In this document: one piece after another, positions 1 to 64,000 of the stretch
How the letters are laid out: each line of letters starts with the position of its first letter
How positions within the stretch are numbered: the first letter of the stretch is position 1
NCBI GenBank assembly: GCA_965248445.1
Contig: CBDFJG010000002.1
Span: 576,001 to 640,000 of the forward strand
Reading direction: 5' to 3'
From: Planctomycetota bacterium
Lineage (GTDB): Bacteria; Planctomycetota; JAJSAM01; JAJVHW01
Length of the DNA stretch: 64,000 nucleotides
The notes under the pieces: model-generated
The model's database searches: none
What the model saw: the letters and a program-made list of their open reading frames with translations, nothing else
Told to the model about the DNA's origin: nothing
Position numbers and translations under genes: made by a program

Positions 1-1
1 G

Positions 2-370
2 GTGACGGGCGCCGCGGTGCCGGAGGATGGCCGGAGCAGCTACCAGGTCGAGCCGGGCAACGTCCGGATGGCACTGCGCGCGACGGACGTCGCGGAAGCT
101 GAGGGCGCGGACGGCGTGGTGGTCAAGCCCGCCGCGGTGTATCTCGACGTCGTGAGCGCGGTGCGGGACCGCACGGAACTGCCCGTGGTTGCGTTCCACG
201 CGAGCGGCGAGTACGCGATGCTCCGTGCGGCCGCGGCTCGCGGCGTAGTCGACGGCAACGCGGCGCTCCACGAGAGCGTGGTGGGGATGCGCCGGGCGGG
301 GGCGGACATCGTGGTCACCTACGGTGCGCTCGACCTGGCCAAGGGGATCGACGGAGGCGCCGGCACGTGA
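2..370 (+). CDS. hemB: Delta-aminolevulinic acid dehydratase (porphobilinogen synthase), C-terminal part; 5' end outside window
   Basis: Motifs SYQVEPGN, EGADGVVVKPA (Schiff-base Lys), SGEYAML, RRAGADIVVTY. Confidence 0.9.
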   Translation: MTGAAVPEDGRSSYQVEPGNVRMALRATDVAEAEGADGVVVKPAAVYLDVVSAVRDRTELPVVAFHASGEYAMLRAAAARGVVDGNAALHESVVGMRRAGADIVVTYGALDLAKGIDGGAGT

Positions 371-927
371 GCGCACGGCACGCGGTCGTCCTCGGCGCGA
401 CGGGAATGCTGCGTGCGGCCACGCTTGGTCTGGTCGAGCGGGGTTTCAACGTCACGGCGGTGGCGCGCAACCAGAAGCGCCTGTCCCGTCTCGAGGACGA
501 CGGCGACGGGAAGATCCGGGCGGTCGCGCTCGACTATCGCGACGGCGACCAACTCGCGGGGGCACTGTCCGAGGCTGAGGAGGAGCGCGGGGACGTTGCA
601 CTCATCATCGCGTGGATCCACTCCGTCGCGCCGGACGCACCGCTGTTGGTCGCGCGCACTCTCGCGACGGGCCACAAGCTCCGCTACGCGCACGTGCTCG
701 GGAGTGCTGCTGCGGACCCGGCGATCGAGGACGACCGCCGCCGCCGGTCCTTCGACGCGGTGCACGGCGTCGCGTACCAGGAGGTGATCCTGGGGTTCGT
801 CCGCGAGGCCAAGGGGTCACGCTGGCTCACGAACGAGGAGATCTCGGCCGGCGTGTTGCACGCTGTCGACTCGCACGCATCCCGCTCGATCGTCGGCACG
901 GTACGTCCGTGGGACGCGCGGCCGTGA
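367..927 (+). CDS. Short-chain dehydrogenase-like Rossmann-fold protein
   Basis: N-terminal VVLGATGMLR nucleotide-binding motif; GTGA overlap with hemB stop; C-terminal SRWLTNEEISAGV...GTVRPW. Confidence 0.7.
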   Translation: MSARHAVVLGATGMLRAATLGLVERGFNVTAVARNQKRLSRLEDDGDGKIRAVALDYRDGDQLAGALSEAEEERGDVALIIAWIHSVAPDAPLLVARTLATGHKLRYAHVLGSAAADPAIEDDRRRRSFDAVHGVAYQEVILGFVREAKGSRWLTNEEISAGVLHAVDSHASRSIVGTVRPWDARP

Positions 928-929
928 GT

Positions 930-1097
930 CACGAGGATCGCGCGGCGATCCTCCCGCCTCACCCTGTCTCCGTCCTCCGCGTCCTCCGGCCGCTACGGAC
1001 GGCTGCGGTCACGCCGCTTGCGTCGCAACCGTCGCGCCCTCGCGATTCACAACTTCGCAGTGCGCCCATGTTGGGGTGGGTTCCCACCCCCGCCCGC
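930..1097. repeat. Composite structured intergenic repeat (copy A) ending in a degenerate GTAG-type REP
   Basis: Aligns by eye with 43986-44163; several hairpins; lies between convergent genes. Confidence 0.8.
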
Positions 1098-1111
1098 TGG
1101 AACGCGTAGGG

Positions 1112-2767
1112 CTAGAAGAACAGCCCCTTCCGGACGCGGATCCGCACGCTCGTCGATCGCTGCTTGTCGCCGTCGGTGACGGTGAACTTCACGACGACCG
1201 CGCCGCAGTCCTCGTCGGTCGGAGTCCAGCGGGGTGTGCGGCTGGCCGTGTCGAACGTGGCGCCTGCCGTGAACGGGTAAGTGGCGAGCTTGACGGTGAC
1301 AGTCAGCGGATCGCCGTCCTTGTCCGCCACCAGGACGGGCAGGGCGAACTCCTCGCCGACGACGGCCAACGCGTTGCCGAACGAGGCGATCAACGGTCGG
1401 GTGTTCTTACCGGCATCGAGATCCCGCTCCTTCACTCGAATCCGGTAGGCGACGTTGCGGACGTTGGTGCCGTCGGACACACGGAAGAGGAACCGGTGAT
1501 TGCCGGCCGGACCGGCAGTGGTCCAGACGAGTGTTCCGAGCGCCGCGTCGAACGTTGCTCCTGGCGGCAGTTGGTCCGGTGTGAAGACGAGGTCCGCGGC
1601 ACACGTGTCGAGGTCGCGCACCACGATCGGGAGGCGCAGCGTCCCGCCCTCGACGACCTTGGCGCGGATGACGGTCGCCGTCGGCCTCTTCGTCCTGGGT
1701 CCGTTCAACAGCGGGCTGAACCGCGAGACCACCATCGACCCGTGCCGCGCGGCCGGTAGCTGGCAGAGCGGATCCGGGTTGCCGTCCCGGTAGACCCGGC
1801 CGTCCGTGCGGAGCGCGAACCATGCGTCGAACAGGACGTCGATGTCGGTGTAAGTCCTCGCGGGGGCGTTCGCGTTCCCGGGGAGGTCCACGAAGGGCAG
1901 CGACGTGTCGTCCGAGGTGAAGACCCGGCCGTCTCCCGCCAGCGCGTACCACGTCCCGTCCGGCGAGAACTCGAGGTCGAAGTAGATCTGGCCGAAGTCA
2001 ACATCCGCGCTCGGGACGAAGGGCAGCTCGGTGACGCGCTCACCGAACAGTGGGCCGTCGAGCAGGAGTCCGCGCGCGACGACGCCGTCGGCGCGCAGCG
2101 CATAGATGTACTGCCGCGTGGCGTCCAGGGCCGCGGCAACCCACGTGGTCCGCACGGTCGCGCCGTCCGCTCCGGCGCGGAACGCGAAGTACGGTTGTTC
2201 GTCGCCGCTCCGGAACACGGTGCCGTCGGAGCGAAGGCAGTACACGTCGAGGCCGTCGCTCACGATGCGACGGAAGTGGTGCGCCCCGGCCGGATGCGCG
2301 GCGATCACGACGCCGTCCCTTGCGACCGTTCCGTCGGCGCGCAACGCGTACGTGAGCCCGAACGGCACGATCAGGTCGAGCCACGGGCTATCCGTCGACG
2401 GCAGGTTGAACAACAGCTCGTCGTTCCGGTTGATGCGGCCGTCGCGGCGCAGCGCGAAGCGGTCGCCGGAGATCTCCGCGATGGCCGACCAGATGTCCCG
2501 CGGGTTCTCCACCACGACGTCGATGAACGGGTCGGCATACGGCCCTGCCGGCACGACCGTCAGGACCGCGTTCGTGCGGATGTCGGCGGTCGGGAGGAAT
2601 CGGCCGCGGTACTTCTCGATCATCGTGCCGTCGACGCTCACGCGCCCGTCGAGGGAGAGGCCGTGGATGTAGAAGTCCTGCGCCTGCCGCGTTCCGGCGA
2701 GACCCGCCGGCGCGACGCACAATGCGGCGATGGCGAGCAGCGTCGCCGTCCGGATGAAGGACGCCAT
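1112..2767 (-). CDS. Secreted protein with probable beta-propeller repeats and two C-terminal He_PIG/cadherin-like Ig domains
   Basis: Signal peptide MASFIRTATLLAIAALCVAPAGLA after AGGAG RBS; about 7 [YF]ALRxDGx[VI]-like repeats; LPPGATFDAALGTLVWT and GATFDTASRTPRWTP...FTVTDG. Confidence 0.7.
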   Translation of the reverse strand: MASFIRTATLLAIAALCVAPAGLAGTRQAQDFYIHGLSLDGRVSVDGTMIEKYRGRFLPTADIRTNAVLTVVPAGPYADPFIDVVVENPRDIWSAIAEISGDRFALRRDGRINRNDELLFNLPSTDSPWLDLIVPFGLTYALRADGTVARDGVVIAAHPAGAHHFRRIVSDGLDVYCLRSDGTVFRSGDEQPYFAFRAGADGATVRTTWVAAALDATRQYIYALRADGVVARGLLLDGPLFGERVTELPFVPSADVDFGQIYFDLEFSPDGTWYALAGDGRVFTSDDTSLPFVDLPGNANAPARTYTDIDVLFDAWFALRTDGRVYRDGNPDPLCQLPAARHGSMVVSRFSPLLNGPRTKRPTATVIRAKVVEGGTLRLPIVVRDLDTCAADLVFTPDQLPPGATFDAALGTLVWTTAGPAGNHRFLFRVSDGTNVRNVAYRIRVKERDLDAGKNTRPLIASFGNALAVVGEEFALPVLVADKDGDPLTVTVKLATYPFTAGATFDTASRTPRWTPTDEDCGAVVVKFTVTDGDKQRSTSVRIRVRKGLFF

Positions 2768-2865
2768 ATCACGCTCCTGAGCGTCTCTGGGCACTTGAGG
2801 ACGGGACGGGGGGGCGCATCGTAGCACCCGCGCACCTGGAGTCGAGGGCCGCGGGGTGCTGGCGG

Positions 2866-3753
2866 TCACACCGCCGATTGGCGAATGAGCTCCTCGTGCG
2901 TCACGATCGCGTTGACCAGCCCGAGCGAAGGGATGCGCCGCCGCCAAGACTCACGACCCGTGGCGAGGTCCAGTTCCACCAGGTCGCACTCGACGGAGAT
3001 CCGCTCCGCACGAGTGGCCGCCCGCGACACCGCGAACCAGGCCGTGTCGCGGGCGACCGCCAGCCCCTTCGTGAAGTGCCCCTCGTCCGCCCAGAGTGTC
3101 TCGACGCCGCCGTCCTCGAGATCGAGAGCGATGAGCCCGCCGCCGCGGGAGTCGCAGATGAGCATGCGGTCGCGCCAGCGCACGAGGTCGTGACTATGCT
3201 CGCCGACCCGCTCGTATCGGCGCACCTCGTCGCCGCTGACCACGTCGAGGACCGAGAGGAAGCTCGGCCCCTTGTTGTGGCAGAGCGCGTGGAGGAGACC
3301 GTCTTCCACGTGGACGGTGTTGACGTGGTGTTCGTGGGTGAACGGATCGTAGACTCGCGCGAGCGAGAGGTCCGGTAGCGAGTACGCCAAGACACGTCCC
3401 CGGAACGTGTCCGTCACGTAGAGCTGGTCCCCGGCGCGCTGGCTGCCGTGCGTGTCGCGCGATGCGAGAGGGATACGGTTCCGCGACGTTCCGGCCCTGT
3501 GGTCGAGGAGCAGCAGGCGGTCGTCTTCCTCCTGGTTCGGCCGTGAGACAACGTGCACGCGGCCGTCGCGCGCGAAGTCACCCGCCGGCGTCGTCCCGTA
3601 GTACCTACCGCGCCCCTCCTGGACCACGCGGTGCGCAGCGGTGGCGGGGAAGTACCAGAGCAGGCGCCGGAACGTGGCCACGAGCAGACGGGGCCCGTCG
3701 GCAGCGAGCCCGGCGTCGTCGGTGCGACGGCGAAACGGCCAGAACAACCTCAT
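2866..3753 (-). CDS. Beta-propeller protein (NHL/YVTN/DUF4915-like)
   Basis: Repeated blades LYVTDT, HHVNTV, HSHDL...ICDS, HFTKGLAV. Confidence 0.6.
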   Translation of the reverse strand: MRLFWPFRRRTDDAGLAADGPRLLVATFRRLLWYFPATAAHRVVQEGRGRYYGTTPAGDFARDGRVHVVSRPNQEEDDRLLLLDHRAGTSRNRIPLASRDTHGSQRAGDQLYVTDTFRGRVLAYSLPDLSLARVYDPFTHEHHVNTVHVEDGLLHALCHNKGPSFLSVLDVVSGDEVRRYERVGEHSHDLVRWRDRMLICDSRGGGLIALDLEDGGVETLWADEGHFTKGLAVARDTAWFAVSRAATRAERISVECDLVELDLATGRESWRRRIPSLGLVNAIVTHEELIRQSAV

Positions 3754-3849
3754 GGAGCCGCGACTCTATTCATCGTTGCCGACTCACGGAACAACCGCGT
3801 TCGTCGCTTCGGTGTGCTGCCGGTCGCGCTCGAGCGGTAGCCTCATGAC

Positions 3850-4932
3850 GTGCGGATCGGCTTCTTCTCTTTCTGGTTCAACCGCGGCCAGGCGTGCGTA
3901 ACGAAAGAGATCCGCGGCGTCTACCGCGACGCCGGCCACGAGACGTTCGTGCTGGCCCGGCCGGACAAGCTCCAGGGGCGCGTCCGCGACGACGACGTCT
4001 GGGCGGAGCCGGGGGTCGAGAAGGCCAGCGCATGGGATGTGCCTGCTGACGAGCTGATCGAGTGGGCCCGGCGGCACGAGCTGGACGTCTGCTTCTTCTT
4101 CCAGAACGACCGCTTCGAGACGATTCGGGCAGTCCGTGCGGCCGGAATCACGACTGTTGGCGCCTACATGTGGGAGTACTTCGCTCCCGAGCACGTGGTG
4201 CCGTCCCGCGACGCGTATGACCTGCTCTACGCGTTCAACGACTGCGACGTGCGTCGTTACGCTTCGCTGGGCCTGATCGTGCCGCGCGTGCGGTGGGGCG
4301 TGTGGCCGCGGCTACTCGGTCGCGAGGTCCCCGAGCGCGGCGCTGACGAGCCCGTCACGTTCTACTACCCGGCTGGCTACCTGGAGAAGCGGCGCGCGAT
4401 CGAGCCCACGGTCCGTGCGTTCGTGAAGGCCCGCGCACCGAACTCACGCTTGCTGGTGAAGAGCGTCAAGCCAGTGCCCGAGGAGCGGCGCGTCACGCAT
4501 CCGAACGTCATCTACCGTTCCGACAACCTAGATCGCGACGAGTACCTCGAACTGCTCCGCTCGTGCGACGTCTGCCTCTCGAACACGCGCTGGGAGGGCC
4601 TCGGTCTGGTGATCTACGAGGCGATCGCAATGGGGCAACCGGTTATCTCGCCTGACGCACCACCGATGAGTGAGAACGTGCTGGACGGCGTGACCGGCGT
4701 GCTCGTTCCGACGAAGGAGCGCGGGACCGCCCCGTCGGGCATCCCCGCCGTGGAATGCAACGGACGGGCGCTCGCCGCAGCCATACGGCGAGTTGCGGAC
4801 CGTTCCGAGTGGCGGCGCATGCGGCGGCATCAACTCGCGCTGCGCGATAGTCAGTTCGAGTGGAGCCGAACCCGTGACGACCTGCTGCGACTGCTCCAGC
4901 GCATCCGAGACGTGAGAGAGAGTCGCGCGTGA
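3850..4932 (+). CDS. Glycosyltransferase family 4 (GT-B)
   Basis: WEGLGLVIYEAIAMGQPVISPDAPPMSE (EX7E) motif. Confidence 0.88.
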   Translation: MRIGFFSFWFNRGQACVTKEIRGVYRDAGHETFVLARPDKLQGRVRDDDVWAEPGVEKASAWDVPADELIEWARRHELDVCFFFQNDRFETIRAVRAAGITTVGAYMWEYFAPEHVVPSRDAYDLLYAFNDCDVRRYASLGLIVPRVRWGVWPRLLGREVPERGADEPVTFYYPAGYLEKRRAIEPTVRAFVKARAPNSRLLVKSVKPVPEERRVTHPNVIYRSDNLDRDEYLELLRSCDVCLSNTRWEGLGLVIYEAIAMGQPVISPDAPPMSENVLDGVTGVLVPTKERGTAPSGIPAVECNGRALAAAIRRVADRSEWRRMRRHQLALRDSQFEWSRTRDDLLRLLQRIRDVRESRA

Positions 4933-4999
4933 TCGGGCTCGAGAGGTACTCCAAGGAGAAGCAGGGCCACGGAGTGGGGCCGATGGAACTCGACAGCGC

Positions 5000-5854
5000 G
5001 TGATGCGGCGCCGTTCGTTCGCAGGCCTGCGCGGGCGGTCTCGCTGGGACCTCTTGCGACTTTACGCGCAGAGCGCCGTTCGCGGCGTGACTGGTCGCGC
5101 TCGCTTTCGCGACGTCCGTGCGTTCCTGCTCTTCATCGGCTACCCGCGCAGCGGCCACAGCGTGGTCGGGTCGCTGCTCGACGCGCACCCCGACGCCGTC
5201 GTGGCGCACGAGCTCGACGCGCTGGGCTTCATGGAGCGGGGCTTTGTGCGCGCCCAGCTCTTCGACCTGATCGTCGCAAACGCGCAGGAGTTCACGCAGC
5301 GCGGACGCGAGTGGACCGGCTACCAGTACGCGGTCCCCGGCCAATGGCAGGGCCGCAGTCGGGCGATCCAGGTGATCGGCGACAAAAAGGGATGCCGAAC
5401 CACCCGGCGGATCATGCACGACCCACGCCTGCTCGACGACCTGCGCGAGCTCGTGCGGGTACCGCTCCGCATCGTGCATGTGGTCCGCAACCCGTTCGAC
5501 ATCATCGCGACGCGCCACCGCAAGAAGCCGCATCAGCCCTTCGGCAAGATGGTCGACCTGCACTTCAAGCTGTGTGAAGGCGTGCGGACGATTCGCGACC
5601 TCGCGCGACCCGGCGAACTGCTCGACGTCCGCCACGAGAACCTGATCGCCGACCCTGCCGGGACGCTGACGGACGTGCTCGCGTTCCTGGACCTGGTCCC
5701 CGAGCCGGACTACGTCCAGGCCGCCGCCGGCGTCGTGTTCCCCGCCCCGAACCGCGCCCGCGACCGCATCGAGTGGGACGCCGCGCATGTCGCCGACATC
5801 GCGCGCCGGACCGCGGAGTACGAGTTCCTCTCAGGCTACGTGTTCGACGAATAG
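5000..5854 (+). CDS. Sulfotransferase family protein
   Basis: PAPS-binding loop IGYPRSGHS; IGDKK; HVVRNPFD; VRHENLIADP. Confidence 0.85.
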   Translation: MMRRRSFAGLRGRSRWDLLRLYAQSAVRGVTGRARFRDVRAFLLFIGYPRSGHSVVGSLLDAHPDAVVAHELDALGFMERGFVRAQLFDLIVANAQEFTQRGREWTGYQYAVPGQWQGRSRAIQVIGDKKGCRTTRRIMHDPRLLDDLRELVRVPLRIVHVVRNPFDIIATRHRKKPHQPFGKMVDLHFKLCEGVRTIRDLARPGELLDVRHENLIADPAGTLTDVLAFLDLVPEPDYVQAAAGVVFPAPNRARDRIEWDAAHVADIARRTAEYEFLSGYVFDE

Positions 5855-5903
5855 GTGAGCGAGGGTGTGCCGGTCCTGCCGGAGCCGGCGATGACAACGA
5901 CCT

Positions 5904-6551
5904 TCAACCGAGCGCCCTCGTGAGCAGCGCCGCGAAGTCTCGCTTGAACGGGCTGAGCGGACTTGGATGGGGGAGGCAATGGAGCGTGGCGTGCTTCCCG
6001 CGGATGGTCACGTCGAGCGTTCGGTCGAAGCGTTGTTCGCGATCGGCCCACGCATCTGCGACCTCGCCCGGCGCCGCGTACGGCGCGAACCACAGGAACG
6101 CATGCTGTCCGAGCGCAAGCAGTTGGTCGCCGGTCCAGTGCTCGGCGAGCAGGCGCTCGACGAACGGACGGAAGCGCTCCTTCGTGGCGCGACCGTATGC
6201 GCGGTTGCCGACCGGGCGGTACGGGACGGTGTTCGTGATGAGCACGTGCTCCAGCACGGCCTCGAACCGCCGCTCGCTCTTGGGCGCCGCGCCGATGCGG
6301 GCCTCGTGGACCGCGCGCCGGAAGCGGCGGCCCGACATCCCGATGAGCGGCTCGCCGAGGAGCACTTCATCCTTCCCGAGCTCGCGCGCGACGGCGCAGT
6401 ACGGCGCGTCGAGGTTCCCGGCGCACAGGATCGGCTCGTGCGGATCGCGACGCGCTGCGGTGTACGTGTCGCGACAGATATCGAAGGGCGCGCGTCGGGC
6501 CTCGTCCGCGACCGCTCCGAGCAGGCCGCGCAGTGTGTCAGAAGCGCGCAT
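5904..6551 (-). CDS. Uracil-DNA glycosylase superfamily protein
   Basis: Motif-A-like ARELGKDEV..GEPLIGMSG, ITNTVPYRPVGN, motif B LPHPSPL. Confidence 0.8.
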   Translation of the reverse strand: MRASDTLRGLLGAVADEARRAPFDICRDTYTAARRDPHEPILCAGNLDAPYCAVARELGKDEVLLGEPLIGMSGRRFRRAVHEARIGAAPKSERRFEAVLEHVLITNTVPYRPVGNRAYGRATKERFRPFVERLLAEHWTGDQLLALGQHAFLWFAPYAAPGEVADAWADREQRFDRTLDVTIRGKHATLHCLPHPSPLSPFKRDFAALLTRALG

Positions 6552-7182
6552 AGCGGGCCGCGGCGTCGCCGTTGCTGAGCGTCTTCTGGTCCATGCCCTG
6601 GATGCCGCCGTCGGGGTAGACCACCTCCACGAGGCGCACCAGGCGCCACGGCGAGCTGTGCGAGAGAACGGCGTGTCTGATCGGCGGGATCAGGACCACG
6701 AGCTGCACCTCGTACCCGCCGCCGTACGGCAGCGGCTCGGGATCGAAGGGGATCTTCCAGGCGTGCGCGTCCGACGGTCCGTAGGTGCCGCTTCCGCCGG
6801 GATCATCGCCAGGGAGCACGGGGTCGCCGGGTACCGGCGTTCCGGAGATGCCCAGCAACTGAGCCAGCTCCGCGTACTTCTGTGCGGCGCGCGCCGACGA
6901 CGTTGGCGGGACCACGTGGTCGGACAGCTGTCCGATGCTCGCCGGAGCCACCTCGCCGTCTGGTGTTGCGAGGGCGCGCCGGATCTCACGGTTCAGGCCG
7001 GAGCCGCGCGCCCAGGTTGCGATCACCACGTCGCTGCGGAGCGCCGGGTGCGGTGCGGTGCCGGACTTGGTCCAGCCGTCGTCGAACAGGCCGCCGAGGC
7101 CCCGTCCCGGCGGACCGTCGGAGCTGCACGCCGCGAGCGGCAAGACGGCGGCCAGCAGGGCGAGGAGTAGCAGGGATCGCAT
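6538..7182 (-). CDS. Hypothetical lipoprotein
   Basis: Hydrophobic signal with lipobox LAAC; overlaps start of UDG-like gene. Confidence 0.6.
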   Translation of the reverse strand: MRSLLLLALLAAVLPLAACSSDGPPGRGLGGLFDDGWTKSGTAPHPALRSDVVIATWARGSGLNREIRRALATPDGEVAPASIGQLSDHVVPPTSSARAAQKYAELAQLLGISGTPVPGDPVLPGDDPGGSGTYGPSDAHAWKIPFDPEPLPYGGGYEVQLVVLIPPIRHAVLSHSSPWRLVRLVEVVYPDGGIQGMDQKTLSNGDAAARYARF

Positions 7183-7253
7183 TTCGTCAGCCTCTCAGAC
7201 GCCCCGCGATGTCGCCACCTTCGCCGTTTCCCATCCGCCGGTCCTCCCGGACA

Positions 7254-7838
7254 ATGGCGTTCGTGAAGCCTCCCCGCAAACCCGCCCGCTGGACCTGGCG
7301 GCTGCCGATCGAGGCGGTGTGGGGCCTCACGATCGTCGTGCTTCTGGCCACCGGGACGGTGCTGAAGCGTGACGAACGCTGCCGCGTCTGCGCGCACGAG
7401 CGCCACCTGCGGCGCGTCAGCTTGTCGATCCCCGGGAAGTTCGACGTTCCGTTCGCCTGGTGGCACGCCGAGGCGGCGGTGACCCACCTGCAGCGCGAGG
7501 TCTTCGGCGCGGAACACCGGCACCAGTACGCGGTCTCCGGTGCGTGGTCTCGCCGCTCCCTGTGGAGCGGCGAGACGGGAAGGGAGTGGAATGGCGACGG
7601 GTTGATCGCGCACTACTTCGAGAACGACCCCGAGTTCCGTGCGTTCGTGCTGGACCAACTCGCGCGCGGCGGGCTGACGCCCCAGCGGCTCACGGAACTC
7701 GTGTGGCACGATAAAGCGCTTTGCGCGACGCGCTCCGAGAACTGGCACTGGCGCTACGGAAGGGGCCAGCACGAGTTGATCGAGGCGCACTTCGGCGAGA
7801 GTTTCAACTACGGCGACCACGTGGGGCTCTGGTGGTGA
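7254..7838 (+). CDS. Hypothetical membrane-anchored protein with CxxC and HxH (paralog 1)
   Basis: PPRKPARWTWRLP, TM segment, CRVC, HRH; similar N-terminus to next gene. Confidence 0.65.
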   Translation: MAFVKPPRKPARWTWRLPIEAVWGLTIVVLLATGTVLKRDERCRVCAHERHLRRVSLSIPGKFDVPFAWWHAEAAVTHLQREVFGAEHRHQYAVSGAWSRRSLWSGETGREWNGDGLIAHYFENDPEFRAFVLDQLARGGLTPQRLTELVWHDKALCATRSENWHWRYGRGQHELIEAHFGESFNYGDHVGLWW

Positions 7839-7861
7839 CGGGCGCAGACTACGATGCAGGC

Positions 7862-8497
7862 GTGACCCCCGCGCCGGTACCTCCCCGCAAACCCGCCCTC
7901 TGGACCTGGCGGCTGCCGCTTCGCGTGTGGGCGGTGCTCGGACTCGTGGTGCTGGCCGGCTGCGGGTGGTACCTGCGCTACGAGTCTTCGAGCGGAGGCG
8001 AGTGCGGCGTCTGCCTGCGGTGGTGCTCGTCCAAGGAGTACGGTCTGGACCTGTTCGGGAAGGACCAGGTGGCGCTCTTCGAGACGGTCGATTGGGGCGC
8101 CGAATCCGTCATCTCGGCGAACCTGTTCCCTGCCGGTCACGAACACGATCCCCAGTACTTTTCCAGCAACTACACGAGCCGCTTCTCGGAGATCATCGGC
8201 TGCGGCTACCCGATCATGGCGCCCCTGGCCGAGCGCTTCACCGAGGACCTGGACTTCCGTGAGCGCGTCGTGGGCGCAGTGGAGAAGAAGCAGTTCTCGG
8301 CGGAGCGCGCGGCGCGAGTCCTGGCGGTCTCGGAGGACTTCCCGTACCCGGCGGACAAGGCGGTGATGCGCGACGCGCTCGAACTGCTGCGCGCGTGCTA
8401 CGGGGATGACTGGGACGACGTCGAGGTCGAGGGCCCAGCGTCCTGGGTGCTCGAGGACGCGGAATTCCTGCTCGACCCGGAGTGGATGGACGAATAG
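7862..8497 (+). CDS. Hypothetical membrane-anchored protein with CxxC and HxH (paralog 2); start may be GTG 7835
   Basis: PPRKPALWTWRLP, TM segment, CGVC, HEH. Confidence 0.65.
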   Translation: MTPAPVPPRKPALWTWRLPLRVWAVLGLVVLAGCGWYLRYESSSGGECGVCLRWCSSKEYGLDLFGKDQVALFETVDWGAESVISANLFPAGHEHDPQYFSSNYTSRFSEIIGCGYPIMAPLAERFTEDLDFRERVVGAVEKKQFSAERAARVLAVSEDFPYPADKAVMRDALELLRACYGDDWDDVEVEGPASWVLEDAEFLLDPEWMDE

Positions 8498-8511
8498 CGG
8501 CACGCGCCGGG

Positions 8512-9543
8512 CTACACGTCGCGCAGGACGCCGCGGAGCACCAGGAACGCGTGCTGCCGGTCAGGCAGTCCGTCGGTGTCGACGTCGTTCCAGTCCAGGC
8601 CCGCGAGGTCGGCGGGTCGATCCCCGTCCTCGCCGACGAACTGCGCGCCGACGAGCGTCGCCGGGGCGCCCCGGGCGCCGCGGAGGATCGCCCCCGAGAG
8701 ATCGGCTCCGTCGAAGTCCGCTCCCTCGACGAGCGCCTGCGACAGGTCGGCGTCGCGCAGGTCCGCATTGCAGAGGTGTGCGTCGCGCAGGTCGGCGCCG
8801 CGCAGGCTGACCCCGCGCAGACGCGCGTTGCGAAGTGACGCGCCGTGGAGCGAGAACCCGGAGAGGTCGACGTCGCGGAGGTCCGCGCCGAGCAGGTCCT
8901 GGCCGGCCAGGTCCTTGGCCTCGAGCAGTCTGCGGAGCGTCGCGATGTCCACGTGTCGCACGACGTAGCGCTCCTCGGTCCACGGATCGGCGCCGTTGTG
9001 GTAGCCGGCGGTCCGCTCCCAGTATCCGAGCTTGTCCTCCTGCAGCAGTTCGATGCGCCGCAGCCACTTCACCGACTTGAAGAAGTAGCGCGTGAACAAG
9101 ACAGAGCGAACCGGACCACCGTGCTCGGCCGGAAGCGGGATCGGACCGCCGCCCAGGTCTACGTGATCCGCGATCAGCACGTCGTTGCGCGCGATCTCGA
9201 TGGGCAGCGTCGTGTCGTGTCCGCGGCCGGACACGAACCGGACGAACCGCGTCTTCTTCTTCGGTCGTGCGCGATCGAGCAACTCCGAGAGAGCGACGCC
9301 GCCGAACGCCGTGTCCGGGCGCGACCAGCGCGTCACGCAGTGGATCGTGCCGCTCCGCGTCGTGCGAGGGAGACCGGCGAACGCGTCGTGCGAGAGGGTG
9401 AGCGGTTCCTTCACGAGGCCATCGACGGCCAGCGACCAAGTGCGGGCGTCGAACTCCTCGGGTTCCCGTTCGCCGATGCGCGGGAACGCGCGGGTCGACA
9501 GCTGGTTCGGGGGCAGGCGAGGCTCCTTCGCCACCTTGCCCAT
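8512..9543 (-). CDS. Molybdopterin-dependent oxidoreductase (sulfite oxidase/MsrP-like Mo domain) fused to pentapeptide repeats
   Basis: IHCVTRWS (Mo-ligand Cys), LPAEHGGPVR, FKSVKWLRRIEL, GYWERTAGYH; C-terminal ADLRD/ASLRN/ADLSQ repeats. Confidence 0.85.
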   Translation of the reverse strand: MGKVAKEPRLPPNQLSTRAFPRIGEREPEEFDARTWSLAVDGLVKEPLTLSHDAFAGLPRTTRSGTIHCVTRWSRPDTAFGGVALSELLDRARPKKKTRFVRFVSGRGHDTTLPIEIARNDVLIADHVDLGGGPIPLPAEHGGPVRSVLFTRYFFKSVKWLRRIELLQEDKLGYWERTAGYHNGADPWTEERYVVRHVDIATLRRLLEAKDLAGQDLLGADLRDVDLSGFSLHGASLRNARLRGVSLRGADLRDAHLCNADLRDADLSQALVEGADFDGADLSGAILRGARGAPATLVGAQFVGEDGDRPADLAGLDWNDVDTDGLPDRQHAFLVLRGVLRDV

Positions 9544-10247
9544 CAGCGCGCGAGGACCTTGTCGACGAACGTCTTCACGATGTCGGCGGCGCGGTTCATC
9601 TCGGGTTCGATGTGCGCACGGCGCGCGGCGAGCTGCTTGAACGAGTGATCGCCGCCGGGGACGACGTGCAGCGCACCCGGCAAGCGCAGCGACTTCCGCT
9701 TGCGCCGCAGGATGTCGAGATTGCAGAGCGCGTCGCGGTCGCCCTGGACGAACAACATCGGGGCGTGGACCGACTTCAGGTGATCCACGCGCAGCTGGTC
9801 TTGCTTGCCGGCGGGATGGAGCGGGTAGCCGAGGAAGATCAGCCCTGACGGCTGCACGCGGCCCGCCGCGACCAGCATCGAGGCGACGCGCCCCCCCATG
9901 CTCTTGCCGCCGAGGAACAGCGGTCCTGGGGGCGAGCCCGTGCGCTGGGACGATGCCGCCACGACATCGTGGTAGCAGTCGACGAGGAGATCCATCTTGT
10001 CGGGGGGCCGCCGTCCGCCTCCGACCGAGCGCTCCATGTAGGGGAAGTTCCAGCGCACGACGCCGATGCCGCGCTCGGCGAGCGCCGCGGCAAACCACTC
10101 CATGAACTCCGAGCGCACTCCGGCGCCGGCGCCATGCCCGAGCATGACGACGGGGGTCGTCTTGGCGATGTACTCCTGCGGGACGTCGATCACCGTCTGG
10201 ATCGCGCCGCCCCGGCGAAGCCTCAACGAGAAGCAGTGCTCGGCCAC
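9543..10247 (-). CDS. Alpha/beta-fold hydrolase (dienelactone hydrolase/KANL3-like family)
   Basis: GHGAG, GGKSMGG nucleophile elbow, LGYPLHP, QGDRD, GGDHSF triad elements. Confidence 0.85.
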   Translation of the reverse strand: MAEHCFSLRLRRGGAIQTVIDVPQEYIAKTTPVVMLGHGAGAGVRSEFMEWFAAALAERGIGVVRWNFPYMERSVGGGRRPPDKMDLLVDCYHDVVAASSQRTGSPPGPLFLGGKSMGGRVASMLVAAGRVQPSGLIFLGYPLHPAGKQDQLRVDHLKSVHAPMLFVQGDRDALCNLDILRRKRKSLRLPGALHVVPGGDHSFKQLAARRAHIEPEMNRAADIVKTFVDKVLAR

Positions 10248-10295
10248 GGGATCATTGTGACGGCAGGTGGGGGACAGGGGAACAGGTTGGGGCCG

Positions 10296-12164
10296 TTACT
10301 CGCCGGTGTCGTCGGCGCCGCGGCTCCGGATGAGCCGGACGCGCTTGGGGGGCCAGACGATCATGACCGGCTTGCCCACGAGACGGCTCCGGTGCACGGC
10401 TTGCTTCTCGCGGCTGTCCTGGCTGTTGCTCGAGTTGTCACCCAGCATGAAGAAGTCGTCCGGACCGAGCACCCACTCGTCGTCGTCGTAGTCGCTGGTC
10501 CAGTGCACATCCCGCTCGATGCGCGTGATCCGTGCCCGGGCGCCGCCGCCCGTGATCCGGACCTCGAAGTTGCCCGAGGGCGCCTGGCGGCGGGGGTACT
10601 CGGGCTGGGGCTGCTCGCTCTCGGCGTGCACGTCGTCTACGTCCAGGCGGATGATCCGGTCCACGTAGGCGAGCCGGACGTCGTAGTCCTCACCGGGCTT
10701 GATGCGCCCCTCGATACGGAACACCTGCTCGTCGTCGACGCGCAGCTCGATCGAGCCGTCGGACGCCGAGAGGATGGCGTCGACCCAGACCGACCCGCGG
10801 GCCAACCGCACGGTGATCTTCGAGTCGGCGTCGACCGGTCGGACGGTCAGCGAGAACCGCGCGTCGGGCACCTCCGGGAAGCCGTCGCGATCCTCGCCGG
10901 TCAGTTCGTCGTACGTGCGGTCGTCGACCGGCTCTATCAGGCGGAGGATCCCCTCGCCCCGCCCGCTGTCTCCCTCTGTGGGCGTCCCCTCGAATGTGCC
11001 GTCGGTGTGCAGCAGCCAGCGGCCCGTGGCCGACGTGAACAGGTCGGTCAGCCGGTCGCGGAACTCTTCGATGGCAAGTTCCTGATCGTCTTCGGCGTCT
11101 GTGCGGGCCCGCCGCCACTCCCCGCGCAGCGTCCACCAAGGGAAGAGCATCTCCTCGTAGAACCTGTCCCGCTTTCGCATCAGCCGCCCGGACAGATAGA
11201 TGTCGCCCTCGCGAATGCGCAGCCGGTCGCCCGGCAGGCCCATACACCGCTTGACGTAATTCTTCCGTTCGGTGCCCCACCCGTCGAACACGACGATCTC
11301 ACCGCGCTTGGGGGTCTTCGTGAGCCGGTTGACGAGGATGCGGTCGCCGTCCCGCTTGTCTCCGTGCAGCGTCGGCTCCATCGACCGCGTGGGGATGTGA
11401 TACGCGGACAACACCTGCAACCGCACGAACACGATGACGCCGAAGATCAGCAGCAGTATCCACGCGTCGTGTGCGAGCGATCCCTTCAGCGACTCGACCA
11501 GGCTCTGCGGGAACAGGTACGCCCGGCGCCCGGATGCGACGCGCCGCAAGTCGGTGCGCACCCGGTACGCGTCGCCGAAGTCCTTCACTGCCGCCTTCAG
11601 TGCGTCCTTCTCCGGCTCGCCCCCGTGCATGCGCGCCGCGACCGAGTCGGCCAGATGCTCCGCGACCTCGCGCCCCATGCGCGCGGCGAGAGGCGGGGAG
11701 TGGGCGAGCCCCGACGCGGCGCGCTCGGCGACCCGGCGGATCGATCTCGCGGAAGTCGCCGGCATACCGTCGAGTGCGAACGACATGTCGCCACTCACCC
11801 GGCCCGGCGCAGGGTCCCGGCCGTTGGCAGACGTCAACGCGTACGCGACGCGGGCGCCGGCCGGGCCTGGTATCGACGTGGGGGCTGCGCGTCCCTCCGC
11901 CGTCATGCGCAGCAGAAGGGGATGCAGCAGCCCTGCCCGGCGCGAGAGGAAGTCCGGCCAGGCCTCCTCGAAGCGGTGAGCGATCGCTGAGACGGACACC
12001 GGGCCATCCTGCAGGATCTCGGCCACGAGTCCCGCGGGGCTGGGCGCCTCGTCGGCACCCCCACCGGCGTCAGACGGGTCGGCGGCCTCGTCGTCCGTGC
12101 CACGGACGGGAGTGTCGACCGGAGAGTCGGCGGGGCGGTCGGCGGTGGGGAGGGTCTCGCTCAT
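10296..12164 (-). CDS. lepB: Signal peptidase I (S26) with N-terminal PadR-like wHTH and HAAS/permease-prefix-like domains
   Basis: IPTRSMEPTL (Ser), YVKRCMGLPGD (Lys), FMLGDNSSNSQDSR; N-terminal domains described in findings. Confidence 0.85.
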   Translation of the reverse strand: MSETLPTADRPADSPVDTPVRGTDDEAADPSDAGGGADEAPSPAGLVAEILQDGPVSVSAIAHRFEEAWPDFLSRRAGLLHPLLLRMTAEGRAAPTSIPGPAGARVAYALTSANGRDPAPGRVSGDMSFALDGMPATSARSIRRVAERAASGLAHSPPLAARMGREVAEHLADSVAARMHGGEPEKDALKAAVKDFGDAYRVRTDLRRVASGRRAYLFPQSLVESLKGSLAHDAWILLLIFGVIVFVRLQVLSAYHIPTRSMEPTLHGDKRDGDRILVNRLTKTPKRGEIVVFDGWGTERKNYVKRCMGLPGDRLRIREGDIYLSGRLMRKRDRFYEEMLFPWWTLRGEWRRARTDAEDDQELAIEEFRDRLTDLFTSATGRWLLHTDGTFEGTPTEGDSGRGEGILRLIEPVDDRTYDELTGEDRDGFPEVPDARFSLTVRPVDADSKITVRLARGSVWVDAILSASDGSIELRVDDEQVFRIEGRIKPGEDYDVRLAYVDRIIRLDVDDVHAESEQPQPEYPRRQAPSGNFEVRITGGGARARITRIERDVHWTSDYDDDEWVLGPDDFFMLGDNSSNSQDSREKQAVHRSRLVGKPVMIVWPPKRVRLIRSRGADDTGE

Positions 12165-12231
12165 CGGGGCTCGGACGGCTGATTGGACGGCCTACCCCGC
12201 TCCATCTGGAAGGACCAAGCGCCGGACACGC

Positions 12232-12828
12232 TCAGGACGGCGTCGCCGTCTCGTCCGTCGGCGTTCGCCGCAGCAGGACCAACAGCGCCACGAAGTCGTA
12301 GAGCGCGTGGACCAGGATCGGCGCGATCAGGTTCTCCGTCCAGAGCAGAAGAGCGCCGAGCAGCGCGCCGATCACGGTCGCCATGACGGCGTACCAGCGC
12401 GTGACGGCATGCACCATCCCGAATGCCACGGACGCCGCGGCCAGCGCGCCGAGCGGCCCGAGCGACTCGGCGAGCCAGGTCTGGAGCCAGCCGCGGAACA
12501 GGATCTCCTCGCCCAGTCCTGCGAGCACCGAAATCGCGAGTAACTCGTCCCATGTGCACTTGCCGAAGAGCGGGAGCAGGTACTCGTCGATGACCTGTCG
12601 CACCTCTGCGATCGGTCCCGAGCGTGCCCGCGCGGTGATGAAGGGAAGTGGGAGCAGCACTGCCGTCACGCCGAGGGCAAGGGCAATGTCCGTCCACCCG
12701 CCCTGTAGCAGCGGCAGCAAGCGCGTTCCGGTGAGCGCGGCGAGGGCGAACGCCGTGACGACGAGCCCTCCCTCGAACACCGCTCCGACGAGAAACGCCC
12801 GTCGCGCAACTTCCCGGTCGCTCTGCAT
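12232..12828 (-). CDS. CPBP (CAAX/Abi) family intramembrane protease
   Basis: GEEILFRG, FGMVH, HALYD motifs; multiple TM helices. Confidence 0.9.
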   Translation of the reverse strand: MQSDREVARRAFLVGAVFEGGLVVTAFALAALTGTRLLPLLQGGWTDIALALGVTAVLLPLPFITARARSGPIAEVRQVIDEYLLPLFGKCTWDELLAISVLAGLGEEILFRGWLQTWLAESLGPLGALAAASVAFGMVHAVTRWYAVMATVIGALLGALLLWTENLIAPILVHALYDFVALLVLLRRTPTDETATPS

Positions 12829-12896
12829 CGACGGGAGGGTACCTGCGCTAGACAGCTATCGAGGCGCGTGCCCCTACGTGCGTGCGGCGAGAGCTC

Positions 12897-14384
12897 TTAG
12901 AGCCGCTCGACGTAGCGGCGCCAGTCGCGCTCGAGCGAGTCGATGTCGTCGCCGAAGAACTCGGCGAACTCGGCGATCCGCTCGTGGACACCGCCCTTGC
13001 GCGCCGTGATCAGCTTGGATTCGCGCACGTAGCGGCTGAACGCGTCGGCGTGGCGGCGGGTGAGGTAGTGCGCCAGCGACCACGCCTCTGCGTAGACGAG
13101 AGACGCGCTGACGTCCGGGTCGTTGAACATCTCGCCCGTGACGATGCGGCGCAGGTCGCCGCCGATGCTCTGCGCCCAGTATCTCCGGACGTCGCGCAGT
13201 CGGCCGCGGTTCGGAGCTTCCAGGACGAAGTCCTGCTTCGAGTCGAGCTCGAACAGCGTCGCCAGTCCCTCCGTGAGCCAGCGCGGCTCGCCCATTCGGC
13301 CGACGCCGGTTGCGAACGCGAGCTGATGGCAGGCCTCGTGCGTCGTCGACGCGAGCGACTCGCGGCTCTCCCAGCCCCGCAATTCTTGTCCGAAGTCGCG
13401 CAGCTGGCCGGCGCGGGCGTCGAGCTTCTGGCGCTGCTCCTCCACCCAAGTGCGCGCCGCTTCGATCTCCTGCTTGAGCTGCTGGCGCTTCGCGAGGACG
13501 TCGACGGTGCGCTCGGTCATCGCGTCGAGCCGTTCCTCGAGAAGATCGAGCTCCTCCTCGTGCGCATCGACTTCCCGCCGGGTCTTTTCGAGTGCGGCGA
13601 TCTCGGTCTCGAGCTTCTCTCCCGCCTCGCGCGCTTGCGGCGACTGCGACGGATCGAACAACATCACGCGGCCGCTCTTCCCGACGAATAGGCCGCTCAT
13701 CCCGCGCAGCAGATCGCGCGAGACCCCCGTTGCGCGGACCCAGCGGTCATGGTCGCTGAACAGCATGATCTCGCGCCGCGACGGGATCGTCTTCGGCTCG
13801 ACTTGCAGCACGTAGGCGAGTTCGTGGAACTTGCTCCACGCCATCTCCAGCAGATCGCCGCGCAGTCGCGCGCTCTGGTGCGAGACGTCGTGCACGATAA
13901 TGAAGTGGTTCGTGCGCACGATCGTCGCGCCCTTGCCGAACTCGCTCACGAGGCGCTCGACGGAGCCCTCCTCGTCCGGCAACGCGTCGCGCAGCACGCG
14001 CCGGCGTTCCAGCGCCTCCGAGAGCACCGCGTCGTCCGGAGCGCTCTTGGCGGCATCGCGCAGGATCGTGTTGGCCAGGGAGGTCAGGCCGGCGGCGTCC
14101 GCCTCGGCCACCAACTCGAGCGCGCGCTCACTGTCCTCGGGGCCCAGCTCGAGCACGGCCTTGCGCAGCCGCTCCTCGTGGGTCTCCTTGCGCTCGATCC
14201 GATCGACGCTTTTCAGGGGGAAGGTCAGCGTCCCCGTAGAGAGCTCGACTCGGACGGTGTCGCCGTCCTCGGTCACGCGGCCCTCCACGCGGCCACCGTT
14301 CTTGAGGTGCACCACGTCAGCTGTGGCGATGGCCGCGAGGGCCAGCACCAATGCGCAGCGGGCGAAGGACTCGAGCTTGGACAT
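12897..14384 (-). CDS. Secreted DUF1570-like gluzincin metallopeptidase with coiled-coil insert
   Basis: Signal then ADVVHLKNGGRVEG; HEACHQLA...PRWLTEGLATLFE; YAEAWSLAHYL. Confidence 0.78.
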   Translation of the reverse strand: MSKLESFARCALVLALAAIATADVVHLKNGGRVEGRVTEDGDTVRVELSTGTLTFPLKSVDRIERKETHEERLRKAVLELGPEDSERALELVAEADAAGLTSLANTILRDAAKSAPDDAVLSEALERRRVLRDALPDEEGSVERLVSEFGKGATIVRTNHFIIVHDVSHQSARLRGDLLEMAWSKFHELAYVLQVEPKTIPSRREIMLFSDHDRWVRATGVSRDLLRGMSGLFVGKSGRVMLFDPSQSPQAREAGEKLETEIAALEKTRREVDAHEEELDLLEERLDAMTERTVDVLAKRQQLKQEIEAARTWVEEQRQKLDARAGQLRDFGQELRGWESRESLASTTHEACHQLAFATGVGRMGEPRWLTEGLATLFELDSKQDFVLEAPNRGRLRDVRRYWAQSIGGDLRRIVTGEMFNDPDVSASLVYAEAWSLAHYLTRRHADAFSRYVRESKLITARKGGVHERIAEFAEFFGDDIDSLERDWRRYVERL

Positions 14385-14438
14385 GACCTTCTCGGATCGG
14401 CACGGGGGACCCGCAGAGTCGAGCGCTAATCTCGGTAA

Positions 14439-14831
14439 ATGCACGATCGGAGCCTGAGATGGGTGCGTCGCGGAGCCTGGATGTGCCTCGGCGTCGGCCT
14501 CCTCCCCGGCTGGCGGGGGGACCTCGCTCCGGTGCCGCACGGGTCCGTCCTGGCCGCAGCGCGTGCCTCGCCGAGCGGCTCCGTCGTGGGCGTCGAGGTC
14601 CGCGACGCGGCTGGGGGGACGTGGCATGCGCAGTATGTCGGGAGCGGGGCGGCGAGGGTGCTGCGCGGCCTCGGGCTCGGCGGATCGGTGGCGTCCCTCG
14701 TGCCGCCGGACCACGCGGCGCGGATCGTCGACGGCAAGGGGGCGGGCTACTACGCCGTCGAACCGTCGATGCGATGGCCGTGGTGGTGGCCCGGCGGCGG
14801 CGTTGACTGGATCAGCGCGGAGGCTGACTGA
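14439..14831 (+). CDS. Hypothetical protein (start uncertain)
   Basis: High GC at third codon positions in this frame; fills the gap between divergent genes; no recognisable motif. Confidence 0.4.
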   Translation: MHDRSLRWVRRGAWMCLGVGLLPGWRGDLAPVPHGSVLAAARASPSGSVVGVEVRDAAGGTWHAQYVGSGAARVLRGLGLGGSVASLVPPDHAARIVDGKGAGYYAVEPSMRWPWWWPGGGVDWISAEAD

Positions 14832-15112
14832 TTGGTCGAGGGGCCAGGAATCGTCCTCTTCCGAGGTCGCTTCGCGGCTCCGAGTGTCCTCGCATGGAGA
14901 CACCAGTTCCAAAGGCGCACGCGGCACGTCCGCTGCTGGCTTTCAGACGGGAAATCGGGAGACGGAGGAGCGATCCTCCGGTCTCTCCGTGCACACCGGG
15001 CGAATGCACGCTGGAACCCGTGCGCGTACCGAGCAGTCGGATGGATCGTTATGGACCGGACAAGTCGAGACGGATGTTGGGCCCGGCTGAGCCGGGAGAG
15101 GTGAGTACGAGA

Positions 15113-16756
15113 ATGAGCAACAAGACGAACTGGACGCTGGTGCTGAGCCTCGGGGTCGCGATCTTCGCCGCCCCCGCGGCATGGGCGCCCGTCGTGCCGA
15201 CGGCGCAAGCCGCCGACACGACTCCCGCGGACTGGGAGAAGCAGTGGGACCGCAAGCTCAAGGAAGCGGCGAAGAAGTACATCTCGCTGTCCAACAAGTG
15301 CGCCAAGGTGGGGCTCGAGCGGACCGGCTCGATGGTGCGCCGCCACGCGCTGCGCTACCAGGGTGAGGACTCCGAGCTGCGCTCGTATTTCGGGTATGAG
15401 AAGCGCGAGGGGGAGTGGGTGGTCGCCAACGAGATCGTCCGCGATCAGCTGAAAGCCCTGATCGACGACGCGGACCCCAACAACGCGAAGTTCCAGAAGA
15501 CCCTGATGAGGACTCACGACACGGTCGCGAAGCTCTTCAAGGGACTCGCCGCGAAGGCCACCAGGATGGCGCGGGACGACGCCGAGAACAAGTCGAAGTG
15601 GGAGGAGTTCGCGATCCGCGGCTGGCAGCTCACCATCGAGAGCGCCGCCCCGGGCAGCAAGCTCGCCGTCGAGGGCCACAAGGCGCTCGGCCACCCCAAG
15701 TTCGGCGGCAAGTACGTCTGGCCGGAGTACCTCGACCACGTCAAGGCGCGCAAGGAGTCCAAGCTCGCCGGCGAAGCGATCGCCGCGAAGGAGTACCCCA
15801 CTGAGCCGATCGAGCCGGAAGGCCTGATCGTCGAGGCCGGCTTCAGCCCGCAGGGCATGAAGTCCAAGCACTTCGTCATCAACTCGACGCACGGGGTCGA
15901 GCACGCAAAGCGGCTCGCCATGTGGGCCGAGCGCGCGGTGGACGACATGATCGATCGCTACGGGCTACCCGAGAACGTCCGCGAGCGTCATGGCCTGCGC
16001 AAGCTCGACATCCTGAAGGGGGGTGACGACGAGCTGCGCCAGTACCTGATGAAGGGTGCGAAGTGGGAGAAGAGGCGCGTCGATACCACGCTCAAGCGCG
16101 GCATCCACGGCACGAGCGCGCAGTCCGGCACGTATGTCGCGGGTGCCGGACTCGGTGCGAGCGCCGACGACATCGTGATCCACCGCACGTCGCACGCCGT
16201 GACGGCGGCCACGAGGGCCCTCGCGCTCGCCGATGTCGGCCCCCACATCGGCCACGACCCCAATTCGACCGAGCCCTGGCTGGACGAGACGATCACCAGT
16301 GACGTGTCGCGCCGTCTGACGGCGAACGTGGTGTGGCGCTGCATCTCGTTCGGACGGTACGGGAACGACTTGCCGGCCCGCCCGGGCACGGACGTCTGGA
16401 TCAGCCTCGCCCGCCGCCAGGTTGTCCTCGACAACGATGTCGACATGAAGGACCTCTGGCGGAAGCCGTCGATGAATGAACTCGACGGTCCTTCGACCGT
16501 CAAGGGCTACGCGATGGTGCAGTTCCTCTTCGAGGACGACGCCGTCAAGGCGCAGAAGTTCATCTGGCACGCGCTGGCGCACGGCACACCTGCCGGCGTC
16601 GTCGAGGTGTACGGCGACTGGCTCGGCACACCCAATCCGGGTGCGCCCGACGCCGACGCGGGTCGCGCGATGTTCATGCAGCCCGAGTACACGGACGCGA
16701 TGGACGAACTCGACCGCCGCTACCGCAAGTGGATCCTCCGCTCGTACGATGGGTGA
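15113..16756 (+). CDS. Secreted DUF1570-like protein with degenerate zinc motif
   Basis: Signal MSNKTNWTLVLSLGVAIFAAPAAWA; IHRTSH...PWLDE; GYAMVQFL; strong codon bias. Confidence 0.7.
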   Translation: MSNKTNWTLVLSLGVAIFAAPAAWAPVVPTAQAADTTPADWEKQWDRKLKEAAKKYISLSNKCAKVGLERTGSMVRRHALRYQGEDSELRSYFGYEKREGEWVVANEIVRDQLKALIDDADPNNAKFQKTLMRTHDTVAKLFKGLAAKATRMARDDAENKSKWEEFAIRGWQLTIESAAPGSKLAVEGHKALGHPKFGGKYVWPEYLDHVKARKESKLAGEAIAAKEYPTEPIEPEGLIVEAGFSPQGMKSKHFVINSTHGVEHAKRLAMWAERAVDDMIDRYGLPENVRERHGLRKLDILKGGDDELRQYLMKGAKWEKRRVDTTLKRGIHGTSAQSGTYVAGAGLGASADDIVIHRTSHAVTAATRALALADVGPHIGHDPNSTEPWLDETITSDVSRRLTANVVWRCISFGRYGNDLPARPGTDVWISLARRQVVLDNDVDMKDLWRKPSMNELDGPSTVKGYAMVQFLFEDDAVKAQKFIWHALAHGTPAGVVEVYGDWLGTPNPGAPDADAGRAMFMQPEYTDAMDELDRRYRKWILRSYDG

Positions 16757-16796
16757 ATGAAGGGGCGCCACGAGCGCACCGCTTCTTACAAGACTT

Positions 16797-17113
16797 CCAA
16801 GGGGCCAGTGCTGATCGCACTGGCCACTTCCCGTACCTCCCCCGGCGCCCCTGAACGAACGGCCGCGGCCCGAGTGCGCGCGCCAGCGCACGAGGGAGCG
16901 GAAGCGGTAAACAACCGCTTCCGCAGCGGCATGGGTGAGAGCGGACCCGCCGAAGGGGTCCACCTGACCAGTTAGCACCAAGGGGCCGATGCGATCGCCT
17001 CGGCCCCAACTGACTCCTCCCCGGCGGGTCCGGTCGCACGGCCGCGGCCCGAGTGCGCGCGCCAGCGCACGAGGGAGCGGAAGCGGTAAACAACCGCTTC
17101 CGCAGCGGCATGG
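16797..17113. repeat. Tandem structured repeat: two about 180-bp units sharing an identical 76-bp core
   Basis: 16859-16934 is identical to 17038-17113; upstream hairpins related but with compensatory changes. Confidence 0.92.
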
Positions 17114-17166
17114 ACGAGGGGGGGGGGGGCGACCGTTCGGACACGCGCCGCCCCAGTCATCCCTCA

Positions 17167-17290
17167 CGGGCGGGCGTGGGTGCCTCCACTCCGGCCTTCG
17201 GCCTCCACTCCGCGTTCGCTCGTCTCGGACTCTCCATCGGAGCGTCCGAGACGCCGCCGCGCGGCGCCCTCGCTCACACCCCGCCCCTAC
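17167..17290 (-). repeat. GTAG-type REP-related element (inverted) with about 100-nt structured insert
   Basis: Ends in CCCCGCCCCTAC (reverse complement GTAGGGGCGGGG); begins CGGGCGGGCGTGG. Confidence 0.6.
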
Positions 17291-17351
17291 AGAGTCGTCC
17301 ACCTCCAACCCCCCCTTGGCCGTCCCACCAAGCCCGGTTAGACAAGACTCC

Positions 17352-18077
17352 GTGAGCGAGCCGCCGTCCCTGCCGGCCGCGCGCGTCTGTGCCGTCCTCG
17401 GCATGCACCGCAGCGGCACGAGCTTCCTCGCCGGGAGCCTGGAGGAGAAGGGTCTGGCCCTCGGGGACGTCTCGACCGAGGACCCGCACAACCGCCGGGG
17501 CAACCGCGAGCACCCGGACTTGATGCCACTTCACGACGGCGTGTTCGGGGAGAACGATGCCACCTGGAAGAAGCCGCCCCGGCGGCGGGTGACGTGGTCG
17601 CCGGCGCGCGAGGCTGCGCTCGCGGCGTTCATCGCACGCATGAACGGCCAGTACCGCGTTTGGGGCTTCAAGGACCCGCGGGCGCTCCTGCTCTTCGCGG
17701 AGTGGCGTCGCCAGGTGCCGCACCTCGAGCGGGTCGGGATCTACCGGCATCCGCTCGCGGTGCACCGCTCGCTCGCCTCGCGCAACCCGCGCTTCGATGA
17801 GAGGCGATCACTCAAGCTCTGGAAGGCCTACAACCAGGCACTCGTGGACGAGCACAAGCGCGCGCCGTTCCCGATCATGCGATTCGACGTCTCCGCCTCG
17901 CGCCTGCGTGACGACGTGGAGAGGCTCGTGAAGTCGCTCGACCTGCCGGATGCGGGCGCGACGGCGACGTTCTTCGATGCGTCTCTCGTCCACCAGTCCG
18001 ACGCCGCCGAGGAACCGGTCCCGCGGACGTGCCGCAAGCTGTGGGACTACCTCGAGGCGCAGGTCGGGGCGGTGTGA
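17352..18077 (+). CDS. Sulfotransferase family protein
   Basis: VLGMHRSGTS, WGFKDPR, YRHPLAV..SL..RN. Confidence 0.88.
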   Translation: MSEPPSLPAARVCAVLGMHRSGTSFLAGSLEEKGLALGDVSTEDPHNRRGNREHPDLMPLHDGVFGENDATWKKPPRRRVTWSPAREAALAAFIARMNGQYRVWGFKDPRALLLFAEWRRQVPHLERVGIYRHPLAVHRSLASRNPRFDERRSLKLWKAYNQALVDEHKRAPFPIMRFDVSASRLRDDVERLVKSLDLPDAGATATFFDASLVHQSDAAEEPVPRTCRKLWDYLEAQVGAV

Positions 18078-18940
18078 GCCGGCCGTTCCCGGGACGGCGG
18101 CGCATCCTCGCCGCGCCGCCGCGCCGCGAATCCAGCGGCAAGCGGTTCCTCGGTCTTCTCCTTTGCTACAACGACGACGACGTGCTCGCGCCGGTGCTCG
18201 AGCACCTGATCGCGAATCGTCATGACGTCGTCGTGCTGAACCACGGTAGCGACGATGACACGGACGCCATCGCACGCGCGTATCTCGGACGCGGTGTCAT
18301 CGACTACCAGTCGCTCGACCGCGACCAGGTCCCGTTCGCGGACCTGTACGGCATCGCCGGGCGCTACGTGCGGCAGCGCTATGGCGCGCGCTACGACTGG
18401 CTCTCGTGGCCGGACCAGGACGAGATCCTGGAGGGGCCCGATCTCACGCGGCCCTACCACGACCAGGTCTCGGAGTTGATGGCAGCCGGGCACGACTGGA
18501 TCGAGTTCGAGAACTTCGTGTTCTGGTTTACGCAGGCGGACGACGAGAGTGTCGTGGACCCCGTGGAACGCATTCGCCACTACAACCTCTACCAGTCCGC
18601 GTCACCACGCATCCGCGCGTGGCGCATGTCCTGCACCAACGAGCGCCGCATGGGGAACTCGAACCCGCCGGACGGCCGGAAGTCACCGGTGAACTTCCCG
18701 CTCCGCCACTACCCGATGCGCAGCGTCCAGCAGGCGCGGCGCCGCGCGGCGCACGATCGCAACCAGCCGGGCTTCCAGCGGGGCGACAAGAACTGGCACT
18801 ACGAGCGCTTCCGCGACGACGAGGGGACGATGCTCGTGCCGCCCGAGAAGCTCCATCGCTTCGACGGCGATCGACTCGACCCGACGATCACCTGGAACTT
18901 CTACGAGCGTCCCGAGCGGCTCGCGAGGTCGGAGGCATGA
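18074..18940 (+). CDS. Glycosyltransferase family 2-like (GT-A) protein
   Basis: CYNDDDVL, LNHGSDDDT, WLSWPDQDE, LRHYPMRS; GTGA overlap with upstream gene. Confidence 0.8.
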   Translation: MSRPFPGRRRILAAPPRRESSGKRFLGLLLCYNDDDVLAPVLEHLIANRHDVVVLNHGSDDDTDAIARAYLGRGVIDYQSLDRDQVPFADLYGIAGRYVRQRYGARYDWLSWPDQDEILEGPDLTRPYHDQVSELMAAGHDWIEFENFVFWFTQADDESVVDPVERIRHYNLYQSASPRIRAWRMSCTNERRMGNSNPPDGRKSPVNFPLRHYPMRSVQQARRRAAHDRNQPGFQRGDKNWHYERFRDDEGTMLVPPEKLHRFDGDRLDPTITWNFYERPERLARSEA

Positions 18941-19353
18941 GCCGGGCCGGCCGCTGGTCGCTGTCTGCGGCGCTGGCGCTCGTCGCTCTCTCCACGGTGG
19001 TGCTGCTGGCCTGCCGCAGCCGCACGGGTTTCGAGTGGCCGGACGAGGTCTGGGCCGGGTATCGGCCCGGCGCGGATTCGATGGCCGTTCGCGTGCGGCT
19101 CGTGCCGGAGGCCGACGATCTGATCGAGCTGGACGTGATCGGGAGCTCCACGGCGGTGCCCATCGGCGCACCGACACCGGCTGCGGACGACAGCGTCAAG
19201 ATCGAGATCGTGGGCTCCGACCGCTTCGCCGGCTCGGAGGGGCTTGCGGACCTGCTCGACGTCGGGACGGAGACCCGGCAGTACGACCGCGTGGACGCGG
19301 CGCCGGTCCTGCGCGATCACATGGAGTGGTGGCTGTACCGCCTGCGGGAGTAG
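18937..19353 (+). CDS. Hypothetical lipoprotein
   Basis: GGAGG RBS, ATGA overlap, lipobox LLAC. Confidence 0.6.
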   Translation: MSRAGRWSLSAALALVALSTVVLLACRSRTGFEWPDEVWAGYRPGADSMAVRVRLVPEADDLIELDVIGSSTAVPIGAPTPAADDSVKIEIVGSDRFAGSEGLADLLDVGTETRQYDRVDAAPVLRDHMEWWLYRLRE

Positions 19354-19428
19354 TGCGGCTATGATCCGGCCCCCGCGGAAACGCGCAGGGCAAGGTGACG
19401 GCGCAGAACGGGGAGCGAGGGCAGAGTC

Positions 19429-19809
19429 ATGAACGACCATCGGCCGGTTGCGCTGAACCACATCCACCTGACCGCCGAGGATCCCGTCGCGGAGATCGAG
19501 TTCCTGTGTGACGTGCTCGGCTTCCGGCGCGACCCGTCGCTGCCCGGGTTCGTGTGGCTCGGCAACATGCAACTGGCGGTGACCAAGGGAGAGCGCGTCA
19601 AGAACCCGCGCTTCCACCTCGGCTTCCGAATGGACAGCAAGCAGGCCGTGGACGGCCTTCGCGAGCACCTGCGCGAGATGGGGGTCGCGACCAGCGACCC
19701 GTTCGCCAACGGCAGCTACTACTCGTGCCACTTCAACGGTCCCGCCGGCTACCAGTTCGAGGTGTACGCCGACGCCGGGATCCCGGCACTCGGTACGCTG
19801 ACGGAGTAG
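19429..19809 (+). CDS. VOC (glyoxalase/bleomycin resistance) family protein
   Basis: LNHIHL, VLGF, FHLGF, PAGYQFEV. Confidence 0.85.
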   Translation: MNDHRPVALNHIHLTAEDPVAEIEFLCDVLGFRRDPSLPGFVWLGNMQLAVTKGERVKNPRFHLGFRMDSKQAVDGLREHLREMGVATSDPFANGSYYSCHFNGPAGYQFEVYADAGIPALGTLTE

Positions 19810-19813
19810 CTGC

Positions 19814-21142
19814 GTGCGGCGGGTGCTCAGCGTCGCCGCCCTGCTATGCGTGGCCGTCGCGCCAAGCGCACGCGCCCAGGAACCGCTCGTCGCTGCCGTC
19901 GAGAAAACCCTCGAGAACGGTCTGCAGGTCCTGGTCCACGAAGATCACGACATCCCGAACGTCGCGCTCTATGTGTTCTGGCGTGTCGGCTCGCGCAACG
20001 AACGGCCCGGCATCACCGGCATCGCCCACATGTTCGAGCACATGATGTTCATGGGCGGGCGCAAGTACGGGAGGGACTTCGACCCGACCATGGAAGCGGC
20101 CGGCGGCTCGAACAACGCGTACACATCGAACGACGTGACCGTCTACCAGGACTGGTTCCCGAGCAGCGCACTCCCGCTGATCGTGGACATGGAAGCCGAT
20201 CGCATGAGCGGCATGGTGTTCGACCCGGACACAGTCGAGTCCGAGCGCGGTGTCGTGGCGAGTGAGCGAAGGCTCAACATGGAGGAGCCCTCCGAGGTGA
20301 TGCGCGAGCAGCTGTGGGCCGCCGCGTACACCGCCCATCCGTACCAGTGGAGCGTGCTCGGCTGGATGGTGGACATCGAGAACTGGACCAAGAAGGACCT
20401 CGAGGACTTCTTCGCGACGCACTACGCGCCGCAGAACGCGACGATGGTGATCGTCGGTGACGTCACGCCCGAGAAGGCGTTCGCGCTCGTCGAGGAGAAG
20501 ATGGGCGGCATCCCGCGAGGGCGCGAGCGGCCCGAGGTGACGACAACTGAGCCAGAGCAGAAGGGTGAGCGGCGCGTCACCGTCGAGAACGCGAGCGCCA
20601 ACGTCCCGCAACTGATGTCGGCGTGGCACATCCCGGCGACGGGGCACACGGACTTCGCCGTGGTCGCGGTGCTGGAACGCATTCTGATGCACGGCCGCAG
20701 CTCGCGGCTGCACCGCCTGCTCGTCGAGGACAAGCGTGTCTGCATCAGCGTCGGCGGCGGCTTTCAGGGGCATCAGTTCGATCCGAGCCTGTTCACCGTC
20801 GACAGCGTCGTGGTGAGCGGCGGCGACACGGCCGCGGTCGAGAAGCTCGTGTACGCAGAGCTCGACCGACTGGCCGAGAGTGGTCCGGGCGCGGAGGAAC
20901 TCGCCGCTGCGAAGACGAAGCTCCGCGCGAACCTCGTGCGCCGCATGAAGACCATCGCGGGCAAGGCGGAACTGCTCGGCGAGAGCGAGGTCTTCTTCGG
21001 CGGGTGGGAGAACGTTCGCATGCGTCTCGATGCTCTCGCCGCCGTCACGAAGGAGGACGTGCAGCGGGTCCTCCGCACGTACTTCACGAAGCGCAACCGC
21101 ACGGTCTGCACGCTGGTCCCGACCTCGGGAGACGACGAGTGA
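19814..21142 (+). CDS. M16B family zinc peptidase, catalytic subunit (secreted)
   Basis: Signal peptide; TLENGL, VGSRNE..GITGIAHMFEHMMF (HXXEH), NAYTS. Confidence 0.92.
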   Translation: MRRVLSVAALLCVAVAPSARAQEPLVAAVEKTLENGLQVLVHEDHDIPNVALYVFWRVGSRNERPGITGIAHMFEHMMFMGGRKYGRDFDPTMEAAGGSNNAYTSNDVTVYQDWFPSSALPLIVDMEADRMSGMVFDPDTVESERGVVASERRLNMEEPSEVMREQLWAAAYTAHPYQWSVLGWMVDIENWTKKDLEDFFATHYAPQNATMVIVGDVTPEKAFALVEEKMGGIPRGRERPEVTTTEPEQKGERRVTVENASANVPQLMSAWHIPATGHTDFAVVAVLERILMHGRSSRLHRLLVEDKRVCISVGGGFQGHQFDPSLFTVDSVVVSGGDTAAVEKLVYAELDRLAESGPGAEELAAAKTKLRANLVRRMKTIAGKAELLGESEVFFGGWENVRMRLDALAAVTKEDVQRVLRTYFTKRNRTVCTLVPTSGDDE

Positions 21143-22589
21143 AGGGCGCCGTGCCGTTCTCGCTGTTGATCCTCACACTCGTTGCGTGCGGGGAAGACCC
21201 GGCCGCCGCTCAGGATGCGCCGGACGGAACCACGATCGCGGTTGATTCGCCTGCTCCCGGGGCGCCCGAGCCACGCATCGAATTGCCCGTCCCCGAGGAG
21301 ATCGTCCTCGATAACGGCGTTCGGTTGTGGATGCTGCCGGACCGTGAGGTGCCGCTGGTCAACATCGAGGTTCGCGTGGACGCCGGCGCCGCCGGTGACG
21401 GCTTCGAGAAGGCCGGCCGCGCAGCGCTGCTGGCCGAGATGCTCCGCCGGGGCGCCGGGGAGCGCGACGCACGTGCGTTCGAAGCCGCGATCGACGTGCG
21501 CGGCGGCGAATTCTCGATCGCCGCGTGGCCCCGCGAGACACGCATTTCGTGCGAGTTCCTCGCCGAGGACACGGCGCTTGCGATCGGACTGGTCGGCGAC
21601 GTGCTCACCGCGCCTCGCTTCGACGCCGGCGAGTTCGCAAAGGCGCGGCAGCAGATGCTGGACCGGCTGGCGGCCGCCCGTGACGCGCCGAACCGCATCA
21701 TCGATGCGTACTGGCGCGCGTGGATGCACCCGCACGACTGGGGCGTCCCGGCGAGCGGGACCGAGTTGTCACTTGCGTCGATGACCCTCGACGATGTGAA
21801 GACCGCGTTCCGTCTCTTCGACGGCGACGCCACGGTCGTGGCGGTCGCGGGAGCCTTCGACCCCGAGGTCGTGCGCGCCCAGGTGCGTGCGGTGTTCGGC
21901 AAGCTGCCGGCTCGCAGCGTGGGGGGGCGGCGCGCCGTGGAGCCCGGGCCCATCGGCAGGGGCGTCCTGCTTGTCGACAAGCCCGACGCGCTCCAGACGT
22001 ACATGAGATTCGGCGGAGCGGGCATGACGGGACCCACCCGTCCTATCCGGCCCGCTTCCTCGCGAACACCGTGCTGGGAGCCCGCTTCACGAGCCGTCTG
22101 AACACGGCGCTTCGCATCGAATCCGGCCTGACCTACGGCGCCCGCTCCGCGTTCGACGATGAGCGCAGCGGCTCGTTCTCGGTGCGGACGTTCACGGAAA
22201 CGTCCCGCAGCAAGGAGACCATCGACCTGGCGCGCGCCACGGTGTCGAAGTTCGTCGAGTCCGGCCTGACACAGGAAGAACTCGACTCCGCGAAGGCGTA
22301 CGTGATGGGCCAGTACGCGCCCGACAACCTCGAGACGGTCGAACAGCGGGTCGCGACCCTGCTCGACTTGCACGCCTTCGGCCTGCCGCGCACACACGTC
22401 GAAGGCCTGTTCGCGCGTCTCGCAGCGCTGTCGCTGGATGACGTGAACTCCGTCATCAAGAAGCACTTCCCCGCAGCGCCATGGACCTGGGTGCTGATCG
22501 GCCAGGCCGGTACGCTGCGTCCGATCGCGAAGGAACTCGGCGACGTGACCGAGATCAAGCTGTCGGATCCGGGATTCGGGCCGCGCTGA
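21139..22589 (+). pseudogene. M16B partner (non-catalytic) subunit, lipoprotein, with a single-base frameshift near 22027 (possibly a sequencing error)
   Basis: LVAC lipobox, LDNGV, no HXXEH; reading continues in the -1 frame as THPSYPA..SRLNTALRIESGLTYGA (R/Y motif). Confidence 0.75.
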
Positions 22590-23327
22590 TCAGAGCGCCG
22601 CGCGGACGTCCTCTTCGAGTTCTGCCGCGAGCGCCTTCCGATCCTCTCCGCGCCGGGCCGGGAGGACCGCGATCTCGCACGTCACGCGGCCGAGCCGCGA
22701 CAGGCGGTACACGTGGGACGGGAAGGGCGTGCCGTCATGCCACGACACGTTCCCCGCGATCGGGACGCCCGGGCTGTCGGGCAGTGCATAGCGCAGCCGA
22801 AGTGGAACGGCCGGCGAATCGGTGACGACCGCGGCCTCGACGAGCGACGAGCGGAACGGGCGCAGTTCGTCGCCGGGGCCGGCCCGGCCCTCGAGGAACA
22901 CGACCACGTTGACCCCGTGCTCGAGCGCCCGCTCGACGTCCCCCGCGGCCCGCTGCGTGTCCCGCCGGCGCTCCCGTTCGAGGAAGATCGTCCCCGCGAT
23001 CCGCGCCAGCGGCCCGAGCAGTGGCCAGCCCGAGACGTCCGCCCGTGACACGAACGCCACCGGCCCGAGGGTGCCGAGGGCCAGGATGTCCAGGTAGCTG
23101 ACGTGATTGGGACAGAGGAGCGCGGCCCCGCCGGGGAGGTCCCCGGTGCGGGAGACCCGCAGCCCCAGCGAGAACGCCATCATCCGCGCCCAGTGGTGGG
23201 TGACCCGTGCCCGCAGCCTCCGTCCGAGCCTGCGGTGCACGAGACCGATGACCCACGCCAGCATGACCGGCGGGGCGGCCAGCAAGGTGACCAGCGGTGC
23301 GCCCAGGAAGCGGAGCAGCCCCCTCAT
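22590..23327 (-). CDS. 1-acyl-sn-glycerol-3-phosphate (lysophospholipid) acyltransferase, PlsC family
   Basis: NHVSYLD (HX4D), FVSRADVSGWPLLG, GTIFLER, FLEG. Confidence 0.9.
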   Translation of the reverse strand: MRGLLRFLGAPLVTLLAAPPVMLAWVIGLVHRRLGRRLRARVTHHWARMMAFSLGLRVSRTGDLPGGAALLCPNHVSYLDILALGTLGPVAFVSRADVSGWPLLGPLARIAGTIFLERERRRDTQRAAGDVERALEHGVNVVVFLEGRAGPGDELRPFRSSLVEAAVVTDSPAVPLRLRYALPDSPGVPIAGNVSWHDGTPFPSHVYRLSRLGRVTCEIAVLPARRGEDRKALAAELEEDVRAAL

Positions 23328-23528
23328 CGAGAGGTCTCCTTGCCGCCGGCCACCACGGGCCGGCATCGCTGCGGTACACTCAGGCTCACGACGGACAGTG
23401 AATCACGCCTGTCCGCCCAGAGTGAAGCGCAGAGTGAAGCAGAGAGGGTAGGGACCATCCCGGCCAGTAGACCTGCCGGAGATTCCGGACTGGGGGACTG
23501 TCCGCAGCGACGGTCCATCGCAGCCTAG

Positions 23529-25224
23529 CCCGCACTATTCATGACGACGCTCGCGATGGCGTCCCTCGGCCGGTCCGAGCGCCCGGGCGCTCGACTTGCG
23601 GCGTTCACCGAGGTCGGCGGGGTCTCGGACGGCGGGATCTTCGTTCCGAGGGGGCGTTCAAGTCCATTTGCCGCCGCGCGGACGAGGTCTGGACGGACCG
23701 GTAGCCGGAAGCGTGTCGTTCTTCTGGCCATCGGCTGCGCTCAGACCGGCGCAGCGCCGAGCCTTCGCGCGACGCGGCACCACAGCTCGCGCCATGGGCA
23801 GGCCGCCGCGAGATGCACGACGACGCGGCGCACCGATTCCACGACGCGGGCGCCGATCTTGAGCAGCCGTTCGCGGATCGTGTGCACCTGCCAGACTGCG
23901 GCCGTGGTGCCGCGCAACTGGTAGCGTAACTCCTGGAAGAGTACGTAGGCCGCCGCGGTCATCAGCACGCGGAACTGGTTCGCCAGGAAGCTCGAGTTGC
24001 TCGTGCGATCCACCGCCAGGCCACCCTTGAGTTCCTTGATGCGGTTCTCGGCGTCGCCGCGACCGCAGTAGGTCTTGCAGTAGGTCGTCTCGGGCTTGTA
24101 GCTGCGCGAGACGTTGGTGACCACGAAGCGCGCGTTGTCCTTGTTCACCTTCCCGGTGGCGACCAGCACTTACGCCTTGAAGACCACGCGGCGGGACCTG
24201 CTCCAGCTCTTCGCCCGGTACTCGCAGTCGCCGTAGATCTGCGCCGTCTTGTCTTCCATCGCCGCCAGCACCGCAGCCGCTGTCATCTCGGCGTCGCACA
24301 GATCCAGGAGCCGCTTGTTCTTGGGCATCCCGACCACGTACTTCACGCCGAGTTCGTCCAGCGCGTCGAAGAGCCGCGAGCCGGCGAAGCCGCTGTCCAG
24401 GCGCACGAGGATCTGCGTGCGCGGAAACGCACGCCGAAGTCGCTTCACCATCCGGCGGATCGTCCGCAGCGACGTGCGGCCCTCCTTCGCGTTGCCCGGC
24501 CGCAGCCGCGCACAGAAAAGGTACTGCTCCGGATCGCCGTCGACCGTGAGGAAGCCGAAAACCGGCAGGTAGCACCACGTGTCGTAGAAGCCGTTGAAGA
24601 GCGCTCCCTGCTGTGCACCGTGGGTCGGGTCACAGCTCGGGTCCATGTCGATCGTGATGCGCCGGGCCCCCCGGTGGCGAGCGCAAAGACGCTCGATCAC
24701 GTCCTCCTCGAGCTTGCGCGACAAGGCCACGAGCTCGTGCGCCGTGACCGCGTTCTCGAAGCGCGACAGCGTCGCCTGAGACGCCAGGTCGGCGCCCTTG
24801 ATCGGCGCGCGGCCCGTGACCCCCTTGAGCATCGGGTCGGTGCCCACGCGAGCCGCGTCGTTCTGGTCGCTGTAGCCCAGGCCGATCGAGAAGACGCGCT
24901 GCCGAAAGAGCTCCTCCAACGAGTGCTGCACCCGCGTCGGGTCACGACGATCCACCAACAGCGCAGCCAGACCTGCGGTCACTCCCATTCGACGGTCCAC
25001 CGCGCGCAGCAGTCCCGCGCCTCCCTCGGACGTGTGCGCTTCGCCGTCGAACACGGCCGTGGTGACCTTCCCGAAGAGATCGGGAAACCGGACAGTGTGT
25101 GGGGTAGAATTCGTCACTCGGGCGTACCTCTCGCATCTGTGTAACTATTGCTCTAACAACAGTTTATGCAATGCGCGGTGCGCCCGAATCTACGTTCCGG
25201 GCGTGGCATGATGAATTATGCAGG
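23529..25224 (-). mobile_element. IS1380 family insertion sequence, 1696 bp
   Basis: Imperfect terminal IRs CCCGCACTATTCAT / CCTGCATAATTCAT; CTAG on both flanks (23525-28, 25225-28). Confidence 0.88.
23741..25117 (-). pseudogene. IS1380 transposase interrupted by an in-frame TAA at 24170-24172
   Basis: TSEGG, ASQATLSRFEN, IDMD..D.THGAQ, RLDSGF, YCGRGDAENRIKELK; the two ORFs are in the same frame and abut. Confidence 0.9.
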
Positions 25225-27062
25225 CTAGAGCCGGTGAGGCGAGTTCCCGAGACCCACTCTGCGAGACCCGGGGCTTCAGACCGGGTTCAGATCTTCGTTA
25301 CAAAATCACGTAACGCACCTCCCTCCGGCCCTGAGTCAGGGGTGAGGATCGCCACCACGGAAGAGGTACGGGTGAACAGGCTGGACGACGGCACGCTCTA
25401 TGAGCGCTGGCTCGAGAACCGCGACGCGGATGCGTTCGCGGAGCTCGCGCACAGACACACGCCGGTTGTCTATGACCTCGCCGTCCGGGCCTCTGGGGAT
25501 CGTGTTCTCGCAGAGGACATGGTCCAGGAGGCGCTCCTCGACCTGGCGCAGGCCGGAACACGCAAGCCCATCGATGTCGGAGTCGTGGCCTGGTTGGCCC
25601 GCTTCGCCCTCTGCCGCTCGCGCAACGCTCTCTCCTCGGAGAAGAGCCGCACGCGAAGACAGCGGATCGTGGGCGAGCGTCGGCGGGAGGTTGACATGCC
25701 AAACGAAAAGCTCGCCACCAACGACGAGCTCGCGCATGCCCTCTCGCATGCCGAACCAGAGGAACGCACGATTCTCGCGATGCGTTACCTGCACGATTGG
25801 GACTACCGCGAAATCGCGGCGGCCCTCTCGGTCTCGCAGGGCGCGGCGAGGGTACGCGTGCACAGGGCACTCACGTCCGTCCGGGAACGTCTCGGAGTGG
25901 ACCGTTCACGAAGCGCGACTCCCGCGGCACTCGCCGCGGTGCCGCTCTTCGCACTGCCCGAAGGGTTCCTCGAACAGGCCGTTGCGAACGCCGTGCAGTC
26001 GGTGCCGGTCCCCATGGGACAGTCACCGGCGCCTTCGACGTCGCGCTTCGGCAAGGTCTGGCGGACTCCGGCCCTCACGCTCGGTCTCGTCTCGGCGCTC
26101 ACCGCGGTGGCTCTTGTCGCCGCGGATCCGAGTGCGATCGGCACGCTCACCGGAGATGGTGATCTCGCGGGCCTGATCGCGTTCCTGGACGGCGACGTTC
26201 TGCGTCACCGCGCGGGCACCGGGGGTGGAGCCGACGGAAACGTGCTGGCCGTGCCGCGTCCTCCCGATTGGGAAGACGGCGTGCTCGTCCGGCTCGGCCG
26301 TGACCGCGACGCGCGTGAGCGCGTAGGGGACTCCGCCACCGGGAAGACCGCATCCACGAAGAGTGTCCCGCAGGACGAGAACCGGGCCGTGCGCCAGGGC
26401 GACGACAAGTTGCCTCTGGAAGTGCTCCGCCCGATATCGCGGGACGTGCGTGCTGCGACGCGCGTGTCCGTCTCGTCTGTAGACGAGCGGGCGGGCACTT
26501 TCGGAGGCCGCACGATCGCCACGCGGCGCATGACAGAGAGTGGCGATGAGGGCGCCAAGGCGGCCCCGGACGCGGTCGCCGACCACAACCCACCCCGGCA
26601 TGCCTGCCAACCTGGTCGCACCGGATCTCACACGCACTCGCAACCGCCGCCGCTCGGACATCGATACGGTCCCGATCGTCGACTTGGACGAGGACCAGCG
26701 GGTCCTCATCGATCAGGCCGCGGCCATCGTGCGCGAACTGGTCGTAGCCGACGGCGGCGACCTGACCGCGCTGGCCGACAGCGACCGGGCACGCAAGCGC
26801 GAGGCGCGTCAACTCAAGAGGCAGTTCAAGGACTGGCGTCGCGAGTTGCACGAGATGGAAGACGCCGACGCCGACGCGACTCCGACTGAGCGCGCGTCAC
26901 GCGCTCAGTCGCTGCGCGTCATCAACTTCCTCATGAACGTCGTTCTCGCCGACGGCCAGACCGCCGGCGACATCGAGTGGCCCGACGGGGCCGACTGGGT
27001 GCTCGCGCTCGAGCACGTCGTGCAGGTCTTCGAGAACGCCGGCGAAGAGGGCTGGCTCCCGG

Positions 27063-28594
27063 GTACCCGTTCAGGGTATGACGATCCGCGGCCTCAGCGC
27101 GTGATCGGGAGCGCGACGAGAGCCGGCGGCGAGCGGTTGTGCGCGAGTGCCGCGCTGACGTCTGCGAGGTAATCGAAGACGCTCTCGCCACGCTGGCGGA
27201 GCGTGGCGGTGACGGTCAGGATGCGCTCGACGAAGCGGAGTCCGCGCTCGCTCTGACTTCCGTGCGTTGCGCGTCTCCACAGGACCGGCTTGCGCACCGC
27301 GCGCTCAGCGGCGTTGTTCGTCGGGGAGACGCCAGGGACGTCGGCGAAGGTCCACAGAGCCTCCGCTCGGTCGAGCAGATGCCGAGTCGTTCCGCGTACT
27401 CGGCGGTGCTTGCTGTCTGCGCCGCGCACGAGCAGCGTCAGGAGTCGGTCCCATGTGAGACGCAGCTCACGCCGCATGCGGTCGCGGTCCCCGTGCTCGC
27501 CGAAGTGACGCTGAGCTCGCATGACAGCCTGGGCGAGACGCACGGCCTGCTTGCCGAAGCGCCGGCCGCCGCGCGAGCCCTCGGCCAGCGCTCGAAAGTC
27601 CCTCTCGAGATGCGCCCAGCAGATCTGGCGGCGCTCGGTGGGATGCTGGTCGTAAGCGCCCATACGGTCGGTCACGAGGACGCCCCTGAAGCGCTTGCCC
27701 ACGAGTCGCCGCATGGCCTTGGCGCTCCTGCGCCGATCGATACGATGGACCGTGGCGTGCTCACAGACCGCGCTCCACAGCCAATGCAGCGTGCCACGAC
27801 GCGACCACGGTGTCTCGTCTACATAGGCGACGCTGCTCGTGCGTACGGCCCCGAGGGCCTCGATGTGCGCTGAGGAGATGGCTCCCGACACCCGCTCCTC
27901 GATCGCACTGACCGTGCCCGGTGACATCGAGACGCCGATGACGTCACGCAACAGACGACTGGTCTCGCGCCGCGACAGGCGGAAGACGCCGACCAGAGCC
28001 GCGGTGAGCGCACAGAGTCGCGGGCCGAAGGGACTCGCCGTCACACCGCTTGGCAGCGAGGCAGTGGACGTGGCGCCACAGTCCGTGCACCGTGCCCGGT
28101 GCAACCGGTGCTCGGTCACCTGGATCAGCCGTGGCGGGACCTCGAAGACCTGCTGGCGTGTCGGGGCGCGATCGATCGGGACGAGCACGTCGCTCCCACA
28201 CGCGCTGCACTCGCGCGGGCGGTGGTCCTCTACGCCATCGACCTCGGACTCGTCCACGAGCTTGCGCGTCGCCCCTTTGTGGCCGGGCTGCGCACCCTGG
28301 CGCTTGTCCGACGGCGGCTTGCGCCGCCGCCGCTTCTTGGACCACGACGGATCCGAGGACGGTGGGCGCGAGGAGGTGCGGGAGTCCCGGCGAAGACGGC
28401 TCTCGAGATCGTCGATCCGTGCCGCCTGCCGCTCGATCACCTCCGCCTGCTCGGCAATCGTCTCGTCCCGAGCGTCCAGACGACGGGTCAGGCGCTCGAC
28501 CAGATCACGCAGCTCATCGGTGCCCACATCCGATTCATCGACCGAACGGAAAGCGATCTGGATCCGAGCTCAGAACCAAGGGCTGAACGGGTAC
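27063..28594 (-). mobile_element. IS66 family insertion sequence, single-ORF (ISBst12-like) type, 1532 bp
   Basis: Perfect 12-bp terminal IR GTACCCGTTCAG; 8-bp target duplication GCTCCCGG (27055-62, 28595-602). Confidence 0.95.
27094..28527 (-). CDS. IS66 transposase (TnpC-like), intact
   Basis: SSRPPSSD, GAQPGHKG, CxxC zinc finger, YVDET, QICWAHLER, TNNAAERAVR. Confidence 0.95.
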   Translation of the reverse strand: MGTDELRDLVERLTRRLDARDETIAEQAEVIERQAARIDDLESRLRRDSRTSSRPPSSDPSWSKKRRRRKPPSDKRQGAQPGHKGATRKLVDESEVDGVEDHRPRECSACGSDVLVPIDRAPTRQQVFEVPPRLIQVTEHRLHRARCTDCGATSTASLPSGVTASPFGPRLCALTAALVGVFRLSRRETSRLLRDVIGVSMSPGTVSAIEERVSGAISSAHIEALGAVRTSSVAYVDETPWSRRGTLHWLWSAVCEHATVHRIDRRRSAKAMRRLVGKRFRGVLVTDRMGAYDQHPTERRQICWAHLERDFRALAEGSRGGRRFGKQAVRLAQAVMRAQRHFGEHGDRDRMRRELRLTWDRLLTLLVRGADSKHRRVRGTTRHLLDRAEALWTFADVPGVSPTNNAAERAVRKPVLWRRATHGSQSERGLRFVERILTVTATLRQRGESVFDYLADVSAALAHNRSPPALVALPITR

Positions 28595-28676
28595 GCTCCC
28601 GGAGGGCGCGGTGCTTCCGGAGGGTGCCACGCCGGACGGCGATGACGCCGACCCGCAGCCGATGCCCCCGAGTGTC

Positions 28677-28736
28677 ATGCCGGAGGGCGTGATGCCGGAG
28701 GGCGTGATGCCGGAAGGCGCGATGCCGGAGGGCGCC
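28677..28736 (+). repeat. 15-bp tandem repeat x4 encoding MPEG[VA]
   Basis: ATGCCGGAGGGCGTG-like units; in frame with the reconstructed sigma-factor tail. Confidence 0.85.
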
Positions 28737-28738
28737 GA

Positions 28739-29362
28739 GTGAGACTTGCGCGCGGACAGAGGATGGCGCGCTGGCTCGCCGCCACGCTCGTGGTCGCCGC
28801 ACTCGGTGTGTCGGCCGCGTTCGTCGTGTCGCCGGAGACCGCCGACGCGGTGGACACGACGCGCGTGCTCGGCCGCTACCGGCTGAAGCTCAAGGGCGAC
28901 GGCTTCGACCGCGAGGCGGCGTCGTTGAGCTACCGCAACAAGAAGCTCCGTGGCAACGCGACGCTGACGCTCGTGCGTCCCGAGTCGGCCGTGAGTGCGC
29001 GCGAGGTCATCGTGCGGATCGTGCTGGACCGACGGCTCGACGGAAGTGTCCTCGACCGTGCGACACCCGATCCGGCGTTCCTCGGTAAGGGCCTCCTGAT
29101 CGAGGACTCGCTGACGGTGATCGGCACGGGCAGCGCGAACTTCGTCAACGCGGTCACGCTTCGCTTCAAGAACAAGGGCCGAAAGCTCTCCGGCTGGTGG
29201 TTGGCGTCGTTCCCGGCCGCGGCCGTCGACGGCGGGTTCGCCGGCGGCGTCGGGGTCCAGATCGCCGGCCGCCTGCAGCTGGCGCAGCCCTCACCGGCGC
29301 CTGTGCCGGTGGACCCGCTTCCCGTGCTGGCCGACGTGAACGGCAACCGCAAGCTCCGCTGA
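28739..29362 (+). CDS. Hypothetical secreted protein
   Basis: Signal-like hydrophobic N-terminus ending ADA; GTGA overlap with reconstructed upstream stop. Confidence 0.65.
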   Translation: MRLARGQRMARWLAATLVVAALGVSAAFVVSPETADAVDTTRVLGRYRLKLKGDGFDREAASLSYRNKKLRGNATLTLVRPESAVSAREVIVRIVLDRRLDGSVLDRATPDPAFLGKGLLIEDSLTVIGTGSANFVNAVTLRFKNKGRKLSGWWLASFPAAAVDGGFAGGVGVQIAGRLQLAQPSPAPVPVDPLPVLADVNGNRKLR

Positions 29363-29444
29363 GCCGCGGTCTCGCGGCCCTCCCCGCTCCCTCAGGCGCG
29401 TCACCGATGGTGAGGTACACTTCGTCCGGTCTGGGAGGCCCTGT

Positions 29445-29642
29445 ATGACCCTCTTTCCTGTTCTGGCATTTCTCGGCGGACATGAGCTCCTCATCGTGCT
29501 CGCGATCGCCATCCTCCTCTTCGGCGCCACCCGTCTGCCGAAGCTCGCGCGCTCGCTCGGCTCCTCTGTGACCGAGTTCAAGAAGGGCGTCAACGAGGCG
29601 AAGGACGCTCTGCCTTCGACCGACGAGTCCGAGCCCACGTGA
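29445..29642 (+). CDS. tatA: Twin-arginine translocase TatA/TatE subunit
   Basis: ELLIVLAIAILLFGATRLPKLARSLGSSVTEFKKG. Confidence 0.93.
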   Translation: MTLFPVLAFLGGHELLIVLAIAILLFGATRLPKLARSLGSSVTEFKKGVNEAKDALPSTDESEPT

Positions 29643-29690
29643 GCCCGCGCTCCGACGGATGAGCAGGCGCGATCCGAACAGGTCATCCGG

Positions 29691-30107
29691 GTGACCGATT
29701 CCTCTCCGTTCAGCCGCCTTCAGCCGGAAGGCTGGCCCCGCCCCACGGGCTATTCGAACGGCATCCTCGTGCCGCCGGGCCACGCGCTGGTCTTCACCGG
29801 CGGCATGGTGGGCTGGGACGCCGACGAGGCGATCGTCCCCGGCGGCCTGGTCCCGCAGTTCGAGCAGGCGCTCCAGAACGTCCTGGCGGTGCTCGCCGTG
29901 GCTGCCGCCGGGCCGGAGCACGTCGTGCGCATGACGTGCTACGTCACGGACCGTGAGGAGTACCTCGCCTCGCAGCGAGACCTCGGCGCTGCGTGGCTCC
30001 GCACGATGGGGCGGAACTTCCCCGCCATGTCTCTCGTGCAGATTGCGGCGCTCGTCGAGGACGGCGCGCGCATCGAGATCGAAGCGACCGCGGCAGTCCC
30101 GGGCTAG
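29691..30107 (+). CDS. RidA/YjgF family protein
   Basis: PTGYSNG, QALQNV..VL, FPAMSLVQIAALV...IEIEATA. Confidence 0.9.
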   Translation: MTDSSPFSRLQPEGWPRPTGYSNGILVPPGHALVFTGGMVGWDADEAIVPGGLVPQFEQALQNVLAVLAVAAAGPEHVVRMTCYVTDREEYLASQRDLGAAWLRTMGRNFPAMSLVQIAALVEDGARIEIEATAAVPG

Positions 30108-30114
30108 CTGCGCG

Positions 30115-31839
30115 CTAGTCCTTCGCCTTGTCGAGTTCGGCCTGTGCGCTCATCGCGAACTGCGCGGCGCGCATGCTCGGGTAGAGCCGGCCGTTCACGT
30201 TCGCCTCGGGATTGGCGCGCTTCTTCGCGTACCCGACGACCTTCTCGTACTCGCCGATCTCGAAGTGGTACTTGCAGAGGTTCTCGAGCGCGTCCCAGTA
30301 GCCGCGTTTGGGCGCCTGTCCGTCCACCTCGACGAGCGCAAGCACGTGGTTGAACATCGGCAGCGACTTCTCCTTCTGGTCGCGCAAATGAAAGAGCCAG
30401 ATGAGCGCGCAGTCGTTCAGGTAGTCCTGGTCGTCGGGACTCGCGGCCACGGATGCCTGGTACCACTTCAGACTCTTCTCGTAGTCCTTGCCGCGGTCGC
30501 GGTACCAGAAACCGGCGTTGTTCCCGAAGCTGCCCTCGCCGGGGTTCTTCTCCGTCAGTGCCGTGTACGCCCGCTCGCGCAACTCCGGCGAGAACACCCC
30601 GCCGGGGACCGTCGTGAAGAGCCACTTGTCGAGCGTGACCGACGCGCCGTAGGCGTCTCCCACGGGACCGTTCTCGAGCGCCGTCACGAGCGTCTCGGCG
30701 GCTTCCGCGTCGCGGTCACCGGCCGCCTGCAGCGTCTGTGCCCGCTGGAATAGGAGTCCGAAGTCGCCTGGATGGAGCGCGAGGCCTGCGTCGAGGACCT
30801 CGAGTGCCGGTCCCACTCCGTGTGCCTCGGATTGCGTCAGCAGATACGCCTTGTAGATGCGGGCCCACCGAGCCTTCGGGTTCTCGGCGACCACGGCGTC
30901 CAGCGCATCGAGCTGGCGCGGCAGGTCGGCGTACATCTTCACAAGGAGGTTCACCGGGCGCTGCTCGTCGGGGAGCAGCTTCGCCGCGCGAAGGTACCCG
31001 GTGCGCAGACGCGCGATGGGGTACTTGGCCCACTGCTTGGCGATGGTCGAGCGAAGCACGAGATCGCCCCGCAACGGAGCGATCTCGACGGCTTTCGTGA
31101 GGTGTGTGTCGGCGGTCTCCCACTCGCGTGCGTTCTCCGCCATGGCGGCCATCTCGAGTCGCGCGAGAAGATCGTCCGGGTGCTCTTCGAAGTGAGTGGT
31201 CAGCAGTTCCCGCGCGCCGTCGGGGTCTTCGCTCCAGCGCATGATGCGCGCGAGGAGCGCGACGCTCCCCGGCAGTCCGGCGTGCATCTTCTCGGCCTGA
31301 TCGACGCGCAGCTTGGCGTCGGCGATGTTTCCCTTCACGTAGAACTTGTCGCCCCCCGAGTTGAACGCCGCTTCGGCCAACTCTTGGAAGCACCATGCCG
31401 CTTCGAGCCGCAGTTGCGCGTCCGCGCCGCGCGCCTTCTCGGCGTCACGAAGCGTCTGGATCGCCTCGTGCCGTTGCCCGGCAGCGCGGAGCGTGCGGGC
31501 GGCTGCCAGCGCCGTGTCGTGTCCCGCCGTAAGTTCCGGCAGTGGATAGACGGCCGGCAGTGGGTTCGGCGGCGGAGTGCTCGACGGGGGGGGATCGGTC
31601 GCCGGGTCGTCGGCGACCGGAGTCGACGCGGCCGGCCCGTCCGCCGGCGGCGCCGGCCTGTCGGGAGCCCTGGTGGTGTCGGGCCTGGTGGCATCGGGAG
31701 CGGGCGCCTCGGATGCCGGTGCGGGCTCGGCCGGCTCGGGGACGGTGGTCTCGGACTCGCCACACGCCGCGGCCAGGCTCCTCGCGATGCCCAGCGCGAG
31801 GGCGATGCTGTACTGCGACGCTCGTGACTCTCTGCTCAT
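30115..31839 (-). CDS. TPR-repeat lipoprotein with Pro-rich linker
   Basis: AAAC lipobox-like site, PEPAEPAP linker, TPR-like helices (YEKSLKWYQASVAASPDDQDYLND). Confidence 0.75.
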   Translation of the reverse strand: MSRESRASQYSIALALGIARSLAAACGESETTVPEPAEPAPASEAPAPDATRPDTTRAPDRPAPPADGPAASTPVADDPATDPPPSSTPPPNPLPAVYPLPELTAGHDTALAAARTLRAAGQRHEAIQTLRDAEKARGADAQLRLEAAWCFQELAEAAFNSGGDKFYVKGNIADAKLRVDQAEKMHAGLPGSVALLARIMRWSEDPDGARELLTTHFEEHPDDLLARLEMAAMAENAREWETADTHLTKAVEIAPLRGDLVLRSTIAKQWAKYPIARLRTGYLRAAKLLPDEQRPVNLLVKMYADLPRQLDALDAVVAENPKARWARIYKAYLLTQSEAHGVGPALEVLDAGLALHPGDFGLLFQRAQTLQAAGDRDAEAAETLVTALENGPVGDAYGASVTLDKWLFTTVPGGVFSPELRERAYTALTEKNPGEGSFGNNAGFWYRDRGKDYEKSLKWYQASVAASPDDQDYLNDCALIWLFHLRDQKEKSLPMFNHVLALVEVDGQAPKRGYWDALENLCKYHFEIGEYEKVVGYAKKRANPEANVNGRLYPSMRAAQFAMSAQAELDKAKD

Positions 31840-31918
31840 CTCGACCTCCCGACCGCGCCCGGCGCCTGCCCGAGTGTAAGAGAGCTCTCGCAGGGGGTGA
31901 CAACGAACGGGCTCAGTC

Positions 31919-32078
31919 TCGCGGAGAGGTGTGCCCGGGCGAGTCCACGCGGTGTCCTGTGGGACCCCAATCAGGCTGATCCCGGGCTTGTTCGAGCCTG
32001 GAGCCCATTGGCACGGGGGGTGCTATTCGACGGGTGACCGCACTTGGGGGTCATGCTCCCCAGCACGTAAAGCCGCGA
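31919..32078 (+). ncRNA. Candidate 6S-like structured RNA
   Basis: End-to-end rod pairing (TCGCGG/CCGCGA, GTGC/GCAC, GGG-GAGT/GCTCCCC, GCGGT/ACCGC, CAGGCT/AGCCTG); about 160 nt; downstream hairpin. Confidence 0.4.
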
Positions 32079-32127
32079 CCCTCCCTCCCTTCCCATCCCT
32101 ACCCAGCGGCTCCCTCCTTGTGCGAAG

Positions 32128-32156
32128 GCGGCGCCCGCCGATCCGGCGGGCGCCGC
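32128..32156. terminator. Perfect 13-bp stem hairpin (possible terminator; no adjacent U-tract)
   Basis: GCGGCGCCCGCCG-ATC-CGGCGGGCGCCGC. Confidence 0.45.
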
Positions 32157-32294
32157 GCCCATTTACGGCGCCACCCGTCACAGCGCCGTTGGAACGCGGC
32201 GCACCCAGCCTGAGCGTGAGCCCGCGGCCGCGCCCGTCGCCGGCGCTTCACTTGCACCCCCGCCCGTTCCGATGCACCGGAGGACGTCCTCCTC

Positions 32295-34574
32295 GTGAGG
32301 GCGCCGGAGAACGCTGCCGTGGACAAGAGCGCCGATCCAGCCAAGAACCGTCGATCCAAGGCCCGCACGGGTGCCCAGAGCGCCGCGTCGGCCCCCGCCC
32401 TTGCGGCCCGCGTGCGCGAGCTCGAGACCGTGCTCGCCGTCGAGCGCGCGGAGAACGCCAAGCGACTCCGCGAAGTCGACGGCCACATGCGCGTCATGCG
32501 GACGTCGCTCGGCGAATTGCAGACCGACTTCCGGCGTCTCTCCGAAGAGCGCCAGCGACTGCGCGGCGAGCTGACCGGCGGCGAAGACACGATCAAGGAA
32601 CTCGAGGCGCGGGTCGAACACCTGCGGACACGCGCACACGACGTGGCGACGGAGAGAGAAGGAGCCGCCGCGTCGGCCGTGTCCGCGGCCATCTCCCGTG
32701 CACAGGAAGCCGAAACGGTCCTGACCTCGGAGCGCAAGCGGGTCGTGGAACTCGAAGCGCAGCTGCTCGAGGCGCGTGCCGAGGGCGAGGTCGCCGCAGA
32801 CCACCGCATTCGCGAACTCGAGCGCCGGGTCGGCGAACGCGAGATGCAGCTGATCCGCGCGGCCGACATGCTGGATCGCTACGAGAAGCGACTGGAGCGA
32901 AGCGAGGAGCGCACCGAGGCCGCGGTCAGTGTGGCGCAGCAGCTGTCCGAGCAGGTGAGCGCCCCGTCGACGGCGGGACGTGACGATGCTGCCGTCGTGA
33001 TCGTCGCCGACTCCAGCGTCGACCTCGACCTCGACCTCGAGCCCGACCTCGACCCCGGCACCGGCACCGACACGGACAACGCCGCGCCGGGTCCCGAAGC
33101 GCACGCGCCGGAACCGGACCCCGCGGTAGTCGCAGCGCCGACGTCGGGGACGGACACCGGCGAGCGCGACGCCAACGACCTGGCCGAGAGCGACACGTTC
33201 GAGCCGGGCGACCTGCTGCTCCGTTACGAGTCGCGTACAGGCGACGACAGCGAGTCCGACGACCCGCAGGAAGCAGAGACGTCAGGCCGCCGCCGCCGCC
33301 GCCGGAGTCGCGATCGGTCCGACCGCGACTCCGACGCCTCGGGCAGTGCGCCGTACGACTTCGAGTCGTCCGCAGTCGAGTCCGGCGAAGACCCCGTGCT
33401 CGAGAACACCGACGACGAAGTGGCTCCGTTGAACCAGAAGGAGCACGCCGCCTACGAGACGTCGCTCCCGCCGGTCGACGCCGAGCGACTCCCCGACATC
33501 GAGGGTGTCGAGATCGAGGGCGCGCTCGCAGCGCCGCCCGCCGGTCGTCACTTCCACGGCCGCGTCGCGAGGACTCGCCGCGCTGTGCTGGTCCGCATGC
33601 TGCCGGCACGCTTGCAGGACTTCGACGAGTCGAAGCTCGAGCGCCTCGTCGCACTGCGCCACGCGAACCTCGCGAGCCTGCTGTCCTTCGGCATCTCGCG
33701 GCTGGGTCCGTTCCTGGTTGCCGAGCGCCCCGACGGCGAGACCGCGGAGCACGTCGTGCGCCGCGGCGGATCGGTGCCCGAGGATGTCGCGATCGACCTG
33801 GTCCGCCAGGTCGCGCGCGGGTTGCGCGACGCATCGTTCCGCGACTTCCTGCACGGCGATCTGACGCCGTGGTCGGTGCGCGTGTCTCCCGGCAACAAGG
33901 TGAAGGTCTACGACGTCGGCTCGTCCGTCCTGTGCGACCTGGGCCGGGAGCCGCCGACCAACCCTGCGTTCGCGGCGCCGGAGCGGCTCAACGCCGACGG
34001 AGAGATCGACGAGCGCAGTGACATCTACTCACTGGGTGGGGTGCTGTACTACCTACTCACCGGCCGTCCGCCGTTCGAGCGCTCGGCCGAGGACGTGGCG
34101 CGCCGCGATCCGACCCAGCGCTGCCCCTCAGTGCGCGAGGCGAACCCGAGCGTCTCCGAGGAGACGGCCCAGTTCATGCAGGATCTGACGCACCCCGACG
34201 CCGCATCGCGCCCGGCGTCCTGGGACCACGTGCTGATCGAGATGGACCGGTTGCCGCCGCCCAGCGCCGGAGACGCGCCGGCCGGAGACGACGCTGCGAC
34301 CGGGCTGCGTGGGTGGCTCGCCGAACACCCGCTGGTGACGCTGGCCGGTGCGGTTCTGCCGCTGGTCTGCGCAGCCCTTGCGTTCCTGGTGCTGGGACCG
34401 GGTGAGCCGACGCCGCGCGAGCGCTTCGAGGCCGTCGAGTTGAGCGCCCAGGAACTCGCCGCAGAGGGCGATGTCGACGGAGCCCGCAAGATGTACGCCG
34501 CGTTCCTGCGCGGAACCGGCGACCCGGACGTCGAGCGCGACGCCGCCGCACGCATCGACGCGCTCTACAAGTAG
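32295..34574 (+). CDS. Membrane-anchored Ser/Thr kinase-like protein (probable pseudokinase) with N-terminal coiled coil
   Basis: LRHANLASL, LHGDLTPWSV, KVYDVG, FAAPE, DERSDIYSLGGVLYYLLTGRPPF; TM near C-terminus. Confidence 0.82.
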   Translation: MRAPENAAVDKSADPAKNRRSKARTGAQSAASAPALAARVRELETVLAVERAENAKRLREVDGHMRVMRTSLGELQTDFRRLSEERQRLRGELTGGEDTIKELEARVEHLRTRAHDVATEREGAAASAVSAAISRAQEAETVLTSERKRVVELEAQLLEARAEGEVAADHRIRELERRVGEREMQLIRAADMLDRYEKRLERSEERTEAAVSVAQQLSEQVSAPSTAGRDDAAVVIVADSSVDLDLDLEPDLDPGTGTDTDNAAPGPEAHAPEPDPAVVAAPTSGTDTGERDANDLAESDTFEPGDLLLRYESRTGDDSESDDPQEAETSGRRRRRRSRDRSDRDSDASGSAPYDFESSAVESGEDPVLENTDDEVAPLNQKEHAAYETSLPPVDAERLPDIEGVEIEGALAAPPAGRHFHGRVARTRRAVLVRMLPARLQDFDESKLERLVALRHANLASLLSFGISRLGPFLVAERPDGETAEHVVRRGGSVPEDVAIDLVRQVARGLRDASFRDFLHGDLTPWSVRVSPGNKVKVYDVGSSVLCDLGREPPTNPAFAAPERLNADGEIDERSDIYSLGGVLYYLLTGRPPFERSAEDVARRDPTQRCPSVREANPSVSEETAQFMQDLTHPDAASRPASWDHVLIEMDRLPPPSAGDAPAGDDAATGLRGWLAEHPLVTLAGAVLPLVCAALAFLVLGPGEPTPRERFEAVELSAQELAAEGDVDGARKMYAAFLRGTGDPDVERDAAARIDALYK

Positions 34575-34643
34575 TCGCCGAAGGCGCGCGGTCGCGGGGG
34601 ACGGACGCCGTTTGGCGATCGTGCAAGGGGGTTGCGAGGCTCC

Positions 34644-35366
34644 TTAGCTAGCCGTGCGAAGCAGACGCGGCACGTCCGCGAACGTCTGCGCGATCAACGT
34701 CGGGACGCCGTCGGCTCCGTCCACCTGCCCGCGATCGCGATGCCACGGCGCCGGGTGGGGAACGTAGATCGTGCGGAATCCTGCCGCGCGTGCCGGGTTC
34801 ACGTCGCTGTCCGGGCTGTTGCCGATCATCCAGCAGAGCGCGGAGTCGACCTCGCGAGCCGCCGCGGCAGTCGTGTACGTCGCGACCGTCTTCTCCGGCA
34901 CGACGAGCACGTCTGCGAAGTGCGATAGCAGTCCGGACCGCTCGGCCTTCGCGGCCTGCTCGCTCAGCTGCCCCTTGGTCAGCACGACCAGGTGCCGGGT
35001 CTCCGCGAGCGCTGCGACCCCGTCGCGGACTCCCGGTAGCAGCAGGATCTCGTGGTCGCGGATCCGCGTGATGGCGCTCGCCACGAATGCGTCCATCTCG
35101 GCGCGTAGGGCGGCGTCCGCGTCCGGGAGCAGACCCGCGAAGGCAGCCCGCACCGACCGGCAGAACGGACCAGCGCCGTAGCCCAGGGTGTGGATCGTGA
35201 CGTCCTCCTCGGCCTCGAGCGCGTCCCTTGCGCCGGCCGGGTTGATTCCGTGCTCGGCGACCCACGCGACGTAGTCCGCGATCTCCTGCTCGAAGTGCAG
35301 GTTGTTCTCCCACAGCGTGTCATCGGCGTCGATGAAGACGATGCCCTGGCGAGTCGCGGACGTCAT
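34644..35366 (-). CDS. HAD family hydrolase
   Basis: IDADDTLWEN, LTKG, EK, MIGNSPDSDVNPA. Confidence 0.9.
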   Translation of the reverse strand: MTSATRQGIVFIDADDTLWENNLHFEQEIADYVAWVAEHGINPAGARDALEAEEDVTIHTLGYGAGPFCRSVRAAFAGLLPDADAALRAEMDAFVASAITRIRDHEILLLPGVRDGVAALAETRHLVVLTKGQLSEQAAKAERSGLLSHFADVLVVPEKTVATYTTAAAAREVDSALCWMIGNSPDSDVNPARAAGFRTIYVPHPAPWHRDRGQVDGADGVPTLIAQTFADVPRLLRTAS

Positions 35367-35412
35367 GGCGCGGGATGGTACGCGTACGCACCCCTGGCCG
35401 TAACCTCCGCCG

Positions 35413-36672
35413 ATGCGACTCCGGCGGGACCTCCTCATCGTCACGGCTGCCGCGCTGGTGGTGCGCGTCGCGCTGGCAGCCATTGCCGGGATCGACGGTC
35501 CGCCCGTGGAGGACGAGCGGGGCTATGTGTTGCTCGCCCATTCGCTCTTGGACGACTTCAGCCTGCGCCTCCCTGTCCCCGACGACGTGATGACGCAGGC
35601 GGGCCTCGGTGGTAAGCGCTACCTGCACGGATTCCGCGCGCCGCTGTTGCCGCTCGTCGGCGCGATCCTCGGAGGCAGCGCGATCGCGCTGCGTGTGCTC
35701 TCGCTCGTCGCCGGGACGCTCTCTGCGCCGGTGCTGCTGCTGAGTCTGAGACACCGCGTTCCCCGTCGCACCGCGTTCCTCGCGGCGCTCGCTTACGCGG
35801 TGTGGCCCCCGTTCGCGTACCTGTCGGTGCGCGCGCTGACGGAGCCGATCGGAATGCTGCTACTGCTTTCCTCCGTTCTGGTGAGCGTGCGCGGCACGAC
35901 GACGCGCGACGCGGTCGGCGCCGGAGTCCTGGCCGGGCTGTCCGTCCTGGCGCGGCCCGCACTGCTCGTGCCCGCGTGTGCGCTGGCGCTTGCTCTCGGC
36001 CGCCGTCGGCGCGCCGCCGTGTTCCTCCTACTGCTGCTCGTCACGCTGTCCCCGTGGATCGTTCGAAACGCTCTGTGGCTGCATCGTCCGTTGTTGACCA
36101 CCAATTCCGGCGTGACACTCGTCGGGGCGAACTCGGAGGCCGCGGCCAGCGCGGCGCACCCGGGGAAGTGGGTTGCTCCGTCGGTGGCGTACGCGCAGAG
36201 CGATGATCCGCCCGACCTCGGGATGTACGGCTGGTCGTCGCTCGGGGAGGAGAGGAGCAACAGTCGTTTCACGGGCGACGCGCTCCGCTGGGTGCGTGAG
36301 AATCCGGGGCAGGCCGCGGTGCTGGCTGCGTGGAAGATGGTGCGTCTGGTCGATCCCGACCCGCGGAGCAGCAAACCGGACGCGCGAACCAAGGCGCTGA
36401 TCGGCTGGCTGACGCTCGGTCCGGTTCTGTTGCTCGCACTCGCGGGCAGCCGTGCGACGTGGCGGGAGCGAAGGCGCCTCGCGCCGTGGCTCGCCCTGGC
36501 GGGCGGGACGATCCTCACCGCGGTCATCTTCTATGGCGATACGCGCATGCGCACCGCGGCGGATCCCGCGCTCCTGACCGTCGCCGCCCTGGGCCTGAAC
36601 CGTCTCCTTTGCCGCGGGGGCTCTGAACCCGGCGCAGACACTGAACCTGGTGCTGGGGGCATGGTTGAATGA
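35413..36672 (+). CDS. GT-C fold (ArnT/PMT-like, GT39/83) membrane glycosyltransferase
   Basis: DERGY loop, FRAPLLP, LTEP, LARP, PWIVRN, TNSGVTL..AN; many TMs. Confidence 0.75.
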   Translation: MRLRRDLLIVTAAALVVRVALAAIAGIDGPPVEDERGYVLLAHSLLDDFSLRLPVPDDVMTQAGLGGKRYLHGFRAPLLPLVGAILGGSAIALRVLSLVAGTLSAPVLLLSLRHRVPRRTAFLAALAYAVWPPFAYLSVRALTEPIGMLLLLSSVLVSVRGTTTRDAVGAGVLAGLSVLARPALLVPACALALALGRRRRAAVFLLLLLVTLSPWIVRNALWLHRPLLTTNSGVTLVGANSEAAASAAHPGKWVAPSVAYAQSDDPPDLGMYGWSSLGEERSNSRFTGDALRWVRENPGQAAVLAAWKMVRLVDPDPRSSKPDARTKALIGWLTLGPVLLLALAGSRATWRERRRLAPWLALAGGTILTAVIFYGDTRMRTAADPALLTVAALGLNRLLCRGGSEPGADTEPGAGGMVE

Positions 36673-36677
36673 GGGGC

Positions 36678-37289
36678 ATGAGCGGAGCGCCCAGCAGGAC
36701 CCCCGACGAAGCACGCGCGATCCTCGCCACCGAGTTGGTGCGCCTCGCCCCGCGTCGCGCCGCGCTGGGCGAGGCTGGCGCGTACGCGGTGGCGGCGTGG
36801 ACGCTCATGCACGCATTCGAGTTCGAGGCCTCCGTGCTCGGCTGGGCGACCGTGCTCGAGCACGCGCCGCGCGACGTCGAGGCGGTGTTCCGCCACGCGC
36901 ACTGCCTCCTCGAACTCGGCAAGTACGACGCGGCGGCAGAGGGATTCCGCGCGGCGCACGCCCTGGACGCGGAACTCGCCGACGACCCGGCCGGCGAGGG
37001 TCTCGATTGGCTGGAGGACGATCCCGCATACCGGCTCGGCAATTGCCTCCACGCGTCGGGCGATCTGCCGGCGGCTGTAGAGGCGTACGAAGAGTCCGCT
37101 CGGCGCAACACCATCGGGATCGAGTCGCTCCGGGAGATTGCGCGTTGCCACCTCGCTACGGGAAGTACGGGTGGAGCGCTCGATGCGATCGGACGCATGG
37201 AGTCGCGGGCGAGCAGCCTCGCGGTGCGCGCCGATGCGCTCGCCTTGCGTGCCGAGGCGCACCGGATCGCGGCAGGCGGCGCGACGTGA
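36678..37289 (+). CDS. TPR-repeat protein
   Basis: AHCLLELGKYDAAAEGF, YRLGNCLHASGDLPAAVEAYEES. Confidence 0.75.
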   Translation: MSGAPSRTPDEARAILATELVRLAPRRAALGEAGAYAVAAWTLMHAFEFEASVLGWATVLEHAPRDVEAVFRHAHCLLELGKYDAAAEGFRAAHALDAELADDPAGEGLDWLEDDPAYRLGNCLHASGDLPAAVEAYEESARRNTIGIESLREIARCHLATGSTGGALDAIGRMESRASSLAVRADALALRAEAHRIAAGGAT

Positions 37290-37657
37290 CGACCGGGGCG
37301 CAGGGTGACGCGCCCACCGACGACGTGCAGGCGACGCCGGTCCGCGCCGTCGCAGAACCGCCGGAACCCGCAGACGACGACCTCACGCCGCGCCTCGCGC
37401 GTCAGCCGCCTCCGCTCTGGCGACGGATCACGCGCATCGCACTCGGCGTAGCGCTGCTCATCGTGGGCATCGCGGAGGTGTTCCTGCCGGGGCCGGCGAT
37501 CGTGTGCTTCGCCATCGGCTTCTCCCTGCTCGCGCCTGATGTGCCGCCGATCCGCCGCGCGGTCGTCGCGCTCTACCGCCGCTGGCCCAAGGTCCGGCGC
37601 GCCGTGCCGCGCCGCTTCCGCCGCACGACGCACAGGCGCGTCGACACCGAGTCCTGA
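37286..37657 (+). CDS. PGPGW-domain small membrane protein
   Basis: GVALLIVGIAEVFLPGPAIVCFAIGFSLLA followed by basic tail. Confidence 0.7.
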   Translation: MTTGAQGDAPTDDVQATPVRAVAEPPEPADDDLTPRLARQPPPLWRRITRIALGVALLIVGIAEVFLPGPAIVCFAIGFSLLAPDVPPIRRAVVALYRRWPKVRRAVPRRFRRTTHRRVDTES

Positions 37658-37670
37658 AGCGGACCGACCC

Positions 37671-38393
37671 ATGCGTTTGCGCTGTCTGACCTACAACATC
37701 CACAAGGGGATCGGCACCGACGGCGCGCGCGACCTGCGACGCATCGCACAGGTCGTGAGGCACTACGACCCGGACGTCGTGGCGTTCCAAGAGATCATGT
37801 GGTTCCGGCCCCGCGAGGGGTTCCCGGCGCAACCTGCGGCGCTGGCCTGTGAGTTGGGTATGCACACCGGCGCGGTCGGGCTGAACTGCCGCCGGCGGGT
37901 CGGCGTGTACGGCAACGCCACGCTCACGAACTGCGAACTGGTGAGTCACGCCAACATCGATCTGACCGTCCCACTCAAGAAGTCCCGCAGCGCGCTCTAC
38001 TCGCTGGTGCGCCGCGATGGCGTCGAGGTGCACGTCTACAACGTGCACCTCGGTCTGGCGCGCTTCGAGCGGGTGGCGCAGGCGCGCCGTTTGATCGCGG
38101 AGATCGACGAGGTGGCCCCGCCACCGGCGCCCGTCGTGGTGGTGGGGGACACGAATGACTGGCGGGACGTCGTGTTCCCGACGGTGTTCGAACCGGCCGG
38201 CTTCAGCTGTCGCGGCAGCGGGAAGGCCCACGGGACCTTCCCGTCGTGGTACCCCGTCGCGAGCGTCGATCGTGTGTTCGTGCGCGGAGACGTCCGCATT
38301 CACCGCGCGTACGCGTCACGGCTCGCACTCGCGCGCCAGGCCAGCGATCATCTGCCGGTCATCGCGGATCTCGACGTGGGCGACGCAGCATGA
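37671..38393 (+). CDS. Endonuclease/exonuclease/phosphatase family protein (YbhP-like)
   Basis: TYNIHKG, AFQE, YGNATL, NVHLGL, GDTNDW, ASDHLP. Confidence 0.9.
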   Translation: MRLRCLTYNIHKGIGTDGARDLRRIAQVVRHYDPDVVAFQEIMWFRPREGFPAQPAALACELGMHTGAVGLNCRRRVGVYGNATLTNCELVSHANIDLTVPLKKSRSALYSLVRRDGVEVHVYNVHLGLARFERVAQARRLIAEIDEVAPPPAPVVVVGDTNDWRDVVFPTVFEPAGFSCRGSGKAHGTFPSWYPVASVDRVFVRGDVRIHRAYASRLALARQASDHLPVIADLDVGDAA

Positions 38394-39553
38394 CCGAGCG
38401 CTTTCAGCTCCGGAGGCTCGATCGGCGCCTGCGCGAGCCGTTCCCGCTCGTCGGCGGCAACTCCGTTCGCGCGCTGGAACAGGGGACGGACTTCTTCGAG
38501 ACGATGCTCGACGGCATCCGCAACGCGAAGCACTCCGTCGACCTGCTCATGTACCTGTGGGAGGCAGACGAAGTCGGATCGGCGTTCGTGCGCGCGCTCG
38601 GGGACGCTGCGAAGAGGGGCGTGTCGGTGCGCGTCCTCGCCGACGACTTCGGGTCGCGACGCATCCTGCGCGGCGGCCTGCGCGAGATTCTCGAAGACGG
38701 CGCGGACGTCCGCGCGTTCAGCCCGTTTGCGTTGCCGTTCGGACGCCGTTTCTACAACCGCACGCACAAGAAGCTGCTGGTCATCGACCGGCTCGCCGCC
38801 TACACGGGCGGGGCAGGACTCTCGCTGCACTTCTCCGGCGTCAAGAAGCGCGAGCGCCCGTGGGAGGACCGCATGTACGAGGTCCTCGGTCCGATCCTGC
38901 AGCAGTTGATCCACGTGTTCGAAGTCGACTTCGCACGCTGGAAGGCCGTGGTGAACTCGCCGCCTCCGCAGAAGCCTCAACTCGAGCATCCGGAGGAAAG
39001 CGCCGGAGTCGCGGTGGGCCGTGTGCTCCGCGGCTTTCCGGACGCCCGCGACTATCCCGCGACTCTCATTCAGGCGATCGATGCCGCGAAGGACCGCGTG
39101 TGGATCGGAACGCCGTACTTTCTGCCGCCGCACACGCTCGGACGTTCGCTGCGTGACGCGCTGGCGCGTGGTGTCGAGGTGCAGATCGTGCTGCCCTCCG
39201 CCGAGGGCGCAAGTCCGGTGCTCTGGTACGCCAGCCGGAGGCACTACGGCCGGTATCTGCGGCGCGGTGCCCAGATCTTCGAGCGCGGGCCGGAGTTCTA
39301 CCACGCCAAGCTGGCGGTGGTGGACCGCGACACTGCGCTGTTCGGCTCTTCGAACCTCGACTGGTGGTCGTGGCGGCGCAACGCGGAGATCGACCTGCTC
39401 TTCACCGACGCCGACACCGTCGGGCTGGTGGCCAACCGTTTCGAGTACGACCGCGCACGTAGCCGCGAGGTGACCCTCGAGGAGCACCGCAAGCGGGGCT
39501 TCCTCCACCGCATCTTCGAGGCGTTCTTCGGGTTGTTCGACGAGTGGTTGTAA
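38390..39553 (+). CDS. Phospholipase D family, cardiolipin synthase ClsB-like
   Basis: Two HKD motifs (HKKLLVID, HAKLAVVD), GSSNLD; adjacent to ybhP-like gene. Confidence 0.85.
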   Translation: MTERFQLRRLDRRLREPFPLVGGNSVRALEQGTDFFETMLDGIRNAKHSVDLLMYLWEADEVGSAFVRALGDAAKRGVSVRVLADDFGSRRILRGGLREILEDGADVRAFSPFALPFGRRFYNRTHKKLLVIDRLAAYTGGAGLSLHFSGVKKRERPWEDRMYEVLGPILQQLIHVFEVDFARWKAVVNSPPPQKPQLEHPEESAGVAVGRVLRGFPDARDYPATLIQAIDAAKDRVWIGTPYFLPPHTLGRSLRDALARGVEVQIVLPSAEGASPVLWYASRRHYGRYLRRGAQIFERGPEFYHAKLAVVDRDTALFGSSNLDWWSWRRNAEIDLLFTDADTVGLVANRFEYDRARSREVTLEEHRKRGFLHRIFEAFFGLFDEWL

Positions 39554-39572
39554 GCGTGCACCCCACGCAGCG

Positions 39573-40742
39573 TCAGCCGCGGCCGACCTGCTTCTTGCGG
39601 CGCATGGTCTCGACGGTTTCGATCACGGCGGCTGCGGCGCGGTCGACCTCGTCGGGCGTCGTGTAGCGCGAGAGCGAGAACCGCACGGCCGACGCCGCCT
39701 CCGAGCGCGTCTGTCCCATCGCAAGAAGCACGTGCGAGGGCTCGGGCGACTTCGTGCTGCACGCGCTGCCGTTCGAAGCGTCGACGCCGACGCGGTCGAG
39801 GCGCGCGAGGAGTTGATCGCTCGGTATGCCGTCGAAACGCAGATTGCTGGTGTTCGGGGTGCGCGGACCGGTCCCGTTCACCACGACGTCGCCGAGCGAA
39901 CCGGAGACCACTCGCTCCAGCCGGTCACGCATCTTCGTCATCGCGCGCACGCGGTCGCCGAAGTCCTGCGCGCACTCGCGGGCGGCTGCTGCCAGTCCCG
40001 CGATCCCGGGGAGCCCCTCGGTCCCCGCGCGGCGGCCGAGTTCGTGCGACGCGGGATAGGGGGACTTCCAGCGCGCACCGGATCGCACCAGGAGCGCGCC
40101 CGTGCCCTGCGGGGCGTGCATCTTGTGTCCAGCGATCGCGAGCAGGTCAGCGCCGAGTGCGGAGAAGTCGACCGGCAGCTTGCCCGCCGCCTGCACGGCG
40201 TCGACGAGGAGCGCGACGCCGTGATCGCGGCACGTCGCCGCGACCTCGGCGACCGGCTGGATGACACCGGTCTCGTTGTTCGCCCACATGAGGGTCACCA
40301 GCGCCGTGTCGCTACGGATCGCGTCGGCGACCGACTCGGCGGTCACGACCCCGTCCGCTGCTGGCCGCACCCACGTGACCTCCACCCCGTGCCCCCAGGC
40401 CGACGCGGGCGCTGCGGCGAGCAGGCTCCCGATCGCGGCATGCTCGATTGCGGAGGCGACCACGTGCCGCCGCTCCCCGGATGCCGCGAGTGCTCCCAGC
40501 ACCCCGAGCTGATCCGCCTCGGTGCCGCCCGACGTGAACGTGACCTCGGCGGGCGAGGCGCCGAGCCACTTCGCGAGGTCCGCGCGGGCCTCGGAGAGGA
40601 TCGCCGCCGCCTCCCGCCCGCGGGCGTGCAGCGAGGACGGGTTGCCCCAGCCTGTCGCGAGCACGCGCGCCACGGCTTCGCGCACGGCCGTCGCCGGCCG
40701 AGTCGTGGCGTTCGCGTCGAGGTACACCCGCCTGCCGTCCAT
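39573..40742 (-). CDS. Cysteine desulfurase (NifS/IscS group I)
   Basis: YLDANATT, GNPSSLH, FTSGGTE, ANNETG, DAVQ, GHKMH, SNGSACS. Confidence 0.93.
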   Translation of the reverse strand: MDGRRVYLDANATTRPATAVREAVARVLATGWGNPSSLHARGREAAAILSEARADLAKWLGASPAEVTFTSGGTEADQLGVLGALAASGERRHVVASAIEHAAIGSLLAAAPASAWGHGVEVTWVRPAADGVVTAESVADAIRSDTALVTLMWANNETGVIQPVAEVAATCRDHGVALLVDAVQAAGKLPVDFSALGADLLAIAGHKMHAPQGTGALLVRSGARWKSPYPASHELGRRAGTEGLPGIAGLAAAARECAQDFGDRVRAMTKMRDRLERVVSGSLGDVVVNGTGPRTPNTSNLRFDGIPSDQLLARLDRVGVDASNGSACSTKSPEPSHVLLAMGQTRSEAASAVRFSLSRYTTPDEVDRAAAAVIETVETMRRKKQVGRG

Positions 40743-40941
40743 GGCGGCGATCGTACGAGGGCGGACCCGCGCCCGGCCGAGCGATTTCGTGCGGCGCGGC
40801 GCGGTGGGGAGCCGTCCAATACGAGACTTGCCGTCGCCACCGGCCTCCGCTGGTCCGGCGACGCGCGCCGATGACGCCGCGAAGGCGCCAGACGACACCG
40901 ACGATGCCGACCGATCCGGTCATCGCTCTCCTGGAGACACC

Positions 40942-43900
40942 ATGACTCGCAGCACGATCCGACGCGCCGCCACTCTTCTCGTCCTCTCGTTCGCGGCGTT
41001 CGTGACCGCCTGTGGCGACGACAAGGGCGGGGGCACCGCCGTCATCGATCCGCCGGCGTCGACCGGCACGACCGGAGACGGGAGTGCCGCAGTGCAGCCC
41101 GGCGACGCGGGTGGCGCCACGACCGCGCCTGCCGGTCCGCAGGCCGCGGTCGCGGGCGACCCGATGGGCGTCGTCATCAAGAAGCTCGACAACGGGCTGA
41201 CCGTCATGCTCTCGGAGAACCACGACACGCCGCGGATCGCGACGCAGATCACAACGCGGGCGGGGGCCGCCAAGGACCCCGGCGACTCGACCGGCATGGC
41301 CCACTACCTCGAGCACATGCTCTTCAAGGGCACCACGAAGATGGGCACGGTCGACTGGGAGAAGGAGAAGCCGCACGTCGATCGGATCGACGCGCTCTAC
41401 GAAGAGCTCTTCACGACCAAGGACACCGCCGAGCGCGAGCGCATCGTGGGCGAGATCGACAAGGCAGCGGTCGCTGCGACGGAGTACCAGGTCCCGGGCG
41501 AGTTCGACGCCCTCTACAAGGGCTACGGCGCGCAGGGCATCAACGCGTTCACCTCGATGGACCAGACGACGTACGTCGTCGACATCCCGGCGAACCGGCT
41601 GGAGCAGTGGTCTCGGGTCGAGTTCGAGCGGTTCCGCAAGCCGGTGTTCCGCCTGTTCCCGAGTGAGCTCGAGGCGGTCTACGAGGAGTTCAACCGCATG
41701 CTCGACAACGCGTCGAGCGCCTCGTACTTCGCGCAGCAGAACGCGCTCTTCCCGCAGCACCCCTACGGGACACAGACCACGATCGGCACGACCGAACACC
41801 TGAAGAACCCATCGATCAAGAAGATGTACGAGTTCTTCGAGAAGTGGTACGTGCCCGGAAACATGTGCGTCGCGATGGCAGGCGACTTCGACGCCGAAGA
41901 GGCGCTGGCGATCATCGAGAACTCGCTGGGCAAGTGGGAGCCGAAGCCGGTTCCGGACGACCCGGTCTATCCCATCGAGAAGCCCGACGGTGTCGTGCGG
42001 GTCGAGGTGCCGTTCGAGGCCGACGAGACGATTGCGATCGCGTTCCTGACGGTTCCGACCGGCCACGCGGACGAGCACGTTTTGCAGCTCTGCGACATGA
42101 TGCTCGACAACTCGCAGACGGGGTTGATCAACGTCAACCTCGGGCAGACGCAGGCCGTCCGTCAGGCCGGATCGAGCCCGTCGTTCACCAACGACGCCGG
42201 ATACCAGCGTCTGTTCGCAATCCCCAAGCCCGGCCAGACGCTCGACGAGTGCGAAGAGCTGCTGCTCGCGCAGGTGAAGCTGCTCAAGGAAGGGAGCTTC
42301 ACGGATGCGGACTTGAAGGCGGTCATCACCGACTTCGAGGTCAACCAGAAGCGCGGTCTCGAGGGGAACCAACAGCGCGTGCAGGCGATGACCGGTTCGT
42401 TCGTGTCGCGGATCCCCTGGGACGCCGTCGTGCACTCGCTCGACCACATGCGCACGCTGACGAAGGCCGATGTCGTGGCCGCGGCGAACAAGTACTTCGG
42501 AGACGACTACGTCGTGGTCCGCCGGCTCAACGCTCCCCGCGAACTCCCGAGCGTCACGAAGCCGAAGTTCACTCCCGTCGACACGCCGTCGGACCGTCAC
42601 TCCCCGTGGTTCGACGCGATGTCCGCCGAGGAAGTGGCACCCATCGCGCCGCGCTTCGCGGTCAAGGACGTCGACTATCAGGTCCGCGACTTCCCGTGGG
42701 GCCGCCTCTACTACGCGCGCAACCCGGTGAACGACATCTTCGACCTCGTCATCTCGACCGAGTTCGGCACGAAGCACGACAAGCGGCTCGAGCGGGCGTT
42801 CAATCTGATGGATCTGGGCGGCGCCGGTGACCTCGATCCCGTGGCCTACAAGCGCAAGCTGTACTCGCTGGCGTCGTCGATCGGCGGCGGCTCGGGTGAG
42901 CAGTCCACGTCTCTCAGCGCGTCCGGTCTCGACGCCAATCTCGAAGAGACGCTGACGCTCCTGCGATCGCACTTCCAGTCACCGACTGGTGTCGGGCAGA
43001 GCGATCTCGACAAGCTCGTGCAGCGCGAACTCGGAATGCGCCAGTTCCAGAAGCAGCAGGCGCGCGTCTTGTCGTTCGGGCTCAATCAGTACGCGATGCG
43101 CGGCGCCGACAGCCCGCTCCTCACGGCACCCAGCAACGATGATTTGAAGGCGCTCCAGGCGGACGACCTGATCGCCGCGGTGAAGGACGTGTTCAAGTAC
43201 AAGCGCCGCGTCACCTACGTGGGGCAGAAGTCCCTCGAGGAAGTGGCTGCGCTCGTGGCGCCGCCCGCGGGTCCCGCACTCCTCGACACGCCCGAGTGGA
43301 AGCCGATCCAGTACGCGCTGGGCAACAAGAACCGCGTGCTGTTCGTGAACGCCCGCGCCGCGCAGTCGAGCATCGGTCTGTTCGCGACCGACGGCGTCTT
43401 CGAGCCGGCGCGCTACCCCGAAGGCCGTCTGTACAACGCGTACATGAGCGGCGGCATGGGCGCCGTGGTCTTCCAGGAGGTGCGTGAGAAGCGCGCTCTC
43501 GCGTACGCCGTCGGGACCAGCTATCAGCTCGGCAACCGCGTGGGCGCAACCAGCCTGATGACGGGGAACCTCGGGACCCAGCCGGACAAGACCATCGAGG
43601 CCATCGAGGTCCTCCTCGGCATCATCCGCGACCTGCCGGCCAGCGAACTGCGCGTCGAGAACTCACGCAAGTCCCTCGACAACTCGTATCGCACGGCGCG
43701 TCTCACGCCCCGGCAGCTGCCCGGCGCAGCGAAGACCTGGGACGACTGGGGCACGGGCAAGGATCCGCGCGAGTACAACTGGAAGGGTGTCACGTCGATG
43801 TCGCTCGACGACCTCGTGAAGTTCGCGTCCCGCTTCAAGGACAAGCCGTTCACGATCGCCGTGGCGGGCCCGCGGGACAAGGTGGACCTCGAGGCGCTGG

Positions 43901-43953
43901 CGCAGTTCGGCGAAGTCACCGAGGTCCAGCCGGACGACTTGTTCAACTTCTGA
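40942..43953 (+). CDS. M16 (insulinase/PqqL-like) zinc peptidase, single-chain lipoprotein
   Basis: VTAC lipobox; GMAHYLEHMLFKGT; NAFTS; FQEVREKRALAY. Confidence 0.93.
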   Translation: MTRSTIRRAATLLVLSFAAFVTACGDDKGGGTAVIDPPASTGTTGDGSAAVQPGDAGGATTAPAGPQAAVAGDPMGVVIKKLDNGLTVMLSENHDTPRIATQITTRAGAAKDPGDSTGMAHYLEHMLFKGTTKMGTVDWEKEKPHVDRIDALYEELFTTKDTAERERIVGEIDKAAVAATEYQVPGEFDALYKGYGAQGINAFTSMDQTTYVVDIPANRLEQWSRVEFERFRKPVFRLFPSELEAVYEEFNRMLDNASSASYFAQQNALFPQHPYGTQTTIGTTEHLKNPSIKKMYEFFEKWYVPGNMCVAMAGDFDAEEALAIIENSLGKWEPKPVPDDPVYPIEKPDGVVRVEVPFEADETIAIAFLTVPTGHADEHVLQLCDMMLDNSQTGLINVNLGQTQAVRQAGSSPSFTNDAGYQRLFAIPKPGQTLDECEELLLAQVKLLKEGSFTDADLKAVITDFEVNQKRGLEGNQQRVQAMTGSFVSRIPWDAVVHSLDHMRTLTKADVVAAANKYFGDDYVVVRRLNAPRELPSVTKPKFTPVDTPSDRHSPWFDAMSAEEVAPIAPRFAVKDVDYQVRDFPWGRLYYARNPVNDIFDLVISTEFGTKHDKRLERAFNLMDLGGAGDLDPVAYKRKLYSLASSIGGGSGEQSTSLSASGLDANLEETLTLLRSHFQSPTGVGQSDLDKLVQRELGMRQFQKQQARVLSFGLNQYAMRGADSPLLTAPSNDDLKALQADDLIAAVKDVFKYKRRVTYVGQKSLEEVAALVAPPAGPALLDTPEWKPIQYALGNKNRVLFVNARAAQSSIGLFATDGVFEPARYPEGRLYNAYMSGGMGAVVFQEVREKRALAYAVGTSYQLGNRVGATSLMTGNLGTQPDKTIEAIEVLLGIIRDLPASELRVENSRKSLDNSYRTARLTPRQLPGAAKTWDDWGTGKDPREYNWKGVTSMSLDDLVKFASRFKDKPFTIAVAGPRDKVDLEALAQFGEVTEVQPDDLFNF

Positions 43954-43985
43954 GTCTCGCGGCGCCGTCGGCGCCGCGCGTCCGG

Positions 43986-44206
43986 CACGGGGATCGCGTG
44001 ACGATCCCCCGCCGACCGACGTTCGGTTGTCTCCCTCCTACGCGGTCTCCGACCGCTACGGAGGAGCTCCGGTCACGCCGCTTGCTTCGCAACCCGCGCG
44101 CCCTACGCGATTCACGCAACGAGTGCTAGCTCGCTGTAGGGGCGGGGTTCCACCTCCGCCCGCGCGCGGAGTCAATGCACGGGCGGGGGTGGAACGCAGC
44201 CCCTAC
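43986..44206. repeat. Composite structured repeat (copy B) plus inverted GTAG-REP pair (44136-44163 and 44180-44206)
   Basis: GTAGGGGCGGGGTTCCACCTCCGCCCGC and inverted CGGGCGGGGGTGGAACGCAGCCCCTAC; upstream part aligns to 930-1050. Confidence 0.85.
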
Positions 44207-44745
44207 GTGCGGTGATCGACGTCGCCCGCAACTTCGTCGAGCAGCTGTTCCACGTCCGGGCGGCAGGTGCCGCAGCCGCGGGTGGCGGGCAGCCGGGCGC
44301 GCACTTCGTCCACCGTCCGGAGTCCGTCCGTGCGGATCAGCCGGCGGATGGTGTCGGTCGCCACGCCGAAGCACGTGCACGTGATGTCCTCGCCGGCTTG
44401 AGCGCGCGGATGGGTGAACGGCTGCAGCGCTCCGGCCCGCGCGAAGTGGCAGATGCGCACCGCCACGTCGCCCTCGGCGCGGTGGGCGACGTTCGCCAGC
44501 GCGGTCACGGAGAGGCGCGATGCCTCGTCGACCGTGGCGCCCTCGAGGACCTCGCACAGCGTCTCCGCCACCTCGCGGGCGTCGTCGAAGTCGATCAGTT
44601 CGAACCCGGCGGCGGCGATCGTCCGGTCGTCGTCCACTCGCAGGTGGAAGCGGACCCCTGGACCGCTGATGAGGGAACCGGATTCGCCGACGACCGTCGC
44701 GTCCGCAGGGACTCCCTCGTGAGGGGCCGGCGGGACGCTGTTCAC
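44203..44745 (-). CDS. Degenerate NifU/IscU-like N-terminal domain + BFD-like [2Fe-2S] domain protein
   Basis: CTCFGV...GCGTC; N-terminal part aligns to IscU pattern (FHLRVDD..IAAAGF..GATVDEA). Confidence 0.72.
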   Translation of the reverse strand: MNSVPPAPHEGVPADATVVGESGSLISGPGVRFHLRVDDDRTIAAAGFELIDFDDAREVAETLCEVLEGATVDEASRLSVTALANVAHRAEGDVAVRICHFARAGALQPFTHPRAQAGEDITCTCFGVATDTIRRLIRTDGLRTVDEVRARLPATRGCGTCRPDVEQLLDEVAGDVDHRT

Positions 44746-44750
44746 GGGGG

Positions 44751-45074
44751 CTACATCACCGCCAGAAGGGCCTTCTCGAGAACGGGCTTCGGCTTGAAGC
44801 CGGTCATCATCTGCTGCGCCTTGCCGTCCTTGAACAGGATCAGCGTCGGCACGGCCATGATGCCGTGCGTGGAGGCGACGCCCGGTGCCTGGTCGATGTC
44901 GACCTTGAAGATCTTGGCGCGTCCCTCGTACTCCGTCGCCAGCTCCTCGACGATCGGTGCGAGGCTCTTGCAGGGTCCGCACCACGTGGCGTAGAAGTCC
45001 ACGAGCACGGGCACGTCGCTCTTCAGCACTTCGCTCTCGAAGTCGTCGTCGGTCACGTGGGGCACGCCTGACAT
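44751..45074 (-). CDS. trxA: Thioredoxin
   Basis: VLVDFYATWCGPCK, VPTLILFKDG. Confidence 0.96.
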   Translation of the reverse strand: MSGVPHVTDDDFESEVLKSDVPVLVDFYATWCGPCKSLAPIVEELATEYEGRAKIFKVDIDQAPGVASTHGIMAVPTLILFKDGKAQQMMTGFKPKPVLEKALLAVM

Positions 45075-45133
45075 GGCAGTTCCTCCTGATCGGCAAGGTC
45101 CGCGACCCTTGTAACCGTCGAAAGCGCCCCAGA

Positions 45134-47053
45134 ATGCCCTTTTTCGCGCAGGTCAAAGCCCGTCTGTGGACCCCCGCCGGAGCCGTCGCCGCGGTTGCCG
45201 TCGTGTTGCGGCTCTGCCTGCTCGCAGTCTCGTGGCGGCGCAATCCGCTCGTGTTCCATCCGGAGTTGGACGGCCGTTACTACTTGGACTGGGCCGAGCG
45301 CATCGCGGCCGGCGAACTGCTGGCCGGCAGCCCGTTGATGCCCAACCTGACCGCCGCTCAGGCGGACGTCCTCCCGTACTTCCTCAATCCGCTCACCGCG
45401 TACGTCGCCGCGTTCTTCCGCGTACTCGGGGGAGCGCACGCCGGACACGTGATGCTGCTCGTGTTCCAGTGCTTCCTCGCCGGCGCGACCGCCTATCTGG
45501 CCGCCTGCACCGCGCGCCGTCTGTTCGGGCGTGCCGCGGAGTGGACCGCCGGACTCGCGTGCGCGCTGTCTTCAGTGCTCGTGCACTTGGACATGCACGT
45601 CTCGGTGTCCGGTCTCGCAGCGTTCCTCGTCGCCGGTGCGATGTGGTCGACGCTGCCCCGCGAGGACGGCGAGCGCGAGTTCCCGGCGCGGTTGCGCGGC
45701 CCGCTGGCGACCGGCGTGTGGCTGGGTGTCGGCGCGCTGGCCCGCCCGGTGACCATGTTCGCTCTGCCGCTCGTCATGTGGCTGTACGCCTCGCGAGCGC
45801 GGGAGGGACCGAGGCTGCGCGCCCTGGGGCTGTGCGTGCTCGGGTTCGTGATCCCGATCGCCCCGAGCCCCATCCGGAACTACATGGCGAGCGGCGAGCC
45901 CGTGCTGTTCACGGCCGCGTCCGGCGCCAACCTCTACCTCGGCAACAACCCGTCGACGCGCAAGTACCGGACGATGACTGCGCACTCCCGGTTCCGGTTC
46001 AACCCGTTCGAGATGCACGAGGACTTGCGGCGCTACATGGCGGCTCGCATCGGGGCCGATGCGAGCTGGGGCGAGATCTCGGCGCGTCTCACGCGGGACG
46101 GCATCGACGAGTTCGTGCGCGAGCCGGGTGACTCCGCGCTCTTCTACGTCAACAAAGCGCGCTGGTTCCTCTCGCCCGTGGAGGTGTCATCGTCGGCGTC
46201 TCTGCCGGCTGACCGCGACTACGTCCCGTGGTTGCGCGTCGCGGTGATTCCGACGTGGCTGATCGCGGTGCTCGCGCTGACCGGTTACTTCATGCACTTG
46301 CGGCGCAAGGACGTGTCACTGGGTCCGGGAAGCCTCGCGCTCGCACACGGCATCGTGCTGACGATCGTGTTCCCGCTCTCCCACTACCGAAGCCCCGCCA
46401 TCCCGGCGCTCGCGGTGCTCGCGGGGGGCGCGGTCGCGGTGTTCCTTGCCCAAGAGAACGGGGCTCGCGAGGGTGGGCGGAGACGGTTGGTGGCAGGCGG
46501 CTTGGCCGTCGTCTTGGCGGTGCTGGCGTGGCTCCCGCCGCCGCCGGCGCCGATGCGCCACTCGGGACTGCTCACCGCGGCGTCCTGTGCGGAGCAGCGT
46601 GGCGACTACGAGGAAGCCGCGCGCCTCGCCAAGCTCGCCACGGAGGCGCAGCTCGCCTCCTGGCCGGGGGAGCGGGAGACGGCGGCGAGCTGGTTCATCC
46701 AGGGTCACGCGGCGTACTCCCGCCGCGACTGGGAGGAGGTGATCCGCCTCCAGCGGCTGGGCCTCGAGATCGAGCCGCGGAACTGGATCGAGCGGTTGCC
46801 GATCCTGGACGCGCTGTACCACCTCAATCGGCCGGAGGAGATGTTGCGCGAGATCCAGGAGATGCGAGAGCTCGAGGACGCCGGCGACGTCTATCAGCAG
46901 CCCGGTGTGCGGGCGGCGATGGCCAACGCGCTCTACCTCCAGGGCAAGTTCATCGAAGCCCGCCCCCACGTGGAGTTCGCGCTGCGTCACGCACGAAGTC
47001 CGCGTGACCACCCATTCGACCGCGTGATCAAGAAAGTGATCGAAGGGAAGTGA
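45134..47053 (+). CDS. GT-C fold (ArnT/PMT-like) membrane glycosyltransferase with C-terminal TPRs
   Basis: LDGRYYLDWA, LARP, PIRN, SGANLYLGNN, HYRSP; TPR-like tail. Confidence 0.78.
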   Translation: MPFFAQVKARLWTPAGAVAAVAVVLRLCLLAVSWRRNPLVFHPELDGRYYLDWAERIAAGELLAGSPLMPNLTAAQADVLPYFLNPLTAYVAAFFRVLGGAHAGHVMLLVFQCFLAGATAYLAACTARRLFGRAAEWTAGLACALSSVLVHLDMHVSVSGLAAFLVAGAMWSTLPREDGEREFPARLRGPLATGVWLGVGALARPVTMFALPLVMWLYASRAREGPRLRALGLCVLGFVIPIAPSPIRNYMASGEPVLFTAASGANLYLGNNPSTRKYRTMTAHSRFRFNPFEMHEDLRRYMAARIGADASWGEISARLTRDGIDEFVREPGDSALFYVNKARWFLSPVEVSSSASLPADRDYVPWLRVAVIPTWLIAVLALTGYFMHLRRKDVSLGPGSLALAHGIVLTIVFPLSHYRSPAIPALAVLAGGAVAVFLAQENGAREGGRRRLVAGGLAVVLAVLAWLPPPPAPMRHSGLLTAASCAEQRGDYEEAARLAKLATEAQLASWPGERETAASWFIQGHAAYSRRDWEEVIRLQRLGLEIEPRNWIERLPILDALYHLNRPEEMLREIQEMRELEDAGDVYQQPGVRAAMANALYLQGKFIEARPHVEFALRHARSPRDHPFDRVIKKVIEGK

Positions 47054-47119
47054 CCCAGCCCTCGTCAGCCCGCGCCCGTCGCCTTCGATCGGACTGGCAG
47101 ACCCACGTACGATCTGGGC

Positions 47120-47653
47120 ATGCGACATCACGTGGCCGGGGGGCTGATCGCAGCGCTGCTCCTCTGTGCGCTCTGCGCGGCCGGCTGCAGGCGAGACCGT
47201 CAGCGGACTCCGACACCCCAGCCTGCGCCCATGGCGTTGATACCCCCTCTCGCCGACGTCGAGGTCGGGGAGCAGGTGCGCCTGCGGCGGATGAAGGACG
47301 AGTGGGTCTACACCGTCGTCGCCGTCGGAGACCACACGGTGCAGGTCGAGCGGCGCAAGACCGTCGACGGCCGAGTGGGCGAACCGGAGGTCTACACGTG
47401 GGATCGCAAGGGATTCGGCGTACCCGAGGATTGCGTCATCCTGCGCCTGGAGCGGACTTCGCTCGACGTCGATGGCCGGTCGCGCCCGTGCTGGCTCGCC
47501 TACATCTCCACCAAGGGGGAGCACTACTACTACTGGATCAGCGAAGAGGTGGCGGTGCACGGCCTGCTGGCCATTGCGAAGGAGCTGAAGGGGCGGCCGG
47601 ACGAGGCGCACGCCATCCGGTGGGTCTTCGACACCAAGTCGGACTGGCGCTAG
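47120..47653 (+). CDS. Hypothetical lipoprotein
   Basis: Signal ending AAGC; beta-rich mature region. Confidence 0.65.
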   Translation: MRHHVAGGLIAALLLCALCAAGCRRDRQRTPTPQPAPMALIPPLADVEVGEQVRLRRMKDEWVYTVVAVGDHTVQVERRKTVDGRVGEPEVYTWDRKGFGVPEDCVILRLERTSLDVDGRSRPCWLAYISTKGEHYYYWISEEVAVHGLLAIAKELKGRPDEAHAIRWVFDTKSDWR

Positions 47654-47696
47654 GGGCTGGCGCTAGGGCCCCTGCGGAGGAAGCTCGCTCCGCGAG

Positions 47697-47840
47697 CTAC
47701 TTGCGAAACGCGCCGCGGTAGGCGCCGTAGCGCTTGCGCTGGCGCTTGATGATCTTGCGTCCGCCCTTGGTCTTGCTGCGGGCAAGGAAGCCGAGCGCAC
47801 GGCGTCGCTTGGTGTTGCTGCGGCGGATGCGGACCTTCAT
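47697..47840 (-). CDS. rpmH: 50S ribosomal protein L34
   Basis: MKVRIRRSNTKRRRALGFLARSKTKGGRKIIKRQRKR; GGAGG RBS upstream. Confidence 0.85.
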   Translation of the reverse strand: MKVRIRRSNTKRRRALGFLARSKTKGGRKIIKRQRKRYGAYRGAFRK

Positions 47841-48145
47841 CAAGACCTCCAGCTGCCCAAACCCTGGCCGAAAACGAAGCACGGTGGAAACACGGCGGGG
47901 CCGTCCCACCCCGGCTTCCCGGCTCCTGAGCCAGTTGCTACCAGTTCAGGCTGGGCAGCCCCGGAACGTAGTCGCGGGCCCGCCCTCGCGGGAAGATTCT
48001 CCGGGCCGGCCCCGGGCTCGCCGCTCCGGACCCTCGGGGCCAACGGGCCCAGGCTCGGGCCGAGGTCCCTCGTCCCGGCGGCCCGACGAGGCGAACCGTC
48101 CGGCCGAGCTGACGGCTGGCGAAGGGGACCACGCAGGTTTCACCC

Positions 48146-48174
48146 TTGACGACCCGCCGCGTCAGCCTCACACT
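48146..48174 (+). promoter_or_regulatory. Candidate sigma-70 promoter for the giant surface-protein gene
   Basis: TTGACG-N17-CACACT. Confidence 0.4.
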
Positions 48175-48453
48175 CTAGGAGCTGGCCGAGAAGCCGGCGA
48201 ACCGGGGCTAATAGGGCTATCAGGGTCGCAGGACGCTGATCCACACTGATCTTCCTGGGGCGGAGGTTCGTGGATCGGTGAGGCCAACTTCGGGTGACAC
48301 CCAGTTCTGTGACGCATTCGACACTTCACCAGCCGACAGAGACCGTCTTGCAAGAGACGGGTGCGCTGTCGGTCTGTTGTGTCGTATGTGCGCGCAACTA
48401 AGTCGCACGAGTGTGGTCCCGTGTCGGAATCGCGATTGAGGAGGAAGAGACTG

Positions 48454-51400
48454 ATGACGCATCAAGGCAACAACCGCCAGGTGCTGTGGGTGACGCTGTC
48501 GCTCGCCGCAACTTTGGGCCTCATGGTTCCGGGCGCCGACGCTCTCGCCGGCCGCCGCGCAAAGCGCCAAGTGGCGCAGGTGGGCAAGCTGCAGACCCCC
48601 GCCGGTCTGCAGGGCACGCGCGGTGCGGGCGACAACGTCGTCTTCCCCTTTTCCCTGACACACCGCAACCGACGTCTCTACGACGTGGAGGCGGAGTACG
48701 GCTGGGACGTCAATGGCGACGTTGTCATCAATGACGGAGTGCTGCTCCCGGGCCTGCCGGTCGAGTACTTCCCGATGACCGAGGATCGTCGCGACGAGCG
48801 CAACACCCGCCGCAACAAGGGCAAGCAGCTCTACCGTTCGGCCGGTGGCATCGGCGCCGGGCACTCCTTCGTCTGGCGTTCATCTGCGGACATCGGCACG
48901 GCGAACTTCCCGACGCTGCAGTTCCAGTTCACGCCCGACGGCCGCCCCGTTCCCGACCCGGACAACCCCGGGTCCTTCCTCTTCGCCGAGACGCTGCCAG
49001 GCGTCAGTGCTCGCTTCACGGCGACGCGGAAGAAGGGCAAGAAGGGCGTCTCCAGGAGCGACACCGTTTATCTGCGGAACTCGTTCCCGGCGAACAACAA
49101 CACGGTTCCCCTCCTGACCATCGACGCGGTGCTCCCCAACACCACGTCCGTCCCGACCGCCTCCGACGAGATCATCGAGATTCTCTGGACCGCCTATGAC
49201 GACGACTCCGAGGACCTCAACGGCAACGGCGTCCTGGACACTCAGGAGCTCGAGGACAAGAACGGCAACGGCATCCTCGACAACGAGTTCGTCAAGATCG
49301 CGATGGACTACTACCGCCTGCAGGCCAGCGACCCTGACCCGCAGACGATGACGGACGATGAGCTCGCGGCGTTGCTCTGGCTCCCGTGCACGCCCGCAGT
49401 CGGCGTCGGCGACCCGGTCACGGGCGCAGCGTCCGCACCGCCGGATCTCGACCCGAACACGGGTGCGATCCTGGGTGGCGGCATTCAGCACACGTACGCG
49501 TGGGACAGCAAGACCGACGTCGGCACCGTGCACGCGGACTTCCTCCTCCGCGCGCGCCCCAACGACGCGAAGCTCGAGCTGGGTGAGCGCGACTACCTGC
49601 GCACCGCGTTCACGATCGACAACTGGAAGATCTTCAACACGGCCGGCCCCCTGAGCTCCCTCCCCGGCGGAGCGGTCGGCATGGCGGTGGTCAACAACAC
49701 GCCGAACCTCCTCTACTCGGACATCCTGCTCACGACGCCTTCGCAGTCGTTCACCGTCTTCGGCGGTGCGGCTATCGAGGACGGCGCGGGCTCGAACCTG
49801 ATCGGTGTCGGCATCGTCAACACCGAGACGGCCGAAACCACGGCGCTCAGCATGGTCACGAGCTTCGGCACCCTGTCGACGCCTCGTTCGTACCTGACGG
49901 CCACCGAGCTCGATGACGGCCGCGTGCTTGTCATCGGCGGTTACAGCGGTGGCGGCTCTGCCCTCGCCACGACGGAGATCTGGAACCCGGTCACGCGCAC
50001 GATCGCGTCAGGGCCCAGTCTCAACGTCGCCCGTGCGAAGCACTCCGCGGTGCTGCTCGGCAGCGGCGACGTCGCCGTCTTCGGCGGCCTCGACGGCACC
50101 GGCGGCCCGCTCGACTCCGTCGAGATCGCCCGGTTCTCGCCGGAAGGCGCCCCTCAGATCGCGACCACTCTGCTCTCGGGTGCGAACTCGACCCTCACGG
50201 TCGCGCAGCACTCCCCGGCGGCGGTTCTTCTGCCTGACCTGACCGTACTGGTCACGGGCGGGATCAACTCGGCCGGCAACGCGGTCCAGTCGGCGCAGAT
50301 CCTGGATCCGCAGAACGACGAGAACCGCGACGGCCTCGGACTCGAGATCACGAAGGACCCGATCCTCGTGGTGGTGGGCGGCATGAACCAGGCGCGTAAG
50401 TCCGGCGCCGCGACTCCGCTCGTCCAGGGCCACGTGCTCTTCTCCGGCGGCTCGGCCCCGGCGACGGACACGCTGGAGATCTTCAACTACGAGACCCGCA
50501 CGTTCCAGACGGTCAACACGACCATGCCGGACGGCGGGCGCGCACAGCACTCCGCCGTGCGGATGGGCGACGGTTCCGTCCTCATCGCTGGTGGCACGAC
50601 CGATCCGGACAACCACACGATCGTCGGCGGAGCCGACATCTTCGTGCTGGGCGCCCAGGTCGGAAACACGTGGGACGCCTCATGGCTGCCGGTCAACGGC
50701 GACATGGTCACGCCCCGCCGCGGCGCCGCGGGCGTTGCGATCAACAACGGTCGCACGATGTTCGTCGGGGGCATGAGTTCCCTCGGCACGTCGATCGTCG
50801 AGATCGAGACCTTCACGCCCGAGAACGGCACGAACTTCCGCCCGAACACGCGCACCGACCTCACCTCTGACCAGCAGTCGTGGGCGTTCGGCGCCCGGAT
50901 CGTGTTCCGCGCCACGGACGCAGAGGGCGACCTGGTACGGGTCGTCACGCAGTGGTCCATCGACGGCGGTGACAACTGGCGCGCGGCGACGCGGAAGCCC
51001 CAGACGATCAGCAACCATCTGGCCACGCCGCTCGCGGGTCTCACGACGGCGCTGGTGGACGTCCAGACGGCGGCGATCAGCCCCGCGATCTTCCCGGTGT
51101 CCGACCGCCCGACCATCTGGGACATGGCGCGCGACATCTCCCGCCCGCCCCCCGGCGGCACGGACGGCCCCTACATCTTCCGCAACGTGCCCTACGGCGC
51201 GGTCCGCGGTGATGCGGCGCAGTCCGGTCCCGTCACGGTCCTCTTCAACGCCCAGGTCATCCCGACGATCATCCCGCTCGAGAACCCGACGACCGGCGTC
51301 CAGAACGTCAATCAGGGCGGCGACATCTCGATCTGGGTGCATCTCCGCGACATCGACGGTGCCATCCCCGGCAACGGTGACGACGCCGAGGCGACCATGC

Positions 51401-54400
51401 AGTTCGCGATCGACTCCGACAACAACGGCCTCATCGAGGTCGGCCAGGGTGAGTCCTGGCTTCCCATGAGCCGGCCCGGTGCGGGCGTCGAACCGCTCAA
51501 CCGTGGCGCGGGCCTCACGAACGACGGCGGAGCCGACGAGGTCCTCGCTCTCCAGACCTACTCCGGTGCGTTCGACGACCCGCTCTCGCTGGGTGGGTTC
51601 GGCGACCGTCCCGCGGACAAGGGCTGGTTCAACTTCATCTGGGACTCCGTCTACGACATCGGCGCACCGGTGGGCACGTTCTCGGACGTGCGCATCCGCT
51701 GCATCCCGCGAGACAACCTCGCGGCCGCGTTCCCCGATGACGGGCTCATCGCCGAGATGCGCAACACCGCCAGCGAGACGAACATCACGATCATCAGGCA
51801 CCCGGACGCGCTGTGGCTCAGCAGCTTCACACCGGCTGGTGGCAACCTCTCGGCCGTGGCCCCGAACGAACCGCTCCACCTCGACTTCAACGGTCTGGTG
51901 GATCCGGCGTCGGTCGACAGCACGTCCTTGATGGTCACGCGATCGGGCACCCCGATCCTCGGCCAGCGCGTCGTGCAGCAGAACGTGCCGGCAGCGGGCA
52001 TGAGCCGCATCACGTTCTATCCGCAGTTGCAGAACACGGCATTGGACGTCGACCAGTACTTCCAGAACAGCGATCCGACGATCCTGTTCCCGTTCAACAC
52101 CTACGACATCACGATCCCGGGGTACGCGGCCTTCGACGATCTGTCGGGAGGCCTCCCTGCAGGTCAGATCCTGCCGGACGTGAGCGGAGGCTTGCCTCCG
52201 TTCCCGGAGCCGACGTACCTCCTCGTGAACAACGTACCCGGAAGCGCGAGCTTCTCGACGATCTCCGGCCGTTTCCAGGACGGTCAGGTCGCTGACGTCA
52301 TCGCTCGCTCGCCGAGCGACAACGGCACGGTCAACCCCGACGGGACGTTCACGCTGACGTTCGACGCCGGCATCGATGTCGCGACGCTTCTCAACCAGCA
52401 GAACGTTGCCACAAGCAACGTGATCATCACGCTGTCCAACGGCATCAGCACGACGATCCCGGGCAACTGGACGATCGTCAACACCAACCAGCCGGACGGT
52501 TCGATCATCGCAACCGCGACGTTCACTCCGCTCGTCCGCCTGCCGGGCGGACAGGCGTTCACCGTGTCTCTCAGCAGTAGCTTCCTCTCCGCGGGCGGCT
52601 CGCCCCTGGCGGGCGCAGTGACGACATACAACGTCCCGGTCGGCGTGCGGATCTCGCAGTCGATCACCGAGGACTACGACACCCGCGCCAACGAGGACAC
52701 GGCCAACACGCTGGCGGCATGGCAGCGCGACGCTTGCAATCCCAACGTGCTGACCGGCCTCCAGGACGCGAGCACCCCGCCGCAGGGCGGCAACCCGCTC
52801 GTCGTCGCAGCAGGACAGACGCAGACCATCACGACGACCGTGAGTGACTTCTCGAGCATCCGGGTCGAGAAGGGTGGCACGCTCCGACTGCGCGCCAGTA
52901 ACCCCCCGACGATCCGAGCGACCGGCGACATCACGATCGATGGCGTGGTCGACTTCCGCGGCCTGGCCGGCTACTCCGGCACCAACGGCAACACGAGCGA
53001 GGCCGCGCGTAGCTACTACTATGCGTCGCGTGCGCGCGGTACCCGTGACGGCGGCGTGGGCTACAACGGTGCCGACGACGGCGCCGACTCGCGGTCCACA
53101 ACCCTCGCTTACGACGACGGCGACGACGCCACGGGCGCGTTTATCGACGGTGGCGGCAGTGGCGGCGAAGGCGATCGATGGGCCAACTCGACCACCAGCC
53201 TGCCCGGTGGAGGCGGCGGCGCGGGTGGCGGCCACGGCACAGACGGCAACGACGGCGGACGCGAGAGTCCGTACTCGGTGTTCAACGGCTGGGTGCCGGT
53301 CTCGGATGACGAGGCACAAGCTGGCTGGGCGGTCGGTGACGAGGACTTCGCCAACGGCATCTCGACGGGCGGCTCCGGCGGCGCGGGCGCGAGCCAGCGG
53401 TGGAGCGGCAGCTTCTATCACCAGGGTGGCGCGGGCGGCTCAGCCGCCGGCTCCGTGACGATGATCGCCGGCGGCACGTTCAACCTCGGTCCGACCGGCT
53501 ATATCGACGGGCGCGGCGGCGACGGTGGCGGCAGCGCCATGTACGCCGGCTCCGGTGGTGGTGGCGCGGGCGGCGCGTTCTGGCTCAAGGCGGGCATCGG
53601 CGCTGTCCTCGACGGCGTCATTGACCTGCGGGGCGGTCGCGGTGGTCCGAACGGCTACTCGTCGATGAGCACGAACACCCATGACGGCGCCTACACTTCG
53701 GGCCGGGCACCGGGCCACTACGGTGGTGACGGCGGCCTCGGTCGGTTGGTGGTCGACGTCGTCGACGCGGGCAACGCAGCCGCGGTCGACAACGTGCGCG
53801 TCTACGGCCAGATGATGGCTCGCCAGATCACCTCGATCCCGACGACCAGCGTCGGGGCCGGGGCTGCGCACTCCGGTTTCGGACCGGGCAACGCCACGAT
53901 CGCATTCGGCAGCACGGCGGCGGTCCACTACTCGGGCAACCTCGTGCAGGAGGGCATTGACACGCTGACCAGCACCACGCCGACGACGATCTTCGTGGAT
54001 GGCGACATCACCATCAACGGCACGCTGCGGTTGAACGGCGCCAACCCGGTCAACCGTTACTCCGGAAACTCTCAGGACCTCCACTTCAGCGGAAGCAACG
54101 TCGTCAGTACGCCGAGCACGCTCGAGAAGGGCGGCGTAGCCAACATGGGCGGCGCAGCCGGTGCGGACTCGCACCGCGGATCGACGACAAACAACAACAG
54201 CACGATGTGGCGCCGTGCGGGTATGAACGCCGCGGGGGCCCAGGGCGGCAAGAGCCGGTTCATCGGTTCGGCTGCGGGCTACGTGTGGTCCACCTACGGG
54301 TACTACTACACCGGGCAGAACGGCGGCGGCGGCGGCGGTAACGCATCCGACGGCCGTACCGGGTACATGCCGTTGGCCGTCCCGGGCTGCTACGACTGGA

Positions 54401-55467
54401 TCGGAAGGTTCACGGACACGACCGGCAACGGAAAGTCTGGCACGGCTATCGAGGCGGGCCAGTCGGCCGGCGGCACGCGGATCGATCCCGCGGGCATGAG
54501 TGTCTCCAACCTGTCGAACGCGAGCTATCAGCCGGGTGGCGGCGGCGGAGGCAACCTTGGTGGCTACCACTACCGTCCCACGTCCACTAACCGGGCCTAC
54601 TACGGATATGCCGGGTCCGCCGGTTCGTCCGGAGGCATCGTTGCGTTCGTGACACCCGGCACCATCACGGTGAACGGCACGATCGAGGCGAAGGGCGGCA
54701 ACGGCAACCCGCCGGGCGCCCCAGCCCACGTCGGCCAGATCAGTAGCTCTTGGGAGGGGCTCTCGAACTCTGGCGGCGGCGCGGGTGCCGGTGGAACCGT
54801 CCTCCTGACGGGCGACCAGGTGAACATCACCACGGCGACCAGTCAGACCTCCTCGGGGGCGAAGATCGATCTACGCGGCGGCATCGGTGGTGGCTGGCGC
54901 AGCCAGTCCAACACAGATGCATCCGCCCACAGGCGGTACCCGAGCTATGCGTCGTTCGGTAACTTCGGCGGTGACGGCGGCTTCGGGCGCCTGATCGTCG
55001 ATTACAAGACGTCGTTCAACAACGGGAACTTCGTGTTCAACAAGTACGGCCACCAGCAGGACGGCAGCGGGTTCGGCATCCCCGTCGATCTCGACGGCTT
55101 CGGGCGACAGGACCTGTTGGCCGGTACGGCCGTGGCACGGTGTGGTGGAGCCTTCGACGGCAACACCTACCAGTCCGGTTGGATCCGCCTCAACGGCCTG
55201 AACGACGTGGTCACCAACCTCGAGAACCTGATGACCTCGAACGTCACTTCGACGATCGAGGGCCAGGGCGCGCCGTATCAGCCGCACGCTCTCACCGTGG
55301 ATCCCACGGCATCGGGTCTCAGCGCATGGGTCGGACCGGGCTCTCTGAGCACGCTCACGGCCTACGGGTTCGTGCGGTACCGAGGTACGTTCGCGCGTAC
55401 CGGTTCGACGAGTCCTCCACCGGTCATCGGCGAGACGAAGGTCACGTTCGATACCGACGCTCCTTAG
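48454..55467 (+). CDS. Giant (about 2340 aa) secreted protein: Ca-binding DxNGNG repeats, Kelch-like propeller, Ig-like domains, Gly-rich C-terminal region
   Basis: GAGGAGG RBS, signal peptide; ARAKHSAVLL..GDVAVFGG-type Kelch repeats; LDFNGLVDPASV and LTFDAGIDVATL Big_5-like segments; GGGGAGG/IDLRGG repeats. Confidence 0.85.
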   Translation: MTHQGNNRQVLWVTLSLAATLGLMVPGADALAGRRAKRQVAQVGKLQTPAGLQGTRGAGDNVVFPFSLTHRNRRLYDVEAEYGWDVNGDVVINDGVLLPGLPVEYFPMTEDRRDERNTRRNKGKQLYRSAGGIGAGHSFVWRSSADIGTANFPTLQFQFTPDGRPVPDPDNPGSFLFAETLPGVSARFTATRKKGKKGVSRSDTVYLRNSFPANNNTVPLLTIDAVLPNTTSVPTASDEIIEILWTAYDDDSEDLNGNGVLDTQELEDKNGNGILDNEFVKIAMDYYRLQASDPDPQTMTDDELAALLWLPCTPAVGVGDPVTGAASAPPDLDPNTGAILGGGIQHTYAWDSKTDVGTVHADFLLRARPNDAKLELGERDYLRTAFTIDNWKIFNTAGPLSSLPGGAVGMAVVNNTPNLLYSDILLTTPSQSFTVFGGAAIEDGAGSNLIGVGIVNTETAETTALSMVTSFGTLSTPRSYLTATELDDGRVLVIGGYSGGGSALATTEIWNPVTRTIASGPSLNVARAKHSAVLLGSGDVAVFGGLDGTGGPLDSVEIARFSPEGAPQIATTLLSGANSTLTVAQHSPAAVLLPDLTVLVTGGINSAGNAVQSAQILDPQNDENRDGLGLEITKDPILVVVGGMNQARKSGAATPLVQGHVLFSGGSAPATDTLEIFNYETRTFQTVNTTMPDGGRAQHSAVRMGDGSVLIAGGTTDPDNHTIVGGADIFVLGAQVGNTWDASWLPVNGDMVTPRRGAAGVAINNGRTMFVGGMSSLGTSIVEIETFTPENGTNFRPNTRTDLTSDQQSWAFGARIVFRATDAEGDLVRVVTQWSIDGGDNWRAATRKPQTISNHLATPLAGLTTALVDVQTAAISPAIFPVSDRPTIWDMARDISRPPPGGTDGPYIFRNVPYGAVRGDAAQSGPVTVLFNAQVIPTIIPLENPTTGVQNVNQGGDISIWVHLRDIDGAIPGNGDDAEATMQFAIDSDNNGLIEVGQGESWLPMSRPGAGVEPLNRGAGLTNDGGADEVLALQTYSGAFDDPLSLGGFGDRPADKGWFNFIWDSVYDIGAPVGTFSDVRIRCIPRDNLAAAFPDDGLIAEMRNTASETNITIIRHPDALWLSSFTPAGGNLSAVAPNEPLHLDFNGLVDPASVDSTSLMVTRSGTPILGQRVVQQNVPAAGMSRITFYPQLQNTALDVDQYFQNSDPTILFPFNTYDITIPGYAAFDDLSGGLPAGQILPDVSGGLPPFPEPTYLLVNNVPGSASFSTISGRFQDGQVADVIARSPSDNGTVNPDGTFTLTFDAGIDVATLLNQQNVATSNVIITLSNGISTTIPGNWTIVNTNQPDGSIIATATFTPLVRLPGGQAFTVSLSSSFLSAGGSPLAGAVTTYNVPVGVRISQSITEDYDTRANEDTANTLAAWQRDACNPNVLTGLQDASTPPQGGNPLVVAAGQTQTITTTVSDFSSIRVEKGGTLRLRASNPPTIRATGDITIDGVVDFRGLAGYSGTNGNTSEAARSYYYASRARGTRDGGVGYNGADDGADSRSTTLAYDDGDDATGAFIDGGGSGGEGDRWANSTTSLPGGGGGAGGGHGTDGNDGGRESPYSVFNGWVPVSDDEAQAGWAVGDEDFANGISTGGSGGAGASQRWSGSFYHQGGAGGSAAGSVTMIAGGTFNLGPTGYIDGRGGDGGGSAMYAGSGGGGAGGAFWLKAGIGAVLDGVIDLRGGRGGPNGYSSMSTNTHDGAYTSGRAPGHYGGDGGLGRLVVDVVDAGNAAAVDNVRVYGQMMARQITSIPTTSVGAGAAHSGFGPGNATIAFGSTAAVHYSGNLVQEGIDTLTSTTPTTIFVDGDITINGTLRLNGANPVNRYSGNSQDLHFSGSNVVSTPSTLEKGGVANMGGAAGADSHRGSTTNNNSTMWRRAGMNAAGAQGGKSRFIGSAAGYVWSTYGYYYTGQNGGGGGGNASDGRTGYMPLAVPGCYDWIGRFTDTTGNGKSGTAIEAGQSAGGTRIDPAGMSVSNLSNASYQPGGGGGGNLGGYHYRPTSTNRAYYGYAGSAGSSGGIVAFVTPGTITVNGTIEAKGGNGNPPGAPAHVGQISSSWEGLSNSGGGAGAGGTVLLTGDQVNITTATSQTSSGAKIDLRGGIGGGWRSQSNTDASAHRRYPSYASFGNFGGDGGFGRLIVDYKTSFNNGNFVFNKYGHQQDGSGFGIPVDLDGFGRQDLLAGTAVARCGGAFDGNTYQSGWIRLNGLNDVVTNLENLMTSNVTSTIEGQGAPYQPHALTVDPTASGLSAWVGPGSLSTLTAYGFVRYRGTFARTGSTSPPPVIGETKVTFDTDAP

Positions 55468-55476
55468 ACACACATC

Positions 55477-55556
55477 CGACCGCCGCGGGCTCTGCCCGCG
55501 GCGGTCGCGCGAGCATGAGGCCGTCTGGACGTACGTCCGGGCGGCCTCTTCTCTTT
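55477..55556 (+). terminator. Double hairpin; the second is a probable intrinsic terminator
   Basis: 14-bp perfect stem 55477-55507; GAGGCCGTCTGGAC..GTCCGGGCGGCCTC followed by TTCTCTTT. Confidence 0.7.
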
Positions 55557-55660
55557 CGGGGCTCCTTGTCGGGCTCCCGGTCGCGCGGACACCCTGTCCG
55601 CTCCCGCCTCGCCCCGTGACAGTGTGTGCGTCGTCCGGCCGGGTCCTTAAGCTCGCGCAG

Positions 55661-56470
55661 GTGACTCCGCCGCGCGTCCTGACGATCGCCGGATCCGACC
55701 CCAGCGGGGGGGCCGGTCTGCAGGCGGACGTGAAGACGTTCCAGGCGCTGGGCTGCTACGGCATGGCGGTCGTGACCGCGCTGACGGCGCAGGACACGAC
55801 GGGAGTGCACGCCGTGCACCTCCCCGGCGGTGCGTTCGTGAGAGCGCAACTCGACGCGGTGCTGGGCGACTGCCCGCCCGCGGCCGTCAAGACCGGCATG
55901 CTTCCCACGGCGGACGTTGTGCGGACAGTTGCAGACGCGCTCCGCGAACTCGCCGCGGTGCGACTCGTCGTCGATCCGGTGCTCGTCGCGACCAGTGGAG
56001 ATTCGCTCGCGGACGAGAACGTCGTCGGTGCCCTGCGCGAGTTCCTTGTTCCGATGGCCGACATCGTGACGCCCAATGCGTACGAAGCGCGCGCCCTGAC
56101 CGGGGTCCGTGTCACGGATCCCGCCTCCGGACGCGTCGCTGCGTCTGCGCTGGTGGAACTCGGTGCGCGGGCGGCGGTCGTCACCGGTGGCGATGTCCGG
56201 GGTGACACCGTGTACGACGTGCTCGTCACCCGAGACCCGAGCGGCATGACGGAACGCGTGGCCCCGCGCATCGGGGCAGGCCCCACGCATGGCACTGGCT
56301 GCACGTTCGCCGCCGCGCTGGTAGCGCGGCTCGCACACGGCGCGTCCGTCCGCGACGCGTTCATCGCCGCACACGCGTTCGTCCGCACCGGGCTCGAGTC
56401 GGCGTTCGCGGTGGGGCGTGGCGCCGTCCCCGTCAACCATCTGGCTGCCCGCACGGAGGATCGGACGTGA
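55661..56470 (+). CDS. thiD: Hydroxymethylpyrimidine/phosphomethylpyrimidine kinase
   Basis: LTIAGSDPSGGAGLQADVKT, VKTGML, VVDPV, TPN..EA, THGTGCT. Confidence 0.95.
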   Translation: MTPPRVLTIAGSDPSGGAGLQADVKTFQALGCYGMAVVTALTAQDTTGVHAVHLPGGAFVRAQLDAVLGDCPPAAVKTGMLPTADVVRTVADALRELAAVRLVVDPVLVATSGDSLADENVVGALREFLVPMADIVTPNAYEARALTGVRVTDPASGRVAASALVELGARAAVVTGGDVRGDTVYDVLVTRDPSGMTERVAPRIGAGPTHGTGCTFAAALVARLAHGASVRDAFIAAHAFVRTGLESAFAVGRGAVPVNHLAARTEDRT

Positions 56471-57363
56471 GCGTGCCGTCGATTGCAGTCGTCGGAACGG
56501 GGCCGGTGGCACGGGCCATCGCACGCGGTCACTCCGACTGTGGTGGGCGCGTCGTCGCCGTGATCTCGCGGGACGCAGAACGCGCGCGCGCCGTGGCCGT
56601 CGGCGCGCGTTCGGAACGGGGGACGACGGACCTCGCAGCGGCGCTCACGGCGGACGTCGTGATCGTGGCCGTGAGGGACCGCGCCGTGCCGGCCGTGGGC
56701 GACCGCCTGGCGGCGCTGGACCGCGCCGGCGATTGCGTCATCCTCCACACGAGCGGTGCGCTCTCGGGCTCGGACCTCGGTGACGAACCCCTCCGCATCG
56801 GGTCGCTGCACCCGTTGCAGTCGTTCACCGAGCAGCCCGGCGCTGAGGATCCCGACGCCGCCCTGGCTGCGCGACTCGCCGGTGTGCACTGGTTCCACGA
56901 GGGCGCGGGTCGCGACGAAGCGCGTGCGCTCGTCGATGCGTGGGGAGGCGTGTTCCACGCACTCCAACCGGGGGGCAAGGCGCTCTATCACGCCGGTGCG
57001 GCGATCCTGTCGAACCACACCATCGCCCTGGCGCACGCAGCGACCCGTCTGTTCACACTGGCCGGAGTGCCGCCTGCGGATGCCGCACCACCGCTGGCGC
57101 GTCTGCTGACAGGGACCGCGCGGAACGTCGCGGAGATCGGGCTGCCCGGGGCGCTCACCGGCCCCGTCTCCCGCGGGGACGTGGCGACAGTCCACTTACA
57201 CTTGAAGGCGTTGCGGGACCACGCCCCGGAGTTGCTGCCGTCCTACGTCGAGATGGCGCGACTGGCCATCGAGGTAGCGGTGCAGCAGGGCGGCGTGGAC
57301 GCGGAGCGCGAGGTGGCGCTGCGCGCGGTGCTCGACGACGTCTCGCGCTCCGAGACGCTCTGA
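56467..57363 (+). CDS. Rossmann-like and DUF2520 domain protein (PanG-like ketopantoate reductase candidate)
   Basis: VVGTGPVA, HTSGA, SLHPLQSF, LYHAGA..SN, LTGPVSRGD.ATV..H. Confidence 0.88.
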   Translation: MSVPSIAVVGTGPVARAIARGHSDCGGRVVAVISRDAERARAVAVGARSERGTTDLAAALTADVVIVAVRDRAVPAVGDRLAALDRAGDCVILHTSGALSGSDLGDEPLRIGSLHPLQSFTEQPGAEDPDAALAARLAGVHWFHEGAGRDEARALVDAWGGVFHALQPGGKALYHAGAAILSNHTIALAHAATRLFTLAGVPPADAAPPLARLLTGTARNVAEIGLPGALTGPVSRGDVATVHLHLKALRDHAPELLPSYVEMARLAIEVAVQQGGVDAEREVALRAVLDDVSRSETL

Positions 57364-57397
57364 CCGGCAGACCGGTGGCGGTCGCCATGCGGTGTCG

Positions 57398-57450
57398 GGG
57401 CGGGTGGAACCCCGGAGTCTCAGTAGGGGCGGGGTTCCACTCCCGCCCGC
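57398..57450. repeat. GTAG-type REP (57423-57450) with partial inverted copy upstream
   Basis: GTAGGGGCGGGGTTCCACTCCCGCCCGC, nearly identical to 44136-44163; between convergent genes. Confidence 0.85.
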
Positions 57451-57457
57451 GGACTCG

Positions 57458-58900
57458 CTACACGGACACGTCGCCGCGCTCGGTGTCGAGTGCGTCACGA
57501 TGCTGGTGCAGGATCGGGTCCAGTTCGTCGGCCAGGAACTCGTCCACCTGCTGCGGTGACCGGCCGACGAAACGCTCGGGCGTGATCATCCCCGGGATCT
57601 CGTCCTTGACCGCAGCGAACGCGGGATCGTCCACGAGGCGCGCCAGCAGGTCGTTCTCCGCACCCTCTTCCTTCACGCGCCTCGCTGCTGCGTGGGCGTG
57701 CGTCCGGATGCGCTCGTGCAGGTCCTGACGGTCGCCGCCTGCGGCGACGGCCATCATCAAGATGTCCTCGGTGGCCATGGCGGGCAGTTCGCGCACCAGT
57801 TCACGCCGCAGCGCCGCGGGGAACACGGTCATCCCGCGGGCCACGTTCTCCATCAGCACGAGCACGGCATCGGTGGCGAGGAACGCCTCGGGGATCGCGA
57901 TCCGCTTCGCCGCGCTGTCGTCGAGCGTCCGCTCGAACCACTGTTCGGCAGCGGTGTTCGCCGGCACCGACTGGAGCGCCATGACCAGGCGCGCGAGCGA
58001 CGTGAGCCGTTCGGAGCGCATGGGGTTCTTCTTGTAGGCCATCGCGGAGGAGCCGATCTGCGACGCCGTCCACGGCTCCTCGACGCAGCCCAGTCCCATC
58101 AGGATGCGAACGTCGTTGCCGAACTTGTGCGCCGACTGCGCGATGCCCGAGAGGAGCCCGAGCGCCTGCGCGTCGAGCTTGCGGGGCGGAGTCTGGCCGG
58201 TGACGGTGAACAGGCGCTCGAAGCCCATCGCGCGGGTGACGTGCGCGTCGAGCTGCTTGACCTTCTCGTGATCCCCGTCGAACAGGGTCAGGAACGCCGC
58301 CTGCGTTCCCGTCGTTCCCTTGACACCGAGGAACCGCAGTCCCTGCCGGCGCCATTCGCACTCCTCGAGGTCGAGCAACAGGTCCTGCGCCCACAGGCAC
58401 ACCCGCCGTCCGAACGTCGTCGGCTGTGCCGGCTGGAAGTGCGTGTACGACAGACAGGGCACGTCTCGTGTGCGCGCGGCCAGGTCGCGGAGGGCCGCGA
58501 GCACCGCCACGATCCGCGCGCGCACGAGTCCGTACGCCTCGCGGAGGAGCACGAGATCGGTGTTGTCGACGACGTAGGCGCTGGTGGCGCCCAGGTGGAT
58601 GATGGGTGCCGCGGCGGGGCACTGCAGACCGTATGCGTGCACGTGGGCCATGACGTCGTGCCGAACCTCGCGCTCGCGGGCCTCGGCCGTCTCGTAGTCG
58701 ATGTCGTCGAGATGGGCCTCGAGCTCGGCGATCTGCCCGGCGGTCACTCCCAGCCCGAGTTCGTGCTGTCCCTGCGCGAGCGCGAGCCAGAGCCGCCTCC
58801 ACGTCCCGAACTTCCGGTCCGGGCTGAACAGCCGGAGCATCGGACCGCTGGCGTAGCGGGTCGAGAGCGGGTTGACGTAGGTGTCGCGCGGTCCGGACAT
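57458..58900 (-). CDS. purB: Adenylosuccinate lyase
   Basis: PLSTRYAS, RHDVMAHV, IHLGATS, THFQPAQ, GSSAMAYKKNPMRSE, WFERTLDDSA. Confidence 0.97.
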   Translation of the reverse strand: MSGPRDTYVNPLSTRYASGPMLRLFSPDRKFGTWRRLWLALAQGQHELGLGVTAGQIAELEAHLDDIDYETAEAREREVRHDVMAHVHAYGLQCPAAAPIIHLGATSAYVVDNTDLVLLREAYGLVRARIVAVLAALRDLAARTRDVPCLSYTHFQPAQPTTFGRRVCLWAQDLLLDLEECEWRRQGLRFLGVKGTTGTQAAFLTLFDGDHEKVKQLDAHVTRAMGFERLFTVTGQTPPRKLDAQALGLLSGIAQSAHKFGNDVRILMGLGCVEEPWTASQIGSSAMAYKKNPMRSERLTSLARLVMALQSVPANTAAEQWFERTLDDSAAKRIAIPEAFLATDAVLVLMENVARGMTVFPAALRRELVRELPAMATEDILMMAVAAGGDRQDLHERIRTHAHAAARRVKEEGAENDLLARLVDDPAFAAVKDEIPGMITPERFVGRSPQQVDEFLADELDPILHQHRDALDTERGDVSV

Positions 58901-59040
58901 CGAGTTCTCATTCTCGCGTCCTCCGGGTCGCCGCGCCCGGAAAGCAGGATGGCCCCCGGGCTGCGTGCCCAGGGGCCGAGTTGCGATCCCATCAGGAATT
59001 GGTTACCGCTTCTCTACGGGCGGCATGTCCCGCGGATGGG

Positions 59041-59643
59041 CTAGTGGCCGCAGCTCCAACGGGCCGCGACGTATCGCTTGACGCGGCGCTGTTCGATGCG
59101 GCGGGGGACCCACTTGCGGATCACCCTTGCCGGACGGACCAGCACGCGCAGGTAGCCGCCGCGATAGCTGTCCCACCGGACTTCGTAGCGCGCTGCGACG
59201 CGGCGCTCGGTCCAGTAACCGGGGATCACGACATCCTTGATGCGGATCTCGTAGTGGCCCGCCTCATAGTGGCAGCGCTGCGTGTGGCGGTGGGCGCGGA
59301 CGCGCACGCCGAACTGCAGCCCGCCGTGCCGGGAGCCGGCGCTGAAGGAGTACCCGGGACCGCGGTAGTAGCGGTCCCCGCGATACGAGTGGCGGCTCCG
59401 ATCAGAGTGGCTGCTCCGGTCCGAATGGCCTCCGCGATATGTGTGGTTGGAGCGCACGTCGTGGCGCGTGCTGACGCGGGCTGTGACCCCGCGGCTGGTC
59501 GAATGCAGGGCGCGGCCCTCGGTGTCGCCGGCCAGGGCGGCCCCGGCGGTGAGTCCGAGGATCGCGACGGCGGCGAGGAGGGTCCTCTTGAGGGTTCCCC
59601 GGTGGGACGTGTTGGCGTGGGGGGACGTGTTGGCGTGGGACAT
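59041..59643 (-). CDS. Hypothetical secreted, Arg/His/Tyr-rich basic protein
   Basis: Signal-like KRTLLAAVAILGLTAGAALA; HSDRS repeats; GHYE/PGYW/PARV repeats. Confidence 0.7.
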   Translation of the reverse strand: MSHANTSPHANTSHRGTLKRTLLAAVAILGLTAGAALAGDTEGRALHSTSRGVTARVSTRHDVRSNHTYRGGHSDRSSHSDRSRHSYRGDRYYRGPGYSFSAGSRHGGLQFGVRVRAHRHTQRCHYEAGHYEIRIKDVVIPGYWTERRVAARYEVRWDSYRGGYLRVLVRPARVIRKWVPRRIEQRRVKRYVAARWSCGH

Positions 59644-59845
59644 GTGTACCTCTCTCGTTTTCGATCGCCTCGGCGTGCCACCGCCGGGGTCTGCACGTGA
59701 TGTCGCACGGACCGTGCCGGACGCTGGGGGGCGCTCTCAGGCTCGAGAGAGCCCTTCCGGGGACACCCACAGCCTCCTGGGGAGGCCAGGGGTGCGGGGG
59801 GCACGGAGGCCAGAGGCGCGGGGGTGGTGGCCTGAGGGGGCGTGG

Positions 59846-62800
59846 CTACTCGGTGTCCGACGCCTTGATGGCGTCGCGGGCGGCGGTGACGGTCTCGGCC
59901 AGGCCCACCAGGCCCTCGAAGGCCGGGTCCCCGAGGGCCTGCTCGGCGTAGCGATCGTCCCGTGCCACCGCTAGGGAGATCTCGCCCAACGCCCGCTCGG
60001 GGTCTCCGGCGGCGGCCAGGGCGCGGGCCAGGTAGTACGGGTAGAAGCCCCACAAGTGGGTCTTGCCCCGGCGGTGCGTGAGGTACTCGCCCCCCGCGGC
60101 GTGGACGCGCTCCTTGTCGAGCGTCTTCGCGCGCTCGTAGTGCGCGACGGCCGCGGCGGCGCCGTCGCTCTGCTGCACCACCCAGCCGAGGTACAGGTGC
60201 CGCGTCGGGTTGCGCTCGTCGGCGGCGACGGCGTGCACGAGCGACGAGCGCGTCAGATCGTCCACCTGACGGAGCTTCACGCGGCCGTATCCGTGCCAGT
60301 ACGCCAGATCACCGCTGTCGGGATCGCGCTCTCGGATGGCGTCGATCGCACGCAGCGCTTCCTCCCCGCGTCCCTCCGCCCGCGCGACCAGCGCGGCGAG
60401 CACTGTCTGCTTGGCGGCCTCCGCTGTGCGCCGATCCGGTGATCGTGCCGCGTCCTCGACGTCGCGCAGCGCGATCAGTTCCGCATGGGCCTCTGCCGCC
60501 TCGGGGTAGCGCCGCTCCTCCTGCAGCTGCGACGCGATCGATGTCTGCGCATCGAGATCGTTGGTCGAGAGACGGGGGGCCAGTGTGGTGACGAGCCGGA
60601 AGAGCGGCAGCGCCGCGCGCGAGCGCCGGCGCGCGGGCAGGCCGTATGCCTCGGGGTCGCGCAGGTAGCGCGCGACGCCGTCCACGTAACCCTCCGAGAG
60701 TCGCAGCGTGGCGCCTCGCGTTCGCCGAGCGTTCAGAGCCAGCGCGATGCGCTCCCCGAGCTGCGCGTCCGGCGTGTGAGCGAGGCCGCTGACGAGCCCG
60801 CGGACACAACGCACCGGCGGAGCACCGATGGGCCGGAACGGACCGTTGCCCGGTGTGCTGTAGGCCGCGACCGCCCGCGCCGTCCCGTCGTCCAGCAGAT
60901 GATCGAGCAGCGCGTTCATGCCCTCGTCAGTGCCGGACCGTCCGAGGGCGACGGCGACGCGGCGGTACAGTCGCACCGCCGCGGCGCTCCCGCGCGGCGC
61001 GCGCAGTGCGGGCTCGCGCCAACGCTCGAGCAGCGCGATGAGGTCCGGCACCATCGCGCCGGACTCGACGGTCCCGATGCGGTGCGCGGCCTCGGCCAGC
61101 TTCTCCACGTCCTCGAGTGTTCGAAGCAGTTCACCGAGGGCGGCACGCGCCGCGGGGTCCTCGCTCACCGCGAGGAGCCGCATCGCCTCGGACGACAGTT
61201 CCACCGTGGTGGCGCCGCGAGCGAGTCGCACGAGCAACTCGACGCGCGGAGTGCGTCCGGCCCGCGCCAGGATGGTGAGAGCGGTCTCGCGGTCGTCGTC
61301 GTCCCACTCGTTTCCGGACACGCCGACTTCGAGCGCCGGCGGTATGAGGCGCGCGTCCGTGGAACGCAGAAGCATGAGCGCTCGGTGGCGGGCGCCGTCC
61401 ACCGCGAGCATCTCCCCGAACAGTCGCTCGGCGTCGGGGCTCGCATCCAGGGTGGCCAGCAGACCGAGCAGCTCGTCACGCACGGACGGATCGCCCTCGC
61501 CTTCGAGGATCGACGCGACGTGCTGACTGTCGTCCTCGCCGATCAGTCCGCGCAGCAGCCGGGCGGCGCGTCCGCGCACGGGCGCTGCGGGATCCGTCAG
61601 CGCCGTCAGCAGCACGCTGCGCGCTCGCTCGGGCGACGCCTCCCGCAGGGCGGCGAGGATGGCCTTGCGCAACCGCACGCGGCACGTGGACGGGTCTCGC
61701 ACCGACGGTGTGCGCGCACCGGAGTCCGCCCCCTCGTCCACGACGTCGTCAGCGGGATCGCCACCGTCCTCCGCGTCCAGACGCAGAAGAAGGAGCGTGA
61801 TGTCCTCCTCGGTCCCCGACCGTCCGAGGATCGAGACGGCACGTTCGCGCACGGCCGCACGGGCATGCGTCGCCTGCTCCCGCGCGATGCGGGCCGCGGC
61901 CGGCGCGTCCCGGCGCGCGAGCGCGTCGAGCGCGGCGCCGCGCAACCGCTCACCGGCTTCCGGGTCGACAGCGAGGCGCGCCAGGCCATCTCCCGCCTTC
62001 AGGTCCGGGCGTCGCGAGAGCAGGTCGACCGCCGCGAAGCGCGCGGCGGGGTCGGAGTGGGAGAGCGCTGCATCCAGCCGCTCGCCAAGATCGTCACCCC
62101 CGGAGGCGACGATCGTCTCGAGCAGAGCCCGCCTCACTCCGTCGCCGGCCGCCGAGTCGAACTGGGCGCGCAAGTCCGGGCCGGCCGCCTGTGCAGCGCC
62201 GAGGGCGCGCAGCTTTCGCAGAGCGAAGCGGCGTGTCTCGGGGTCCAGCACTTCGGCGTCCGCTCCCGTTGCCAGCTCGCGAGCGAGAACGGCGGCGTCC
62301 GCGCGACGCACTTCGACCAGCGCTTCGACGAGAAGCTCGAGAGGCGTGCGGTCGTGCTGCGTGCGCCCGGCTGCGATGCGGCGCGCCAGACGCCGGGCCT
62401 CGTTCGCGAGCCACGGCGCCGCGCCGACGCCGAGTCGGCCGAGGGCAGGGCGTAGGTGGACGGATCCCGCGTCCACCAGGTGGTGCAGGATTGCCGCGGT
62501 CAGTTCGGGATCGGTGAGCACGTCGGCGCCGTTCAGGTCGATCAGTGCGGCGCCCACCTCGCCGGCCCGTGCGGAGTCCTCCTCGTCGAGGAAGCCGCGG
62601 CGCAACGCTTCCGTCACTTCAGCCGCGCGGTGTCGCGCGACTCGGAGCGCGGCGACCGCCAGCGAGCGCTCGTCAGGTGCGGTCTCGCCGTCGGCCAGCA
62701 GGGCGAGAAGCGCGGGGATCGCGGCGTCGCTGCTGATCTGTGGGACCTCACGCAGCGCTGCGCGGCGCACGTCGGGGTCCGGGTCCTCGAGCAGCCGCGC

Positions 62801-63364
62801 CATAGCGGCGTCCCCGCCGGCACGGTCGAGCACCCCGCGCAGGATGGCGCGCCGAATTGCCGGTGCCGCCATCGCGCGAACGCGCCAGACCGGTTCCGCG
62901 TCGGGGTCGACGTGCGCCAGCAGTGCATCCACGTCGCCGCGAACGCCGATCTTGCCGAGTCCCGTGACGGCCGCTTCGCGCACCGCGAACGATGGATCGC
63001 TCGCTGCCGTGCGAAGCAGGGGGCTCGCGAACGCCGTGTCCATCTCGGCCGTCGCTGCGATGAGCGTGGCGCGCGTGTACCACGACGCGCTGCGGGATGC
63101 GCCCTGGAGGCCCGCGACGACGGCAGGCAGCGCCGGGGCGCCGACCGCGGCGAGCAGGCGCACGGACTCCTCGGCGGACTCAGGGTGCGGTGGATCTCCG
63201 AGCTCCGTGATGGCGCGCGCGACGGCCTCGCGTAAGGCGCCGTCGAGTTCGGCCGTGTTCGCCGCACCCGGCGGGAGCTCGTAGGCCGGCGGCGCCTCCT
63301 GCGCACTCGCCGGGGTGGCCGCGAGTGGCAGCCAGAGCGCGAGCAGCAGCGGAAGGTGTCTCAC
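59846..63364 (-). CDS. Large secreted HEAT-repeat protein with C-terminal TPRs
   Basis: Signal peptide; repeated DP...VR..AA..L units; YYLARALAAAGDPERAL...A..DPAF. Confidence 0.8.
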   Translation of the reverse strand: MRHLPLLLALWLPLAATPASAQEAPPAYELPPGAANTAELDGALREAVARAITELGDPPHPESAEESVRLLAAVGAPALPAVVAGLQGASRSASWYTRATLIAATAEMDTAFASPLLRTAASDPSFAVREAAVTGLGKIGVRGDVDALLAHVDPDAEPVWRVRAMAAPAIRRAILRGVLDRAGGDAAMARLLEDPDPDVRRAALREVPQISSDAAIPALLALLADGETAPDERSLAVAALRVARHRAAEVTEALRRGFLDEEDSARAGEVGAALIDLNGADVLTDPELTAAILHHLVDAGSVHLRPALGRLGVGAAPWLANEARRLARRIAAGRTQHDRTPLELLVEALVEVRRADAAVLARELATGADAEVLDPETRRFALRKLRALGAAQAAGPDLRAQFDSAAGDGVRRALLETIVASGGDDLGERLDAALSHSDPAARFAAVDLLSRRPDLKAGDGLARLAVDPEAGERLRGAALDALARRDAPAAARIAREQATHARAAVRERAVSILGRSGTEEDITLLLLRLDAEDGGDPADDVVDEGADSGARTPSVRDPSTCRVRLRKAILAALREASPERARSVLLTALTDPAAPVRGRAARLLRGLIGEDDSQHVASILEGEGDPSVRDELLGLLATLDASPDAERLFGEMLAVDGARHRALMLLRSTDARLIPPALEVGVSGNEWDDDDRETALTILARAGRTPRVELLVRLARGATTVELSSEAMRLLAVSEDPAARAALGELLRTLEDVEKLAEAAHRIGTVESGAMVPDLIALLERWREPALRAPRGSAAAVRLYRRVAVALGRSGTDEGMNALLDHLLDDGTARAVAAYSTPGNGPFRPIGAPPVRCVRGLVSGLAHTPDAQLGERIALALNARRTRGATLRLSEGYVDGVARYLRDPEAYGLPARRRSRAALPLFRLVTTLAPRLSTNDLDAQTSIASQLQEERRYPEAAEAHAELIALRDVEDAARSPDRRTAEAAKQTVLAALVARAEGRGEEALRAIDAIRERDPDSGDLAYWHGYGRVKLRQVDDLTRSSLVHAVAADERNPTRHLYLGWVVQQSDGAAAAVAHYERAKTLDKERVHAAGGEYLTHRRGKTHLWGFYPYYLARALAAAGDPERALGEISLAVARDDRYAEQALGDPAFEGLVGLAETVTAARDAIKASDTE

Positions 63365-63373
63365 GACCTGATC

Positions 63374-64000
63374 CTAACGAGCGGTGCCGGTCTCCCGTTC
63401 GGCCAGGGCGCGCGGAACCCGTTCCAGGAGGTCGGTGGCGACCATCCCACGCTCGCCGACCTCCGCCGCTGCGAGGTCGCCGGCCCGTCCGTGCACGTGA
63501 ACCGCCAGGGTGGCGGCTTCGAAGGGAGCCAGGCTCGTGGCGAGAAGGGCGCCCAAGAGACCGGCCAGGACATCGCCGGTCCCACCGGTCGCCATGCCGC
63601 GGTTGCCCGTCTCGTTCACGTAGAGGCGCTCGCCGTCGGTCACGATGGTCGCGGCCCCCTTGAGCACCACGACCTGGCCGGACTCGACGGCCAGGGCGAG
63701 TCCGGCGCTCTCGCGCTGCGCGGGGATCGGTCCGACGATCGCGCCCAGTAGACGCGCGGCCTCACCGGGATGCGGAGTCAGCACGCGCGGTCCCTGTGCC
63801 TCCCTAAGGTCGCGCGAGCGTCCGGCGAACGCCGCGAGCGCGTCGGCATCGAGCACCGTCGCGCACCCGCATTCGAGTGCCAGCCGACGCATGCACGCGA
63901 GCGTCTCGTCAGCGCGTCCGACTCCGGGGCCGGCGACGACCACGTCGCGCTCGCGCGACATGGAGAGCAACGCTTCCGCCGCTGCGGCCGCGAATCCGCC
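63374..64000 (-). CDS. nnrD: NAD(P)H-hydrate dehydratase, C-terminal part; 5' end outside window
   Basis: GPGVG, VLDADAL, LTPHPGEAARL, VLKGA, MATGGTGDVLAG. Confidence 0.93.
   Translation of the reverse strand, partial: GGFAAAAAEALLSMSRERDVVVAGPGVGRADETLACMRRLALECGCATVLDADALAAFAGRSRDLREAQGPRVLTPHPGEAARLLGAIVGPIPAQRESAGLALAVESGQVVVLKGAATIVTDGERLYVNETGNRGMATGGTGDVLAGLLGALLATSLAPFEAATLAVHVHGRAGDLAAAEVGERGMVATDLLERVPRALAERETGTAR

Follow-up and report, generated by a model that had tools for sequence, protein, structure and literature searches.

The window analysed here is the whole 64,000-nt stretch of an uncultured Planctomycetota genome (G000; assembly GCA_965248445.1, contig CBDFJG010000002.1, positions 576,001-640,000). 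Its minus strand carries, at window positions 10296..12164, one uninterrupted reading frame for a 622-aa protein that combines a PadR-type winged helix (wHTH), a HAAS domain, a transmembrane (TM) helix and an S26 peptidase with a lectin-like insert, as delimited by the ORF, HMMs, AlphaFold and contigs from sequencing runs. Contigs from three of the four runs cover the entire stretch and those of the fourth cover the ORF, and they show 0 differences at any base; the four runs come from one sample, possibly the source of the assembly, and hence are not independent. In the AlphaFold model (mean pLDDT 88), the wHTH occupies aa 43-110, the HAAS helices aa 136-210 and the membrane helix aa 222-251. 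The protein has only one hydrophobic stretch, with its peak in scanning windows starting at aa 234-236, and from this and the model the single TM helix is placed at about aa 234-253 (11406..11465, minus strand like all parts of the gene).

The N-terminal part of the peptidase follows the TM helix (aa 254-333; 11166..11405; HMMs, Foldseek and motifs) and contains SMEPTL with Ser261 and YVKR with Lys305. The C-terminal part (aa 560-612; 10329..10487; HMM and motifs) has GDNS at 575 and the box G575-R585, GDNSSNSQDSR. The protein matches TIGR02227 with 106.8 bits (cut-off 47) and PF10502 with 104.3 bits (cut-off 22.9), and Foldseek aligns its peptidase part with the E. coli signal peptidase structures 1B12/3S04 (E 4e-8). 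This bears out the earlier note on this DNA, which had read an intact-looking S26 signal peptidase after one TM helix. By family HMMs, catalytic dyad and membrane anchor, the 622-aa protein is an S26A signal peptidase I with predicted activity, and its topology, judged from the S26 family, would be N-in/C-out. The catalytic Ser and Lys motifs are found in all 47 of the 49 listed homologous proteins that reach the peptidase; the other two are N-terminal fragments. An inserted beta-sandwich with a ConA-like lectin/CBM66-like fold (about aa 340-555; 10500..11147; AlphaFold and Foldseek) was absent from the earlier note. Foldseek compares it with CBM66 4azz/4b1m (rmsd 3.8, TM score to target 0.66-0.67), and similar inserts occur, by similarity, in other large S26 proteins of G000.

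Databases label such HAAS-TM-S26 proteins simply "signal peptidase I". A separate canonical lepB, for which the earlier note had suggested a check, is present in G000: a multi-TM LepB is encoded directly after a lepA-like gene (C3:1407844-1411807), which we take to be lepA from its motif. The genome presumably has two further S26 genes, one for a similar LepB on C4 and a short one next to a sodN-like gene. In a tree of 31 chosen rows, a branch with 98% SH-aLRT support separates lepA-linked S26 proteins from HAAS-bearing or sigma-linked ones, with one unlabelled row on the lepA side. The 622-aa gene is not beside lepA and falls on the other side of that branch, so a housekeeping LepB with an odd leader was rejected. 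On these sequence grounds, we class the protein as an accessory signal peptidase of type I, apart from housekeeping LepB. It has the Ser/Lys dyad motifs, membrane anchor and fold in common with LepB (S26A; E. coli 1B12/3S04), but adds a 230-aa cytoplasmic PadR-HAAS extension and a 215-aa lectin-like insert.

The PadR-HAAS extension

The PadR-type winged helix (aa 43-110; 11835..12038; profile, fold searches and AlphaFold) is joined by a variable linker (aa 111-135; 11760..11834; alignment), which is 17-31 aa long and often Pro-rich among homologs, to the HAAS or permease-prefix domain (aa 136-212; 11529..11759; NF038403 and AlphaFold). The 622-aa protein itself scores poorly on Pfam PF03551 (12.1 bits, E 0.2, aa 49-113), under the cut-off of 27 bits. 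Its fused orthologs reach 36-38 bits at best on the same model, above the cut-off, and the separate padR genes of split loci score 39.5-49.5 bits. When a profile of 30 fused N-termini was compared with solved structures, the best 30 matches were all PadR-family (E from 1.6e-4). PadR proteins also came top in fold searches with the N-terminal model, with modest scores (Foldseek E 7e-3; Z 6.5, rmsd 2.1 over 70), and the modelled wHTH fold is intact at pLDDT > 90. Orthologs, profile, model and fold searches thus agree with the PadR-like wHTH proposed in the earlier note, and as modelled the segment is a winged helix nearest PadR, despite its Pfam score.

The HAAS assignment of that note also stands, through NF038403 (permease prefix; aa 156-207, 34.2 bits, cut-off 30). 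Pfam HAAS PF22564 gave no match to the 622-aa protein at E<=5 and up to 33.8 bits in a split homolog. The model has helices at 157-180, 185-196 and 199-210, broken at F196-G197-D198; the residue following the GD is Ala in the 622-aa protein and Pro in 8 of 16 aligned sequences. There was no solved structure for the HAAS part among the matches listed, where wHTH matches dominated.

Fused and split forms

HAAS has been described as always going with a standalone PadR (Ravi et al., 10.1101/2020.09.24.301986 = PMC11237479). That paper, in its accessible text, describes HAAS-PadR pairs as widespread, suggests them as an alternative to two-component systems, and names FtsX/MacB, FtsW/RodA, VanZ, PspC, Toastrack, pentapeptide and multi-TM proteins as HAAS partners. 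Its main text contains neither "peptidase" nor "protease", and "S26" is absent from its supplement. A standalone padR beside the HAAS gene is not found in the G000 locus, and is found in 5 of the 17 genomes of the window's class.

Each of these 17 genomes has exactly one gene for HAAS-TM-S26, by a profile built from 16 of them, and the uncultured class is thereby marked by an accessory signal peptidase in single copy. PadR is fused to it in 10 genomes (seven of family f1 and three of f2) and encoded by a separate upstream padR in five (four of f3 and one of f2), while in two the locus is cut by a contig end. The split padR and HAAS-S26 genes are coupled by a stop/start overlap, GTGA or ATGA, which in G015 runs via a short duplicated frame. 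This short frame (L042:3680-3810) lies between padR and HAAS-S26, repeats the first codons of the HAAS gene and is coupled by ATGA at both ends; it looks like a local duplication.

Outside the class, a search of 401 genomes of the phylum (E<=1e-11) matched 21, namely the 17 class genomes, three genomes of family f28 and one with an ordinary S26 that matched only near the TM. Family f28 belongs to a second class and has the fused gene in 23 of 29 genomes, compared with 0 of 11 in its sister family. The wHTH is in frame in 19 of the 23 f28 loci by profile and in three more by alignment. The search for the same architecture that the earlier note had proposed thus finds the fusion in nine other class genomes as well as in f28, and each of the 10 complete fused class members and of the 21 f28 proteins tabulated keeps the wHTH in frame, at identities of 20-40%. 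The N-terminal 220 aa matched 23 of 1.84 billion database representatives, mostly fused proteins of 594-704 aa together with forms of 461-477 aa that start at HAAS. Among the matches listed in a search for homolog loci, 12 of the 80 loci kept were true members (11 titled Planctomycetota or Planctomycetia and one "uncultured bacterium"), and in the other 68 the profiles detected neither HAAS nor PadR. ESM Atlas gave no usable match. No PadR-HAAS fused to other effectors was found in a weak search that scored 8000 candidates, in which the A4 profile retrieved five proteins, all S26. Two HAAS-TM-S26 proteins, P0018 and P0019, sit on a separate, well-supported branch.

Compared with the HAAS-PadR dyads in the accessible text of PMC11237479, the PadR-type wHTH and the N-terminal HAAS on a membrane protein are common features, and the split relatives even have the same two-gene order; the 622-aa protein differs in its signal peptidase effector, its fused PadR and the lack of a dimerisation helix. 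The earlier note knew of no description of this architecture, and we found none either in the literature searched, whose scope left subscription journals largely outside. Within that literature, PadR-HAAS fused to a signal peptidase is a real, conserved and previously undescribed variant of HAAS-PadR systems. It adds a protease to the HAAS partners and documents a graded decay of the DNA-binding domain after fusion. A single origin of all fused forms was rejected (AU p 6.8e-13); the fused forms are not one clade, which takes at least 2 changes. The trees are quick searches with an open backbone, and give a minimum of changes rather than a direction or a count of fusion events. That the split form is ancestral we infer not from the tree but from the family rule of the HAAS paper and from the split PadRs, which are the most canonical ones.

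An ordinary padR elsewhere in G000 (C2:502.5-503.9 kb; 70.5 bits) overlaps a downstream membrane gene whose N-terminus is HAAS-like by eye, without an NF038403 match. This PadR keeps both tyrosines, RKYY and the dimer helix, and the pair is followed by what we take to be an IS66-like transposase fragment.

Predicted HAAS-PadR contact and DNA-binding residues

For the action of HAAS on PadR, the accessible text of PMC11237479 offers no more than a proposal, namely PadR release; the corresponding text of a later paper (PMC12419801) repeats this model, and that of PMC4517056 gives a genetic link only, connecting LftR with the DUF1048 protein LftS. We co-folded HAAS and PadR of the split genome G011 and obtained an ipSAE of 0.83 (runs 0.84/0.83/0.83), with 0.00 for the best of three controls. 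This mark is reached by 116 of 157 solved pairs and 2 of 215 mismatched pairs, a calibration only roughly applicable here, where the alignments included fused members. Contacts agree to at least 96% between the runs, partner pLDDT is at least 86, and a search for a solved HAAS-PadR complex as a possible source of the prediction found none. The predicted interface comprises PadR residues 22-24, 38-48 and wing residues 69-72. Going by motif and the partly accessible PMC3506622, Tyr20, Tyr42 and Lys67 of B. subtilis PadR correspond to Tyr24, Tyr46 and Arg71 of G011 PadR. Because the interface includes these mapped DNA hot spots, HAAS would cover the DNA-binding face of PadR, and it is through this face that HAAS is predicted to bind PadR.

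For the fused protein, aa 38-222 were modelled as one fold (pLDDT 93, pTM 0.90), and on this pTM the HAAS and wHTH are likely docked in cis. Its HAAS is identical to that of split G011 at 11 of 11 checked positions (E166, H170, D173, D195, F196, G197, D198, D205, L206, R208 and G212). Since HAAS and DNA would use one surface of PadR, conservation on that surface is ambiguous.

His can stand in for Tyr in DNA contacts. According to the accessible part of PMC5728393, B. subtilis PadR contacts DNA through the hot spots Tyr20, Tyr42 and Lys67/68, and Tyr42Ala cuts its affinity >100-fold. The 622-aa protein has Ser59, His81 and Arg105 at the Tyr20, Tyr42 and Lys67 positions as inferred by motif, so that one of three hot spots is kept. 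Among relatives, which are kin rather than independent samples, so that counts are given without a statistic, the Tyr42 position holds Tyr in 5/5 split PadRs, 6/6 fused f2, 4/18 fused f1 and 0/21 f28 proteins. The residues replacing it include His in eight, Phe in three and Leu in three fused f1 proteins, and are His in all 21 of f28. Tyr or Phe at the Tyr20 position is found in 5/5 split, 1/6 fused f2, 8/18 fused f1 and 0/21 f28 proteins, and the wing Arg in 5/5, 5/6, 18/18 and 0/21, respectively. These counts leave out G351, which has His at the Tyr42 position by alignment, and G410, whose protein is without its N-terminus. Tyr42 is kept in all six fused f2 proteins, which shows that fusion need not cost a wHTH its DNA-binding residues.

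The 622-aa protein shares the wHTH fold and a G-x-L-[Y/H]-x-x-L pattern in helix 3 with PadR subfamily 2 (LmrR, bcPadR1/2; PMC3506622) and with B. subtilis PadR (PMC5728393), as described in the accessible parts of these papers. It differs from them in the replacement of Tyr20 and Tyr42, in its covalent tie to a membrane protein, and in the absence of the C-terminal dimerisation helix, in whose place the AlphaFold model has a coil linker after the wing. The dimer helix is absent from all five split PadRs and from the fused relatives as well, and no shared spaced palindrome was found in the 160 nt upstream of 15 loci (10 fused, five split). Given these two absences, even the split PadRs are only putative repressors.

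No sigma-70-like promoter was found in window positions 8300-15200. Promoter-like sites of the form TTGAC...TG-N-TAG..T precede three split padR genes (L038, L040, L042), and a -10-like hexamer lies 6-7 nt before the start codon of five fused genes (L028, L033, L034, L039, L043), in positions that resemble leaderless transcripts; both are absent in the window.

Candidate roles and the gene neighbourhood

Hot-spot tyrosines are lost in many proteins of f1, the family of G000, and throughout f28 while HAAS interface residues persist, which makes it likely that the wHTH is docked and decaying rather than a released transcription factor. Our preferred reading, to which we give a probability of about 0.55, is that the wHTH of the 622-aa protein is docked, decays as a DNA binder and is kept for a role at the protein level. 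In the ancestral two-gene form, HAAS would sequester PadR at the membrane in the manner of an anti-repressor. Fusion would then lock the contact in cis and relax selection on DNA recognition, such that the f1 wHTH is likely no longer a sequence-specific repressor, and the docked PadR-HAAS might serve as a cytoplasmic module that controls or positions the peptidase. The earlier note had offered two possibilities, release of the wHTH or control of peptidase activity. Self-cleavage that frees the wHTH was rejected, as the catalytic site would lie across the membrane from it under the family topology. Release of a DNA-binding wHTH is further weakened by Ser59 and His81, the missing dimer helix and the predicted docking on HAAS. 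The second possibility, that the extension controls the activity or the placement of the peptidase, is the better fit, as a candidate role.

The best candidate for a substrate of the peptidase is an ECF anti-sigma factor encoded adjacent to it in other lineages. Of the 23 f28 loci, 19 have an ECF sigma gene directly downstream and 19 have a gene for a single-TM anti-sigma factor, with the four misses at contig edges. HAAS-less S26 proteins of the same accessory group directly precede the same sigma in four genomes (G018, G057, G083 and G020). Fifteen of the 17 genomes of the window's class have the orthologous sigma; in six of these it is encoded about 5-57 kb downstream, on the contig and strand of the HAAS-S26 gene. 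According to the accessible text of PMC8844934, signal peptidases of Bacillus cut anti-sigma factors at site 1 in the SipP-RsiP-sigmaP and SipS/SipT-RsiV-sigmaV systems. It is possible, if on balance improbable, that the 622-aa protein is a dedicated site-1 protease of this conserved sigma/anti-sigma pair with PadR-HAAS as its cytoplasmic control; this would be compatible with a docked, decaying wHTH and would name its substrate. Against it, the sigma gene adjoins the HAAS-S26 gene in none of the 17 class genomes, the G000 pair sits on another contig (C4:339708-341159, about 339.7-341.2 kb), the accessory S26 proteins of G049 and G102 have no adjoining sigma, and no conserved Ala-X-Ala site was seen by eye after the anti-sigma TM. 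What the Sip systems have in common with the present one is a peptidase-ECF link, here by gene order in relatives; unlike theirs, it is by gene neighbourhood only and broken in G000, and Sip peptidases with PadR-HAAS are not described in that text. As a side observation, Gly-Gly forms the C-terminus of many of these anti-sigma proteins, which may reflect no more than overlap with the ribosome site of the next gene.

A bolder combination, which we consider unlikely to hold in full, is that the protein is a protease of envelope signalling, that HAAS is a DNA-mimicking anti-repressor, and that PadR-HAAS, once a gene switch, became joined to a lectin-bearing signal peptidase more than once and now controls site-1 cleavage of the conserved ECF anti-sigma. 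If this were true, the mechanism of the widespread HAAS-PadR pairs could be read from the natural fusions, with the DNA-binding face of PadR hidden by HAAS. With the natural fused and split versions, the confidently predicted interface and the named residues, a pair of proteins of some 85 residues each is enough to put the HAAS-PadR mechanism to the test.

The 622-aa protein could also be a working one-component regulator, in which the HAAS-wHTH contact loosens on an outside signal, sensed through the lectin-like insert or as peptidase load, and a tethered or clipped wHTH binds DNA. The intact wHTH fold, the wing Arg throughout f1, PadR scores above the cut-off in some fused homologs and the published proposal of PadR release from HAAS speak for it, and with Tyr42 kept in every fused f2 protein it is more possible in f2. 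Also in its favour is the upstream neighbour, a CPBP/Rce1-like intramembrane protease (12232..12828, minus strand; Pfam and locus comparison), which is found in five of the seven f1 genomes with upstream DNA, G000 included. However, the CPBP gene is missing from all f2, f3 and f28 loci, and we rejected it as a fixed part of the system. The replaced hot-spot tyrosines, the missing dimer helix, the loss of both tyrosines and the wing Arg in 21 of 21 f28 proteins, and the lack of a shared operator-like palindrome upstream of the fused and split loci also argue against such a regulator, which we regard as unlikely.

The fusion might instead be passive: a stop was lost between coupled genes, and nothing but its packing on HAAS has preserved a functionless PadR. 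Given the stop/start overlap of the split genes, one small change would suffice, and the fused forms that are not one clade and the decay of the DNA hot spots are in keeping with this. However, the wHTH has stayed in frame across both classes and has an invariant His in f28; its loss would be easy, and HAAS would then be without a role. For these reasons we find passive fusion quite doubtful, and prefer a docked wHTH with a retained role. An assembly or gene-calling artefact, which a high-GC MAG and the sub-cut-off PadR match might suggest, has a negligible chance, since the same in-frame fusion recurs in nine other genomes of the class, in a second class and in many proteins of the databases; the stop or frameshift between the domains that the earlier note had considered was looked for and not found, and a frameshift or mis-joined ORF is refuted by the independent genomes, while the run contigs match the ORF at every base.

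By way of context, the downstream neighbour encodes an alpha/beta hydrolase (PF20408; 9543..10247, minus strand; Pfam and locus comparison), found in six of eight f1 loci, G000 included, and in f1 only. A molybdopterin oxidoreductase (MsrP-like) with pentapeptide repeats follows at window 8512-9546 (minus strand), two genes downstream of the peptidase in six f1 loci. Two tandem paralogous small genes without a Pfam match (window 7200-7835 and 7715-8497, plus strand) have a 39-nt repeat of 97% near both starts. Rfam gave no match within the window. Dispersed REP-like GC-rich repeats lie at window 1065, 17260, 44131 and 57418. On the other side of the locus is a divergent pair, a DUF1570 protein (12897-14927, minus strand) and a 620-aa gene without a Pfam match (14894-16756, plus strand); the gap after the latter holds a 105-nt direct repeat (90%) at window 16840-16944 and 17019-17123, and the pair is kept beside the peptidase locus in 5-6 f1 genomes.
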